A DNA stretch of 64,000 nucleotides, taken from the sequence record NC_041917.1; one strand, written 5' to 3'. The position numbers were made by a program, and so were the translations under genes. Under the pieces are notes generated by a model, which was not told the origin of the DNA, did not search any database, and worked only from the letters and a program-made list of their open reading frames with translations. Below, piece after piece: positions 1 through 64,000 of this stretch (positions are counted from its first letter, which is position 1; the number at the start of each line of letters is the position of its first letter).

Positions 1-609
1 GCACGTAAAGTATACATTAATGAAAAATACCTTAGAGGAAGATTTTTAATTGATGAATTTTATGAGCAAGAGGTAGAATTCACTGAAGGTTTATGGAGAA
101 TATTCTCTATGGAAGTATTCGGTGAACTTCTTCCAGAGTTACCAGTACCTACTACATATAAAGAATTACAACATATATTTGATCATAGTGATATGTATAA
201 AGAATTCAATTTATACACTACGGTCAAAGAAGCAGTTATTCATAATCAAATAGCTGATTCCGATAAATGTGTTAGTATTAGAGATTTCGATTTATTTTGT
301 TCATTACCAGGAATTCCTGGTTGGACTTCAGTACAGCATGGTGCAAGCCTTGTTGACGGTCGCACAGAAGCCCCACAAAGGCTACTACAAGCGTGTATGG
401 GAATGTATAGATATGATTATCTGAAATGCCCTGAACCGTATGAAAACTTCTGGAAAGAACGTGCAGAGGCTGCAATGAAAAAAGCAGTTGCAATTTTGGA
501 AAGAACGTATATAATAAAATTTAGAAATGCAACGATGTACGGCATGACGCCTGTACCGGAAAGATTTGATCCGGTAACCTCGTTTCATTGGAATATCAAA
601 AGGACGTGA
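1..609 (+). CDS. hypothetical protein, 5'-truncated (frame open from base 1)
   Basis: frame 1 has no stop from 1 to TGA at 607-609. Confidence 0.75.
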   Translation, partial: ARKVYINEKYLRGRFLIDEFYEQEVEFTEGLWRIFSMEVFGELLPELPVPTTYKELQHIFDHSDMYKEFNLYTTVKEAVIHNQIADSDKCVSIRDFDLFCSLPGIPGWTSVQHGASLVDGRTEAPQRLLQACMGMYRYDYLKCPEPYENFWKERAEAAMKKAVAILERTYIIKFRNATMYGMTPVPERFDPVTSFHWNIKRT

Positions 610-698
610 ATTTATTTTCGTCCTTTTTTATTTTCTCCCTTGACAGGGGTCACTTTTAAGCGTAGAATGTACCACATGAACACAGCGTAACAAAGTAC

Positions 699-727
699 TT
701 GACAAAACGCTGAGTTCAATATAAAAT
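699..727 (+). promoter_or_regulatory. sigma70-type promoter
   Basis: TTGACA-17-TAAAAT upstream of the 760 ORF. Confidence 0.75.
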
Positions 728-759
728 CTTTCGAGTCAAAACCTAAAAAGGAAAAAGTA

Positions 760-1350
760 ATGAAAACTGTAAATTTCTTGTACACTGAAGGCGTTTCTTA
801 CAAAGCAACCAACGTTGAAAACATCGAGTCCGATGGTTATACTGTTGATTATTCTCGTTCTGTTCAGAACGAATCTGGTACAGTTGTTGGGGTTGACTTC
901 CGTTCTGTCAGTACCGAAGATTTGCTTTTCGCTACTGTAAAAGATCATAGTACTGGTATTGTTACAATCATCCCTGGTATCTACGATCATTTCGATATTG
1001 TGCCTAAAGGTAACGCAGTTACTCGTCAACAAAATATCGAACGCGAAGCGGCTGCCGTTGCAGCAAATCGTGCAGCAAAGGCACCAGAACGTAACGCTAA
1101 AGAACTTGCTAAGTTCGAAGCTCGCCGTGCAGCACGTAAAGCAGCATGGGAAGCTGAAAACGGCGTAACCCCTGTTGCCCCTGCACCAACACCACGAGCC
1201 AAGGCTGTAGCTCCAGAAGCTCCTGTAATGATGATGAAAGCAGAGCCGACTCCTGCACCATCTGCAAATACTGCGATTGAACAGCTACGTAATGCTGGCG
1301 TTTCTGAAAGTGACATTGCAGTACTAAAATCTCTAAACGTGTTGAAATAA
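760..1350 (+). CDS. hypothetical protein, Ala/Pro-rich C-terminal half
   Basis: 196 aa ORF, SD AAGGA. Confidence 0.85.
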   Translation: MKTVNFLYTEGVSYKATNVENIESDGYTVDYSRSVQNESGTVVGVDFRSVSTEDLLFATVKDHSTGIVTIIPGIYDHFDIVPKGNAVTRQQNIEREAAAVAANRAAKAPERNAKELAKFEARRAARKAAWEAENGVTPVAPAPTPRAKAVAPEAPVMMMKAEPTPAPSANTAIEQLRNAGVSESDIAVLKSLNVLK

Positions 1351-1379
1351 TTTGACACTCTGATAAAAAAGGATATATA

Positions 1380-1580
1380 ATGGAAACCGGAAAATACTTA
1401 GTAGTATCGCGTGATAAGACAACCAAGCGTTGTTCTATGTCTGCATCACCAAAAGAGCATAGCACTGAAGCAGTTGCGAAAGCAGAAGCGGCACGTCTAG
1501 CTCAAGAAAACCAAGAAAAAGAATTCACTGTTGTACGTGTAGTCGCTACAGCAACAGTTGCTAAGGTTTCTTGGCGTTAA
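1380..1580 (+). CDS. hypothetical protein
   Basis: ORF with SD AAGGA. Confidence 0.8.
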   Translation: METGKYLVVSRDKTTKRCSMSASPKEHSTEAVAKAEAARLAQENQEKEFTVVRVVATATVAKVSWR

Positions 1581-1586
1581 TTACAA

Positions 1587-1615
1587 CGGGGAGTTCTAGA
1601 ACTCCCCGATCTTTT
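1587..1615 (+). terminator. probable intrinsic terminator
   Basis: CGGGGAG/CTCCCCG hairpin then ATCTTTT. Confidence 0.65.
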
Positions 1616-1639
1616 AAGTAAACAGCGAGATTAAAATCC

Positions 1640-2800
1640 ATGAAAGGCAAATATTTTTTCAAAGATACAAATGGAAATCCTGTCGAAATTCAAGAATTCG
1701 ACTACGAGTATGTTCGTAATTCTTTGCTAAAAGTTTTTGATAAAAATGTCGCAAAGAAATACATCTTTAATGTGGTCGTCCGTCGTGATTATGATTCGAT
1801 GGGATTACCAGTTTTTGATGTTCGTCCATTAAATTTAAATGAAATCTATTATGATAGTACACGTCTTCGTGTACTAGAAATGATGCTTGATGACATTTAC
1901 TTTGGTCGCATCTCTATCAAAGAACTGGCAGTTCCACGGTTGCAGCAAGAATATAACGAATTCTTGGAAGGTCGCACTAAACCCGCACCTGTTCCGGCAA
2001 TTCCTGATGTTCCTGCACCGATAGTTCATACTCGTACTGAAATCAGTGAAAACGATCCACGAATCATGAAAATTGCGACCATTGATTCTAATGTACCAAT
2101 CTTACCAATGAAGGTACTTGATTGGATTGACAACTTCGAAGTTTGTAGTCAAGAAATGACTGTATGTACTCAGAAGTTGTCAGAAGAACAAATTCGTCTA
2201 GTACAAGTATTGAAAACAAATAGTGATTATATTCACAGCGTGTTTTCGAACTTAACTTCTGTACTAGAAACTATGTTCCCATTGAAACCTTCGTTCACAC
2301 AACGTTTGTTTGGAACAAAGAAAGATATTGAAGTTAAACAGGATGAATTGGGTACTATTCTCAGTACTTTGCGAAATGCGGTTTCTGTTGACCCGAACCG
2401 TTTTAGTGGTATTGGTGAAGTGTTTAAAAACATCCAAAATAGTATTCAGGAAATAAAAGATAGTGTAGAACAAGGTGTTGTTGGTTGTAAGTACGTAATT
2501 CAAACAACCGAAGATGCATATGAGTTTGAATTACGCCAAGAGCGTTTGATGAAAATTCGTGCAACTACTGAAATTTCTGAACTGTCTTTGGTAACTATCA
2601 ATAAGAAGTTTCTTTCTGACTTGAATAAGTTAAAAGAAGTACAAGAAGTGGTAGTCCCTCTGTTAATTATTAAATTACAGAATCAGGCTACTAAGAAGGT
2701 TGATGACGAAACGGTCAATATTATCCGCAATCTGGCATATAGCCGTGATGCTGAAAAACCGATTCTACCACCTGAATATAAACCTGAAGATGATTACTAA
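1640..2800 (+). CDS. hypothetical protein with helical, possibly TelA-related C-terminal part
   Basis: 386 aa; coiled-coil character and an RLFG motif resembling the next gene. Confidence 0.7.
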   Translation: MKGKYFFKDTNGNPVEIQEFDYEYVRNSLLKVFDKNVAKKYIFNVVVRRDYDSMGLPVFDVRPLNLNEIYYDSTRLRVLEMMLDDIYFGRISIKELAVPRLQQEYNEFLEGRTKPAPVPAIPDVPAPIVHTRTEISENDPRIMKIATIDSNVPILPMKVLDWIDNFEVCSQEMTVCTQKLSEEQIRLVQVLKTNSDYIHSVFSNLTSVLETMFPLKPSFTQRLFGTKKDIEVKQDELGTILSTLRNAVSVDPNRFSGIGEVFKNIQNSIQEIKDSVEQGVVGCKYVIQTTEDAYEFELRQERLMKIRATTEISELSLVTINKKFLSDLNKLKEVQEVVVPLLIIKLQNQATKKVDDETVNIIRNLAYSRDAEKPILPPEYKPEDDY

Positions 2801-2806
2801 AATCTC

Positions 2807-2835
2807 TTGACATGCCATGAGAGTGCTGATATAAT
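2807..2835 (+). promoter_or_regulatory. sigma70-type promoter
   Basis: TTGACA-17-TATAAT. Confidence 0.85.
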
Positions 2836-2890
2836 CTTTTACATCAAGACGACACACTCTCCCATTAACTTAGAATGAAGGAATTACCCA

Positions 2891-4030
2891 ATGATTGACG
2901 ATCAGATGAACGGTTTTGAAGCGGAACAGCAGCCAGCGAAACGTACTCGTAAGCCACGTGCAAAGGCGACGAAACAAGCTGAACCAGTAACTATCGATCA
3001 AGATGTGTTCGAACAAGAACAAAAAAATCTGCCAGTACTGCGTGATGCTAAAGGCACACAAATGGAACTGACAGTATCGAACATCCATTCGTTGGGTTCA
3101 GATGCTGGTCAGAATATTGGTAAATTGTCAGAAGAAATTCTGTCTAAAGTAAAAGTTGCAAATACTGGTGAACTCGGTGAAGGTATTTCAAACATTCTGA
3201 CTCTGACCCGCAAAGTCGATATTACACGGCTCGGAACTCAGCAAACAGGTCTTCTGTCTCGTGTTTGGAACATCTTTGGTGATACTAAACAAAAAGTACT
3301 CGACCAGTTCGAAACCAGCAAAGACCAGATCGAAAAGATCACTACTACATTAAGTACTGGTATTGATCGTATGCGTGGTGAAGCAGTTTGGCTTGAAAAT
3401 GCATATGACGCTAACATTGAATATCTCCATGAACTAGAAGATATTCTGGATAACGTCGATATGGTTAAAGAGATCGAAGATAAAAAGTTATCAGTACTGA
3501 TGGGTAATCCAGATACTCCAATGAACGTTCTGGATGAACAACGTATCATCACTGATGCATTGGACAAACAAGCTGATAAACTTCGCCGTTTAGTTCAACT
3601 TGCTAAATTGACTGCACCTCAAATTGCATCAATGCGTAAAGTGAACGTTAACACTGTTGAAAAGTTTGAATCTCTAAACACAGTTGTAATTCCAGCATGG
3701 AAAAACAACATGAGCTTGAGTCTCATCAGCTTGCAACAGAAGAAAGATAACGAGTTGTCAAACATGATTGACAATGAAACTAACCGTCTGTTGAAGGATA
3801 ACGCAAAAACCGTGTCTCAGAACATGAAAGACGCAGCAGCAGCGAACCAGCGTGGTGTTATTGACTTGAATACTCTCCAATCTATCCAGAACGATATGTT
3901 GGCTGGTATTAAAGAAACAATCCGCATCGAAGAAACTGGTCGTCAAGAGCGTAAACAAGCTGCAATTCAAATGCAAAAAATGGATAATGATCTGAAAAAT
4001 GCACTACGTGACATTGCTCAGAAAAAATAA
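2891..4030 (+). CDS. telA: toxic anion resistance protein TelA family
   Basis: 379 aa helical protein with TelA-like segments (LTAPQI..M..N, VIPAWKN). Confidence 0.75.
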   Translation: MIDDQMNGFEAEQQPAKRTRKPRAKATKQAEPVTIDQDVFEQEQKNLPVLRDAKGTQMELTVSNIHSLGSDAGQNIGKLSEEILSKVKVANTGELGEGISNILTLTRKVDITRLGTQQTGLLSRVWNIFGDTKQKVLDQFETSKDQIEKITTTLSTGIDRMRGEAVWLENAYDANIEYLHELEDILDNVDMVKEIEDKKLSVLMGNPDTPMNVLDEQRIITDALDKQADKLRRLVQLAKLTAPQIASMRKVNVNTVEKFESLNTVVIPAWKNNMSLSLISLQQKKDNELSNMIDNETNRLLKDNAKTVSQNMKDAAAANQRGVIDLNTLQSIQNDMLAGIKETIRIEETGRQERKQAAIQMQKMDNDLKNALRDIAQKK

Positions 4031-4051
4031 TCTAACAAAGTAGTAATACAT

Positions 4052-4077
4052 AAGGTTCCCAAAAGGGAACCTTTTTT
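4052..4077 (+). terminator. intrinsic terminator
   Basis: AAGGTTCCC-AAAA-GGGAACCTT plus T tract. Confidence 0.85.
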
Positions 4078-4080
4078 CAT

Positions 4081-4422
4081 ATGGAGAAAATAAACATGGA
4101 TTCTATTCATACTAAAGAACTTTTGGATAAATTATCGGAAATTATTACTGAAGGTGATTTTGAAGAAGATGCTAACGGTGAGTACAATGATGAAAAAATC
4201 AAATATGTACAAGTAGAAGAAGGTGATTGGGTTGATGAAGGAAAGTACTCATATCGTGATGATACATTCTTCTTTCCAGATCTAAACGTATATGTAAATG
4301 TAGGCCAATCTCGTTCAGGATCATATTACAGTGATTATTACTATGATGATCCTAGTTTTATGTTCGTAGAACCACAAACAAAAACAGTAGTAACTACTGT
4401 ATATGTAGGAATTAAACTATGA
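4081..4422 (+). CDS. hypothetical acidic phage protein
   Basis: ORF overlapping the next start (ATGA). Confidence 0.8.
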   Translation: MEKINMDSIHTKELLDKLSEIITEGDFEEDANGEYNDEKIKYVQVEEGDWVDEGKYSYRDDTFFFPDLNVYVNVGQSRSGSYYSDYYYDDPSFMFVEPQTKTVVTTVYVGIKL

Positions 4423-5087
4423 GATTTTGTCTAGATATTGAAACTCTTGCAACACCAGAACAATCAGGATATGGTATTGTAATTCCTAATTACGCTATTG
4501 TTAAAATTCCTGAAGTACTAACTTCAGAATTAGAATGGATGTATGTACAACTTCCAATTCAAGAACAACTTGATCTTGGATTAAAAACGGATGCTCCTAC
4601 TATGAATTTCTGGTTTAATATATGTGCACAGGAATTCCCATTAGCATTGTGCGAAATGCAAAAATCCTTCACTTTGAAAAATTCAAAAGTTATTATCAAT
4701 GGTGAAGATGTTGATTCACACAATATCCCATTAATGCTAAGAAATTTCTTACATGGTTCTGATAAAATTGATAATAAAGTTAAAGTATTTGGTAATGGTT
4801 GCCACTTTGACTGTTCAATTTTACAAGAAAATCATCGTGTTCTTTTTGGTGAGGGTAATCTATGGCATTATAGTGCACCTAATAATATCCGCACCTTACG
4901 CTTACTACTAAGTGAGCAGGAAGAACAAGATATGAAAGAAGCAGTAGAGCCAGTACTAGAGCAATTTTGTCAGGCAATGGATGAACAGGGTTATACTTAT
5001 GATCTATGTTTACATAATCCAATCTTTGACGCTGCAAAAGAAGCATTATTCGCTACCTATATTCTAAATCTTAAAAAATCCACTTGA
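4419..5087 (+). CDS. DEDD-family 3'-5' exonuclease (RNase H-like fold)
   Basis: LDIET, GNGCHFD and HNPIFDA motifs. Confidence 0.8.
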   Translation: MRFCLDIETLATPEQSGYGIVIPNYAIVKIPEVLTSELEWMYVQLPIQEQLDLGLKTDAPTMNFWFNICAQEFPLALCEMQKSFTLKNSKVIINGEDVDSHNIPLMLRNFLHGSDKIDNKVKVFGNGCHFDCSILQENHRVLFGEGNLWHYSAPNNIRTLRLLLSEQEEQDMKEAVEPVLEQFCQAMDEQGYTYDLCLHNPIFDAAKEALFATYILNLKKST

Positions 5088-5112
5088 CATGAGATGGACA
5101 GTACTATATAAT
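5084..5112 (+). promoter_or_regulatory. sigma70-type promoter
   Basis: TTGACA-17-TATAAT. Confidence 0.85.
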
Positions 5113-5143
5113 AACCATGTTATCAACTAACTAGGCGAAAATC

Positions 5144-6238
5144 ATGGATTTTGTAATAATTGCATTACCTGCATTATTAACCTGTATAATCATGAAGTTC
5201 ATTTTTAAGCATGACATTACAGTAAAAGAATTTTTCATTCATTGTGGAGCAGCAATCGCCGCTATTGCTTTGATGATGGCAATCACGTATGCAAGTATGT
5301 ATGCATCGATGGCGGATCGGGAAATTCTTAATGGTAAAGTACTGTCCAAAACAAGGGAAGTAGAAACTTGTACTCAATACAGTTCATGTAAACATTATCA
5401 TTGGAAAGAAAAATGCCACTATTATACTGATAGTAAAGGTAAACGACAAAAATCATGCGAATCATATAAAGTTTTTGACTACCGTTATGAAGTAGATTGG
5501 TATGTAAAAACATCAGTTGATCGTCATGAAATTGAACGTGTAAACCGACAAGGTACTTCTATACCTCCAAGGTGGGAAATGGTTAAGATTGGCGATCCTG
5601 CCAGTACTACCCATATGTACATTAACTATCTGTTAGGAAACGAAGATTCATTATTCTATCAGGAACAGTACAAGAAAGATTTTACTGAAGAATATAAAAA
5701 GACTTTACCTGAATATCCACAAATTTATGATTATTATCGAATTAATCATGTAATAAATTTGACAAAGCTACCAGATTCAGGGTATAATGATTACATAAAC
5801 AACGTTCTGCGTGATATGGGTGAAAGCCAGCAAGTAAATCTTGTTTTGATAATGTATCCGTATGAAAATAAATCATTTGTACAAGGCGTTACTGCTAAAT
5901 GGCGTGGTGGTAAGAAGAACGATGTGATTATGTTCTTTGGATTAGATAGTGAAGGGCGTGTTCAGAACTTTAGTAGTACTTCATTCGGTAAAGGTATGAA
6001 GAACGAGTTTCTACACAGTCAATTACGTATGACTGCATTAACTGAACAAATGTCACTTGACTTAGTGCAGAAAACAGTGCAAGATGTACAAAAGAATTTC
6101 AAACGGCTTCCAAATGCGGAATTCGAATATTTGAAATATAAACTTGAACCAAGTCGTTGGGTTGTGATATTATGTTCACTCTTAGCGTTAGGTATCTCAA
6201 TCGGTGTTGGAATGTACATGAGGAAAGTAGATTTATGA
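5144..6238 (+). CDS. membrane protein with large soluble domain
   Basis: two N-terminal and one C-terminal hydrophobic segments. Confidence 0.85.
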   Translation: MDFVIIALPALLTCIIMKFIFKHDITVKEFFIHCGAAIAAIALMMAITYASMYASMADREILNGKVLSKTREVETCTQYSSCKHYHWKEKCHYYTDSKGKRQKSCESYKVFDYRYEVDWYVKTSVDRHEIERVNRQGTSIPPRWEMVKIGDPASTTHMYINYLLGNEDSLFYQEQYKKDFTEEYKKTLPEYPQIYDYYRINHVINLTKLPDSGYNDYINNVLRDMGESQQVNLVLIMYPYENKSFVQGVTAKWRGGKKNDVIMFFGLDSEGRVQNFSSTSFGKGMKNEFLHSQLRMTALTEQMSLDLVQKTVQDVQKNFKRLPNAEFEYLKYKLEPSRWVVILCSLLALGISIGVGMYMRKVDL

Positions 6239-6792
6239 AGAACGGTATTATTGCAGTACTAATCGCATTTTTTGTTGTAATCGTTGTTGGTGGCATCGGT
6301 CTGTTTTCAGCTTATACTGGAACATACGATACAGCGAACAAGTTCGAACACAACATTGAACGTCTTAACAAAGCAAGTGAATCAGAGTTAAGTACCTTTA
6401 CACTTAAAGTACAGGAACAAGCTCAAATTCCAGCAATGTATAAAGATGATTTAAAAGACGTACTGAAAACTTACTTCGAAGGTCGTGGTAAGCAAGATGA
6501 TACATACGTGCGTTCATTCGTTAAACAAGCACTACCAGAGTTCAGTACAAAAATGTACGAAAACTTGATGGTTACTATTGATGCTGGTCGTGATGCATTC
6601 AATAATATCCAGAAACAAAAAATTGATGCTTGTTCCGATTATGGCGAATACCGTGGAAAGTTCTGGAATAAGAAAATTCTTTCCGGTGAGTACCCGTCAA
6701 AGAACATCGAAGATATGTGTAAAGTAATCAGTGATGCTCGTACCAAAACAGCATTTGCAACTGGTGAACAAGAAGTAATTAAACTACGTTAA
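6235..6792 (+). CDS. membrane-anchored coiled-coil protein (LemA-like architecture)
   Basis: ATGA overlap with the previous gene; N-terminal TM helix. Confidence 0.75.
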   Translation: MKNGIIAVLIAFFVVIVVGGIGLFSAYTGTYDTANKFEHNIERLNKASESELSTFTLKVQEQAQIPAMYKDDLKDVLKTYFEGRGKQDDTYVRSFVKQALPEFSTKMYENLMVTIDAGRDAFNNIQKQKIDACSDYGEYRGKFWNKKILSGEYPSKNIEDMCKVISDARTKTAFATGEQEVIKLR

Positions 6793-6797
6793 CTATT

Positions 6798-6823
6798 AAA
6801 GCTACCTTCGGGTAGCTTTTTTT
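6798..6823 (+). terminator. intrinsic terminator
   Basis: GCTACC-TTCG-GGTAGC plus T tract. Confidence 0.9.
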
Positions 6824-6835
6824 GTATGGATTTTT

Positions 6836-7348
6836 ATGGAAAAATTAATACCCTTTAATATATGGTACAATGATTTAGAAGAACTACTTTCTATTGTAAA
6901 CAAATCAAATCTTGAAGTACTGAAATATGCTAACTCTTATGTATTTGGGAATTTTAAATTTACTACACCAATGGAGAATTTATACAAATTCACAATTAGT
7001 AGAAATGCATCACAATTTAATCCCCCTCCACCACCTCCACCATCTTTAAGTTCTAATGTTGGTTTAGCGTCATTTGGATCAACATTTAAACAAGACCTAA
7101 TTAGTTATTCAGTATCATTAACTTTTACCAAAGATTTTATGGTTAAACTCGAAGTTACTGAAAACTGGCGTGGTACTTTTGAACATGACAAAAACATTCA
7201 TAGTATTATTTTTGATAAAGATAATATTTTGGTTAATGGAAATTGGTATAAGGTTGATTCACCAGAACCGTTTATGAATGATATATCTGAAGATGATATT
7301 AGTATTTTAGCAGTACTTGATGTTATGAGTAGGTTTAATCCACAATGA
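6836..7348 (+). CDS. hypothetical protein with poly-Pro tract
   Basis: ORF track. Confidence 0.75.
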   Translation: MEKLIPFNIWYNDLEELLSIVNKSNLEVLKYANSYVFGNFKFTTPMENLYKFTISRNASQFNPPPPPPPSLSSNVGLASFGSTFKQDLISYSVSLTFTKDFMVKLEVTENWRGTFEHDKNIHSIIFDKDNILVNGNWYKVDSPEPFMNDISEDDISILAVLDVMSRFNPQ

Positions 7349-7821
7349 TACATGAAATGAAATGTAATAAGGATCTTCCTTATAATGACATTATAAAAAT
7401 TATTACAAATGTACTAGAATCTATGACTGATATTGATTTTAGCATTTTTGATCATATGACTGATTCAGAAGATTATGTTGAAGTTAATGTTGGAATGAAA
7501 GCCAGTAAAGATAAAGATAACATAATATTCTATGGAAAAATGGGTGAAGATTTTTTTATTAGAATTTGCTTTAGAGATTCGAAATTACATTTTGTAAAAG
7601 TGATACATACCAAAAGTTCACATTTAATTTTACAATTTTATGTTGGAGAAAAAAAGTACTTGATTAATGAGATGTGGTTTGATAGAATGGAGTTCGAGTC
7701 AAAGGCATTCCAAATGGATACCACAAATGAATTACCATTTAGCCTTCTTGACATAAATGAAATTTTTAAAATTATGGGAGTTGCATATGTTCACGATAAT
7801 TCTGACTCTGGTACTGACTAA
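7345..7821 (+). CDS. hypothetical protein (EExxFQ-like paralog family, weak)
   Basis: ESKAFQ segment near the C-terminus. Confidence 0.7.
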   Translation: MIHEMKCNKDLPYNDIIKIITNVLESMTDIDFSIFDHMTDSEDYVEVNVGMKASKDKDNIIFYGKMGEDFFIRICFRDSKLHFVKVIHTKSSHLILQFYVGEKKYLINEMWFDRMEFESKAFQMDTTNELPFSLLDINEIFKIMGVAYVHDNSDSGTD

Positions 7822-7957
7822 TCAATCATCAAGCTCAGTAACTTACGGGTCATTCGATGATATTGATAAATGTAAAACTGCCATTTCTGAAGTGAAAAAA
7901 GAATATATTGGAAGTTCAGTCCGTGAAGTTATTGGGCGTTGTGCTCGTGCTAAGTAA
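7787..7957 (+). CDS. small secreted/membrane protein
   Basis: ATG at 7787 after GGAG; hydrophobic N-terminus. Confidence 0.65.
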   Translation: MFTIILTLVLTNQSSSSVTYGSFDDIDKCKTAISEVKKEYIGSSVREVIGRCARAK

Positions 7958-7969
7958 GAGGAATAAATT

Positions 7970-8326
7970 ATGTCATGGTATTTTCTGGTAATTGTAATTT
8001 GTCTAGTACTGAATTTTGTAATTTGGTACGCATTCAGTCGCTGGTATCTTAAAGATGATTTTGTCATCATTATTGGCGACAATATGAAACGTTTTATGAA
8101 AACAATGTTACTAGCGGTTGTTATTGCTACATTACTATGTTCAGTAAAACTATTCAAAATGAGTTCTTGTGCTACTAAAGGTTTCATTACTAATGCAAGT
8201 ACTCAATATTCATGGGTAATGGATCAATGTCAAGCTAAAAACGCCACTGGTGTTTATGTTGATATTGAACGTACACGCGGAACTCCTGGTGAAGACCACG
8301 GAATTGTAGACGATACAGCGAACTAA
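7970..8326 (+). CDS. membrane protein
   Basis: two TM segments; SD GAGG. Confidence 0.75.
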   Translation: MSWYFLVIVICLVLNFVIWYAFSRWYLKDDFVIIIGDNMKRFMKTMLLAVVIATLLCSVKLFKMSSCATKGFITNASTQYSWVMDQCQAKNATGVYVDIERTRGTPGEDHGIVDDTAN

Positions 8327-8330
8327 ATAC

Positions 8331-8353
8331 AATCCCCCAAATGGGGGATTTTT
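8331..8353 (+). terminator. intrinsic terminator
   Basis: AATCCCCC/GGGGGATT plus T tract. Confidence 0.8.
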
Positions 8354-8366
8354 GCTATGGAAAATT

Positions 8367-8852
8367 ATGTTTGAATTTGAACAAGAACCTATCTATAATC
8401 CTGATGAAGATGGAATTACTCATATAAACATCTATAGTCAGGCCAAGACTGAACTTGGAAGACTTTTATCTAACTTTGCACATTCACCATTTGTATATGA
8501 ACCTTATGGAAAATTTGAAAGTGGTGAGGGTTTTTGGTACTGGTATCTTACTGGACAACAACATGATTCATTAAGATACTTATCAGGATTTGAAGCAAAG
8601 AAAGAAGGAAAAAAATATAGAAATGATCGGTTAGACGTGTTAGGATTAACCGATGAAGATTTAGAAGTAATGATGCAAATGTTAGTACTTAAAGTGGCTT
8701 ATAATCCACACATTGCAGCATTATTAAAAGAAAGTACACTACCATTTTGCCACTATTATAACTATAGTGGAAGGGTAATAATGTGTACTGAATTCGATTG
8801 GTTATCTTCTGCCTATGCAGATATTAGAACAGTACTTAATGAATCGAACTGA
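8367..8852 (+). CDS. NADAR-like phage protein
   Basis: LSNFAHSPF, F.SGEGFWY and K...NP.I...L..S motifs. Confidence 0.55.
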   Translation: MFEFEQEPIYNPDEDGITHINIYSQAKTELGRLLSNFAHSPFVYEPYGKFESGEGFWYWYLTGQQHDSLRYLSGFEAKKEGKKYRNDRLDVLGLTDEDLEVMMQMLVLKVAYNPHIAALLKESTLPFCHYYNYSGRVIMCTEFDWLSSAYADIRTVLNESN

Positions 8853-8915
8853 TTAATTATTGATCAGAAATATAAATAGTTTTACCTTATTTTATACAAC
8901 ATGGAGTGTTATATA

Positions 8916-10700
8916 ATGATTATTAAAGTTACCCAAAAAGTCGTGTCTCTTGAAGATTGTGTTTACGACATTGATGTACTAAACAAAATTCAAAAAGAAA
9001 TTGGTTCTGCGTATGTAATTAAGTATTCAGTATCACCAAAGAATATTGTTTTTTATGTTGAAGAACATGGTAATCAATTTACAATTGATATGGAAGTTGA
9101 AACACAGACATATGTATTGCCAGTAATTGCAGGATACGAATTACTTGAAAAATTCCCAAATGCATTCAAAAAGACTCGTAGAATTGGTGATAGTTCCGTA
9201 GCCGATATTGACAATCCAGTTGTAGCTGAACTACATAAAGATGAAAATGCCGAAATTAATGAATATATAAGAAAAATGCGTAATTTGGTAAATTCTTACA
9301 TTGGTAAGCGTATTCCAAATAAGCAAATTGAATTTGTTAACGGTGGTGCACAAATCTTTGAACCAAACGGTGACATTGTACTATTACTTGACAAGTACGT
9401 TCTAGAGTTTGATCCTGCATCATTTGATATTCAGGATGAATCTGAAATAAACACAACTCTTATTCGTCGTTCAGAAACAATTAGGGATGAATATTTCTTT
9501 ACTTCAGATGAAGAAATTACTCCTGAAGAAATAAACAAAATTCTCAATGAGACAAAAGAATTTCTTGATGAATTAACGTATAAAGAACAACCAGAAGTGA
9601 GTAAAATCTCTGGAACTGATGAAATTCAAGATTTACTAAATGTGTTTGAAGCAATTGAAAAAGATTTGCCTTATGCAGCCGCAGTTCCATCTTATAATGA
9701 ATATGAGAAAAATGTTCAAGCAATGAAAGAACTTCTAATAAATGTACGCAGTGCAGATGAGGATACAACTACGATGGCACAATCCGTTAATAACTATACT
9801 TCTATGGATGCTACTGGTGGACTTCATGCTGCACCTTCTAAAGAAGTTGTTGCATTACGATGGAGTAAGATTCCAGAAGGTGCGACTGCTGCTGAGGAAT
9901 ATATTCTTAATGCACCAGCTACAGAAGCAGAGATTGAAGAATTAACTCAAGAAGAAGTTCGAGAACTAACTAAAGTACAACGTACTAATGAAGTTATTGA
10001 AGTTGAAAATGCAGTAATTAGTTTTGATGCATTTGATAGCTATGCTTCTAAACATCATGTAATTGGTTGGGATTTGGCAACACCAAGTACTCTATCAATT
10101 AAGTTTATTGAGGGTACTACACCAGAAAGTACTATTAAAAAATTTCATGATATGATGGATAGTCTTGATACTGGATGGATTAATAAAGAATATATGAAAC
10201 GTCTTCAAGATGCTGAAGTAAGTACTAAATTCTTAGCTGATCTCCGAAATATGATTATAGATGATAAAGATATTGCAGATGAGTTTATTACTCGCGTCAA
10301 AAAACATAATGTATTTGTACGTGACAGTATGGCTAAAATCCGTGCAGCACTACTTGATATGGAAAGTGATTTTGAACGCTCACTAAAAAGTGAAGTTAAT
10401 CTATCTATTGATTGGGATAAACTAACTGCTTATGCCGCTAAGAAGGAACGTACAGAGCACCGTGTTAATGGTGTGCGTATTATTTCAGGCAATGATGGAG
10501 TAGATTCAAACGTAGTTCGTGTTAATTCTGAATATAACAATGGAGATTTCTTCATTCCTATACATTTACTAACTGATGAACTTCGTTCTAAATATGTCCT
10601 AGAAGATTATCCACATTACATTGAAGATGTTCCAGATTATGCATTCTATGAAGTGCATTTAAATGGTCACTACATTCTTATTGAGAATACAGAACTTTAA
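8916..10700 (+). CDS. large acidic hypothetical protein
   Basis: about 594 aa ORF. Confidence 0.85.
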   Translation: MIIKVTQKVVSLEDCVYDIDVLNKIQKEIGSAYVIKYSVSPKNIVFYVEEHGNQFTIDMEVETQTYVLPVIAGYELLEKFPNAFKKTRRIGDSSVADIDNPVVAELHKDENAEINEYIRKMRNLVNSYIGKRIPNKQIEFVNGGAQIFEPNGDIVLLLDKYVLEFDPASFDIQDESEINTTLIRRSETIRDEYFFTSDEEITPEEINKILNETKEFLDELTYKEQPEVSKISGTDEIQDLLNVFEAIEKDLPYAAAVPSYNEYEKNVQAMKELLINVRSADEDTTTMAQSVNNYTSMDATGGLHAAPSKEVVALRWSKIPEGATAAEEYILNAPATEAEIEELTQEEVRELTKVQRTNEVIEVENAVISFDAFDSYASKHHVIGWDLATPSTLSIKFIEGTTPESTIKKFHDMMDSLDTGWINKEYMKRLQDAEVSTKFLADLRNMIIDDKDIADEFITRVKKHNVFVRDSMAKIRAALLDMESDFERSLKSEVNLSIDWDKLTAYAAKKERTEHRVNGVRIISGNDGVDSNVVRVNSEYNNGDFFIPIHLLTDELRSKYVLEDYPHYIEDVPDYAFYEVHLNGHYILIENTEL

Positions 10701-10708
10701 TACCCAAG

Positions 10709-10736
10709 ATACCAGCTTAACCGCTGGTATTTTTTT
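10709..10736 (+). terminator. intrinsic terminator
   Basis: ATACCAGC/GCTGGTAT plus T tract. Confidence 0.85.
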
Positions 10737-10748
10737 AATTGAGATTTA

Positions 10749-10777
10749 TGGAACAGCTTAAAAAAAGCTGGTATAAT
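10749..10777 (+). promoter_or_regulatory. TGAAAC-class promoter (TGGAAC variant)
   Basis: TGGAAC-17-TATAAT with extended -10. Confidence 0.65.
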
Positions 10778-10783
10778 AGAAGT

Positions 10784-11160
10784 ACAGAAATTTAGATACA
10801 ACTCTGATTGACAAGGAACGTCCTTGATGAGTAAATGCACCTGATCCTATCGAAAACGTAGATGGCAGATGAGTAGTTCAATCAGTACGCAGAGCAGAAG
10901 AAACCCGTTAGGAGTTGGCATAGTTTGTACCACCCACGGCAATACGGCTCTATAAAGGGATATAATAGGCACACCCATGTCCCCTCGATAGATATATAAG
11001 GTCACACTTACCATTTCGCTAAGGGAGTTGACTCGAAAGAGTTGACAAGTACTGGTTTGGTCGAATAGACTCAGTACTCAGTGGAGCAATGAAAAAACTC
11101 CGACCGTTGCACATGACTGTGATAGAGAGAAACAGAGCAACCCGCTTTCGTTCTCCAAAT
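10784..11160 (+). ncRNA. candidate large structured ncRNA
   Basis: ORF-poor, GC-richer region behind its own promoter; stems CTGATTGA/TCAATCAG, GACTC-GAAA-GAGTT, AGTACTG..CAGTACT. Confidence 0.5.
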
Positions 11161-11439
11161 TAAGTACAATGAAGTTGTATCTAAAATTCAGAGAAATTCA
11201 CAATTCGACAGATTCCGACGACTATCATCGTCAGGTATATAATCAGTACACAAACGTGTACTTTTTTTACGTCTTTATTCCCCTGTGGGGGGATGAAAAT
11301 ACCTCTACAAATCTCGTCAGTATAATAGTATTAAACGTAATAAGTATTGAATTGAGTTTGTTTCAGTACAAACGAAGTGAAGTACAGAACAAACGAAAAT
11401 TCTTTGACATTCGAAGAATGGCAAATTAAAAGGATGATT

Positions 11440-12369
11440 ATGAGTAATAATTTAGATAGATCTATTGGTGCATTAGTAGGATTGGCTGTTGGTGATGCAT
11501 TAGGGACTACGTTAGAATTTCATCAACGGGATACGTATGAACCATTGACTGATATTGTTGGTGGTGGACCATTTCAATTAAATGCTGGTGAATGGACAGA
11601 TGATACCAGTATGGCTTTATGTTTAGGTCATAGTCTACTTGCTCGTTATGGATTTGATGCAAAAGACCAATTAACAAGATATTGTAATTGGATGAATTAT
11701 GGTTATATGAGTAGTACTGGTAAATGTTTTGATATTGGAACCACTACAAAAATTGCATTACGGGATTTTCTTCAACATGGTACGTTAATTAACAATCACC
11801 ACTTTTTAGATTCTGGTAATGGAAGTTTAATGCGTTTAGCTCCAATCACTATATTCTATAATACTAAAGAAATGTACTCAGAAGATTTTGTAGAATTACT
11901 GAAATATTCAGAGTTAAGTTCAAGTACTACTCATGCACATCAAATTCCAGTACAGTCATGTGTTGCATTCTCAATTATGCTAAACCGTGCCATTCATGGT
12001 TATGATAAGGTTGATATTATAGATATAGATGAACCAGAAAAATTTGGAATTTTTGATGAAAATGTTAAAAGTACAATTTGTCTTGATAATATTCTATCTA
12101 AAACACGAAATACTATCAAAAGTACTGGATATGTAATTGATTCATTGGAAGCCGCTTTATGGTGTTTCATTACAACCGATTCTTTCAAGGAAGCTGTTCT
12201 TTTAGCTGCAAACTTAGGTGATGATGCAGATACAGTAGCTGCTATCACAGGACAAATTGCAGGGGCGTACTATGGAATCAATGAAATCCCTACTGAATGG
12301 GTTAATATTATTACTGATTCTAACGAAATAATTACATTAGCAGAAAACTTATATAATTGGAGAAACTAA
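11440..12369 (+). CDS. ADP-ribosylglycohydrolase (DraG/ARH family)
   Basis: GLAVGDALG, WTDDTSM, GNGSLMRLAP and GDDADT motifs. Confidence 0.95.
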   Translation: MSNNLDRSIGALVGLAVGDALGTTLEFHQRDTYEPLTDIVGGGPFQLNAGEWTDDTSMALCLGHSLLARYGFDAKDQLTRYCNWMNYGYMSSTGKCFDIGTTTKIALRDFLQHGTLINNHHFLDSGNGSLMRLAPITIFYNTKEMYSEDFVELLKYSELSSSTTHAHQIPVQSCVAFSIMLNRAIHGYDKVDIIDIDEPEKFGIFDENVKSTICLDNILSKTRNTIKSTGYVIDSLEAALWCFITTDSFKEAVLLAANLGDDADTVAAITGQIAGAYYGINEIPTEWVNIITDSNEIITLAENLYNWRN

Positions 12370-12716
12370 TGCCTAACATGAGTTATTGTATGTTCGAGAA
12401 CACATCGAAAGATATGCAAGATATAATTGATAAAATGTATGAAGATGATTTTGATCCTGATAAACTAAGTAAAACTGAACGTAGAGCATTTGATGCTCTT
12501 TGGGATCAATGTGAAACTATTAGTGAAAGATTATCTGAACTTGACGACATGTTACAAGAACGTGCAGATGCTGAATGGGAGGAATCCGATGAAGCTCGTG
12601 AAGAAGAATATCAAATGCATAAAGCTATTGTAGGTACAGAACGTGCCAATGAAGATTTTGGAATTGATAGTACTGAAGATGATTTTTCAAGAAACACATT
12701 TACGAGGAAAGACTAA
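12369..12716 (+). CDS. hypothetical protein
   Basis: MPNMSYCMFENT start; TAATG coupling. Confidence 0.8.
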   Translation: MPNMSYCMFENTSKDMQDIIDKMYEDDFDPDKLSKTERRAFDALWDQCETISERLSELDDMLQERADAEWEESDEAREEEYQMHKAIVGTERANEDFGIDSTEDDFSRNTFTRKD

Positions 12717-12916
12717 TGTTTAATGATGAAGAACTTAAAGCATTCTATGCGGGTAAAGAACAAGGTTATAAAGCAAATGAATATAAAAATCCACATCTTG
12801 AATTTGTAAATGGTTTAGGTGGTGCCGCAGCCATTGCTGAAGATAAACTACATCAACAGTTCAAGCGTGGTTATAGTTGGGGTCAAGCTCAAAAGAACGA
12901 GGAAGATTCTAAATGA
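12716..12916 (+). CDS. hypothetical protein
   Basis: coupled ORF. Confidence 0.75.
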   Translation: MFNDEELKAFYAGKEQGYKANEYKNPHLEFVNGLGGAAAIAEDKLHQQFKRGYSWGQAQKNEEDSK

Positions 12917-13275
12917 GTCAAGAACCTTATATAAAAACTATCCGTACTATTGAGGAATTTCATTATAATCCCGAATATGGTGATGACCGTATTTGCGAAT
13001 GTGGACACTCTTATTATCGCCATTTTGATTCATATGAAGAAATGTCACCAATCGGATGTAAGTACTGTTCATGTTATGAATTTGTTGAAATACAAGATGG
13101 AAAGGATACAATTGCTGATGCTGGTGACCAAGGGTATAAAGACGGTAAAGCTGGTTTGCGATACTTAAACCCATATGCTCAATATGGTTCAGATGGACGT
13201 TGGCATGAAGCATACAAAACAAAATACAATTATGGTCTAGACACTTATCGAGATTTAGGAAACACAGATGACTAA
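12913..13275 (+). CDS. hypothetical protein with CxC/CxxCxC motifs
   Basis: coupled ORF. Confidence 0.8.
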   Translation: MSQEPYIKTIRTIEEFHYNPEYGDDRICECGHSYYRHFDSYEEMSPIGCKYCSCYEFVEIQDGKDTIADAGDQGYKDGKAGLRYLNPYAQYGSDGRWHEAYKTKYNYGLDTYRDLGNTDD

Positions 13276-13576
13276 GAACGAAGCACTAAAATTAGCAGTG
13301 GGGATGCATCAAACATTCAATAAAGCTGAAACTACTATTAGTTTAGAATTTGAATTATGTGAATACCGTTGGCGTTTTGATAGTAATGAAATTTGTTATA
13401 TTGAAGAAGATGGTACTCTTGAAGATTTTGAAGAAGGAAACTGCTATTCATTAGAAATTTGTTATATTTCATACGAAGATGAAGATTTTCTTCACGCTAA
13501 GGTTGACAACGGCTGTGGTGATCGGTATTATGTCGTTTTCCTAAAAGAAAATTTATTGCCTAATGAAGACGATTGA
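13268..13576 (+). CDS. hypothetical protein
   Basis: coupled ORF. Confidence 0.75.
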   Translation: MTKNEALKLAVGMHQTFNKAETTISLEFELCEYRWRFDSNEICYIEEDGTLEDFEEGNCYSLEICYISYEDEDFLHAKVDNGCGDRYYVVFLKENLLPNEDD

Positions 13577-13647
13577 TGATGCGTATCAGTTTGAAAAGTT
13601 ATTCTTAAAATATATTAAATCTAGTAAGTAAAATGTAAGGAATTTAT

Positions 13648-14376
13648 ATGTCTACACGTTCTAATATCAATGTTAAAGTTGGTGATAAGTACCATTCGGT
13701 ATATTGTCATTTTGATGGTTATCCAAGTGGTGTTGGTATGATGCTTGCACTACATTATAATTCACAAGAACTAGCAGAAAAATTAGTATCACATGGTGAT
13801 CTTTCTTCTGTTTATGAATCTTGTGAAAAACCAGAAGGTCATAGTTATGATACTCCAGTTAAAGGATACTGTGTGTATTATGGGAGAGATCGTGGAGAAG
13901 AAGATACTGAGTTCTCTGTGGTCGATGAACCAGTATGTGAAAATGATTTTGGTTATGTATGGGATGGTACTAAGTGGACTATCTATGGTCACGAATATGA
14001 TGAAGATGATAACATGATCGAATGGTATGGTACTCCATTGGATGAAGTACTTGGTTTAGAAGTTGCTCAAGATGATGAAATTCTTGAGGATGAAGGTACT
14101 AAAGTATTCAAGTACTTCGGTACTAATATGGATGAAGTGCAAAACATTTATAACGAATGGGATGTTACTTTCAATACACCAGATGAGCGAATGACGGATT
14201 CATATAATGAACGTATTCGTTGGATGGTTCGCCACCGCTTTGCCCCATATCAAGGAATTGATGAAGATGGCATTTGGCATCACACATTCTTTGGACGCAC
14301 TTTGTATGAAGCAGTTAGCCGTGCTAACGAATATCTACAACGTGCTAAAGATATGGAAGATGATCATCGTGGATAA
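13648..14376 (+). CDS. conserved hypothetical phage protein
   Basis: MSTRS..YCHFDGYP motif; SD AAGGA. Confidence 0.85.
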   Translation: MSTRSNINVKVGDKYHSVYCHFDGYPSGVGMMLALHYNSQELAEKLVSHGDLSSVYESCEKPEGHSYDTPVKGYCVYYGRDRGEEDTEFSVVDEPVCENDFGYVWDGTKWTIYGHEYDEDDNMIEWYGTPLDEVLGLEVAQDDEILEDEGTKVFKYFGTNMDEVQNIYNEWDVTFNTPDERMTDSYNERIRWMVRHRFAPYQGIDEDGIWHHTFFGRTLYEAVSRANEYLQRAKDMEDDHRG

Positions 14377-14605
14377 TATCTTTGAATTCCATCCAATTAG
14401 TGAGCTACGTGAGCCGTTTGATGGCTCACAAGTTTATATGAATCGGTACTGGATTGTAAAAGATGATTGTGTTTTACGGTATATAAAACATCAAGCATGG
14501 CAATGTAATGCACATGAATTTGTTATTCAATCTGCAATGAAAGATAATCCAATCTATGAAGGTTGTAGTATTGTATTTTTCCCTTACTTGTATATTCCGA
14601 GGTAA
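14360..14605 (+). CDS. hypothetical protein
   Basis: start reassigned to ATG 14360. Confidence 0.7.
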   Translation: MIIVDNIFEFHPISELREPFDGSQVYMNRYWIVKDDCVLRYIKHQAWQCNAHEFVIQSAMKDNPIYEGCSIVFFPYLYIPR

Positions 14606-14607
14606 TA

Positions 14608-14811
14608 ATGGAAGAACAATTCTTGTTCGATGAGCCGATAGAGTGCATCTATCGGGCTATACGCGGTTTAGACCGCTTGGCTGACCGAGGTATCAAACTC
14701 ACTGAAAAACGTGCTCTGGATGAGCTACAGGCCAAATTTACACAGTTCTCAAGGGATGAGCTAAAACACATTTACAACACATACGGTGTTGTTGACGATT
14801 TTCAAATTTAA
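14608..14811 (+). CDS. hypothetical protein
   Basis: SD GAGG. Confidence 0.7.
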   Translation: MEEQFLFDEPIECIYRAIRGLDRLADRGIKLTEKRALDELQAKFTQFSRDELKHIYNTYGVVDDFQI

Positions 14812-14825
14812 AATAAGGATTTAAT

Positions 14826-15827
14826 ATGTCTCATTTTACAGTACTTGTACACATCCCATTTGAAGAAGCACAAGATGGTGAAATTCAAGATTTACTAGCT
14901 GCGAAACTACAACCATTCCATGAATTTGAATGTACTGGTGTTAAAGACCAATATGTACAGGAATATGATGAAACTGAAGAACAACTTGCATCATATGAAA
15001 TCGAAACCACATCAGTAGTTTACAAAGATGGCGAAGTATTTGGTACACGTTATGGTGAACAGTGTGAACGTTTTTGGGTACGTAATGGGCTTGGTATCTC
15101 ATCTTCAGATGAATTTGTTCTCCCTGAAGGTTATGAACTACGAGAAAATGTTCCAATCAAAGAAGTTTACACTTTTGAAGAATATCTTACTTCATGGCAA
15201 GGTTATTCAATGGATGGGAACTATTCTGATTTCCGTGACGGTCGTTTCTATCGTTATACTAATCCAAATCGTAAATGGGATTGGTGGACTGTTGGTGGAC
15301 GTTGGAGCGGTCACTTCTTAACGAAAGAAGGTAATCACGAAGATATGATCCAAGTACATGATTGGGATCTTGCAGGTGCTATGGCAAATGCCGTACAAAG
15401 TTATGTACACTTCTTCGAGAAGTATGAAGCCTCTGGTTTAAATGAATTGGAATACAAATCATGGTCTGAATGTGTTGATCTTTTCAATAAAGATTATAAT
15501 GCAGCACGTGAATATTATCATTCACAAGAAATTAAAACTAAAATTCGTGAATTGTTCAGTTCACCCGAAGAAGAACAAAAGTCTTATCTATTACATGATG
15601 TTGACACCTTCTATAAAGTATCACGTGAATCATTTATTAAAGCTCGTGTCTTTAATGAAATTGGTACGTTCGCAGTACTAAGTGATGGTCAATGGGTAGA
15701 ACGTGGTGATATGGGCTGGTTTGGCATGGTCAGTGATGAAAATGCAAATTGGGATGACATTTACCTTGACAAAATCCGTGAGTTCGGTGATAATGATTAC
15801 CTAATCCTAATCGACTGTCATATCTAA
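14826..15827 (+). CDS. conserved hypothetical phage protein
   Basis: MSHF.VLV and NPN.KWDWW..GGRWSG motifs. Confidence 0.85.
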   Translation: MSHFTVLVHIPFEEAQDGEIQDLLAAKLQPFHEFECTGVKDQYVQEYDETEEQLASYEIETTSVVYKDGEVFGTRYGEQCERFWVRNGLGISSSDEFVLPEGYELRENVPIKEVYTFEEYLTSWQGYSMDGNYSDFRDGRFYRYTNPNRKWDWWTVGGRWSGHFLTKEGNHEDMIQVHDWDLAGAMANAVQSYVHFFEKYEASGLNELEYKSWSECVDLFNKDYNAAREYYHSQEIKTKIRELFSSPEEEQKSYLLHDVDTFYKVSRESFIKARVFNEIGTFAVLSDGQWVERGDMGWFGMVSDENANWDDIYLDKIREFGDNDYLILIDCHI

Positions 15828-15837
15828 CGGGTAAAAA

Positions 15838-16152
15838 ATGAAAAAAATATTGATGGCTTCTGTAATGGCACTAGCTGTTCTTAGTACTTCTGCTGTTGCA
15901 GATGATGATTTCAAAACTGTTCCATTGTGTAAAGTTCAGGTCTGTAATAAGATTGAGCGTTTCTCAATGAGTCTTTGGTCACATATGAAAGATAGTATGG
16001 GTGAAACCTGTATGGATATTGTGATACCAAAAACTGAAGCAGTTGTGGGTAATGCACTAAGTGACGAATCTCGCTGGTATCAGGGGTCATCAATTAACCC
16101 TACCAAACGTTCAGTTACTCGTGTTTCGCAAGTATACAAATGTCAGGAGTAA
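15838..16152 (+). CDS. secreted protein
   Basis: signal peptide MKKILMAS..AVA. Confidence 0.85.
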   Translation: MKKILMASVMALAVLSTSAVADDDFKTVPLCKVQVCNKIERFSMSLWSHMKDSMGETCMDIVIPKTEAVVGNALSDESRWYQGSSINPTKRSVTRVSQVYKCQE

Positions 16153-16155
16153 CTT

Positions 16156-17214
16156 ATGATTAACGGGTTATTTTTTGGAAAATTCGCCCCATTAACTGTG
16201 GGGCATATTTCAGCTATTGTACAAGCTGCAACTAAAGTTGATGAATTGTACGTAGTACTATGTTGGGATGATAAGTTTCAAAGTACTCTTACGCCTGAAC
16301 TCAAAAAAGTAATGACTTTGCGTAATCGCCAAATGTGGCTGAAAGATACTTTCAAACATATGTCTCATGTTCATATAACTTATGTAGATGAGTCACCAAT
16401 TCAATCATATCCTGATGGTGCAAAAGACTTTACTGATCTTGTTCGTAATGAACTATTCAGTACATTCAATTGCACGGTTCTGGATAAAGTATTCAGTTCA
16501 GAAACTGAGTATAATGATTACTTCAGCCAAAATTGGCCTGAATGTGAACATGTTCTCATTGATCCACCACGTGACTTTGTAGATATTAGTGCAACTCGCG
16601 TTCGCAGTAATCCTTATTTGTATTGGGATTTATTAGCACCCGCAGCACATCAACATTTTGTTAAAAAGGTTTGTATCATTGGTGTAGAAAGTACTGGCAA
16701 AAGTACTTTAACTATCAATTTGGCAAATCATTTTAGTACTCAATATGTTGAAGAAGTGGGACGTACTATTTGTGAAAATGAATACCATTGGGCAGAAAAC
16801 ATGATGAATATTGAAGATTATGTTTATGTAGCAATGGAACATAAAGTAAAAGAACACAAATATGCAAAAACAGCAAATAAAGTACTCTTTAGTGATACCA
16901 ATAATTTGATTACACTTTTTAGTGCAGAATGTATGGGTAAAACGAGTGCATTGCTTAGCCAGATGGCAAATGCTGAAGATTATGATTTAGTAATAATGCT
17001 TGACATAGACGTGCCTTGGGTGTATGATCCATTACGTCTTAACAATACACCGGAGCGGCGTCAAGAAACATTTGACCATCTCAAGTTTTTGTGTCGTGCA
17101 CATGGTGTCAAATATCATACCGTTAGTGGTGATTTTGACAATCGTTATAAAACTGCTGTTAATTTGGTTCAGCAATTACTAGAAGGTTCATTAAATGAAT
17201 GCACTGATTACTAG
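16156..17214 (+). CDS. nadR: NadR-type NMN adenylyltransferase / ribosylnicotinamide kinase
   Basis: FGKFAPLTVGH (HxGH-like), ISATRVR, P-loop GVESTGKS. Confidence 0.92.
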   Translation: MINGLFFGKFAPLTVGHISAIVQAATKVDELYVVLCWDDKFQSTLTPELKKVMTLRNRQMWLKDTFKHMSHVHITYVDESPIQSYPDGAKDFTDLVRNELFSTFNCTVLDKVFSSETEYNDYFSQNWPECEHVLIDPPRDFVDISATRVRSNPYLYWDLLAPAAHQHFVKKVCIIGVESTGKSTLTINLANHFSTQYVEEVGRTICENEYHWAENMMNIEDYVYVAMEHKVKEHKYAKTANKVLFSDTNNLITLFSAECMGKTSALLSQMANAEDYDLVIMLDIDVPWVYDPLRLNNTPERRQETFDHLKFLCRAHGVKYHTVSGDFDNRYKTAVNLVQQLLEGSLNECTDY

Positions 17215-17998
17215 TTTGAATTTATCACCAACCTTAGTATGGTCATATGCAGTATTCCTTACTTTGGTATGTGGTCTATATGTGTATCGTATTGCAGGTA
17301 CAGATCTTAAACTGACGCAAGTATTCAGTACTTGTTTCACTGACTTCAAAGGTTGGTCGTTAAAAGAATATGCATGGGCAATCATTGCACCTTCTATTAT
17401 ATTAGCTACTTCAGTAATAATGGGTGGTGGATGGATTGAATTTATCTGTTCAGTAACTGGTATCATTGGGGCAATTCTGGTTGCTAAAGGTAAGATTAGT
17501 TCTTATGTATGGGGTTTTGTAAGTACAGCCTTGTATATTTGGATCTCTTACCAGTACAAGCTATTTGGTGAAACAATTACTTATGCAATCTTGTTCTTAC
17601 CAATGCAAGTTTCAGGTTATTACTACTGGATTCGTAACAAAAAAGTACAAGATACTGATGTAATTAAAAAAGTTATGAGTACTAAACAACGTATCTGCCT
17701 ATTTGTAGGTACAGCAGTAGCTATCGCAGCTTACGCAGGTTTCTTGCGTTATCTCGAAGGCTCAATGCCAGGTTTAGATTCAGCAACCGCAATTCTATCT
17801 ATCGTTGCAACAACCTTGATGGTTATGCGTTATGCAGAGCAATGGTTAGTTTGGATTATGGTTAATACCGTTGCAGTAATTATGTGGGTTATGGCTGTTA
17901 TGCATCATCAGGATCAGGGCTTCGCAGTACTTGCAATGTGGTCTACATTCTGGTTGAACTCTGTATACGGCTGGTATCAATGGCGTAAAGGAAACTAA
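17195..17998 (+). CDS. pnuC: nicotinamide riboside transporter PnuC
   Basis: multi-TM protein, GYYYW and Y.EQW..W motifs; adjacent to nadR. Confidence 0.9.
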   Translation: MNALITSLNLSPTLVWSYAVFLTLVCGLYVYRIAGTDLKLTQVFSTCFTDFKGWSLKEYAWAIIAPSIILATSVIMGGGWIEFICSVTGIIGAILVAKGKISSYVWGFVSTALYIWISYQYKLFGETITYAILFLPMQVSGYYYWIRNKKVQDTDVIKKVMSTKQRICLFVGTAVAIAAYAGFLRYLEGSMPGLDSATAILSIVATTLMVMRYAEQWLVWIMVNTVAVIMWVMAVMHHQDQGFAVLAMWSTFWLNSVYGWYQWRKGN

Positions 17999-18000
17999 AA

Positions 18001-18246
18001 ATGAAATTGATTGAACATTCTCCAACAAAAGAAGTACAGTACTATGGTTTCACCTTCACTGTGCCTGTTTGTATCAAATATGCCGCAGTGGATGCAAATG
18101 GTACATTGATGGGTTTTGAAGATGAACCGAAAGTTGATCATGGATGGCAGTTTTGGGACAATCCAACTGCTAATGAAATGGTTGAAATGGGTAAAGTTGA
18201 TCTAGAAGGTCAAGCTTGGGAAAGTACGCTACAAGTACTTAACTAA
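18001..18246 (+). CDS. hypothetical protein
   Basis: ORF track; loosely similar to 41310..41579. Confidence 0.75.
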   Translation: MKLIEHSPTKEVQYYGFTFTVPVCIKYAAVDANGTLMGFEDEPKVDHGWQFWDNPTANEMVEMGKVDLEGQAWESTLQVLN

Positions 18247-18291
18247 TAAATTTGTACTGCATTCGTGCAGTACTTTTTAATTGAGGTTATT

Positions 18292-18528
18292 ATGTTTCTA
18301 TTATTATTGAAATACATTTTCTTTCAGTTTAAAAAATTCAAAAATAGTAGGATATTTTTCTATCTAGCTATGGGTATGCCAATTCCTCACGGTTTAACTA
18401 TATTGTTGTGTGATTTGGTATTCAACATTGAACCATATATAAAAAATGGAATATTACTTGTATTGTTGCTATTACAAGTACTTTCTATGTTAATATATTT
18501 TAAACAACTTCGTAAAGGATACCTATAA
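18292..18528 (+). CDS. small membrane protein
   Basis: SD GAGG, hydrophobic. Confidence 0.65.
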   Translation: MFLLLLKYIFFQFKKFKNSRIFFYLAMGMPIPHGLTILLCDLVFNIEPYIKNGILLVLLLLQVLSMLIYFKQLRKGYL

Positions 18529-18950
18529 TGAAATACTTCCGTGTTAATGAAGGTGATGCATCTGGTATGTCAGATTTTTGGGAGTACTTTGCACTTCAAG
18601 ATACTGATGATATTGATGAAGCAAAGGCATTGTTCGAAGAAAACAATAGCTGGGTATTCAGTCTTGATTGCCGCCGTAACCGTGCAGAAGAATTAACTGA
18701 AGAACAGTATAAAATTGGTTTACAGTTTAATCGTCTGTACGAGTATGATCACGTGCGTAATGATCGTCGTAAGAAATACAATATCTATGACACTCGTGAA
18801 ATGGCTGAAATGTTTGCAGACCGTGCACACAAATCTGGCACAGTTCGCATTGGTCATTTCAATTATCATAATGTGTATACCATTAATCAGAATGGTGAAT
18901 TTATGTTCCGTTACCATCATTGGGTGGATCGTATTGGAGTTTTGGTATGA
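18528..18950 (+). CDS. hypothetical protein
   Basis: coupled ORF. Confidence 0.75.
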   Translation: MKYFRVNEGDASGMSDFWEYFALQDTDDIDEAKALFEENNSWVFSLDCRRNRAEELTEEQYKIGLQFNRLYEYDHVRNDRRKKYNIYDTREMAEMFADRAHKSGTVRIGHFNYHNVYTINQNGEFMFRYHHWVDRIGVLV

Positions 18951-19183
18951 ATTCATCACAACTAAAGCAAGTTAAAGTTGCCGTTAGTATGTATAAAACT
19001 GATCCTGAACGGTTAAAGTTGTTGTATATGTCAGGTAGGCTACGGTTGTGTTATATTGCAATGTTCATTTTATATCTTCATTATATTCAACAGCGAACAT
19101 TTGAAAATATTCGTTCAGATTATAGCTGGGGTTCTACTGAAAAGCTTATTTGTGATTTATTCATTGATGGGGATGACGAATGA
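18947..19183 (+). CDS. hypothetical protein
   Basis: ATGA coupling. Confidence 0.7.
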   Translation: MNSSQLKQVKVAVSMYKTDPERLKLLYMSGRLRLCYIAMFILYLHYIQQRTFENIRSDYSWGSTEKLICDLFIDGDDE

Positions 19184-19491
19184 TAGAAGTTTATTATGAT
19201 GACAAAATTGGTCGGGTTATACCTGATGGTTTAGCTATTGACTATTGTACCGAGAAAGTACAAATGGGAGATTTTGTCGATACGGTTGGATCTGAGTTTT
19301 TATTAATGTCATATCGTTATGCTATGAAAATTAATAATATTCCACATGACTCTATTCGTTTCCATTTTGAACATGAGTATTATGGACATAATACTATTAT
19401 CCTTGATGAAGATTATAACATGCAATCTCCAGAGGGTGAACGTTTTTTGTATCCAGATTTAAATATTAAAATGATGATGGAGTTCTTTTGA
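19180..19491 (+). CDS. hypothetical protein (tandem paralog 1)
   Basis: similar N-terminus to the next gene. Confidence 0.75.
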   Translation: MIEVYYDDKIGRVIPDGLAIDYCTEKVQMGDFVDTVGSEFLLMSYRYAMKINNIPHDSIRFHFEHEYYGHNTIILDEDYNMQSPEGERFLYPDLNIKMMMEFF

Positions 19492-19796
19492 TGATTACTG
19501 TAATATTTGATAATGAAAATGGCATTGCACTACCAGATGTTAAAGTACAAGAATTTGCTAATAATCTAATTAGCAAAGGAGAAGGTACTGTGTATGTTAG
19601 TCAGATGTTAATCATTGATGCTATTCGTGTAGCTGTACTCAAAAATAAATTTGATCCTAAAAAGATCATTTTTGAAGTACATGATGGTGATAAAAAGACT
19701 TCCGTTAATATCGATTCTGATGCGGGGATGAGTGATTGGCACCCATTTCCTGACGTTCAGATGAAATTATTACAAATACTTGCGAGGTGGGAATGA
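19488..19796 (+). CDS. hypothetical protein (tandem paralog 2)
   Basis: ITVIFDNENGIALPD vs IEVYYDDKIGRVIPD. Confidence 0.75.
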   Translation: MMITVIFDNENGIALPDVKVQEFANNLISKGEGTVYVSQMLIIDAIRVAVLKNKFDPKKIIFEVHDGDKKTSVNIDSDAGMSDWHPFPDVQMKLLQILARWE

Positions 19797-20137
19797 CTGT
19801 AAAAAATAAAGAATTTATTCTTCGTTGTGAATGTCATGAGTTACGTGAGCATAGTATTCATGTAGCACAATACAATACAGGCGATGAATATGACGATGCG
19901 AATATTGGACAATGTTTAATGAACATGTCTATGGAAATCCGTCTTCCTTGGTATAAGCGTGTGTGGGTAGGTATCAAATATATGTTTGGCAGTACTGATC
20001 ATGTACATTTTATGGATACTATGGTTGATGTTGAAGTACTTAAAGATCTAGTGCAAAAGCTAGATGATAATCGTACTGATGAACAGAAAGCCGCAGCAAA
20101 AGAAAGTCGTGATTGGTCTAAATTCGAGATTTTGTAA
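19793..20137 (+). CDS. hypothetical protein
   Basis: coupled ORF. Confidence 0.75.
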   Translation: MTVKNKEFILRCECHELREHSIHVAQYNTGDEYDDANIGQCLMNMSMEIRLPWYKRVWVGIKYMFGSTDHVHFMDTMVDVEVLKDLVQKLDDNRTDEQKAAAKESRDWSKFEIL

Positions 20138-20505
20138 TGGAATCTTTAAATGAAATTTTAGAGCTTGACTATGTTAAGCAAACCAATTATACTTTAAATG
20201 ATTCAGTTAAAAGTGTTTGTCAGATTGAAATGAAATCAGGAACAAATGAGAAATATCTCATTATGAGCCGAATTATTGGTGAAAAAAATCAATATTGCAC
20301 CTTAATTACTGAATTCTTTACGTTGTCATATAATGGAACAACATTATCTGCAACTGATAGTGATGGGGTCATGTTAGATAATATAGATCCATCAATAACT
20401 GAAGAATGGTTTTTTCAACAATCGTGTGTTAAAAATTATAATGCTATTGAACATGAAGATATAACATTTTTAACTGATGTTTATAACATCCTTGTAAGGA
20501 AGTGA
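20137..20505 (+). CDS. hypothetical protein, EExxFQ paralog family
   Basis: ITEEWFFQQS motif. Confidence 0.75.
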   Translation: MESLNEILELDYVKQTNYTLNDSVKSVCQIEMKSGTNEKYLIMSRIIGEKNQYCTLITEFFTLSYNGTTLSATDSDGVMLDNIDPSITEEWFFQQSCVKNYNAIEHEDITFLTDVYNILVRK

Positions 20506-20825
20506 ATATGCTAAGTCCAATTTTTGAAATTATGTTAAATCCAGAACATTCCCATTCTAGATTTGAACGTTATGATGGTGTACGTAATAAACTAATCATC
20601 AGTACTTCAACACATGAATTGGAAGTTACGTTGGATTATATTAAATTGGACTTAGTACATTATAACATGAATGTAATTAATCCATTTCATGGTATTCCTA
20701 TTCATCGTGAGTTGGTTGTCATGATTGATTACGAAATATTCCTTATGTCTAATTCTGCTGAAGTATTTGGAATTACAAGGGATGATATTGTTGAAGTTTT
20801 AAGTTATTATAGGAAATTATCATGA
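20502..20825 (+). CDS. hypothetical protein
   Basis: coupled ORF. Confidence 0.7.
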   Translation: MNMLSPIFEIMLNPEHSHSRFERYDGVRNKLIISTSTHELEVTLDYIKLDLVHYNMNVINPFHGIPIHRELVVMIDYEIFLMSNSAEVFGITRDDIVEVLSYYRKLS

Positions 20826-21262
20826 GTAGATACGATATGCTTGCCAATTTTGAAGTTAATAATATGGTAAGAACGTTTGACGAATTTTATGAGTATCAAT
20901 CGGTACTTAATAATGAAAAGTATATGTGCTTTGGAAGTACTATTAAATTAGTAGATGATATTGTGGCATCAGTATCTATTAATAAGTACAATGAACATGT
21001 TCAGTACTTTGGTGTTTGGGATAACAGTTTAACACATGTAATTTTTAGCACCCAAGATGAAGGATTTGTACAGCTTTTTGATATTGATAGTATTTTGTCA
21101 AATGATTGTTTAAAAGAATTTATATCTATCAATGATATTGAAGATGCGGATTTAGAGCGTTTTAAACTAACACGTGAGAATATTATTGTACTTTTCAATT
21201 TACACAGTCAAATTCTGCAAAAATTGAAAAAAGATGAAACAATCCAAAAAAATGTGCTATAA
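20822..21262 (+). CDS. hypothetical protein
   Basis: coupled ORF. Confidence 0.75.
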   Translation: MSRYDMLANFEVNNMVRTFDEFYEYQSVLNNEKYMCFGSTIKLVDDIVASVSINKYNEHVQYFGVWDNSLTHVIFSTQDEGFVQLFDIDSILSNDCLKEFISINDIEDADLERFKLTRENIIVLFNLHSQILQKLKKDETIQKNVL

Positions 21263-21263
21263 T
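21235..21263 (+). promoter_or_regulatory. TGAAAC-class promoter
   Basis: TGAAAC-17-TATAAT before tRNA-Ser. Confidence 0.7.
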
Positions 21264-21273
21264 ATACACATAC

Positions 21274-21366
21274 GGTAGATTGGGTGAGTGGTTTAAACCA
21301 GCTTCCTGCTAAGAAGTCGGTCGCTCAAAAGGCGGCCCGTGGGTTCAAATCCCACATCTACCTCCA
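21274..21366 (+). tRNA. trnS: tRNA-Ser(GCT)
   Basis: cloverleaf, long variable arm, loop CT-GCT-AA, encoded CCA. Confidence 0.92.
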
Positions 21367-21393
21367 ATTAATCTTTTATTGAGATAATATAAA

Positions 21394-21705
21394 ATGTCTA
21401 AAATTTCTACATTGCGTCCTTGGGAAAAACCTGCTAATTTCAAAATGGATTCATCTGTATTTGAAGAATGGGTACGTGAAGCATTGGTACAACAATGTCT
21501 CGAAGATGAAAATATGTATGATTATTGTGATGGTGATTTTACCGGAGTTTTTAATTTGGATGATACGTTGTTCATTGATGGTTTCGTTGAAGAAGGTGAA
21601 ACCGAAGATGATGATGTTAATATTGATTTCATTAAGATTATCAAAGAACATTTACCAGCAGATTTTTCTGAAAAACGCATTGGGGTTTATTTCTGTAATG
21701 GCTAA
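21394..21705 (+). CDS. hypothetical protein
   Basis: ORF track. Confidence 0.75.
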   Translation: MSKISTLRPWEKPANFKMDSSVFEEWVREALVQQCLEDENMYDYCDGDFTGVFNLDDTLFIDGFVEEGETEDDDVNIDFIKIIKEHLPADFSEKRIGVYFCNG

Positions 21706-22114
21706 TATAAAATTAAAAGAGGAATTCTTACTACGTGAGGATGATTCTAAGCCAGTACAATATAGTATTGAACAAGGAGAACATGTGTTCTCCTATTTTG
21801 TTTGTACTTGTGCTGAAGAAGATAAAAAGTACTGGAAAGATAAATTGCATGATTATATGCCAGATTTTGATCCAGAAAAACACGCTGATATGATGAGTCA
21901 ACTTGTTATGGAACTTAATTGGTCTTATAATGGGTTTATTACAAGTATCGGTGCTGATCAATGGTTTGGTCTAAGCGTGGACTGTGCAATTTGGAATAAA
22001 GACCATACTGAACATGAAACTGTTATTATTTCCATGCAGTGCGATGAAGTACTTTTTGGTATGATAGCAGTACTCGAAATATTAAAAAAGGTTATTTCGG
22101 ATGAAGAAGATTAA
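21698..22114 (+). CDS. hypothetical protein
   Basis: start reassigned to ATG 21698. Confidence 0.75.
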   Translation: MANIKLKEEFLLREDDSKPVQYSIEQGEHVFSYFVCTCAEEDKKYWKDKLHDYMPDFDPEKHADMMSQLVMELNWSYNGFITSIGADQWFGLSVDCAIWNKDHTEHETVIISMQCDEVLFGMIAVLEILKKVISDEED

Positions 22115-22931
22115 ATGGTTAATTCAAGATACATCTAGGATGTATTCTGCCATTGAAGATGAAGTAACACCACTCAAAGCATTGGGGTTTGAGGTCATAC
22201 CATTTGGGATGATACCATTTACTGATACGATGACTGGTATTGATGATTTAGATCCTGATGATTTTTATATCATACGTGGTGGTACTAAAGTTGTACAACT
22301 TTTAGATTCTGGTGTTCCTGAAAATATCAGTCCAGAATTGATCAGCACCTTACGTAAAGGTATTTCTTATAATCAAAAAATGTTTGATCAAGCATATTAT
22401 TCTAGTAATTTACAGTTACCATTACTTAATAGTACGCCAACAATTTTAGATTTATCAAACGAAAAAGATTTATATGCATCATTTAGTATTCCAAAGTTTG
22501 TTAAACCTAGTTCTGATTTGAAAGCATTTACTGCTGGTATTATGGAAGAAGGTGAAGTTATAAAGTACTTCATTGAAAACCATTATCATCGAACTAATTA
22601 TGCAGAAGAAACTGCGTTAGTTCATGATGTTGTAGATATTGATGCAGAGTATCGTTTCATCTGTTTAAATGGTGAAGTGATTACAGGTTCAATGTACCGT
22701 AAAAATAACCAATTAGTATTAAGTTCAGAAATTCCTAAAATAGTACTTGACACGGCTGATGAATATGCGTTATTATATCGCCCAAGCGAAATTTACACTA
22801 TGGATTTAGCTGAAACACCCAACGGTATTAAAATCGTTGAGTATAATTGCTGGAATGGTTCAGGCTTGTATAAGATGGACACGATGAAACTTTTCAGTAC
22901 TATTCATGAATATTACAAAGGTAAACTATAA
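22101..22931 (+). CDS. ATP-grasp fold protein (DUF4343-like)
   Basis: FVKP, EYRFIC, MDLA and IVEYNCWNGSGLY motifs. Confidence 0.8.
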   Translation: MKKIKWLIQDTSRMYSAIEDEVTPLKALGFEVIPFGMIPFTDTMTGIDDLDPDDFYIIRGGTKVVQLLDSGVPENISPELISTLRKGISYNQKMFDQAYYSSNLQLPLLNSTPTILDLSNEKDLYASFSIPKFVKPSSDLKAFTAGIMEEGEVIKYFIENHYHRTNYAEETALVHDVVDIDAEYRFICLNGEVITGSMYRKNNQLVLSSEIPKIVLDTADEYALLYRPSEIYTMDLAETPNGIKIVEYNCWNGSGLYKMDTMKLFSTIHEYYKGKL

Positions 22932-24208
22932 TGGGTTCTTTCAATACTACATGTGCTGTAAGTAATACACCGATCCGTGAAGGCGACAAAGTACGTTTGT
23001 TCTTCTTACTTTCGCATCGATTTAGTTATAATTTTGATCCTTTGCGAAATTCTATTTCACAAGGTTGTCAGTGCTATCCTCATGATGATTTTACTGTAAT
23101 TGGTGGAATTTCATTAGAAGCTGAGTATACTGATTATAATACTTACTCGTTTGACCAAGAATCAATTTTTGCTAATTATATTCATTCTATTATTCTTCGT
23201 GATTATGAAATGAATGTTTCCGAAGAAGGTAAAGAATATAACCCATACCATGATCACATGGATGTACCAAAAAGTGATTTGACGTGGGAAAAAATTCAAG
23301 ATATGATGCATAGCGGTCGTCTACATCTTAGGAGTTATGGAAATTGTAACCTTCCATTTGTTACAACGATGGCAATTCATGAATCAGTTTATCAGATCAT
23401 GTTGAATGAACCATTTGAACGTTATATTGGTTATCCTGATGGAATGGATTATCGCTCTGACTTCCACCCCTATGAAACGGTTGATTTCAACAGCCTATTA
23501 GCAAATGAGTTGACAAAAAATAACTCGGAAGAAATTGAAAAGCGAACTCAAGAATTGATTGAGATATTCAAAGACAAATTTGAAGCTGAACCAGAAAAAG
23601 AAGATGAAATTCTTAATATGATTAAGCGTATGGTCAAACGTGAATTGAGTTCTCGCAGTGATAACGGTTATGAATATGCTTATGCTATTATGTCACCACT
23701 TGAAGAACTTCGTGAACTTGCAGAAACCAGTAAAACTGATGAAGAAAATGAAGTTGGATTCACCCCATTTACTGATGTGGATTTGATTTCAAAAACCTTC
23801 GAAGGACGTTTCTTTGATGGTCGCATGTACACTCACAATATCATGTACAGGCCAATCATCACTTCTGGTCAAGAACACGATCTAACCAGTGATGGTATTT
23901 TCTGGATGAAAGTTGGTGCGGCATTAATGACCATTAATGACCGTTGGGAATCCGAAGAACATTTTGGTACTACCAAATATTCTGAACAATGGCAAGAAAT
24001 GACATATGATCAAATGATTGCGGGAATTAAAGAGTGGTATGAAGAAACTGATGAAGAATATTCAGATTTTGTAACTTCATTAAATGAATTGTTCAAAGAT
24101 AAACATGAAATTGAAATTAAGGTTGAAGATTTTAAAAACCCTGAATACAAATTTATTTCTATGTATATCTGGAACAAGATGCTACCGTTGCGTATTTTGA
24201 AAAATTAA
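22931..24208 (+). CDS. hypothetical protein
   Basis: 425 aa ORF, MGSFNTTC start. Confidence 0.85.
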   Translation: MGSFNTTCAVSNTPIREGDKVRLFFLLSHRFSYNFDPLRNSISQGCQCYPHDDFTVIGGISLEAEYTDYNTYSFDQESIFANYIHSIILRDYEMNVSEEGKEYNPYHDHMDVPKSDLTWEKIQDMMHSGRLHLRSYGNCNLPFVTTMAIHESVYQIMLNEPFERYIGYPDGMDYRSDFHPYETVDFNSLLANELTKNNSEEIEKRTQELIEIFKDKFEAEPEKEDEILNMIKRMVKRELSSRSDNGYEYAYAIMSPLEELRELAETSKTDEENEVGFTPFTDVDLISKTFEGRFFDGRMYTHNIMYRPIITSGQEHDLTSDGIFWMKVGAALMTINDRWESEEHFGTTKYSEQWQEMTYDQMIAGIKEWYEETDEEYSDFVTSLNELFKDKHEIEIKVEDFKNPEYKFISMYIWNKMLPLRILKN

Positions 24209-24331
24209 CAAAAAGTGCTTGACACGGATATAGAATTGTGTTTTAATATCCGTGTTGAGCAATAAAGCTCCATTTTTAATTTATATAGTGCAGTACTTAC
24301 CCATTGTTCAACAAAGTAACAGGAAAACTTA

Positions 24332-25501
24332 ATGTATAATCAAAGTGGTGATATTATCCAAATTGCTCGTGAATTTGGAAACAAGATTGATGTTCTACCA
24401 GCAGCAACTTACACAGTAGAACAAAATCCACAAACTGGTGAATTTTACCTAATGAAGTCTAATCCATTTACTCGCCCATCTAAAGTATATGGTGAAATGA
24501 CAAATCGTAATGAGAAAGTAATCAATACTTTCCTATCACGTGAAGGTAAAAATACTGGTGTACTACTAAGTGGTACAAAGGGTGCAGGTAAAACTCAGTT
24601 AGCAAAAGATGTTAGTATTGCATTGCTTGAAAAGGGAATCCCTACGATCATCGTTCAGAACTGTTATACCTGTGGTGGTTTCATTAACTTCATCAAAGCT
24701 ATTGAAGATAAAGCATTAGTTCTGTTTGATGAATTTGAAAAAGTTTATAGTGAACGTGAAGAACAAGAAGCAATTTTGACGCTACTTGACGGTACTGGTT
24801 CATACAATAAGTTGTATATTCTAACCTCAAACAATCGTCAAGTTTCTGAGTTCCTACGTAACCGTCCTAGCCGTATCTTCTATCACTTCGAATACAAGAA
24901 GCTAAGCAAACCAGTTATGTTTGATCTTCTTAATGACAAGTTGGTAAACAAAAACTACATTCCACAGTTTGATACGTTGTGGGAAGTTGCAGAAACTGTT
25001 AGCTTCGATATGATTCAATGTCTAATTGAAGAACTAAACCGTTATCCAACTCAGACGTTCACTGAAACATTCCGTGAATTGAATGTGGAAGTTGAAGCTC
25101 GTGATGGTAATGCATTCCTACTTTCTGAATTTACTTTAGATGGTAAAGAAGTTAAGTTCGATGCAGAAAATTACAACCACTTCACTACTTTCTCCTTTAT
25201 GGCTAAGTATGATGACTTCCGTGTGTACTTGTTCGCAGAAGAAGGCACAATGCTAGAAGAACTTAAAGCAATCGAAGCTCGTGAATACGACAACGATTAT
25301 GATGAAGACGAAGACGAAGAAGGTGAAAAACAACTTCGTGAAATCCAGTACTTTATCAATCTTGAGTTCAGCAAGGCAGATACTGTTGTAAATAGTACTG
25401 GCGTTACTATCGACCGTGATCTAAATGGTGTAAAACTTCACGCTAAGTTCGTGAAAGCTGAATCACCAGATGTGATCGAAACCATGTTCGATGGTAAATA
25501 A
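24332..25501 (+). CDS. AAA+ ATPase
   Basis: Walker A GTKGAGKT, Walker B VLFDEFEK, TSN, LRNRPSR. Confidence 0.9.
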   Translation: MYNQSGDIIQIAREFGNKIDVLPAATYTVEQNPQTGEFYLMKSNPFTRPSKVYGEMTNRNEKVINTFLSREGKNTGVLLSGTKGAGKTQLAKDVSIALLEKGIPTIIVQNCYTCGGFINFIKAIEDKALVLFDEFEKVYSEREEQEAILTLLDGTGSYNKLYILTSNNRQVSEFLRNRPSRIFYHFEYKKLSKPVMFDLLNDKLVNKNYIPQFDTLWEVAETVSFDMIQCLIEELNRYPTQTFTETFRELNVEVEARDGNAFLLSEFTLDGKEVKFDAENYNHFTTFSFMAKYDDFRVYLFAEEGTMLEELKAIEAREYDNDYDEDEDEEGEKQLREIQYFINLEFSKADTVVNSTGVTIDRDLNGVKLHAKFVKAESPDVIETMFDGK

Positions 25502-25510
25502 ATAACAATA

Positions 25511-25735
25511 GGGAAAGGAATTGTTAGTACTTGTACTTCCCCCTTTCCCGTATTGGATACCAAGGACTTCACCCTACTCAACGATGGTGAAATACCGGCT
25601 TCCCCTAAGCATATTGAGACAAAACCAGACGGTTACTCTCTTTGGTGTGGCTGAAAGGCTTTCGGGGCTTGTTTGCAGTCAAGGTGCAAAAACTGAAGTG
25701 GTTATGCTGGTGGACGCACTATAAATAACTGCGGG
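25511..25735 (+). ncRNA. candidate structured RNA upstream of tRNA-Trp
   Basis: GC-richer region with several hairpins and no credible ORF. Confidence 0.35.
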
Positions 25736-25738
25736 TCT

Positions 25739-25809
25739 AGGAGATTGGCCGATTGGTCAGGCAGCGGATTCCAAATCCGTCTAGGTGGGTTCAATTCCTA
25801 CATCTCCTG
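25739..25809 (+). tRNA. trnW: tRNA-Trp(CCA)
   Basis: AGGAGAT/ATCTCCT acceptor, loop TT-CCA-AA. Confidence 0.85.
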
Positions 25810-25878
25810 CAAATTTTACTTGACATATTATGTAAATTAATGATATATTATCCCTATCTTAAACGGTAGGGATTTTTT

Positions 25879-26349
25879 ATGAATCTAGTAACGAATGATG
25901 GACATAAAGTTTATTATAGTGCATATCACTTAAAAGTACATGCTGATGTTTGTGAGTACTTAGAAGAAGCAATAAGTACTATTAATACGCATTCTGCACC
26001 ATTTATTAAGATAGCTGTCCAATTCGATAAAATTATTGGACAAAGTACATGTGTCAACGTTTGTAATGGTGATGAATTTAAATATGCTAAACGTATTGGA
26101 CGTAAATATCCTACTCGGTTTGTATTAAATCGTGAACCAGAACCATGTAGTACAGTCACCGTTATTATGAAACGTACTCCCAATAGTGATAAGTACGGAT
26201 ATACCCTATTGACAGCATATATTGGTGGGTTAGCAACCAAAGAAGTGCATGATCCTAAACTAACTTATGAAGAAGCTCATGAGGCACATGAGTTTTGGAA
26301 TTCACATGCATTGATTTGGGATGAATCAATTATTGAACAGACGGCGTAA
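25879..26349 (+). CDS. conserved hypothetical phage protein
   Basis: ORF track. Confidence 0.8.
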   Translation: MNLVTNDGHKVYYSAYHLKVHADVCEYLEEAISTINTHSAPFIKIAVQFDKIIGQSTCVNVCNGDEFKYAKRIGRKYPTRFVLNREPEPCSTVTVIMKRTPNSDKYGYTLLTAYIGGLATKEVHDPKLTYEEAHEAHEFWNSHALIWDESIIEQTA

Positions 26350-26378
26350 GCCGTCTTTCTTATTAAAGGAAAGGTTAT

Positions 26379-26960
26379 ATGAGTTATGGCTATTGTCCGT
26401 ACTGTGCAGCGAAGGGTGTTAACAGTGCACGAAATCCAATCGGACCAACAATTTGTGAAAATGGTCACGAATATCCACATGCATTAAGACAGCCTACACC
26501 AACAATATTGTTCAAAAAAGCAGTTAAACCTTTGCGTATCTATGTTGATATGGATGGTGTTATTGCGGATTTTGAAGAACACTTAGATGGTCGTAATCCT
26601 AAAGTAGTAAAATTACTACCAGGAACCTATATTAGTCTGAAACCAATGATCGGTGCTATTGATGCAGTACGATTATTGATTGAAGCTGGGCATGACGTGT
26701 TTTTGGCAACAAAGATTCCAACACATAACGTTCTTGCTGCAACTGAAAAATTACACTGGATTAATCAACATTTTCCAGAAATGATTGCAAAAACAATTAT
26801 CACACCAGACAAAGGTTGTTTGCGTGGTGATATTCTCATTGATGATCGCAAGCATAAAGCAAATTGCGAAGGATTCGAAGGAACTTTCATTCACTTCGGA
26901 ACCGAAGAATTCCCATCATGGGAAGAAGTACTTAAATTTATAGAGGGAATGCAATGTTAA
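26379..26960 (+). CDS. 5'(3')-deoxyribonucleotidase (HAD) with N-terminal Zn-ribbon
   Basis: YVDMDGVIADF, GDILIDDR; N-terminal CPYC..CENGH. Confidence 0.85.
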   Translation: MSYGYCPYCAAKGVNSARNPIGPTICENGHEYPHALRQPTPTILFKKAVKPLRIYVDMDGVIADFEEHLDGRNPKVVKLLPGTYISLKPMIGAIDAVRLLIEAGHDVFLATKIPTHNVLAATEKLHWINQHFPEMIAKTIITPDKGCLRGDILIDDRKHKANCEGFEGTFIHFGTEEFPSWEEVLKFIEGMQC

Positions 26961-27508
26961 AAGAAGTACAAGATATTATTCAGCGTATCGCTGATGTTCT
27001 AAAAGATAATAATGATTTCAGTACTGAAATTTTTGATGAAGGTGTTGGTATTCAAGTCATTTCCCGTAATGGTCCAGCTAATAACTATCACGGTTATGAA
27101 TTGTATCTTATGGAAGAAGTAGTTAAATCATTAGGTCATACTCTTGATTTTAAGATCATTGATGGTGATGAATTTAAACGCTTTGTAGTGACAACTGATG
27201 CTAACTTTAATCTACAATCGTATATTAATAGTACTAATCTCAAGTTACGTTCATTGAGTACTGATGAACTACAAGTAGTATATATTTGTGAAAAGCTTAC
27301 TGATGATAGTCGTGGTGAATTCAGTATTCTAACGGCTTACACCAATGGTACATGGACACGCTGTGATATTACTAAAGCCGAATTGCTTTATGCAGCAGTG
27401 AATAACCTTCCAATTGAAGCTAATGAAAATGGTATCTATTGGTATCCAAAGCTAATTGAAATGAATGGCGTATTCTTTGATGAACTTTCAGAGGTCGCTA
27501 ACGGGTGA
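26954..27508 (+). CDS. hypothetical protein
   Basis: coupled ORF. Confidence 0.8.
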   Translation: MLKEVQDIIQRIADVLKDNNDFSTEIFDEGVGIQVISRNGPANNYHGYELYLMEEVVKSLGHTLDFKIIDGDEFKRFVVTTDANFNLQSYINSTNLKLRSLSTDELQVVYICEKLTDDSRGEFSILTAYTNGTWTRCDITKAELLYAAVNNLPIEANENGIYWYPKLIEMNGVFFDELSEVANG

Positions 27509-27536
27509 TGAAAATCACCTTTTTTAATTAAAAAAA

Positions 27537-27565
27537 TGAAACACTAAAAAAAATTGTGGTATAAT
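27537..27565 (+). promoter_or_regulatory. TGAAAC-class promoter
   Basis: TGAAAC-12-TGTGGTATAAT. Confidence 0.75.
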
Positions 27566-27603
27566 ATACACATAGACAAGATGAGACATTGGAGAATCAG
27601 CAA

Positions 27604-28182
27604 ATGAAAATTACCTTACGTAAAGCACACCGTTTAGTAAAAGAATTACAATCAAAAGTATCAGTACGTTTTGAACAAAAAGATGTACACCATTCAGCTA
27701 CAGACGATGAAGTACGTGCGGTAGTTGCAGAAACCCAATCTGCAAGTTTCCAATCCGTTGAAAAAGCGTTGAAAGTTCAAGAAGCAATTTTTGACATTCG
27801 TAAATCTTTGCAAGATGCAAACGCTAAAGATGTTGATGGTAACACCGTTGATTCTCTATTGAACCGAAAAGTTCTAGTAGAAGCACAAATGAAGGTTCTA
27901 TCTTCATTCCGTGAACCATCTAAGACTAAAGACGAAGAAGTGTTGAATAAAATTCTTCGTGAAGTAAAAGACAACCATGAAAGTACGTCCGAGTATCGTA
28001 GCACGTATACACGTGTTAGTGGGTTGTCATCTGTTATGCATGACAATTTGAATACGCTTTACGTGACGTTAAAGCAAGAACAAGAAACAGTTAGTGATAA
28101 ACTAGCTTATATCAATAATAAACTTGAAATCGAAGTTGATGACAAGTACAAAGAATTGTTTAAAGAACTTCAAGTTCTTTAA
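27604..28182 (+). CDS. coiled-coil hypothetical protein
   Basis: MKITLRKAHRL start. Confidence 0.85.
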   Translation: MKITLRKAHRLVKELQSKVSVRFEQKDVHHSATDDEVRAVVAETQSASFQSVEKALKVQEAIFDIRKSLQDANAKDVDGNTVDSLLNRKVLVEAQMKVLSSFREPSKTKDEEVLNKILREVKDNHESTSEYRSTYTRVSGLSSVMHDNLNTLYVTLKQEQETVSDKLAYINNKLEIEVDDKYKELFKELQVL

Positions 28183-28188
28183 TAAACA

Positions 28189-28434
28189 GAGTAAGAGAGA
28201 AGTCGCTTAACTCACTCTCTTACTCCCTTGCCTAAGAAGCCCATCGAATGAATTTTCGATGATATTATTTTTCTTACAAAAGAAAAATGGTCAATTACGC
28301 TAACGTAATTAAGATAAAGAGTTTGCTCCGTTTATACTAAACAGATACTATATCTTGCTTGGTTGTAGAAACGGTTTAACTCGATTGTATGGTTGCATGA
28401 TTGCATTGTTGAACGGTTGCTTCGCTTCTTAGGC
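28189..28434 (+). ncRNA. structured 3'-UTR / candidate ncRNA
   Basis: 11-bp hairpin 28189-28225; perfect 11-bp long-range stem 28230-40/28424-34 enclosing 3 hairpins. Confidence 0.55.
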
Positions 28435-28482
28435 ACAATCTTTTTGTTACGTTTTTATATTGATAAATAAAAATGTAACGCT

Positions 28483-28554
28483 GGTTGGTTCATATAAAGG
28501 CTATTATGGCGGTTTTGTAATCCGTTCATCAGGGTTCGAGTCCCTGACTAACCA
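28483..28554 (+). tRNA. trnT: tRNA-Thr(TGT)
   Basis: GGTTGGT/ACTAACC acceptor, loop TT-TGT-AA, canonical T arm. Confidence 0.75.
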
Positions 28555-28585
28555 CAAAATAATAAGTACTACAAAAGGCATAATA

Positions 28586-28924
28586 ATGACTGAACAACAA
28601 CGTATTGAAGTGTTAGATATGTTTCCAAATATCTATAATGAATTATTTGAATGTAAACAAGACATTGCAAATAGCTTTTGTATTGATATTGAAGTACTAG
28701 AAAATAAACAAATATTGTACGCATTTTATGAATATGAAGATTATTCAGGTTCAGCATCTGTACTGTATTATGATCCTGATTTTCAATCATTCTTTGAAGT
28801 ACATGGTGGACACTGCTCATGTTATGGATTAGAAGGTCAATGGGAACCAGAAGAAATTAATCGTGATTTCAATAAATTTAAAGAATATGTAACTCGTCAA
28901 GGTTATGGTAAACGTAGTTATTAA
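28586..28924 (+). CDS. conserved hypothetical phage protein
   Basis: YEDYSGS and GGHCSCYGLEGQW motifs; start moved past the tRNA. Confidence 0.8.
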   Translation: MTEQQRIEVLDMFPNIYNELFECKQDIANSFCIDIEVLENKQILYAFYEYEDYSGSASVLYYDPDFQSFFEVHGGHCSCYGLEGQWEPEEINRDFNKFKEYVTRQGYGKRSY

Positions 28925-29105
28925 AAAGAATTTCTCTCGAAAGAGAGCGTAGGGTGGCCTGTAGTTTGGGCTGGCGTAAGATGGCGACTATACTCTGTAT
29001 AGTTTCGATGATGAGACACAGCTATATGCTGTCACCGAACGGGAAGTTCTGAGGCATGTCAGCCAAGAAACAGAAAGACATACTGTACTGAAGATTCAGT
29101 ACAAT

Positions 29106-29224
29106 CGGGAATTGGTGTAATGGCAGCACAACGTTATAACATAAATTCTTGTACAGGAATTTCACAGCAACCAATACAATTGCATAGGGAGCCGTGAGAT
29201 AAGGTTCGATTCCTTGATTCCCGA
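29106..29224 (+). tRNA. interrupted tRNA with ACAGCAA element in anticodon arm (isotype uncertain, possibly Ala TGC)
   Basis: intact acceptor, D and T arms; insert has hairpin AAATTC/GAATTT then ACAGCAA at 29164. Confidence 0.7.
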
Positions 29225-29431
29225 CTAATTAACTAAACCAGCACATTGCTGGTTTTTTCATTTCTGGAGTTTTATAATGAAGATATTAAAGTTACACAAA
29301 ACTGTAGGATATATTAAAATTACATTATTAAAAAATAATCCACAATATGGCGGTCGCTGTGATACGTGTGGAAGATATGATAATGATGGTGGCCCACTAT
29401 GTGGTAATGTTTTTTGTCCAGGAGGAAACTG

Positions 29432-29686
29432 ATGAATCCTAATGATTTAAATAATTCCGAAAAATATACATGGTGTTATACATGGTCTGATCTTCGTGAG
29501 AACTATGATAAGCTAAAACTTGTCAATCAAGAATTTATTGAATTGCATGGGTTTGCAATTCCTGATGATGTTAAAGTTGGTGATGTTTTTGTAGTAGTTG
29601 AACTGACTGAAGATCATGGTACTCGTGTTGATCGTGGTTTCGTTATTCCTCGTCATTATCTTGACTTCTTTGAGGCAAACTGCTAA
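29432..29686 (+). CDS. hypothetical protein
   Basis: SD GGAGG. Confidence 0.7.
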   Translation: MNPNDLNNSEKYTWCYTWSDLRENYDKLKLVNQEFIELHGFAIPDDVKVGDVFVVVELTEDHGTRVDRGFVIPRHYLDFFEANC

Positions 29687-30474
29687 TGCACTTTTTAATA
29701 ATGGACAAATACTTTAATGAAGAAGGATTCCGTGTAATGAAAGATTACATGGTACAACATAATATATCCCATACTTCAGTAAAACCTGTCCCTGTACTTA
29801 ATATATTCGTTCCTGAAGATGTTAATGATTATTCAGACGCTTCATATGAGAAGTATTTTGATAAATCTGTACCAACTATGTCATTTGGAAGCTATGCATT
29901 AGCTAATCAACTTATACAAGAAGGATATACTCCTGGTGGTTATATTAATGAGAACTTTAATATAAAAGTACAAATGGAACATTGGGGATTAGATAGTTTT
30001 CTTAATGGAATGGCTATTTTTGGGACGTTAGAAAATATGACTGCTCCTGATTGGAAACGTATTTTTATTCGTCCAGTACACGATACTAAACAAATGTTGG
30101 CTACCGTTATTGAAAAAGAAAACTTTGATTATTCTTTAGAACTATTTCGTTATGGTAAAGAACCAGGATTTGAAATTATGATCTCTGAATTTAAAGAAAT
30201 TAAAGCAGAGTTTCGTTTGTTTATTGTTCATGGTAAAGTTGTTGCACATTCATTATATAAGTTGAATGGTTCAGTTTGTATTGCATCATCTGTTCCTGAA
30301 GAAATAATTACAAAAGCAGAAGAACTATGTAATATTTGGACACCTGCTGATGCGTTCGTAATGGATTTTGCCGAAACTGTTGACGGATTTAAAGTACTCG
30401 AAGTTAATAACATAAACTGTGCTGGATTCTATGCATGTGATATTCCTTCAATTGTTGAGGCATTTATAAAATGA
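29686..30474 (+). CDS. ATP-grasp fold protein (DUF4343-like), paralog 2
   Basis: FIRP, EFRLFIV, VMDFA and VLEVNNINCAGFY motifs. Confidence 0.8.
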   Translation: MHFLIMDKYFNEEGFRVMKDYMVQHNISHTSVKPVPVLNIFVPEDVNDYSDASYEKYFDKSVPTMSFGSYALANQLIQEGYTPGGYINENFNIKVQMEHWGLDSFLNGMAIFGTLENMTAPDWKRIFIRPVHDTKQMLATVIEKENFDYSLELFRYGKEPGFEIMISEFKEIKAEFRLFIVHGKVVAHSLYKLNGSVCIASSVPEEIITKAEELCNIWTPADAFVMDFAETVDGFKVLEVNNINCAGFYACDIPSIVEAFIK

Positions 30475-30839
30475 AAAATCATTTGAACGAGTACTTTGAA
30501 GGATTAGATAATCTCATATTTGAATTTTATGAAACTATAAATCAAAATATTAGTTCAAAAACAATAACTATTCAGATGACTTTTTTATATAATAAGCATA
30601 TAAATTTTCATTATAATATTGAAAATGACGAATTAGTTATAGAAGATTTTGTTGATAAAATAAAATTAAAATATCCAAATTTCTCAAAACTTCAAGATGA
30701 AGCTTATCATTTTCAAAAAATGACAGTATGGCCTCATATTAGTTTTGAATGTACTGAAGTTGAGAAATTTATGATTGAAATTGAAAGGATTAAAAATGAA
30801 ACCAAATTTACCCCAAGAGCCAAATCCGAATTTGATTGA
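30471..30839 (+). CDS. hypothetical protein, EExxFQ paralog family
   Basis: QDEAYHFQKMT motif. Confidence 0.7.
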   Translation: MKNHLNEYFEGLDNLIFEFYETINQNISSKTITIQMTFLYNKHINFHYNIENDELVIEDFVDKIKLKYPNFSKLQDEAYHFQKMTVWPHISFECTEVEKFMIEIERIKNETKFTPRAKSEFD

Positions 30840-31032
30840 AAGTATGTGTATGCGTTTTGATCACTCACATGGTATTAGATCTCTACGTATGAAAGATGGT
30901 AAGTACGATGTTGAAACGGAAGAAGAATTTGAACGTAGGCGAGATTCGAATCGTAGAGTAATGCGGCAATTGTATGAAGAAGTATCTGGTTATGGATTTT
31001 ACCAATATCCAAAGGATAGTACTGATGAATGA
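30796..31032 (+). CDS. hypothetical protein
   Basis: SD AAGGA. Confidence 0.75.
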   Translation: MKPNLPQEPNPNLIESMCMRFDHSHGIRSLRMKDGKYDVETEEEFERRRDSNRRVMRQLYEEVSGYGFYQYPKDSTDE

Positions 31033-31456
31033 AATAGTAAGAAAACAACTTCATGATATAGCGAATAATGCACATTGCATTTATACTACCATAATCAGAG
31101 AACGAGTTAAGTATTCAAAATTTGGGTCAAAGGTTGGCATTCAGATTGATAATGCAATTCAATTTTCTAATACACCTGATAAATTTGAAATGTGGATTAA
31201 ATTTGGAAAACATACTATTATATATACTGATAACAGCGTAATATATCGTTATTGGGATAGTAAGAAGCCAGATAAACATATATATGATGTGATTGATTTA
31301 CCTGATATAAATAAATTTCAATTCACCGAGGAATATTATTTTCAGTACTCTACATTATTCAATTTCAAGTATTTAGAGTTAGAAGATCTTAAAGCACTTG
31401 ACACTATACGTAGAAAGGTACAAAACATTTGGAGTACACAATTACTATGTTGGTAA
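31025..31456 (+). CDS. hypothetical protein, EExxFQ paralog family
   Basis: FTEEYYFQYST motif. Confidence 0.75.
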   Translation: MNEIVRKQLHDIANNAHCIYTTIIRERVKYSKFGSKVGIQIDNAIQFSNTPDKFEMWIKFGKHTIIYTDNSVIYRYWDSKKPDKHIYDVIDLPDINKFQFTEEYYFQYSTLFNFKYLELEDLKALDTIRRKVQNIWSTQLLCW

Positions 31457-31632
31457 CACGTTATGAATTAATTGATGGGGAATTGATACCTCATGAATTT
31501 GGTGAATATGTAAAATTCACTGATTATAAAAAAGTGGAAGATGCCAGAAGTAAAGCAGTATCTGATGCTGGTTGGGCTGCTGATGCAGCACGTGAACAAG
31601 AAGAAATAAATCGTAATAGAGGATGGAATTAA
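31429..31632 (+). CDS. hypothetical protein
   Basis: ORF track; start uncertain. Confidence 0.65.
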   Translation: MEYTITMLVTRYELIDGELIPHEFGEYVKFTDYKKVEDARSKAVSDAGWAADAAREQEEINRNRGWN

Positions 31633-31862
31633 TGGCTATAAAAGCAAAACTTAATTTTTGTGATCTAGATTTAGATTATGCACGTACAGCATGGGATGGT
31701 GCATACATGGTACTAGCAGAAGTTAATGAAGTACTGAAAGAACGTGGAATTAAAATTGAATTTTTGTTAGAAGTTCATTCGGAAGAAGATTATCCTTCTA
31801 AGTTTTGGGATGAAGAAGATGTTGAATACACTACTAATACTACGGAAATTACTGACGAATGA
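31632..31862 (+). CDS. hypothetical protein
   Basis: TAATG coupling. Confidence 0.7.
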   Translation: MAIKAKLNFCDLDLDYARTAWDGAYMVLAEVNEVLKERGIKIEFLLEVHSEEDYPSKFWDEEDVEYTTNTTEITDE

Positions 31863-32365
31863 AAGATCCTAATCTCAATAATGAATTTATCGATTTTTTA
31901 GCAGATGAATTTCCAGAGGTATCGTTTAGTACTACATACGTACATTGGCACCCATCTGTAGGTGAGTACTGTGTATATATCAATGACACGTGGAGTGGTT
32001 ACGTTCCTGAAGAATATATATTTAAAGCCGGATTTGAGTATTATACTCTTTGGTCTAAGTATTGGGAAAAGTACCGTCAAACTGAAATTTTTATGGATTT
32101 AAATAGAAAATATGTTCAATCAATTTATAACATTCTTCAAGAAGAAAATACTACTGAATCTGATATTAGCCTTAATGTACGTATTCTTATGGACATTATA
32201 CGGAATCGCTCGTACCCTACAGATTATCAAAATTTTACCATAAAGATGATATTAGAAGTATTACAAAATAAAGGATACAATCAGTACACAGAAATGTTAG
32301 AAAACATTATTGGTGAAATAAATGACTTGGAAGAAAATAAACGAAGTCGTAGGAAGGTTTTATAA
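31859..32365 (+). CDS. hypothetical protein
   Basis: coupled ORF. Confidence 0.75.
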   Translation: MKDPNLNNEFIDFLADEFPEVSFSTTYVHWHPSVGEYCVYINDTWSGYVPEEYIFKAGFEYYTLWSKYWEKYRQTEIFMDLNRKYVQSIYNILQEENTTESDISLNVRILMDIIRNRSYPTDYQNFTIKMILEVLQNKGYNQYTEMLENIIGEINDLEENKRSRRKVL

Positions 32366-32768
32366 AAACTTTAGTACATTAAGAAAAACAGTTAATCGTG
32401 GAGATTATTGTTATTTTAAACTTAATGATTATTATGAGATTAAATGTGGTGATGATTATTTGGTTCAATTTAAGTATAAACCAAATAGTCAAGATTATTA
32501 TTATATGAATTATGATTATAATAATGATTCTGTTATGTTTTATACAACTAGAAAGTATTCTGGTTATTGGAAACATTCAGCACCTGATAATATCATAATA
32601 TTTAAGAACTTAACAAGGTTATGTACAGAGGAAGGACATTTTCAGGAAATGACCAGACAGGACTTGACAGATTTTGAAATTCCTGATATAATTTCCTTAT
32701 TGATGATGGGAAAAGCCATCGTTGACAAAACTAAGGAATATAGAAATGTCGGAACGTCCAGTACTTAA
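32322..32768 (+). CDS. hypothetical protein, EExxFQ paralog family
   Basis: CTEEGHFQEMT motif. Confidence 0.7.
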   Translation: MTWKKINEVVGRFYKNFSTLRKTVNRGDYCYFKLNDYYEIKCGDDYLVQFKYKPNSQDYYYMNYDYNNDSVMFYTTRKYSGYWKHSAPDNIIIFKNLTRLCTEEGHFQEMTRQDLTDFEIPDIISLLMMGKAIVDKTKEYRNVGTSST

Positions 32769-33177
32769 TTATAAATGTTACATTCTTCTTCGTGAAGATC
32801 TTGACATGCCGCAAGGTAAATTTGCTGTACAGGTAGGGCATGGTTTAGATCAAGTATGGCCTCTATATATGGACTACAAAGAACGTAGTCGTAAAGAGGA
32901 TAATGAAGATTTAATCATGCCTGTTTCTAACTTTGAAGGTTGGTATAAAGAAGGTCGTCGCAAGATAGTACTACGCCTTAAAAGCGAAGACCATATGAAC
33001 AAGATTAAAGAAAAAATTCAGGCTGAAATTGATTCTAATGAATATCATCCTGGATATTTTGTTCATGATATTTTTGATTATGGTTTTAACTTCTTTGATG
33101 GGTTAACACAAACTGGCCTTATCATTTATCCGAACCAAACAGAAATTGCAGCAGTAAAAAGACTACGATTGTGGTAA
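32746..33177 (+). CDS. peptidyl-tRNA hydrolase 2 (PTH2)-like protein
   Basis: YILLREDLDMPQGKFAVQVGHG, RKIVLR, D.G..T motifs. Confidence 0.8.
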   Translation: MSERPVLNYKCYILLREDLDMPQGKFAVQVGHGLDQVWPLYMDYKERSRKEDNEDLIMPVSNFEGWYKEGRRKIVLRLKSEDHMNKIKEKIQAEIDSNEYHPGYFVHDIFDYGFNFFDGLTQTGLIIYPNQTEIAAVKRLRLW

Positions 33178-33183
33178 AATAAA

Positions 33184-33212
33184 TGAAACAGAAATAAAAA
33201 TTGTGGTATAAT
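33184..33212 (+). promoter_or_regulatory. TGAAAC-class promoter
   Basis: TGAAAC-17-TATAAT before tRNA-Leu. Confidence 0.75.
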
Positions 33213-33226
33213 ATAAATATAATAAA

Positions 33227-33307
33227 GGGGATATGGTGGAATTGGTAGACACCGTGGTCTTAGAAGCCACCGCCTTGTGCGTGGGAGTTCGAGTCTCCCT
33301 ATCCCCA
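33227..33307 (+). tRNA. trnL: tRNA-Leu(TAG)
   Basis: class II cloverleaf, loop CT-TAG-AA. Confidence 0.92.
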
Positions 33308-33424
33308 CAAACGTAGATTCAGTAACCCGCTCTATGATGGTTTGAATCGTTCGAGTGCGTAGCACAGTAGAGCCATACGTGGCTCTCGCCCTTTTTGATT
33401 CATTTGGTAACATTCATTATTTGC

Positions 33425-33453
33425 TTGACAGTACCTCATCTTTGTGTGATAAT
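33425..33453 (+). promoter_or_regulatory. sigma70-type promoter
   Basis: TTGACA-17-GATAAT. Confidence 0.7.
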
Positions 33454-33509
33454 ATCTGTACAGGCGTTTAAGCTGCTAACGCAGCTTTTTTTATTTGTGG
33501 AGATTGACA

Positions 33510-33908
33510 ATGAAACGTGAAGCAATGAGCAGTACTAATTTGTATTGGTTTATATTCTTCTGGATCGCATTTACTTGTGTTAATATATACGTTGTTATGT
33601 ATAAACCAGAAGCGAACTGGAAAGAAAAAATCGAAACGCAAGTTAAAGCTGAATACAAAAAGAATGAACCAGCACCACCTGATGCAATGCGTCAAAACCA
33701 ACCAGCATATATCCAAATGCTAAACGATATTCAAAAATGTCCTAATGTTACTGACAAAGAAAATAATACTTTCTATACCTGTGAAAATGGTACTAAAGCT
33801 AGTATGATACATTGGACACGTGGTGACAAGAAAGGTGTAGTTACTCGTGAATATAATCCTGAAGGTAAATTAATCTTAATCTACGGACACCCTGATGATG
33901 TTTACTAA
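33510..33908 (+). CDS. membrane-anchored protein
   Basis: N-terminal TM helix. Confidence 0.8.
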   Translation: MKREAMSSTNLYWFIFFWIAFTCVNIYVVMYKPEANWKEKIETQVKAEYKKNEPAPPDAMRQNQPAYIQMLNDIQKCPNVTDKENNTFYTCENGTKASMIHWTRGDKKGVVTREYNPEGKLILIYGHPDDVY

Positions 33909-34143
33909 AATTGAAAATGCCGAAGTACTTGTTCGAACCAGTTCTGGACTAAAAGTACTACCCCTCTATACCCGCAATAGTAATAACCATGTATATGCTA
34001 AAAATGGTGCATACTATATTGCCCTAATGTCAACTAAACTAACAAGTAATCCTAAAATTACTTGGCAGGAAGTATCTATTCCTGAACAATTCGAAAAGAG
34101 CTACATGACTTATGCACAAACATGCAAAGAATCTGTCAGTTAA
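33898..34143 (+). CDS. hypothetical protein
   Basis: ORF track. Confidence 0.7.
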   Translation: MFTKIENAEVLVRTSSGLKVLPLYTRNSNNHVYAKNGAYYIALMSTKLTSNPKITWQEVSIPEQFEKSYMTYAQTCKESVS

Positions 34144-34345
34144 TGACATGGTTAAAGTAGCTAAAGATGAGTACTTGAAAGTTATTAAAATCGAGTACTT
34201 TGAATATTCTGTTCGCATTCAGGGATTCATTAACTATGGAACTGAATGTGAACAGCGTAGTTTTGGCTACTGTGATGTTGTATTCCTTAAAGCTGATGAA
34301 AAACCATCCAGCTTATTCTCAAGAATAATGAAGTACTTTACATGA
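34112..34345 (+). CDS. hypothetical protein
   Basis: ORF track. Confidence 0.65.
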   Translation: MHKHAKNLSVNDMVKVAKDEYLKVIKIEYFEYSVRIQGFINYGTECEQRSFGYCDVVFLKADEKPSSLFSRIMKYFT

Positions 34346-34513
34346 AAAATCCCGTATATTTAATGAGCACTCATAATGGTCGTACTTTTATGATGACTAG
34401 CTATGATCCAAAAACAATCGTTATCTTTGAAAATCCTGTAAAAGAGCTTGACAAAGATGGCAACGAACTGGTATTCTATACCACAATAGAAATTCGCAAG
34501 ATGTGAGAACAAA

Positions 34514-34768
34514 ATGACAAAAGTAGTCCGTAAGCGTCGAGTACTTGATAATGATGAATTCAAATCAAGGGAAATCCATCGCCAATTGTGGCGACGACTG
34601 TGTGCTGGTGAAAAGCAAATTGTTGTAACTGAAACAGTAGTTGAACCAGAAACTATTTTTGGGACGTACTTCAATGTATTCAATCATTTTATTAAAAAAG
34701 GATTACTTGAAGTAATTACTATTGATGAGTTAGATCCATCTGAACACGAATTCACTGTAATTAAATGA
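34514..34768 (+). CDS. hypothetical protein
   Basis: ORF track. Confidence 0.7.
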   Translation: MTKVVRKRRVLDNDEFKSREIHRQLWRRLCAGEKQIVVTETVVEPETIFGTYFNVFNHFIKKGLLEVITIDELDPSEHEFTVIK

Positions 34769-34776
34769 GGTGACAT

Positions 34777-35142
34777 ATGTCTTGGAACAACCGAGTAAGT
34801 ATTCATGAACATACTTACCAAGATGGTGAAAAAGAAAGTACTGCAACTGTGCATGAAGTATATTACACTGATGATGGTGTAATGTTCAGTGCTGCAATCG
34901 CTCCACAGGGTTCAGGTTCTAACAGTACTGAAGCACTTCAAGAATTGAAGTTAGAACTTCAGTTAATGCTTGAAGCAGTAGAATACGCACTTGATGGAAA
35001 AACTTCTATTTTTGATTATGATAACAAAGATACCCACGATGCGGGTGAACATTCTGAAATTATTCGTAAACGAAATGAAGTTAAAGTACTTGATCCTGAT
35101 GATGCGTATCTTGATGAAAAGTATGGTGATAATGATGACTGA
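34777..35142 (+). CDS. hypothetical protein
   Basis: SD GAGG; MSWNNRV..HEVYY phage motif. Confidence 0.8.
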   Translation: MSWNNRVSIHEHTYQDGEKESTATVHEVYYTDDGVMFSAAIAPQGSGSNSTEALQELKLELQLMLEAVEYALDGKTSIFDYDNKDTHDAGEHSEIIRKRNEVKVLDPDDAYLDEKYGDNDD

Positions 35143-35413
35143 TGCAGAGTTTTTAAAACAAGCTGAAGAAGATCTTTGGACTCAAGTTCAAAATCTTCGA
35201 AATCGAAGCAATGAAGCCCTTGAAGAAGGTGCTACATATCGCTTTGTTCTTTGTAATGCTAAAATCAGTTTTATTAATTCACTTTTACGTGATATTCAAT
35301 TCGCAAGGTCTGGACATGCACCTGACATTGTGGTAAAATCAACAATAGAAGCAGTGAAGCACGTTGAAGAAAATTTCAAGCCGTTTTTAGGCCAGTGCGG
35401 AACGTGTAATTGA
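35132..35413 (+). CDS. hypothetical protein
   Basis: start reassigned. Confidence 0.7.
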   Translation: MMTDAEFLKQAEEDLWTQVQNLRNRSNEALEEGATYRFVLCNAKISFINSLLRDIQFARSGHAPDIVVKSTIEAVKHVEENFKPFLGQCGTCN

Positions 35414-35426
35414 TTTGGAGGATAAC

Positions 35427-35951
35427 ATGGATCTCAACCGGATAGAAGTAATCAAAAAACTTAATGAACTAGCGTTGGTTTATCAAAAACAAGCACAGGA
35501 AGTTTTTTGTTTATTCGATTATAAATTTGAATTTGGGCTTTCAGTTCATTTCAAAGACCGTGTGATGCAGCGTTATCCTACATATGAAATTGCTGAAAAT
35601 CTTATTAAGCAAAATTTTGATTTGTTTTTCAAGAATCATACTCAATATATTTCACGAGCAATCACTGAAGTTGTTGATGTAAAGTTAGTTAATATTCGTC
35701 ATGATTCTTTGAATAAACAAAATGTCATCGTACTACAAATGTGTCGAATTGATGACATTATAAAAATAATTGGTATTACGATGTTTCAAAAAAATACATC
35801 ATATATCAAAAATAACCCAAATGAATTTGTACTATTACATAAACCAAAAAAATGGACTTCATTGGGAACAGTTGGTGAACGATTAAAACGATACGCCAAA
35901 AAACATGGCGTACCTGATGGGTTACAATGCTTAACCCAACCGTGGGGGTAA
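35427..35951 (+). CDS. hypothetical protein
   Basis: SD GGAGG. Confidence 0.8.
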   Translation: MDLNRIEVIKKLNELALVYQKQAQEVFCLFDYKFEFGLSVHFKDRVMQRYPTYEIAENLIKQNFDLFFKNHTQYISRAITEVVDVKLVNIRHDSLNKQNVIVLQMCRIDDIIKIIGITMFQKNTSYIKNNPNEFVLLHKPKKWTSLGTVGERLKRYAKKHGVPDGLQCLTQPWG

Positions 35952-35955
35952 TAAC

Positions 35956-36657
35956 ATGCATTCAGATATGAAAGCTGCATTAGATGCTGCGTTAGAAGAC
36001 ATTAAAAATATGTCATCTGATGACTTCTTTGCAAAATTGTATGGTTACAATTCAGAACAGTTGGAAGCCTATACTGAAGAAGTATTTTTAGTCGAGCTTC
36101 AGTACTTGAGAAGTTTCTTTGTAGATGGGGCATATTCTTTTGAACCAAGCTATGATAATCTTCCAGTACCAGAAATTACGAAGTTGTTTTGGAATTATAT
36201 TGAAAGAAATGCTCGTAGCACATATGAAGACACGTCTACATCATTTCCAACATATTACGTTGAATTGCCTAAGTATGGTATTCGTGTCACGCACATTTAT
36301 GGTCAAGGCACTGTTACCGTTGTAGAAGACTTTGATTATTCTGATCCCATGTATATTGTTAAGAACATTACACGTTTTAAGCGTGAAGCTGCATGGGAAC
36401 ATCAACGTAAAATTGATGAATTATTGTATGGAAAACCAAAACATTTAGATGAAGTACGTTTTAGTACTGAAGTTAATGGTATTGGTATTGTGGATACTGG
36501 TATCATTGAACGTGTGTACACCAAGAAAGGTGTAGTGCGATATTTGATTGATTCTGTTAATAACGGTAAAGTACTAGTATTCTACGATCAGGGTGAAAAA
36601 TATCCAATGGATGCAGTAGAAATAATTGAACTTCATCCAAACAACTACGATAGGTAA
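35956..36657 (+). CDS. hypothetical protein
   Basis: ORF track. Confidence 0.8.
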   Translation: MHSDMKAALDAALEDIKNMSSDDFFAKLYGYNSEQLEAYTEEVFLVELQYLRSFFVDGAYSFEPSYDNLPVPEITKLFWNYIERNARSTYEDTSTSFPTYYVELPKYGIRVTHIYGQGTVTVVEDFDYSDPMYIVKNITRFKREAAWEHQRKIDELLYGKPKHLDEVRFSTEVNGIGIVDTGIIERVYTKKGVVRYLIDSVNNGKVLVFYDQGEKYPMDAVEIIELHPNNYDR

Positions 36658-36663
36658 TATATC

Positions 36664-37005
36664 ATGGAAATTGATTATAAGCTGGTGCGTGAGTTAACTC
36701 ATGATTTGGAAATGAACGGTCGTCAATTTATTGCACGTGATCGTTTAATTCAGCAAATGAAAGCTGATGGAACTTATGATGTTAAGCACGGTCAGGATTT
36801 AATTTATTTCCATGTAGTAAGTGGAATGATTAATTCCATTATTGAAAAGATCTTTATGTACTTAGAATATAAAACTGTAAATGAAGGTCTTGAAAGTGCA
36901 TTTCGTGGTTTAGTGGAAAAAGAGTACAACGAATATAAAGAATATTATAACCATTGTGATTTTTTATCTGCAATGGATAGAAAGTACGGATTGAATCTAT
37001 TATGA
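36664..37005 (+). CDS. hypothetical protein
   Basis: ORF track. Confidence 0.75.
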   Translation: MEIDYKLVRELTHDLEMNGRQFIARDRLIQQMKADGTYDVKHGQDLIYFHVVSGMINSIIEKIFMYLEYKTVNEGLESAFRGLVEKEYNEYKEYYNHCDFLSAMDRKYGLNLL

Positions 37006-37199
37006 ATATTGAACAAAAACTTACACCTAAGTATTGGGCTGCACATGATTCCCGTACTGATGATGTTATTTTAAGTACCTTGTTTAAGTACAAGCAAGAT
37101 ACATATGATGAATTAGTGAAGTTGTATGGTGAAGATTGGGAAGATACACATCCTAATTTGACTATTGACTTAATTGAACTGAAGTTAGTTCAACTGTAA
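37002..37199 (+). CDS. hypothetical protein
   Basis: coupled ORF. Confidence 0.7.
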   Translation: MNIEQKLTPKYWAAHDSRTDDVILSTLFKYKQDTYDELVKLYGEDWEDTHPNLTIDLIELKLVQL

Positions 37200-37210
37200 C
37201 AGAATACTGA

Positions 37211-37460
37211 CCGTTGTTGGGATGTTGGCTTAGAGGCAGCAATCATATAATGAGTGTCGAGAACGATCCGTAATTGGTAAACGTACCACAATGACCAATC
37301 GTATAAGTTCAGGGGAAGAAAAGACCGGATACAGTTATGTTAGTACGGTATGCACGGGCGGCGTATACTTAATACAGGAAAGGTAGGTGGTACTACTTTG
37401 TACTGATAAATGCTAACATAGACCCTTAGAGACTTTGGCGTAATAGCACACCATCAACGG
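37211..37460 (+). ncRNA. ncRNA containing a split mimic of the 23S rRNA L11-binding (H43-H44) domain
   Basis: GGATGTTGGCTTAGAGGCAGCAATCATATAATGAGT ...182 nt... GCGTAATAGCACAC, closed by CCGTTG/CAACGG. Confidence 0.75.
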
Positions 37461-37492
37461 CTTTTTAATTAAAATAATATATGGTATAACCT

Positions 37493-37825
37493 ATGACTAT
37501 TAAAGTTAACGGTACTGTAACTGAAGTAAAATCAGTTGAAGTTGATATTAGCATAGTTGAACTCGAAAAAGCGGCAAATCAGTTGACAAACGGACAACTT
37601 CTTATTATATTAAAACGGAAGTTGGTTCAACAATTAATTTCAAAAGATCCTGCACTACAAGGTGCAGAACTTTCATGGCATGGTACATGTTGGGAAGTTT
37701 TTGATTACTATGATTATCATCATCGTGAAGATAAGTACAAAAAACTTCGTGATTTAAATGATGAAGAAAAGTACGCACTATCCACATTCAACGATGTATT
37801 TGAACTATTCAGGAAATTACAATGA
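37493..37825 (+). CDS. hypothetical protein
   Basis: ORF track. Confidence 0.75.
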   Translation: MTIKVNGTVTEVKSVEVDISIVELEKAANQLTNGQLLIILKRKLVQQLISKDPALQGAELSWHGTCWEVFDYYDYHHREDKYKKLRDLNDEEKYALSTFNDVFELFRKLQ

Positions 37826-38079
37826 CAGTACAAAAATTTGAAAAGTTACCTATCCAGATTGATGCCCTTGAATGGACTGGTAATAATCTTAAAGAGTTAA
37901 AAGCCTTTGCGAGTCCAAAAGAAGTAAAGATTAATAATATGGGTCATTGCAAAATTGAAACTTTAGAAGGCTGGTTAACTGCATCGATTGGTGATATGAT
38001 CATCAAAGGTGTACAAGGGGAAATTTACCCATGCAAACCTGATGTGTTTGCACTAACGTATCGTAAAATTGAGGAATAA
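37822..38079 (+). CDS. widespread conserved phage protein of unknown function
   Basis: IETLEG..GD.IIKGV.GE.YPCKPD.F..TY motif. Confidence 0.85.
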   Translation: MTVQKFEKLPIQIDALEWTGNNLKELKAFASPKEVKINNMGHCKIETLEGWLTASIGDMIIKGVQGEIYPCKPDVFALTYRKIEE

Positions 38080-38082
38080 AAA

Positions 38083-38421
38083 ATGACGCACTAGAATGAT
38101 AAAACTTGGATCTATGTATTTGTTCGTACTGATTTACCAATCGAACAAGTTGTAGTACAATCAAACCACGCCGCTTATGAAAGCGGATTAGCATTCGAAA
38201 ATAACAGTACTGAGACTAGTTCTCTAATCGTTATCTCGTGTAAGAATAAACATAAGTTACAAAAAGCATATGATGAACTCCAAGCTGAGGGTATTGATTT
38301 AATTCAATTCCATGAACCAGATTGGGATTATGGTTTAACTGCATTTGCCAGTGCTCCAGTAACCGCTGAACAGCGTAGTATCTTCCGTAAGTTTCAACTT
38401 TTTCGTGGAGGTGCTAAATGA
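38083..38421 (+). CDS. PTH2-like protein with in-frame TAG at codon 4 (readthrough candidate; missed by ORF track)
   Basis: SD GAGG + ATG-ACG-CAC-TAG, then 108 open codons with YVFVRTDLP..Q..VQ..HAA and FHEPD..LTA motifs. Confidence 0.75.
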
Positions 38422-38984
38422 TTTATCCTAACACTTTCGAAGAATTGCTACAAGTAATGCAAAAAACTGAGCAAATGAAAGGTCTTAGTGTTCATGCACA
38501 TGGACTTATGGTTGTTGAACAGTATAAAGTACTAATTTCAGAACTTGACACTGGATAGGGCGACCCTATATTACTTGAGGTATATGGTAAAATTAAAGAT
38601 AAGATTTTATCAGATGATATTGTATTACGTTACCAAGAGTTTCATGATTGTGGTAAACCAATATGTCGTGTAGTTGATGATGAGGGTAAAGTTCATTTCC
38701 CTGAACATGCTAATATCAGTGCAGATGTTTGGAGTAAGCTATTTCCAAATGAAAATGTCATTCAAGAGTTGATGCGAAAAGATATGACTTTCCATGTTGC
38801 AAAATCTGATGATTTTGATACAATATGGCAAGATCCTTTAGCACCTACTTTGTATGTAACTGCATGGGCTGAGATTTTAGCGAACTGTACAATGTTTGGT
38901 GGTCAGGATAGCACTTCTTTTAAAATTAAAAAGAAGAAGCTAATTCAAGCAGGTAAAAAGTACTTAAACTCTTTACCTAAATAA
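38418..38984 (+). CDS. HD-domain phosphohydrolase with in-frame TAG at codon 47 (readthrough candidate)
   Basis: SD GGAGG, ATGA coupling; one TAG at 38556-58, then HDCGKP..F.EHA motif in the same frame. Confidence 0.75.
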
Positions 38985-39026
38985 TTTTAAGGCGGCTACG
39001 GTCGCCTGTTTTAAGAGGTTTCCATT

Positions 39027-39488
39027 ATGGAAAGTAAAAATACTGAAAATGTAATGACTGTTGAAATTTTCAAAGGAGCCACGCAAGAAACTATTTTTGT
39101 GTGTCGTTCACAAGGACAGTACTTTGCACCTGACCAAACGTATGATATTCATGAACATGAATACATCAAACGCTACGATACACATTTTTATCATAAAATT
39201 GATGAAAAGAATTGTCGAGAAAGTCATCGTGAAATCATGTTTGGTAAAGATGGAAAACCTGGATATATCTTTAGTTTAGCTAAAGGTTTATCAAAATCAT
39301 ATAATTTAGGTGAACTTGACAGTATTGTATTCACTTTTAGTGGATATGGTGACTGTACGGGTGAAACCTTTATTGTTAGTACTCTAGACTATGCAGAAAA
39401 GGAAGAATTTCAGCAAATTGTCGATGACAAGGAATTACTCTTTAGTAAGTTTAAAGAAGCATTCCCTGAACATGAATTAAATTTATAA
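39027..39488 (+). CDS. hypothetical protein
   Basis: SD GAGG. Confidence 0.8.
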   Translation: MESKNTENVMTVEIFKGATQETIFVCRSQGQYFAPDQTYDIHEHEYIKRYDTHFYHKIDEKNCRESHREIMFGKDGKPGYIFSLAKGLSKSYNLGELDSIVFTFSGYGDCTGETFIVSTLDYAEKEEFQQIVDDKELLFSKFKEAFPEHELNL

Positions 39489-39497
39489 GGATGTATT

Positions 39498-39689
39498 ATG
39501 ATTACTACTGAAAATGTAACGCTATACGATACCCTAAATGAATCATATGGTTCTCCGTATGGCTTAGGATATAAGGGATATATCTTTGTGTTCGAAACTG
39601 TTGCTGAACGTGATTCTTGGATAAATGAATGCACCGACGAAGACTTAGATTATATCATTGAAAATGAAAGTGTAGAAACCGAGGATTAA
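39498..39689 (+). CDS. hypothetical protein
   Basis: SD AAGGA. Confidence 0.7.
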   Translation: MITTENVTLYDTLNESYGSPYGLGYKGYIFVFETVAERDSWINECTDEDLDYIIENESVETED

Positions 39690-39693
39690 AACT

Positions 39694-40044
39694 ATGGGTT
39701 CGAATGTAGAAGCTTCAATTAATGTAAAACTTGTAAAACAACCACGTGGTATGAAAGGTGCTAAACCTGATATTGAACAAATTCATACTGATTTGTGTTC
39801 TATTGTTGAAAATGAAACGTTTTCTATTCATAGTAATACTAATATTGTGGCTGAACCAGAATGTCGTTGGAGTGAAATAGATTCTGATATGAAAAAATTA
39901 TCAGTACTATATCCTGGAATTTTATTCACGGTTAAAGTTGTTATTCCAGACTATGAAGTAAATGAACTACATTACTTCTATGAAGGTAAAACTCACGAAG
40001 CTGTGATCACATTCTCACCATTCGATGAAGCACTTTTGAAATAA
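39694..40044 (+). CDS. hypothetical protein
   Basis: SD GAGG. Confidence 0.8.
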   Translation: MGSNVEASINVKLVKQPRGMKGAKPDIEQIHTDLCSIVENETFSIHSNTNIVAEPECRWSEIDSDMKKLSVLYPGILFTVKVVIPDYEVNELHYFYEGKTHEAVITFSPFDEALLK

Positions 40045-40062
40045 ATAAAGTACCACAAAAAA

Positions 40063-40091
40063 TGAAACAATATTATTTTTTGTGGTATAAT
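40063..40091 (+). promoter_or_regulatory. TGAAAC-class promoter
   Basis: TGAAAC-17-TATAAT before tRNA-Arg. Confidence 0.75.
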
Positions 40092-40100
40092 ATTAGTATT

Positions 40101-40172
40101 CTCCTGTTAGCTCAATGGATAGAGCAGTAGCCTTCTAAGCTATAGATATAGGTTCGATTCCTATACGGGAGA
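40101..40172 (+). tRNA. trnR: tRNA-Arg(TCT)
   Basis: cloverleaf, loop CT-TCT-AA. Confidence 0.92.
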
Positions 40173-40214
40173 CAAAACAAATACGCCTAAGCATATGCTT
40201 GGGCTTTTTTATGG

Positions 40215-40625
40215 GTGGATATTGTGGAAGAACAAACCTTTCCAGAAGAAATATTTAAAGCTCTAGAAGATATATATGTAAAATATATTATACCTAATGG
40301 TAAAGTTGATAAATTTCTATCATGGGCTGATTTAGAAGATAGAGATTTAACAGATTGTGGGTTTGAATTACATCCAGACTATGAAAATAAATATGAAAAT
40401 TCTCACCATATTTGTTTGTATGGAACAATTGGAACTACTTATATAAGTGATAATAATTTAACCTTCTTCTATCATGGTGGAGGACAACCACCTTCAGTAC
40501 TTGACAATTACACTGAACTTACTGAAGAACGTCATTTCCAATTAGGGACAACCACCTTTCTTGCTGGTGTATTTGAATTACAAGATTTTCAAAAGATCCA
40601 CAATTATTTCAATAAGATTATGTAA
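40215..40625 (+). CDS. hypothetical protein, EExxFQ paralog family
   Basis: LTEERHFQLGT motif; GTG start. Confidence 0.7.
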   Translation: MDIVEEQTFPEEIFKALEDIYVKYIIPNGKVDKFLSWADLEDRDLTDCGFELHPDYENKYENSHHICLYGTIGTTYISDNNLTFFYHGGGQPPSVLDNYTELTEERHFQLGTTTFLAGVFELQDFQKIHNYFNKIM

Positions 40626-40626
40626 C

Positions 40627-41076
40627 ATGAAAACTGTATTAGTATTTGACTATCACTTTATTGAACATGTAGAATATCCAGGTGGACCTGGTTGTTTAGG
40701 TACAGTAAAGTGGAATGAAATTGTAGAAGCTAATTTTACTACCTTCGAATTACAAGACAATGGTTTATATTTGTCATGGAGATTGGAGCGGGAAGATGAT
40801 GGTCATTATATAGAAATTCCAAGATATATATCATTTGATGAGATTGGTAAAGAACAGTACAGAATGTACAAAGAAGTCATAGAGAATGAATCATATTGGT
40901 TCGAAGATATTTCTATAGAAAGAGATTTTCTTTTATCGCAACTGTGCTATAATGAGTTGAACACCGTACAAAACCGTGCGTGGATTGAGTACTGGATTTT
41001 ATATCAACATACTGAATGGACAAATGAATATGAAGAAAAACGAGCCAGAAAAGCCGCTGAAGCGTTCAACACGTAA
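40627..41076 (+). CDS. hypothetical protein
   Basis: start reassigned to ATG 40627. Confidence 0.75.
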   Translation: MKTVLVFDYHFIEHVEYPGGPGCLGTVKWNEIVEANFTTFELQDNGLYLSWRLEREDDGHYIEIPRYISFDEIGKEQYRMYKEVIENESYWFEDISIERDFLLSQLCYNELNTVQNRAWIEYWILYQHTEWTNEYEEKRARKAAEAFNT

Positions 41077-41309
41077 TCCTTTACCGTGGCTTCAGCAATG
41101 GTTAAAAACGCCACAGATGCCTGTCAGTGAGCTTCCTGAAGTTCAAAAAAAGTGTAAAAAGGGGCTTGACAATGAATCCGAGTAAGTGTAAAGTACATAC
41201 ATCGATGAGCGACGAAACTAAAGCTCGATTGAAAGAAATGATTAATCCGAAAAGTAATGTTGTATTTGTAAACTTCAATTGTAAGTAATGGTAATTCAGG
41301 AGAATCAGA

Positions 41310-41579
41310 ATGAAGATGTTGAATTTACCTAGTACTGTAAAATGTAATGTCAATGGCTGTGAGCTTGAAGTTCCTCGTGGTATTCATTACATTGTAATTA
41401 ATTACACTGGACATATTGACGCATATGAAACTAAACCATATTTGCGTGAAGGTATGTGGGTAAATGATGGTGAAGTAGGCATTTACCTTGGACATGCGAA
41501 ACTTGAAGATAATGATGAATGGACACATCCATTCCTTGTTGATAAAAACCGTTTTAGTACATATAGTGATTGTGATTAA
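41310..41579 (+). CDS. hypothetical protein
   Basis: SD AGGAG. Confidence 0.75.
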   Translation: MKMLNLPSTVKCNVNGCELEVPRGIHYIVINYTGHIDAYETKPYLREGMWVNDGEVGIYLGHAKLEDNDEWTHPFLVDKNRFSTYSDCD

Positions 41580-41615
41580 TTTTTGTTCAAGTCGTTGAAA
41601 TTTTTGAGAAAAAGA

Positions 41616-41644
41616 TGGAACGACTTAAAAAAGTCTGGTATAAT
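41616..41644 (+). promoter_or_regulatory. TGAAAC-class promoter (TGGAAC variant)
   Basis: TGGAAC-17-TATAAT before the suppressor tRNA. Confidence 0.7.
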
Positions 41645-41665
41645 ATACGTATTGAAACAACATAT

Positions 41666-41741
41666 GCCTTTGTAGCTCAGTTGGTAGAGCGGGAATCTCT
41701 AAAATTCTTTGTCGTCGGTTCGAGTCCGACCATCGGCACCA
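41666..41741 (+). tRNA. amber suppressor tRNA (anticodon CTA)
   Basis: stem GGAAT/ATTCT, loop CT-CTA-AA, canonical D and T arms, encoded CCA; two acceptor-stem mismatches. Confidence 0.85.
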
Positions 41742-41743
41742 AT

Positions 41744-41852
41744 GCACAAATGATGGAATTGGTAAACATAACGTCCAACAATAGCTAATGCGACGATAGG
41801 AGGTGGGAAGTACCGCGAGGTTTCCTTATAGGTTCGAAGCCTATTTTGTGCA
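41744..41852 (+). tRNA. atypical class II tRNA-like RNA with enlarged anticodon loop
   Basis: GCACAAA/TTTGTGC acceptor, Leu-type D loop, long variable arm, about 22-nt anticodon loop. Confidence 0.6.
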
Positions 41853-41873
41853 CTTTTAATTGAGGGACATAAT

Positions 41874-42071
41874 ATGTCTAAATGTGAAAGTTGTAACGGC
41901 ACTGGATACCATTATGCAGGTGACGGAATGGTATATGATTGTACTCCATGTAATAGTACAGGAAGTCAACGTACAGTAAGCACAGAAACTTTCGAAAAAT
42001 TACAAGAAGAAATTCAAAAACCTTCTATGCCTACACTTATGTTACGAAAGTTAATGCGGCGGTTGAAGTAA
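41874..42071 (+). CDS. small Zn-finger (CxxCxGxG) protein
   Basis: CESCNGTG..CTPCNSTG. Confidence 0.75.
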   Translation: MSKCESCNGTGYHYAGDGMVYDCTPCNSTGSQRTVSTETFEKLQEEIQKPSMPTLMLRKLMRRLK

Positions 42072-42081
42072 AAACAAATTC

Positions 42082-42156
42082 GGCCCTTTAGCTCAGTGGT
42101 AGAGCAGGCGACTCATAATCGCTTGGTCGTTGGATCGTTCCCAACAAGGGCCACCA
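42082..42156 (+). tRNA. tRNA(CAT), Ile2 (lysidine)-type by resemblance to enterobacterial ileX
   Basis: GGCCCTT acceptor, GGCGA-CTCATAA-TCGCT arm, CCA; non-canonical T loop. Confidence 0.85.
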
Positions 42157-42495
42157 TACACGCTACCTGATTAGTAGCTAGGAGAATTGCTATCTTCGAA
42201 TGTAGCCAGTTGATCTTGGTAAAATAAGCTCTAATATGAGAGTACTCATATCTCGACGTGGCGAGAATGGGATGGGGCTGGAGAGGAAACTCTGAGAAGG
42301 TCACGACCCCCGACCATTAACTATTAAGTGAGGTTTCATATGTGGAAATACATTAAGACCAATTTACATATAATTTTATTTGCAATTCTGGCTTTGATAG
42401 TACTTGGTATCGTCACTAATGCAATTGCAGATGGTATCGGGCGTATTGTTACTCAGCAGATGATTAATGATACCTATCTAATTCACAGGTGATTT

Positions 42496-42705
42496 ATGAC
42501 AATTGCAGAAATACAAAAACAGCTTGCAAATTCTTTTCAAAACGGTTATTATATTCGTCGTCCACATTTTATCGCGTTAAACGTTGAGTTATACTTGGAT
42601 AAGAATAACAACTTGTTCGAAATTGATACTCAAGAGGGTCGTGTGGTTGAAGTTAATTTCACACGAGTAGAAAGTACTGTCACTGATTGGGAAATAATTT
42701 TATGA
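42496..42705 (+). CDS. hypothetical protein
   Basis: ORF track. Confidence 0.7.
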   Translation: MTIAEIQKQLANSFQNGYYIRRPHFIALNVELYLDKNNNLFEIDTQEGRVVEVNFTRVESTVTDWEIIL

Positions 42706-42884
42706 GTCCTTCTGTAATCCGTATGATTTTTTCTGGTTCTTTGGGTATTATTGCAGCGGTTATTCATCCATATATTACTGCTGGTCATATTAGTAGCTTG
42801 ATGTTAACTATTATCTTCATTACTATTATGGCAGGTGGTGAAGCTTTGGGAGCATACGCCGCTTCTTTGAAGAAAAGGACATAA
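42702..42884 (+). CDS. small membrane protein
   Basis: hydrophobic; ATGA coupling. Confidence 0.7.
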   Translation: MSPSVIRMIFSGSLGIIAAVIHPYITAGHISSLMLTIIFITIMAGGEALGAYAASLKKRT

Positions 42885-42888
42885 AATA

Positions 42889-43080
42889 ATGATTTTGACC
42901 TTTATTTTTCTTTGGAGTCTGTTAAACTCTATTTCTGGTTGGGTGATGGCAACAAAAGCTGTCTTAATAGGAGATTATAGTACATTTTCCTATCGGGTGG
43001 GGAACTCATTACTATTCACTATTGTTTGTATTGATGCATTTCTCCGAATCTTTTCAGTTACACAAACAGGCTTGTGGTAA
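42889..43080 (+). CDS. small membrane protein
   Basis: hydrophobic ORF. Confidence 0.65.
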   Translation: MILTFIFLWSLLNSISGWVMATKAVLIGDYSTFSYRVGNSLLFTIVCIDAFLRIFSVTQTGLW

Positions 43081-43520
43081 TGAAACTATTAACTACTTCT
43101 GATTTTAAAACACAACACCTTGCAAAAATGTGTGTTGAATCACATCTATTTCATTCATATGCATGGACACTGTTTCAATGCTTTACTGATGTAATGGATG
43201 ATGAAGATATTGCAAATACATCTGAGATTATGATTCTACAAGATGATTCTGGTAAGAATATTGGTACTATCTTCCACAATCATGAATATGAATCCAATTA
43301 TTGGGGTACTAATATTCAGGTGTTTGTTATTGAATCTGAACGTGGAAAAGGTTATGGCAAATTGCTGTACAAAGAAATGAACAAACTTCTTATTCAAAAG
43401 AAATTTGATGGAACACTTTATGCTGGTTCAGGTATTCAGGGTTCGATGGATTTTTGGGGTAAGATGGCTGAATTACATGAAAGTGACGAATGTCTGACTT
43501 TACAGGCTGAGTACTTTTAA
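43080..43520 (+). CDS. GNAT-family acetyltransferase-like protein
   Basis: VFVIESERGKGYGKLL acetyl-CoA motif. Confidence 0.75.
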   Translation: MKLLTTSDFKTQHLAKMCVESHLFHSYAWTLFQCFTDVMDDEDIANTSEIMILQDDSGKNIGTIFHNHEYESNYWGTNIQVFVIESERGKGYGKLLYKEMNKLLIQKKFDGTLYAGSGIQGSMDFWGKMAELHESDECLTLQAEYF

Positions 43521-43528
43521 TATATAAT

Positions 43529-43617
43529 GCGGGTGTGGCGGTATTGGCAGTACGCACAGGACTTAAAATCCTGTAGGGGTTTCCCCCTTGTGAGTTCGAA
43601 TCTCATCACCCGTACCA
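43529..43617 (+). tRNA. trnL: tRNA-Leu(TAA)
   Basis: class II, CAGGA-CTTAAAA-TCCTG, CCA. Confidence 0.92.
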
Positions 43618-43650
43618 AATAACATTTCGAAGTAGTCTTTAGGAGACACT

Positions 43651-43962
43651 ATGAAAAAGATTTTTGTAGTACCAAATGGTGAAAGCTATTTTGGTGTTAG
43701 TATGGTAGCACTCACAGAAGATGGTGATTGTATCGCTGGTCATCTAAGTAGCAATACTACGTGGGGTCGCCATGATATGGGCATTGGTTCAGATTGGAAG
43801 CACGATCTTTATGATAAAGAATATGGTGCTGGACAATGGGAACTATTGTATGCTGACGATGAAGTTATGGATTCAGAAGAATTCAAACTTGCAGTACAGC
43901 GTAATCATGAAAAAGGTGAAGCTGCTGAACAGGAAGAAACTGAAGATGAAGAAACTGAATAA
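43651..43962 (+). CDS. hypothetical protein
   Basis: SD AGGAG. Confidence 0.8.
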   Translation: MKKIFVVPNGESYFGVSMVALTEDGDCIAGHLSSNTTWGRHDMGIGSDWKHDLYDKEYGAGQWELLYADDEVMDSEEFKLAVQRNHEKGEAAEQEETEDEETE

Positions 43963-44179
43963 GTTAATTCTAGGAGCGATACTGTTAAGTACTTTCACGG
44001 TACAAGCAGACGCTCCACGCCCAGCACGTTATCATGCAGAATGTTCAAAACCTATAGGTGTCTTTGACGAAGACATTTATGATTATAGTGAATATTCTTA
44101 TGGTAGCTATAAAATTACACCACTTGTGGGTAAAAAAATATTATTCACAAATTCTTTTTGTGTATTCACTGAATACTAA
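43946..44179 (+). CDS. secreted protein
   Basis: signal peptide MKKLNKLILGAILLSTFTVQA. Confidence 0.7.
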   Translation: MKKLNKLILGAILLSTFTVQADAPRPARYHAECSKPIGVFDEDIYDYSEYSYGSYKITPLVGKKILFTNSFCVFTEY

Positions 44180-44188
44180 GGTAAAAAT

Positions 44189-44422
44189 ATGAAGATTATC
44201 GAAGATGCAGTACTGGCTAAAATGAACCTTAAACGTCTGAAATCGCATCGTACTTCAGTACTGGCAAGTATTAACAAAGAGTTTTTTGATTATACCAAAG
44301 ATGATGACCAAATTCGTTTTCCAGTAAATCATGATACGAAAGAATATGCTGATGCAATCGCGTATCGTAATAAAGTAAACAAATATTATGATGCTGCACG
44401 TTCAGCAGTAAAGGTGAAATAA
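44189..44422 (+). CDS. hypothetical protein
   Basis: ORF track. Confidence 0.75.
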   Translation: MKIIEDAVLAKMNLKRLKSHRTSVLASINKEFFDYTKDDDQIRFPVNHDTKEYADAIAYRNKVNKYYDAARSAVKVK

Positions 44423-44679
44423 TGTCTGGAACATTTACAATTGTGCCACGGTACTGTATTGAAAGTGGTGAAGTTAGTGGTGTTGGTGAAATGATTGGAC
44501 TAGATTGGAATGATGTATGTGATCTTGTATCTCGTGCTGGTCTTTATGGTGAAGATGGTGCAGGTTACACTACTGTTCAAAAAGGTCAGACCTTTGGAAA
44601 CGATTTAGATCTTATTTTCACTAAGATTTTTGAAGATAATCCATCTGCTGATGAAATCTATATTCTTGATGATTTCTAA
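44422..44679 (+). CDS. hypothetical protein
   Basis: TAATG coupling. Confidence 0.75.
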   Translation: MSGTFTIVPRYCIESGEVSGVGEMIGLDWNDVCDLVSRAGLYGEDGAGYTTVQKGQTFGNDLDLIFTKIFEDNPSADEIYILDDF

Positions 44680-44690
44680 AAGGTAAATCT

Positions 44691-44909
44691 ATGTGGATTG
44701 AATGTGATGACTTTACAAAAGTACCCGAAGGTACTTGGTTAGGAACTGCAATCGAAACTGACTGTAATAATCAAAAAATACTTGTTAAGATAGAAGTTGA
44801 TCAAGCTTCTAACTATACCCTACGTATTGTTGATGGTCATCACGCATCTGATCGTGACTATTTGAAGCTCCTTGCCTATTGTGAACCACCAAAACTATTT
44901 GGAGAATAA
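44691..44909 (+). CDS. hypothetical protein
   Basis: ORF track. Confidence 0.7.
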   Translation: MWIECDDFTKVPEGTWLGTAIETDCNNQKILVKIEVDQASNYTLRIVDGHHASDRDYLKLLAYCEPPKLFGE

Positions 44910-44910
44910 T

Positions 44911-45390
44911 ATGATCGGTAGTACTGTGATATTTGAATATCATGAAATGTGTTATCCTTACCATATTGCATGTTTTCATACCCATAAACAACTGACCAAT
45001 GAAGAACTTGAAGCAGAGATGTGTAAAGTACTTGGTTGGGATGAAATGGATGATTGGCATCGTCATTCACTTAAATTTATTGATCACAATCGCCTACGCG
45101 GTTTGACAATTCTAGGTGAAGAAATTGATCCAGATATTATACGTGCATTGAAACGATTCTTTCCTGAATCGTTGAAAGGTATGGGTGGTGATCAATCGTT
45201 TGGTAATTTTAGTTACCAATACTATGATGCTAAAGCAAACGAAGTTATTTGGATGAACTTATATCAAGAAGAACTTCAAGAACGTTTGCATGAATTGCAA
45301 AAAGCTTCAGCGATTCTTTATCAAGAACGGCGTTCTCGTGAAAAAGAGGAACGTAAAAATGACGAAAGCGGAACTACTGGAAATTCTTAA
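44911..45390 (+). CDS. hypothetical protein
   Basis: SD GGAG, start reassigned. Confidence 0.75.
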   Translation: MIGSTVIFEYHEMCYPYHIACFHTHKQLTNEELEAEMCKVLGWDEMDDWHRHSLKFIDHNRLRGLTILGEEIDPDIIRALKRFFPESLKGMGGDQSFGNFSYQYYDAKANEVIWMNLYQEELQERLHELQKASAILYQERRSREKEERKNDESGTTGNS

Positions 45391-45547
45391 AGATTATTCA
45401 GATGATTCATGTATTGAAGTAGTTCATGGTGGTGCACATTTTGATATTACGTGTGTAGTACCTTATAATGATAATGGAACTATTATCGCTGAATTAGGAA
45501 TTTTTGATCAAAAAACTATTCCTGAATCTGCAAAAAGGGTAATTTAA
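45359..45547 (+). CDS. hypothetical protein
   Basis: SD GAGG, start reassigned. Confidence 0.7.
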   Translation: MTKAELLEILKDYSDDSCIEVVHGGAHFDITCVVPYNDNGTIIAELGIFDQKTIPESAKRVI

Positions 45548-45758
45548 ATGTCAATAAAAATTGATCCAGAAACTCAAACTGCGGTAGACCCTGAAAGTAT
45601 TGGTAAGGGTATGTGGAAACGTGCAGTACTAGCAATTTGTGTTATTGCTGCAATTATTGTCACTGCAAAAATTCTGTAAAAAGTACTTGACAGATATTGA
45701 TAATTTTGATATTATATCTGTCAAGGGATTTTTAATTAAGAACAAAAAAGGTACTTAC

Positions 45759-45974
45759 ATGAAAACTCTGTATTGCTGGGTCGCTGGTTTAATTAGTGTG
45801 ATGGTTGGTATAATGATAACCTCTATCCGAATGGCAACATGGCCTCAAGGTAATATGTATTATCTATCATATGATGAACGGCTGTTTGTCGGTTTATGGG
45901 GTGGTGGTCTATTTTGTATGTGGGTGCTTATAATTGCACTTATTGTTTGGTTAGTTGTAAAAGGTACTGACTAA
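45759..45974 (+). CDS. small membrane protein
   Basis: two TM segments. Confidence 0.75.
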   Translation: MKTLYCWVAGLISVMVGIMITSIRMATWPQGNMYYLSYDERLFVGLWGGGLFCMWVLIIALIVWLVVKGTD

Positions 45975-46381
45975 TGAATGAAGTAATTGAAACTTGGCTT
46001 AATAAGGCAAAAACGTATCCACCTGCGGAAATCTTTTTTGAAAAATACGGAAAAGAAGCAAAAGCAGAAGAACGCCTGAAAGGTGTTTGTGAAGAAGTAT
46101 ATCGTTTCTGTTTCCCTGAAAACCAAAAAAATCCATTAGGTGATTTGGGTGCTTCCTATCGTGATTTTGAAGTAGCTTATATTATGGGTTTTGAAGGTAT
46201 GAAGCCAGAATATATTCAAAAAGTAAAAGATAAATTTCTCGAAGATGTGAAATTTGCAATTACTGCATTGGATAATCTGTTTAAAAAAGATCAAGTACTT
46301 CAACAGTATTATGCACCGTGGAAAGTTAAATTCTCTGAAATTAATTCTATTGTGTTCGATATGACTAAGGATTATCTATGA
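45974..46381 (+). CDS. hypothetical protein
   Basis: coupled ORF. Confidence 0.8.
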   Translation: MNEVIETWLNKAKTYPPAEIFFEKYGKEAKAEERLKGVCEEVYRFCFPENQKNPLGDLGASYRDFEVAYIMGFEGMKPEYIQKVKDKFLEDVKFAITALDNLFKKDQVLQQYYAPWKVKFSEINSIVFDMTKDYL

Positions 46382-46677
46382 AAAAGTTTCATCATGAACA
46401 TCAAATTCATTTAGTATCACCTTGCATTGAACTTATTACCAATAATTCAGATTATTGGGAAGTACGTGAACGCTTGGATGATAATATGAATGGTGAAGTA
46501 TCATTGGTATGGGATCAGTATAATAGAAATCTTTTAAATCTCAGTATTAAAGTACGTTCAGCCGATATTAATTATGCTGAAAAGCTTGATAAAGCTATTG
46601 ACGATTTAGCTGGGTACTGTTATGATTACGAATGTAATATCCGTATCGGCGGTGAAATTGTTAGGAGTGAAGTATGA
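46378..46677 (+). CDS. hypothetical protein
   Basis: coupled ORF. Confidence 0.75.
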   Translation: MKKFHHEHQIHLVSPCIELITNNSDYWEVRERLDDNMNGEVSLVWDQYNRNLLNLSIKVRSADINYAEKLDKAIDDLAGYCYDYECNIRIGGEIVRSEV

Positions 46678-46910
46678 AACTTGTAGCAATCGAACGAATT
46701 GGTGATTTTTCTATGCCGTACTTGAAATTGTTCAAAGGTTCAGAAGATTCACCATCACCTGAAGTAGTACTGGCAGAATTGGAAGCAGTTAATTATCAAA
46801 TTAATGTATTCTCAGATCAGGATGAAAAATTAGATAAACAAATGACTCGTATTCTTAACCGTAATGGTTATACGGAGTTTGAACCACCAACGGTCACGAT
46901 TAGTGACTAA
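46674..46910 (+). CDS. hypothetical protein
   Basis: coupled ORF. Confidence 0.75.
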   Translation: MKLVAIERIGDFSMPYLKLFKGSEDSPSPEVVLAELEAVNYQINVFSDQDEKLDKQMTRILNRNGYTEFEPPTVTISD

Positions 46911-46917
46911 TTAATTT

Positions 46918-47033
46918 GCAGTGATCGTCTAGAGGCTTAGGACACGAAAAAGCGATTCTTGGTTAAGAATCTTACGGCATCAATAAACTTTCATTTCACG
47001 AACGTAACGCAGGTTCGAATCCTGCTCACTGCA
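46918..47033 (+). tRNA. interrupted tRNA-Glu(TTC), 43-nt insert 46947..46989
   Basis: removing the insert gives CGTTC-ATTTCAC-GAACG; insert = GATTCTT/AAGAATC hairpin + ACGGCAT. Confidence 0.75.
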
Positions 47034-47051
47034 CTAATATTGGAGTAATAT

Positions 47052-47354
47052 ATGAAAAGTATTCTTCTCTTTGAGTACTTCGCAACTGGCGAAGGTTGGC
47101 GTACTGTAATCCGCTTCTATAATCAGAATCGTGTTTCTGATGAGGCTGCACTGGAAACATTAAAATCAGAATTCGATCCATATTTTCATGTAGGATTTGA
47201 ATTGCATGATATTAGTACTGTCAAGGATAATGCATCCTTAATGCGTACTTTGAAAGAACATGTTCCAATTTTGTACAATTATGTTATGTTACCAGATGAT
47301 GCATATCATCCAGTAATTAATGTAAAATATGAAGGTTATGTAAACTATTCATAA
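47052..47354 (+). CDS. hypothetical protein
   Basis: SD GGAG. Confidence 0.8.
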   Translation: MKSILLFEYFATGEGWRTVIRFYNQNRVSDEAALETLKSEFDPYFHVGFELHDISTVKDNASLMRTLKEHVPILYNYVMLPDDAYHPVINVKYEGYVNYS

Positions 47355-47363
47355 AAATAATTT

Positions 47364-47489
47364 GTGGGGTTAGCTCAGTCTGGTAGAGCAGCGAAAGAAA
47401 AAACAATGGAATCTTGAAAAGGATTCTAACAGCATTATATCTTCTACTGTAAATTCGCAGGTCGGTGAGTTCAAATCCACCATCCCACA
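47364..47489 (+). tRNA. interrupted tRNA-Tyr(GTA)-like (short variable region), about 51-nt insert 47396..47446
   Basis: removing the insert gives GCGAA-CTGTAAA-TTCGC; insert = GAATC/GATTC hairpin + AACAGCA. Confidence 0.75.
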
Positions 47490-47499
47490 CAAATTTGTC

Positions 47500-47528
47500 T
47501 TGACATGGTGTATCCTGTGTGTTATATT
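47500..47528 (+). promoter_or_regulatory. sigma70-type promoter
   Basis: TTGACA-17-TATATT. Confidence 0.65.
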
Positions 47529-47562
47529 ACTATCATCAATTAAACGAGATAGGATTTAAATT

Positions 47563-47835
47563 ATGGACGGGATTGCAATGCGTATTCAAGTCTTACCGAA
47601 TGGTTTGATTATTGGTCATGTTGTTCCAAAAGAACATCCAGCAAATCGCTGTTATAATTTGGAACCGAACCATGTATATGAACTTCAAATTGATCTTACT
47701 TATGGTAACGATAAATTGAAAAACATTGGCGAAGCCGATTTTAAAACTTCTGATGTTGATCCTCGTGGTTGTAGTATCGACCACTTGATTGCAGTAAGCA
47801 GTGGGCGTCATTTAACCGTGAATGATGGGAAATAA
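47563..47835 (+). CDS. hypothetical protein
   Basis: SD AGGA. Confidence 0.75.
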   Translation: MDGIAMRIQVLPNGLIIGHVVPKEHPANRCYNLEPNHVYELQIDLTYGNDKLKNIGEADFKTSDVDPRGCSIDHLIAVSSGRHLTVNDGK

Positions 47836-47837
47836 AA

Positions 47838-48203
47838 ATGAAAGTATTCATTGATGATATTCGTGACCCAAAAAATTACTTGACACCAGAACAGGCTGAT
47901 GGTATTATTTGGATCAAAGAGTGGTGGTCAGCAAAACGCTTTTTGATTGATCATGCTGCTGAAATTGAAGTGATTCATTTTGACCATTACATGGATGAAC
48001 CAACGTTAACTGGTAAAGATTTATTCTTTATGGTTGCTGGGGATTGTATGTGGGGTGGAAAAGAAACATGGATTAAACTACAGAAAATTTATTTACATTC
48101 TTCTGATGTTGATATGGTTGAAGAACTTGTTGAAGAATATAGTACTGAATTGGCTGAATCTGGTGTTGAGCTTATTGATAACCATCAAGAAAGGAACTAC
48201 TAA
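47838..48203 (+). CDS. cyclic-phosphate-processing receiver (cREC)-like domain protein, paralog 1
   Basis: KVFIDDIRDP..W..IEVIHFDHYM..TGKDL motif. Confidence 0.7.
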   Translation: MKVFIDDIRDPKNYLTPEQADGIIWIKEWWSAKRFLIDHAAEIEVIHFDHYMDEPTLTGKDLFFMVAGDCMWGGKETWIKLQKIYLHSSDVDMVEELVEEYSTELAESGVELIDNHQERNY

Positions 48204-48560
48204 ATGAAAGTTTATGTAGATGATATTCGTAATCCACAAAACCATCTAAGTTCTGAACAGGCAGCCGATGTAGTGTGGATTAAAGAATGGTGGGATGCAC
48301 GTAACTTTATCTTTTATAATAATTTAGAAATTGAAGTGATTCATTTAGATAATTATCTAGGTGACCGTACCCACACTGGTGCTGATTTACTTCGAATGAT
48401 TACATATAGGTTTCGCCGTGGGGAATTCCCTAAGTTGAAACAAATTTATCTTCACAGTTCTGATAAAGATATTGTGAATAAACTGTATGACACACATATT
48501 GAATGTTGTACAGAAGCTGGTGTTGAATTAATTAAAAATTCACGTCCAAACCGTAGTTAA
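48204..48560 (+). CDS. cyclic-phosphate-processing receiver (cREC)-like domain protein, paralog 2
   Basis: KVYVDDIRNP..IEVIHLDNYLG..TGADL; clear tandem duplicate. Confidence 0.7.
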   Translation: MKVYVDDIRNPQNHLSSEQAADVVWIKEWWDARNFIFYNNLEIEVIHLDNYLGDRTHTGADLLRMITYRFRRGEFPKLKQIYLHSSDKDIVNKLYDTHIECCTEAGVELIKNSRPNRS

Positions 48561-48566
48561 ACAAAT

Positions 48567-48691
48567 GGCGAGTTAGCTCAGTTGGTAGAGCACGTAGAAA
48601 CCCAAGATTCAAGTACTTGAATCTTACAGCAACAATAACTCATACACTTTTAATGTCGTGGTCGTTGGTTCGAATCCAACACTCGCCGCCA
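48567..48691 (+). tRNA. interrupted tRNA-Lys(TTT), 49-nt insert 48595..48643
   Basis: removing the insert gives CGACA-CTTTTAA-TGTCG; insert = AAGATTCAAGTACTTGAATCTT + ACAGCAA; encoded CCA. Confidence 0.8.
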
Positions 48692-48708
48692 AATAATAAG
48701 GAGTACAT

Positions 48709-57348: not shown

Positions 57349-57798
57349 ATGTCTGATAAGCATCAATTTAAAGTAAACATCGGTGATTGGTCACAAGATG
57401 GTCATAATCAATATGATGTTTTAGTTCTTAACAGTACTAAACCAGTAGATGAAGTACAAAAAGCATTTAAAAAAGCTGCAACAGATTTACATTTACTAGT
57501 AAATGGTCGTTTTCTAATTGCAGATGAATTTGAAGATTGTAGTCTATCTGAAGACCATGCAGAAGTTCTTAAAAATGCAGGTGTAAAATTTGATGATTTA
57601 GTGTATAATGATGGCGATGATGAAGAACCAAATTATATTATTGAAGGTTCAAGTGATATGACTATCCTAGTGATGCGTATCGCCCAACTTGAATTGGACT
57701 TTGAATTTGAAATTACGAATGATGCAATTCCGAACTTTAACGGGTTCTGGACAGAAGAACAAATGCCATCAATCGGATATGGTTTGTATAACATATAA
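57349..57798 (+). CDS. hypothetical protein
   Basis: IGDWSQDGH phage motif. Confidence 0.8.
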   Translation: MSDKHQFKVNIGDWSQDGHNQYDVLVLNSTKPVDEVQKAFKKAATDLHLLVNGRFLIADEFEDCSLSEDHAEVLKNAGVKFDDLVYNDGDDEEPNYIIEGSSDMTILVMRIAQLELDFEFEITNDAIPNFNGFWTEEQMPSIGYGLYNI

Positions 57799-57807
57799 AA
57801 CAAGTTT

Positions 57808-57872
57808 TGGAATCTAGCAGCACCCATAAAATGAAATCAACTGTTAATTGAAAAATTCAAAAATGGATTCCA
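57808..57872 (+). ncRNA. ACAGCAA-type element carrying only an Asn(GTT) anticodon stem-loop
   Basis: TGGAATC/GATTCCA, GCAGCA, CCAT/ATGG, TCAA-CTGTTAA-TTGA. Confidence 0.65.
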
Positions 57873-58162
57873 GCCTATTTCGGAGTAAAAAAATGTATTA
57901 TGCTCGATTAGAATATCCAAACAATGGATATGAGATTGAAAGAATACGTCTTAAAGCCTTAGATCGCAAAAAGTACTATCCAGTAGTTTCGATTGATATT
58001 GGTAGTTCAAGTACTCGCATATATCTTGAAGGTGATAAGAATGCATATAATAGTGTGAACTTTGAATTCTATACCAAACATGGTGATGAATATATTCTTG
58101 AAGATATTTTCGAAGACCCTGATTTAAACCCGTACTTGGATGATGATGACGAAGAATATTAA
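57862..58162 (+). CDS. hypothetical protein
   Basis: ORF track; start uncertain, overlaps the element. Confidence 0.65.
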
Positions 58163-58182
58163 ATAAAAATACCACAAATAAA

Positions 58183-58211
58183 TGAAACGCTTCAAAAAAT
58201 TGTGGTATAAT
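58183..58211 (+). promoter_or_regulatory. TGAAAC-class promoter
   Basis: TGAAAC-17-TATAAT before tRNA-Asn. Confidence 0.75.
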
Positions 58212-58230
58212 ATAAGTAAGTTAAACAAGA

Positions 58231-58302
58231 GGTTATGTCGTATAAAGGTTATTACGGAGAGCTGTTAACTCTTTTATCTTGGTTCGATTCCAAGCATGAC
58301 CG
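58231..58302 (+). tRNA. trnN: tRNA-Asn(GTT)
   Basis: GAGAG-CTGTTAA-CTCTT. Confidence 0.88.
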
Positions 58303-58419
58303 CAAAAAGTTAAATTCACCAGGCGTACTATGGTGGGAAAGGTATCATGATACCAATTCGAATAGAATACGTATTAAACCCTTGAACGGTTTTCTGTAAA
58401 CTCAATTTAACAAATAATT

Positions 58420-58474
58420 AAGAATCTAACAGCAATAAAAACTCATTCGATTATATGAAAAAAGATAGATTCTT
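58420..58474 (+). ncRNA. minimal ACAGCAA element
   Basis: near-copy of 56178; abuts tRNA-Gln. Confidence 0.65.
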
Positions 58475-58479
58475 GTTTT

Positions 58480-58552
58480 AGGAGTATGGTGTAATTGGTT
58501 AGCACACGTGACTTTGACTCACGTAGTTGAGGTTCGAGTCCTTATATTCCTG
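58480..58552 (+). tRNA. trnQ: tRNA-Gln(TTG)
   Basis: CGTGA-CTTTGAC-TCACG. Confidence 0.9.
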
Positions 58553-58703
58553 CAAATTAAAATTTCATTCATTTCCTTGTGTGAAACAAGCTGGTATGAT
58601 TCCCCTTGCTTGTAAAATTATCGAACGGGAACCGCGTTGCACCTGTACAGGTCAGATTGTAAAGATCGAGTATGTACAGTACTGAGAGCGGCAGTACAAC
58701 AAA

Positions 58704-58785
58704 GCGGGATTAGCTCAGTGGTAGAGCACTTGCCTTCCAAGCAAGAGGCGAATAGGTTCCATCGGTTCGAATCCGATATTCCGCT
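58704..58785 (+). tRNA. trnG: tRNA-Gly(TCC) with unusually long variable region
   Basis: CTTGC-CTTCCAA-GCAAG; 15-nt variable region. Confidence 0.85.
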
Positions 58786-58903
58786 CAAACTAAACAAACA
58801 ATAAGGTGATTTTTATGCTATAGAATCCTAGTACTGGTCCTCCTAAAGAATTTAATTCTGATATAAACAACTCAAAATTAAACTACTATAGGAAGAACAT
58901 ACC

Positions 58904-59230
58904 ATGTTAAACAAAGAACAATATATTACTGTAAAAAATACTTGGAAAGCTGTAAAAGAACATAACATTTTTGATCATGTGATCTATAATGTACTTCGTG
59001 GAGTCCCATCTGATACTGGTTTCGCACCAATTACAGACAGGGGTCGTTTACACGCTAACAACAATGACCCGTTCAATATGTACAATTTCGCAGTTCGTGA
59101 AATTCATTATGAATTAAACGAAAAACGGTACAATTACGAAAAGACAGTAAAGCATTATTCTGAACTATTCGGCATTGAATTTACAAAAGAACTCATCGAA
59201 GAAATTGTTTCTTTGATTAAAGTTAAATAA
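58904..59230 (+). CDS. hypothetical protein
   Basis: SD AGGA. Confidence 0.8.
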   Translation: MLNKEQYITVKNTWKAVKEHNIFDHVIYNVLRGVPSDTGFAPITDRGRLHANNNDPFNMYNFAVREIHYELNEKRYNYEKTVKHYSELFGIEFTKELIEEIVSLIKVK

Positions 59231-59238
59231 CAGAATTA

Positions 59239-59295
59239 AAGAATCCAGCAGCAACTAAAACTCATTCGCTTAATATGAAAAAGAAACGGATTCTT
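59239..59295 (+). ncRNA. minimal ACAGCAA-type element (GCAGCAA)
   Basis: AAGAATCC/GGATTCTT; compensatory change (T-A to C-G) versus 58420. Confidence 0.65.
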
Positions 59296-59315
59296 GTTTT
59301 TATTTGGAAAACGAT

Positions 59316-59543
59316 ATGAAACGTAACTACTTCCATTTTGTTACTTTTACTAAACCAAAGGTATCTACAACTAAAAGTGCAGACGATGTTGCACAATTAA
59401 TTGAAGATACTATCAATAAAATGCAAGAAGATGGTGAAAAATATGGAGAAATTCATATTGATATGCCAGAAGACTTAACACCAGAAGAACAACAAATGTT
59501 CATAGAAGAAATTATGAAACGGTTTGGTGGAACTGATGAGTAA
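59316..59543 (+). CDS. hypothetical protein
   Basis: ORF track, start adjusted. Confidence 0.7.
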   Translation: MKRNYFHFVTFTKPKVSTTKSADDVAQLIEDTINKMQEDGEKYGEIHIDMPEDLTPEEQQMFIEEIMKRFGGTDE

Positions 59544-59790
59544 TTCATTTTATGAAGATTTAAGATTTAGATATATTGAAGTGCTTGATTGTCAAGCATA
59601 TTGTAATCCTGATGAACCTACTAGCAACAAACATTTAGTATGGATGTTATTAGAACTAAGTAATCCTAATATGTCTGAAACAAAGAAACATAGATGGTTA
59701 GGATACATACAAGGTTGTATGGTTTCTAAAGGACTAATCAATGTTCAAGAAGAACGTGAATTAACCAGAGATGTATTTCAAGGTAAATAA
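59536..59790 (+). CDS. conserved hypothetical phage protein
   Basis: K.HRWLGYIQG motif. Confidence 0.8.
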   Translation: MSNSFYEDLRFRYIEVLDCQAYCNPDEPTSNKHLVWMLLELSNPNMSETKKHRWLGYIQGCMVSKGLINVQEERELTRDVFQGK

Positions 59791-59791
59791 T

Positions 59792-60001
59792 ATGAAAAAA
59801 TATTTTGTACGCTACACTTATCCTAGTACTGAATATAGTCAAGAACTTCATGACTTTGAACGAATAGAAACAAGTGATATTATTAGTACTGAACACGAAT
59901 TTGAAGATATTTCGGATGTTCGTGAAAAATTAAGAAGTGTATTTTCATGGCGTAATATTCAAGAACATGAATTTGACGTTATAGCATTGAACGTGCTATA
60001 A
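59792..60001 (+). CDS. hypothetical protein
   Basis: ORF track, start adjusted. Confidence 0.7.
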   Translation: MKKYFVRYTYPSTEYSQELHDFERIETSDIISTEHEFEDISDVREKLRSVFSWRNIQEHEFDVIALNVL

Positions 60002-60006
60002 TAAAT

Positions 60007-60078
60007 GGAGCTATCGTATATCGGTTAGTATACTCCCCTGTCACGGGAGAGAGGCGGGTTCGATTCCCGCTAGTTCCG
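60007..60078 (+). tRNA. trnD: tRNA-Asp(GTC)
   Basis: CTCCC-CTGTCAC-GGGAG. Confidence 0.92.
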
Positions 60079-60085
60079 CAAAAAT

Positions 60086-60349
60086 ATGAATAAGAAAGCT
60101 AAAAAACGTATTTTTAATACTGTGATAGAAACATCATCAGAACATTGTAAGTACAATTACTGGTATCATAATCTTCTTAGAAAAACAATTTTACTTATGT
60201 CTAAAGGAAAGTATCGTAAATCTGAAAAAGAGATTATACAAATACTTACTGCAAGACATGGTAAACCCAAATATAATCCTACGCCAGAACAACATGATGA
60301 AATGGTTCGTTTAGAACAAAGTGTTGGTCTAATGTGTGGTGTTAAATAA
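60086..60349 (+). CDS. hypothetical basic protein
   Basis: ORF track. Confidence 0.65.
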   Translation: MNKKAKKRIFNTVIETSSEHCKYNYWYHNLLRKTILLMSKGKYRKSEKEIIQILTARHGKPKYNPTPEQHDEMVRLEQSVGLMCGVK

Positions 60350-60538
60350 ATTGGTAATAAAGAGTGTAAGGGTTAGTACTTAGTATCATATTCCCCCTCT
60401 ACTTTCATCCCCCATAAATTGGGTTCTAGTCGTAGACACAAAGAAGTACTTTATTACCCGCGATTTTCCTGAAAGGGTGACGATGTGAATAGTGCATATC
60501 CTTGTAGTATGGGACAGTACTACATTTTTATAAATAAA

Positions 60539-60748
60539 TTGGAATAGAGAATGAGACTGCCCTCACTATTCGACGCTTTAAGTAGCTAGCAGACGTTTAC
60601 TGCATGTAATAAATATGATAGTAGGTTGCAATTCATATTGTTGTGCGGTATCATGCAACCACTTTGGATAAAGGTCAAGAAACTAGATTCTCTTTATCGA
60701 CGCTTTAAGTAGCTTTCTAGAGAGTACTTTCGGGTACTCATTCCAAAT
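60539..60748 (+). ncRNA. candidate structured ncRNA with duplicated 18-nt motif
   Basis: TTGGAAT/ATTCCAA closing stem; TCGACGCTTTAAGTAGCT at 60570 and 60697. Confidence 0.5.
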
Positions 60749-60760
60749 ATTATAAACACT

Positions 60761-60834
60761 GTTCTCGTAGCTCATTCGGATAGAGCGTCACGCTACGAAC
60801 GTGAAGGTAGTAGGTTCGATCCCTTCCGAGAACG
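60761..60834 (+). tRNA. trnR: tRNA-Arg(ACG)
   Basis: TCACG-CTACGAA-CGTGA. Confidence 0.9.
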
Positions 60835-60853
60835 CACATTAAAGGTCATTAAG

Positions 60854-61081
60854 ATGAAATCACTAGTAACTATGGTAAAAGACAAAAAAGTCTATTTTAG
60901 CCATTATCAAAACAACGAGTTATGGTACAGTACTGAATGCGGATTTATGTTTCCGGTTCCGGTATCTGATACTGGTAATGCAGAATTTAAAAACGAAGAT
61001 AAAGCTACGTTCTTTATACGTTGGATTCGGAAACATCTTGAGATGATTGCTGATGAGAGTCAAGCACAATCTGTCAATTGA
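60854..61081 (+). CDS. conserved hypothetical phage protein
   Basis: V.F.HY...ELWY..F.FPVP..D.G.A.F motif. Confidence 0.8.
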   Translation: MKSLVTMVKDKKVYFSHYQNNELWYSTECGFMFPVPVSDTGNAEFKNEDKATFFIRWIRKHLEMIADESQAQSVN

Positions 61082-61382
61082 TGATTGGAAAACTATACAT
61101 AATGTATTAAATGAGTACTACACTTCTGGTGAAGATGCTTTACATTATGGAAACGTATATTATGAGTACTGGATGCACTATTGCACCTTTATGGGAACTA
61201 GCTTTAACTTTACGGATGAATACATTCAGTTTGGTGAAACACGTTCCTATATAGATAAAGTACTTGATGAAGAATCACATTTTCAATTAAGTACTGTGTA
61301 CAATTTCTACGATCTAACATTCGAAGATATTACAGCACTTAAAGAAATCTATATATTCAAACGCGGGGAACCTACACCATAG
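61047..61382 (+). CDS. hypothetical protein, EExxFQ paralog family (ends in TAG)
   Basis: LDEESHFQLST motif; stop TAG lies in the terminator hairpin. Confidence 0.7.
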   Translation: MLMRVKHNLSIDDWKTIHNVLNEYYTSGEDALHYGNVYYEYWMHYCTFMGTSFNFTDEYIQFGETRSYIDKVLDEESHFQLSTVYNFYDLTFEDITALKEIYIFKRGEPTP

Positions 61383-61395
61383 GTTCCCTTTTTTT
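61363..61395 (+). terminator. intrinsic terminator
   Basis: GGGAACCT/AGGTTCCC plus T tract. Confidence 0.75.
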
Positions 61396-61412
61396 ATATC
61401 TGGAGTTTATTA

Positions 61413-61772
61413 ATGGAAGATATTAATTCGACTATAGTAAAAAATACAAAGATAGTTAGAACATTTGAACAAATATCTTTTGACGATATTAAAACGTACT
61501 TACCACATCTTAATATAGTTAGGGGTACTAAAGAGTCAATGACAGGAAGTACAAGATTGTTTAGTATTTCCTTATCAGATAGTGAATCTGTATTAGTCTC
61601 ACGTGATGTTATCATGTATATATTTGATAAAACTTTTGTTAAATTTAATACTAATATTACTGAAGAACAAATGTTTCAAGATAGTACTAGAGTTAATTAT
61701 GGTAATCTTGCACCAGAAACTTTACCGTACTTGAGAGAGTTAATACAACTTCTTGACCATTTGTGGAAATAA
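61413..61772 (+). CDS. hypothetical protein, EExxFQ paralog family
   Basis: ITEEQMFQDST motif. Confidence 0.75.
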   Translation: MEDINSTIVKNTKIVRTFEQISFDDIKTYLPHLNIVRGTKESMTGSTRLFSISLSDSESVLVSRDVIMYIFDKTFVKFNTNITEEQMFQDSTRVNYGNLAPETLPYLRELIQLLDHLWK

Positions 61773-61775
61773 ATT

Positions 61776-62201
61776 ATGAATGTATTTGAAACGTGTTTTT
61801 TATATGCAAGTGATGGTAACCAAAATAAAACAATTCGAAGTGTAGATGATGACAAAGCTCTATTCATGTACAAAGTCATAACCGAATATGATTCTTCAAT
61901 TGAACAAAATGTGTGTATTTTAATGATTACCATATTTGAGGCCAGTGAAACATTAATATTTGCCTTTGGTATATCTGAACAATATCCAGATATTGGAATT
62001 TCAATTATGAAAGTACAAGGTAATAAAACCTTACATTGCAGTGATGTAAGTACTGTAGAAGATTTAGAAGCACGTTTGTTTCAATTGGAAACAGTAGTTG
62101 ATGTATATGATTTAGATACTTCTTTATTGGATAAAATGAATATTATTCGTGAAGTATTTTTAAATAAAAAAGATGAAACGGTGCTGAATAATCTGGTATA
62201 A
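61776..62201 (+). CDS. hypothetical protein, EExxFQ paralog family
   Basis: LEARLFQLET motif. Confidence 0.75.
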   Translation: MNVFETCFLYASDGNQNKTIRSVDDDKALFMYKVITEYDSSIEQNVCILMITIFEASETLIFAFGISEQYPDIGISIMKVQGNKTLHCSDVSTVEDLEARLFQLETVVDVYDLDTSLLDKMNIIREVFLNKKDETVLNNLV

Positions 62202-62202
62202 T
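62174..62202 (+). promoter_or_regulatory. TGAAAC-class promoter
   Basis: TGAAAC-17-TATAAT before the tRNA-Pro pair. Confidence 0.7.
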
Positions 62203-62224
62203 ATCAGTACCTTAGAAAGAAATT

Positions 62225-62301
62225 CGGGGTGTAGCTCAGTTGATTAGAGTGCATATTTTGGGGATATGAAGCCGCTGGTTTGAGTCCAGCCATCCCGACC
62301 A
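62225..62301 (+). tRNA. trnP: atypical tRNA-Pro(TGG)
   Basis: CGGGGTG acceptor, CCA; irregular anticodon arm; D loop lacks GG, T loop TTTGAGT. Confidence 0.6.
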
Positions 62302-62310
62302 ATACAAAAT

Positions 62311-62382
62311 CTCCGATTGGGTCATTGGTTGATCGCATAGTTTGGGACTATGATTAAGGGTGTTCGATTCACTCATTGGAGA
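62311..62382 (+). tRNA. trnP: tRNA-Pro(TGG)
   Basis: CATAG-TTTGGGA-CTATG. Confidence 0.8.
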
Positions 62383-62449
62383 CTAACTGTAGGTTTTGAG
62401 TTCAAAACCTACAACATTGATAAATATTCCATAACAGGGAGATTTATCA

Positions 62450-63046
62450 ATGAAAATAAATTTTACAAAAGAGCAGCTTTTGAAAGCATCTATTGGTATA
62501 ACAAGAAAAGTTCATCTTTATAGGAATTTAGGTATTGCGAATACAAATAGTACAACATCTAATAAAATAAAACAACTGTGTTTAGATAATGGTATTGATA
62601 TAGAACAAATAATACACGACAATTTGTATGAATATAAATCATGTCCAGTGTGTGGAAATGAGTTTAAAGTTTCTAAACAATATGAAACACATAGTCCAAA
62701 AACCACTTGCTCACATTCTTGCTCTAATACCTACTTCAGAAGTGGTATTAATAATGGTTCTCATGCCAAAGCCCTATCAACAGATAAAATTAGGAAGGCT
62801 AAAGAAAATTCTCAATACAGAACACTGTGTTTTCATTATCATGAAAAGAAATGTGTAGTATGTGGGGAGAAAAATATAGTTGCTGTTCATCATTATGATG
62901 AAAATCATTATAATAATGAACCATCAAATTTAATACCATTATGTCCAACGCATCATGTTTATATGCATAGTAGTTTCAAACATTTAATTGAAGAACAAGT
63001 ACACCAATATGTACTTAACTGGAAAAATAACAATAATGTACTATAG
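62450..63046 (+). CDS. HNH endonuclease with Zn-binding motifs (free-standing homing-type)
   Basis: CPVC, TCSHSC, CVVCG..AVHHYDENHYNN..NL..LC..HH. Confidence 0.85.
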   Translation: MKINFTKEQLLKASIGITRKVHLYRNLGIANTNSTTSNKIKQLCLDNGIDIEQIIHDNLYEYKSCPVCGNEFKVSKQYETHSPKTTCSHSCSNTYFRSGINNGSHAKALSTDKIRKAKENSQYRTLCFHYHEKKCVVCGEKNIVAVHHYDENHYNNEPSNLIPLCPTHHVYMHSSFKHLIEEQVHQYVLNWKNNNNVL

Positions 63047-63074
63047 AATATGCACAAAACCTTATTCTGACAGA

Positions 63075-63389
63075 GTTATTACCATGACGCATTTGAGGGG
63101 TTTTTATGGTGACTGGATAGAAGAATTTGGAATGAATTATAATGTTGATACTAAAGAATGGATGTTATGGTATTTGGAAAACAGAGAAAAAATTTATTTA
63201 GATTTTATATTATTAGATAAAAATATAGATCAATTTGAATTAGAAAATTATCCAGTTCCTTTAAAATCATTACAAATAATACAAGAATATATGTTATTCT
63301 TTTTATTACATGACAATAATCCATCATTTGTATTAAATGAAAAATTACAAATTGTAAGATATAATTATAAAGAAATAATATCGGAATAA
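63075..63389 (+). CDS. hypothetical protein
   Basis: ORF track frame 62988; start uncertain. Confidence 0.55.
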   Translation, partial: VITMTHLRGFYGDWIEEFGMNYNVDTKEWMLWYLENREKIYLDFILLDKNIDQFELENYPVPLKSLQIIQEYMLFFLLHDNNPSFVLNEKLQIVRYNYKEIISE

Positions 63390-63395
63390 AGTACT

Positions 63396-63725
63396 ATGAA
63401 ACGCAATAGACAAATGATATTAAGTACTGATTCAGTAACTGACATTAAAGTTACTAAAATCAAAAATAAGTACCATGCACGACTATTCGTTAATGGTATC
63501 TTATCTGATGAAATGGCATGTTCCTTACGTTCAGATATTGGTTGGATTTGCCGAGAAATGATGCGTTGGTGTGATAAGTTAGGTGCAGGTAATGCACATA
63601 CTACATCAGCTCGACGTAGACACAATGAAGATGCTGCTCCACGTGGTAAGGTATATTACTACAATGAGATTCAAACTAATATTCAAAAACATAAGGCCAA
63701 GAATAATGGAAAATTATCTTCCTAA
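63396..63725 (+). CDS. hypothetical protein
   Basis: ORF track. Confidence 0.75.
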   Translation: MKRNRQMILSTDSVTDIKVTKIKNKYHARLFVNGILSDEMACSLRSDIGWICREMMRWCDKLGAGNAHTTSARRRHNEDAAPRGKVYYYNEIQTNIQKHKAKNNGKLSS

Positions 63726-64000
63726 ATCCGAATTAATAGTTGGAAGAACTTATAGTGGTTCATGTCGTAATTCTGATACGGCTGTATGGACTGGTACACA
63801 GTTTACTTATGAACGAGAAAAATTTGGTTCAACCTATAATGATAGTGTTAATCATCCAGAAGATGATGATAACTATGATTTGTTTTATCCCACAGAACTT
63901 TTGAAAGAAACATATCTACCTAAATATAAATTAGTAATAGGTGCATGGTATCACGGATATGGTTGCTCATCACAAGCAATGTGGATTGGTAATATGTTTA
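63706..64000 (+). CDS. hypothetical protein, 3'-truncated, with internal repeat
   Basis: open to window end; ENYLPKSELIVG..Y.G and ETYLPKYKLVIG..Y.G repeats. Confidence 0.65.
   Translation, partial: MENYLPKSELIVGRTYSGSCRNSDTAVWTGTQFTYEREKFGSTYNDSVNHPEDDDNYDLFYPTELLKETYLPKYKLVIGAWYHGYGCSSQAMWIGNMF

What the first reader, a model, noticed from the sequence alone, without database searches (positions are those of the whole stretch)
41666..41741. Amber suppressor tRNA(CUA) with its own promoter, in a phage that is not globally recoded
Seen: canonical cloverleaf with CT-CTA-AA loop and CCA, downstream of a TGGAAC-17-TATAAT promoter. The genes I checked mostly end in TAA/TGA, TAG is still used as a stop at 61380-82, and I found only two in-frame TAGs. 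The acceptor (G1-C72, C2-G71, C3-G70, A73) does not identify the amino acid with certainty. Inference: targeted, regulatory suppression rather than code-15 style reassignment.
Basis: partly seen in the sequence, partly recalled or inferred. Interest (0 to 1): 0.72.

Follow-up and report, generated by a model that had tools for sequence, protein, structure and literature searches.

The report
Phage amber suppressor and its target
A giant Serratia phage that uses the normal genetic code carries a tRNA that reads the UAG stop codon. The one gene that needs it is a nearby HD-domain enzyme gene with a conserved in-frame UAG, and this tRNA-plus-gene pairing recurs in many large phages.

Summary
The window is Serratia phage BF (record 248001-312000). 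The tRNA(CUA) at 41666-41741 is real (Rfam 60 bits). It is supported by compensatory changes in relatives and is already annotated as tRNA-Sup. Two corrections apply: its acceptor stem has two conserved mismatches (U4·C69, U5·U68), and the "Pyl" label is only software naming. Its promoter is one of 36 TGRAAC-N16-18-TATAAT sites, all on the + strand (0.8 expected).

BF is not recoded. Stops are TAA 411, TGA 106, TAG 16, of which about 13 TAGs are genuine stops. I found one robust in-frame TAG, at 38556-38558. It is codon 47 of a 188-codon HD-domain gene (38418-38984) 3.1 kb upstream of the tRNA, mis-annotated as two genes. The TAG is kept at this codon in ten distinct relatives, with dN/dS of 0.05-0.2 on both sides and no restart codon. 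More than 200 homologues are uninterrupted.

This HD family sits beside CUA tRNAs across diverse large phages: 38 of 65 dereplicated loci, against 2 of 61 control loci. It carries in-frame TAGs at five different positions.

Targeted suppression is supported. The inserted amino acid, the enzyme's substrate and any regulatory logic remain unknown.

The parts
41616..41644 (+). Promoter of the suppressor tRNA: -35-like TGGAAC (41616-41621), 17-nt spacer, TG (41636-37), TATAAT (41639-41644).
   Evidence: It is one of 36 TG[AG]AAC-N16-18-TATAAT sites in the genome, all on the + strand, against 0.8 expected. The -10 block and the leader are conserved in Yersinia phage fHe-Yen9-04 while the flanks diverge. 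The same motif precedes seven other tRNA genes.
41666..41741 (+). tRNA(CUA), class I, 76 nt, encoded CCA, anticodon at 41699-41701. The acceptor stem has mismatches U4·C69 and U5·U68.
   Evidence: Found by ARAGORN and Rfam at 60.1 bits. In 8 related phage tRNAs, 15 of 21 pairs show changes on both sides and 95% of cells are paired. GenBank annotates it as tRNA-OTHER/tRNA-Sup.
38418..38984 (+). HD-domain gene of 188 codons, read as one ORF only if the UAG at codon 47 is decoded. GenBank annotates it as BF_0405 (46 aa) plus BF_0406 (from an internal Met), which leaves 71 conserved codons unannotated. A Shine-Dalgarno GGAGG lies at 38407-38411.
   Evidence: Translations and alignments are. dN/dS is 0.05-0.2 in all three segments. 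The N piece maps to positions 82-119 and the C piece to positions 132-267 of one PHROG profile. The fold of an uninterrupted homologue is an HD domain.
38556..38558 (+). In-frame TAG (context GGA TAG GGC), the inferred decoding site of the suppressor tRNA.
   Evidence: The same codon is TAG in BF, fHe-Yen9-04, GAP32, CBB, Kaldavass, XbC2 and four IMG/VR genomes. It aligns with a variable position in the loop between helices 2 and 3. No conserved in-frame ATG/GTG/TTG follows it; the first one in BF is at codon 118.
38296..38409 (+). Unannotated small ORF directly upstream of the HD gene. The gene pair is conserved with Salmonella phage Arash gp84c/gp83c.
   Evidence: tblastn gives 71% identity over 38 aa. 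It matches phrog_34073 at E 6e-23.
61380..61382 (+). An ordinary TAG stop codon, used here as a control.
   Evidence: The downstream gene is in frame in BF but out of frame in fHe-Yen9-03.

Best explanation
The tRNA is a working amber suppressor. It is transcribed from its own phage promoter of a common class and competes with the host's release factor 1 at UAG.

Its one conserved target in this standard-code genome is the UAG at codon 47 of an HD-domain phosphohydrolase gene 3.1 kb upstream. Termination there gives a 46-residue stub that holds only the first invariant His-Gly. Read-through gives the 188-residue enzyme with the HD, His and Asp residues. So the enzyme is made only when, and as far as, the suppressor is active.

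The rest of the genome limits collateral read-through by using TAG for only about 2.5% of its stops.

Shown: the tRNA and its selection as a tRNA; the promoter family; the absence of recoding; the conserved in-frame TAG inside a domain under purifying selection; the wider linkage of this gene family to CUA tRNAs.

Inferred: that this tRNA is what decodes that TAG; that the coupling is regulatory, either a feedback on suppression or a timer; and that the enzyme acts on tRNA 3' ends. The inserted amino acid is unknown.
For: The tRNA is real and under selection as a tRNA. It is 97% identical in fHe-Yen9-04 while its flanks diverge.

Stop usage is TAA 411, TGA 106 and TAG 16. The other two same-frame TAG junctions are plain stops: one is TAA in relatives, and in both the downstream gene is out of frame in a relative.

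The HD gene has TAG at codon 47 in six named phage lineages, all 189 codons long. dS is 0.3-1.3 and dN/dS 0.05-0.2, including the stretch just after the TAG that has no conserved start codon. Four more IMG/VR genomes have the same TAG. Every one of these carries a CUA tRNA 2.7-3.6 kb downstream. In one of them the tRNA has C33 and ARAGORN missed it.

The search returned 207 homologues at E <= 0.001, nearly all of them complete single ORFs. Invariant H30 and G31 lie before the TAG, and H78, D79, H99, D124 and H128 lie after it. Both pieces map to consecutive parts of phrog_14850.

Wider linkage: 38 of 65 dereplicated HD loci have a suppressor-type tRNA within 6 kb. CUA is the commonest anticodon there (46 of 298 tRNAs). 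All of these tRNAs are on the gene's strand, and the suppressor is the nearest tRNA in 9 of 18 arrays against 4.1 expected. In control loci centred on a Thg1-like gene, a CUA tRNA occurs in 15 of 19 loci with the HD gene and 2 of 61 without it.

In-frame TAGs occur at five different alignment columns of this family, and those loci show no sign of general recoding.
Against: Nothing here shows charging or decoding.

BF's tRNA has two acceptor-stem mismatches that could weaken it.

The TAG position is variable in homologues. It could therefore be a tolerated nonsense codon that drifted in once a suppressor was present, rather than a selected switch.

The invariance of TAG against TAA over this divergence is only modest evidence on its own.

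The association statistics use related contigs and ARAGORN calls, and are not phylogenetically corrected.

Most family members next to a CUA tRNA have no TAG, so the link between tRNA and enzyme must rest on something other than read-through of this gene.

The HD assignment rests on conserved residues and fold (TM 0.6-0.7). Pfam HD is below threshold.
Confidence: 0.72

Rival explanations
1. The suppressor is functional but has no dedicated target. Once the phage had a suppressor and few TAG stops, a nonsense codon at a tolerant loop position became harmless and was fixed by drift. This would be the first step of the route to recoding proposed for gut phages.
For: The TAG-aligned column is highly variable (W, D, T, V, E, A, K, I) and lies in a surface loop. 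The genome has low G+C (34%) and rare TAG stops, which fit the model in 10.1101/2021.08.26.457843.
Against: Drift should hit genes at random. Yet the only interrupted gene among about 530 is the one whose family is physically linked to CUA tRNAs across distant phages. The same family has TAGs at five separate positions, one of which replaces a conserved Trp. The TAG has not reverted in ten genomes at dS up to about 1.3.
Confidence: 0.15
2. The CUA tRNA has a mainly non-decoding role, for example as the substrate, guide or decoy of the HD enzyme or of a host tRNA-targeting defence. The TAG is then read at a low level by host near-cognate tRNAs.
For: Most HD-family genes next to CUA tRNAs have no TAG at all, so the partnership does not depend on read-through. 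The enzyme's nearest structural relatives are the HD domains of tRNA CC/CCA-adding enzymes. The phage also encodes RNA ligases, polynucleotide kinase and a CCA-adding enzyme.
Against: The anticodon loop CUCUAAA is invariant among the BF-clade tRNAs while all four stems co-vary. That is what decoding would select for. In-frame TAGs arise repeatedly in these phages.
Confidence: 0.08
3. The tRNA is a decaying pseudo-tRNA and the HD gene is a pseudogene or a split gene whose halves work apart.
For: There are two mismatches in the acceptor stem and the fold energy is no better than shuffles. GenBank annotates two separate genes.
Against: The tRNA is 97-100% conserved while its flanks diverge, and relatives show compensatory changes. 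dN/dS is 0.05-0.2 on both sides of the TAG. There are no further stops or frameshifts in ten genomes. No start codon follows for 35-70 codons, so the HD motif could not be translated on its own.
Confidence: 0.03
4. It is a pyrrolysine tRNA, as ARAGORN and several GenBank records label it.
For: Only the CTA anticodon.
Against: It has an ordinary tRNA core: an 8-nt D-loop with G18 G19, a TTCGA T-loop, a 5-bp anticodon stem and a 5-nt variable loop. The only aminoacyl-tRNA synthetase annotated in the genome is TyrRS.
Confidence: 0.01

Closest known systems
Suppressor tRNAs of stop-codon-recoded phages (code 15 crAss-like and Lak phages; Borges et al., 10.1101/2021.08.26.457843)
   Same: A phage-encoded tRNA(CUA) in a low-G+C phage that infects a standard-code host. 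TAG is rare as a stop. In-frame TAG makes expression depend on the tRNA.
   Different: In those phages dozens of late, structural and lysis genes are recoded. In BF there is one non-structural gene, and TAG still terminates about 13 genes. BF has no release-factor gene. BF looks like the minimal or earliest state of that route, but with a fixed, conserved target.
CUA tRNAs of Xanthomonas jumbo phage XacN1 (PMC5852040)
   Same: A jumbo phage with a full tRNA set plus CUA tRNAs, and about 3% TAG stops.
   Different: The authors read through all 18 TAG stops and found no target. Here a target is identified. XacN1 and Xoo-sp13 also have a member of the HD family, uninterrupted in Xoo-sp13.
Laboratory amber suppressors (E. 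coli supE, supF; T4 psu1+), from my own knowledge
   Same: An ordinary elongator tRNA body with anticodon CUA competing with RF1.
   Different: Those are mutant alleles of sense tRNAs with known identity. This one is a wild-type, conserved gene with no sense-codon twin in the genome and unknown identity.
Autoregulatory recoding sites: the prfB in-frame UGA (RF2), and bldA tRNA with TTA codons in Streptomyces, from my own knowledge
   Same: Synthesis of a protein is made to depend on how one codon is decoded. A dedicated tRNA gates a small set of genes.
   Different: No feedback has been shown here, and the enzyme's effect on suppression is unknown.
HD domain of class II tRNA nucleotidyltransferases (Aquifex CC-adding enzyme, PDB 3WFO-3WFS; O67911)
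   Same: Best structural match to the target protein family (TM by query 0.60-0.64, E 2e-4 to 1e-3; profile hit E 0.003). It shares the H..HD..H..D metal-site pattern.
   Different: The phage protein is a stand-alone 180-190-residue domain with no nucleotidyltransferase head. Sequence identity is under 22%, and its activity is untested.

Membership tests
Nonsense (amber) suppressor tRNA | tRNA cloverleaf with the conserved core (U8, A14, G18 G19, T54 T55 C56, A58) | tested here: met
   Rfam scores 60.1 bits against a 29-bit threshold. Covariation is seen in all four stems. BF has two non-standard pairs, at 4:69 and 5:68.
Nonsense (amber) suppressor tRNA | Anticodon CUA in a 7-nt loop with U33 and a purine at 37 | tested here: met
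   The loop is CUCUAAA, invariant in 8 related phage tRNAs.
Nonsense (amber) suppressor tRNA | Is aminoacylated and inserts an amino acid at UAG in vivo | not testable with these tools
   Only indirect evidence: a conserved in-frame TAG within a domain under purifying selection.
tRNA-Pyl | Unusual body (6-bp anticodon stem, 3-nt variable loop, short D-loop without G18 G19) plus pylS/pylBCD (features from my own knowledge) | tested here: not met
   The tRNA has a 5-bp anticodon stem, a 5-nt variable loop and an 8-nt D-loop with GG. No PylRS is annotated.
Stop-codon-recoded phage (genetic code 15) | In-frame TAG in many genes, and TAG not used for termination | tested here: not met
   One robust in-frame TAG, and about 13 genuine TAG stops among 533 called genes.
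HD-domain metal-dependent phosphohydrolase (the target gene) | H...HD...D metal-binding residues | tested here: met
   H30, H78, D79, H99, D124 and H128 are invariant in 88 homologues.
HD-domain metal-dependent phosphohydrolase (the target gene) | Match to Pfam PF01966 at the gathering score | tested here: not met
   Neither BF piece gives a hit. The best family member scores E 0.016 and 16 bits against a 22-bit cut-off.
HD-domain metal-dependent phosphohydrolase (the target gene) | HD fold | tested here: met
   The AF2 model of homologue P0029 has pLDDT 97. Foldseek finds HD-domain proteins at TM 0.6-0.73.
Sigma-70-type promoter | -10 TATAAT, with or without an extended TG | tested here: met
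   TGgTATAAT lies at 41636-41644.
Sigma-70-type promoter | -35 TTGACA | tested here: not met
   TGGAAC matches at 3 of 6 positions. A phage-specific TGRAAC element takes its place at 36 sites. Which sigma factor reads it was not tested.

The most novel reading that the evidence does not exclude
The stand-alone HD enzyme and the amber-suppressor tRNA form a previously unrecognised two-part module of large phages. The enzyme acts on the suppressor tRNA, or on tRNA 3' ends generally. In several lineages an in-frame UAG has evolved independently inside the enzyme gene, which closes a feedback loop that sets or switches the level of UAG read-through in the infected cell.
Probability: 0.35. Interest if true: 0.85.

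Novelty: new variant of a known kind. Interest (0 to 1): 0.7.

Why it matters
Suppressor tRNAs are often annotated in large standard-code phages and then left unexplained. The XacN1 study looked for their targets and found none.

This work gives such a tRNA a concrete, conserved target and a constant protein partner. That turns the question "why does a non-recoded phage keep an amber suppressor?" into a testable system in cultivable phages: BF, CBB, GAP32 and fHe-Yen9-04.

It also offers a living example of the minimal state on the proposed path from the standard code to a recoded one. It corrects a recurrent mis-annotation, in which the gene is split into a 46-residue stub and an N-terminally truncated ORF; one PHROG family consists only of the stubs. 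If the enzyme proves to act on the suppressor tRNA, it would be a new kind of control over stop-codon decoding.

Tried and rejected
(1) Pyrrolysine tRNA: rejected on anatomy.

(2) Global recoding: rejected on stop counts and on scans with TAG, TGA or TAA each read as sense.

(3) Two other same-frame TAG junctions (record 26291, BF_0054/0055; window 61380): both are ordinary stops.

(4) The amino acid from homologues: the BF TAG aligns with a variable column. In another lineage the TAG replaces a conserved Trp (TGG to TAG), but that says nothing about BF.

(5) The amino acid from tRNA similarity:
- The nearest non-suppressor in the phage collection is a faecal-phage tRNA-Phe at 74%.
- E. coli genomes give no useful match.
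- Nearest-neighbour voting over 374 phage tRNAs is inconsistent (Phe 15, Arg 11, Met 10, Thr 7, Lys 6).
- By E. coli identity rules (my own knowledge), A73 with G1-C72, C2-G71 and C3-G70 argues against Gln, Trp and Glu. It leaves Lys, Phe, Thr-like or Tyr open.

(6) A link to the phage-encoded TyrRS: it is a canonical bacterial-type enzyme. The phage has its own class II tRNA-Tyr, and the CBB paper says the TyrRS is shared with Rak2. There is no specific tie.

(7) A release-factor gene in BF: none found.

(8) A control with a PTH2 family failed: a single query gave only 3 loci and the alignment was too loose. I used a Thg1-like family instead.

I re-ran it without those rows.

(10) Synteny in Rak2-like phages, as a co-loss test: the neighbouring gene is confined to the same clade, so the test was not done.

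(11) The generic sigma-70 scan found no more promoter-like sites than chance (31 against 25 +/- 6).

Full report
IDENTITY OF THE WINDOW. The window is 100% identical to Serratia phage BF (KY630187.1, 357,154 bp, genus Eneladusvirus), record positions 248001-312000. I fetched the rest of the genome and joined it with the window for whole-genome counts.

THE tRNA. ARAGORN finds 20 tRNAs in the window and 29 in the genome, all between record 269 and 320 kb. The one at 41666-41741 has anticodon CTA. Rfam's tRNA model scores it 60.1 bits.
- It has the usual core: U8, A14, G15/C48, G18 G19, T54 T55 C56 and A58.
- It has a 5-bp anticodon stem, the loop CUCUAAA, a 5-nt variable loop, A73 and an encoded CCA.
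- The "tRNA-Pyl" label is only ARAGORN's name for CTA. The body is not Pyl-like.
- The gene is already annotated: "tRNA-OTHER / tRNA-Sup" in BF, "tRNA-Sup-CTA" in Yersinia phage fHe-Yen9-04, "tRNA-Pyl" in the Erwinia pEa_SNUABM phages, CBB and XbC2, "Sup-tRNA" in GAP32 and "suppressor tRNA" in Kaldavass.
- The papers on these phages only list it.

IS IT SELECTED AS A tRNA? BF and fHe-Yen9-04 differ at two D-loop bases within the tRNA, while the flanks are far more diverged. Across eight phage CUA tRNAs, 15 of 21 stem pairs change on both sides and 95% of cells pair. Sliding the 3' partner drops pairing to 31-50%.

The acceptor stem is GCCTTTG/CATCGGC in BF, fHe-Yen9-04 and CBB, with the two mismatches. 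It is perfectly paired in GAP32 (GCCCTTG/CAAGGGC) and in Kaldavass and XbC2 (GGCTCAT/ATGAGCC). G1-C72, A73 and the anticodon loop never change. So this is a living tRNA gene whose anticodon loop is the most constrained part. BF's mismatches are a derived, conserved feature whose effect is unknown.

THE PROMOTER. The generic scan did not list it, and overall it found no more sites than chance. The upstream regions of other tRNA genes show the same architecture. Genome-wide, TG[AG]AAC-N16-18-TATAAT occurs 36 times on the + strand and never on the - strand, against 0.8 +/- 0.8 in second-order Markov simulations. Members sit 8-40 nt before genes for replication and other functions, and 10-23 nt before eight tRNA genes. 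The suppressor therefore has its own promoter of the phage's commonest recognisable class. Which sigma factor reads it was not tested.

NOT RECODED. A simple codon-usage gene caller gave 533 genes covering 90% of the genome. Stops are TAA 411, TGA 106 and TAG 16. Two of the TAG calls are spurious; one is an antisense ORF whose "stop" is the tRNA's own anticodon. One is the in-frame TAG described below. That leaves about 13 real TAG stops, and their median distance to the next in-frame stop is 12 codons.

Reading TAG as sense yields only three places on the coding strand with coding signal on both sides. Reading TGA or TAA as sense yields 44 and 69. Same-frame neighbours are therefore common by chance and prove nothing by themselves. 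Two of the three are ordinary stops:
- BF_0054 ends in TAG in BF but TAA in fHe-Yen9-04 and GAP32, and the next gene is out of frame in fHe-Yen9-04.
- The TAG at window 61380 is kept in fHe-Yen9-03, but the next gene is out of frame there.

THE ONE REAL IN-FRAME TAG. The ORF at window 38418-38984 has a strong GGAGG and an ATG, a TAG at codon 47 (38556-38558), and then 141 more open codons. GenBank annotates a 46-residue BF_0405 and a BF_0406 that starts at an internal Met, leaving 71 codons unannotated.

The same 189-codon arrangement, with TAG at codon 47 and TAA at the end, is found in fHe-Yen9-04, GAP32, CBB, Kaldavass and XbC2. It is also found in four further IMG/VR genomes of 355-371 kb. 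Between lineages dS is 0.3-1.3. dN/dS is 0.05-0.2 in the N-terminal piece, in the stretch right after the TAG and in the rest. The first in-frame ATG/GTG/TTG after the TAG differs between phages (codon 52 to 118), so the C-terminal part cannot be a separately initiated gene.

Uninterrupted homologues exist in Salmonella phage Arash and Acinetobacter phage ME3. A database search returned 207 homologues at E <= 0.001, nearly all complete. In them H30 and G31 lie before the TAG position, and H78, D79, H99, D124 and H128 lie after it; all are invariant. The two BF pieces map to positions 82-119 and 132-267 of a single PHROG profile. A separate PHROG (26054) consists only of the 46-residue stubs.

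An AlphaFold model of an uninterrupted homologue (P0029, 62% identical to BF's protein; pLDDT 97) is an all-helical HD domain. The TAG position falls in the loop between helices 2 and 3. The best structural matches are the HD region of the Aquifex CC-adding tRNA nucleotidyltransferase (TM 0.60-0.64), then other HD proteins. Pfam HD itself is not reached.

Every genome with this TAG has a CUA tRNA 2.7-3.6 kb downstream on the same strand. In one IMG/VR genome the tRNA has C33 and ARAGORN missed it.

A WIDER PATTERN. Looking for more relatives led beyond the BF clade. I collected 80 IMG/VR loci holding a family member and dereplicated them to 65 clusters at 90% identity or 50 at 70%.
- 38 of 65 clusters (29 of 50) have a suppressor-type tRNA within 6 kb, at a median distance of 1.7 kb.
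- CUA is the commonest anticodon near the gene: 46 of 298 tRNAs, with Met next at 19.
- All 36 suppressor tRNAs in the dereplicated set are on the gene's strand.
- Ten loci contain no tRNA other than CUA or UCA ones.
- In arrays of three or more tRNAs the suppressor is the closest one in 9 of 18, against 4.1 expected (P about 0.005).
- These loci are not recoded. The ORF-density gain from reading TAG as sense is smaller than the gain in the TGA control.
- In 80 control loci centred on a Thg1-like gene, a CUA tRNA is present in 15 of 19 loci that also hold the HD gene and in 2 of 61 that do not (Fisher 7e-11). CUA makes up 22 of 74 tRNAs in the former and 2 of 96 in the latter.

These counts are not phylogenetically independent and should be re-done properly.

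In-frame TAGs occur in this family at five different alignment columns:
- the BF-clade site;
- a neighbouring site in L115;
- a "LPP*" site in at least five lineages (L049, L058, L061/62, L037, L039), where TAG replaces the Trp of a conserved (K/R)LPxW motif (W in 49 of 83 rows), a single TGG-to-TAG change;
- a site just before the HD motif in L038;
- a site in another loop in L118.

No other protein family is comparably constant in these neighbourhoods. PTH2, Thg1-like and DUF4326 genes appear in a few.

WHAT I CONCLUDE. The tRNA is most likely a working amber suppressor, and its conserved target in BF is the linked HD gene. The full-length enzyme can only be made by UAG read-through.

Drift alone does not easily explain the data. 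The sole interrupted gene is the one family tied to CUA tRNAs across phage diversity, and TAGs have arisen in that family several times.

Most family members next to a CUA tRNA have no TAG, which shows that the partnership itself is older and rests on something else. A plausible basis is an action of the enzyme on tRNA 3' ends or on the suppressor, given its nearest structural relatives and its tRNA-rich neighbourhood. The in-frame TAG would then couple enzyme synthesis to suppressor activity, either as feedback or as a switch. This last step is inference.

THE AMINO ACID. It is not resolved. The BF TAG aligns with a variable position. The nearest non-suppressor tRNAs are Phe, Thr and Lys at similar low scores, and voting over 56 distinct CUA tRNAs is inconsistent. 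The suppressor tRNAs of different lineages have different acceptor stems and discriminators (A73 or G73), so different phages may insert different residues. By E. coli identity rules (my own knowledge), G1-C72, C2-G71, C3-G70 and A73 argue against Gln, Trp and Glu. The phage's TyrRS is a standard bacterial-type enzyme and is shared with phages outside this clade.

LITERATURE. I found no paper linking an HD protein to suppressor tRNAs or describing this target. The XacN1 paper searched for targets of its CUA tRNAs without success. The recoding preprint proposes a route from low G+C, to rare TAG stops, to suppressor acquisition by a standard-code phage, to in-frame stops. BF fits the early part of that route, but with a fixed target.

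LIMITS. My gene calls are approximate. ARAGORN misses odd tRNAs. The structure is of a homologue, not of BF's protein. The enzyme's chemistry, the tRNA's charging and any regulation are all untested.

Noticed in passing
window 41744-41853 (+): Directly after the suppressor tRNA lies a degenerate tRNA-like element. It has a 7-bp acceptor-like helix (GCACAAA/TTTGTGC) and a good T-arm (ATAGG TTCGAAG CCTAT), but a disrupted anticodon region. It is found only by ARAGORN at a relaxed threshold with a 17-nt 'intron', and not by Rfam at E<=1. The same spot in fHe-Yen9-04 is much longer.
   Followed up: partly
window 48567-48688 (+): Rfam finds a tRNA (48.6 bits) with about 50 extra bases inside the anticodon arm. 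Standard ARAGORN misses it. With introns allowed, ARAGORN guesses anticodon TTA (ochre) with a poor stem, so the anticodon is uncertain. It may be an intron-bearing or broken tRNA.
   Followed up: partly
window 54006-54078 (+): A weak Rfam-only tRNA (36.4 bits). Relaxed ARAGORN calls it tRNA-Phe(AAA) with acceptor-stem mismatches, so it is possibly a pseudo-tRNA.
   Followed up: no
whole BF genome; in the window at 10749, 21235, 27537, 33184, 40063, 41616, 52515, 52699, 58183, 62174: A phage promoter family, TG[AG]AAC-N16-18-TATAAT, usually with TGn before the -10 and an A-rich spacer. There are 36 sites, all on the + strand. They lie before tRNA genes and before genes for replication, the late sigma factor and others.
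   Followed up: partly
L037:1245-1916 (Logan ERR10482444 contig, another phage with the TAG-bearing HD gene and a CUA tRNA): A release-factor-1-like gene (PCRF and RF-1 domains, PxT-type motif 'PPT', GGQ) that lacks domain 1 and itself contains an in-frame TGA. BF has no such gene.
   Followed up: partly
L098:3067-3279: Here the HD-family gene is accompanied by two UCA (opal-suppressor-type) tRNAs instead of CUA ones, and they are the only tRNAs in the 12.5-kb locus.
   Followed up: no
L028/L042 (IMGVR_UViG_3300042923_000569), about L028:9380-9440: The suppressor homologue has the anticodon loop CCCUAAA (C33 instead of the universal U33) and a T-stem mismatch. ARAGORN does not call it, yet the HD gene keeps its TAG.
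   Followed up: no
BF record 197500-199846 (outside the window; L010:47500-49846): The large terminase is annotated as two overlapping genes in different frames (BF_0272 and BF_0273).
   Followed up: no
BF record 36562-39355, 84109-84879, 99795-101054, 106350-107462, 65811-67073 (outside the window): BF has a large tRNA-care toolkit: two RNA ligases, polynucleotide kinase/phosphatase, a Thg1-like enzyme, a CCA-adding enzyme with its own HD domain, and TyrRS.
   Followed up: partly
window 58704-58786 (+): tRNA-Gly(UCC) carries an insertion of about 11 nt in the variable region relative to the Rfam model.
   Followed up: no
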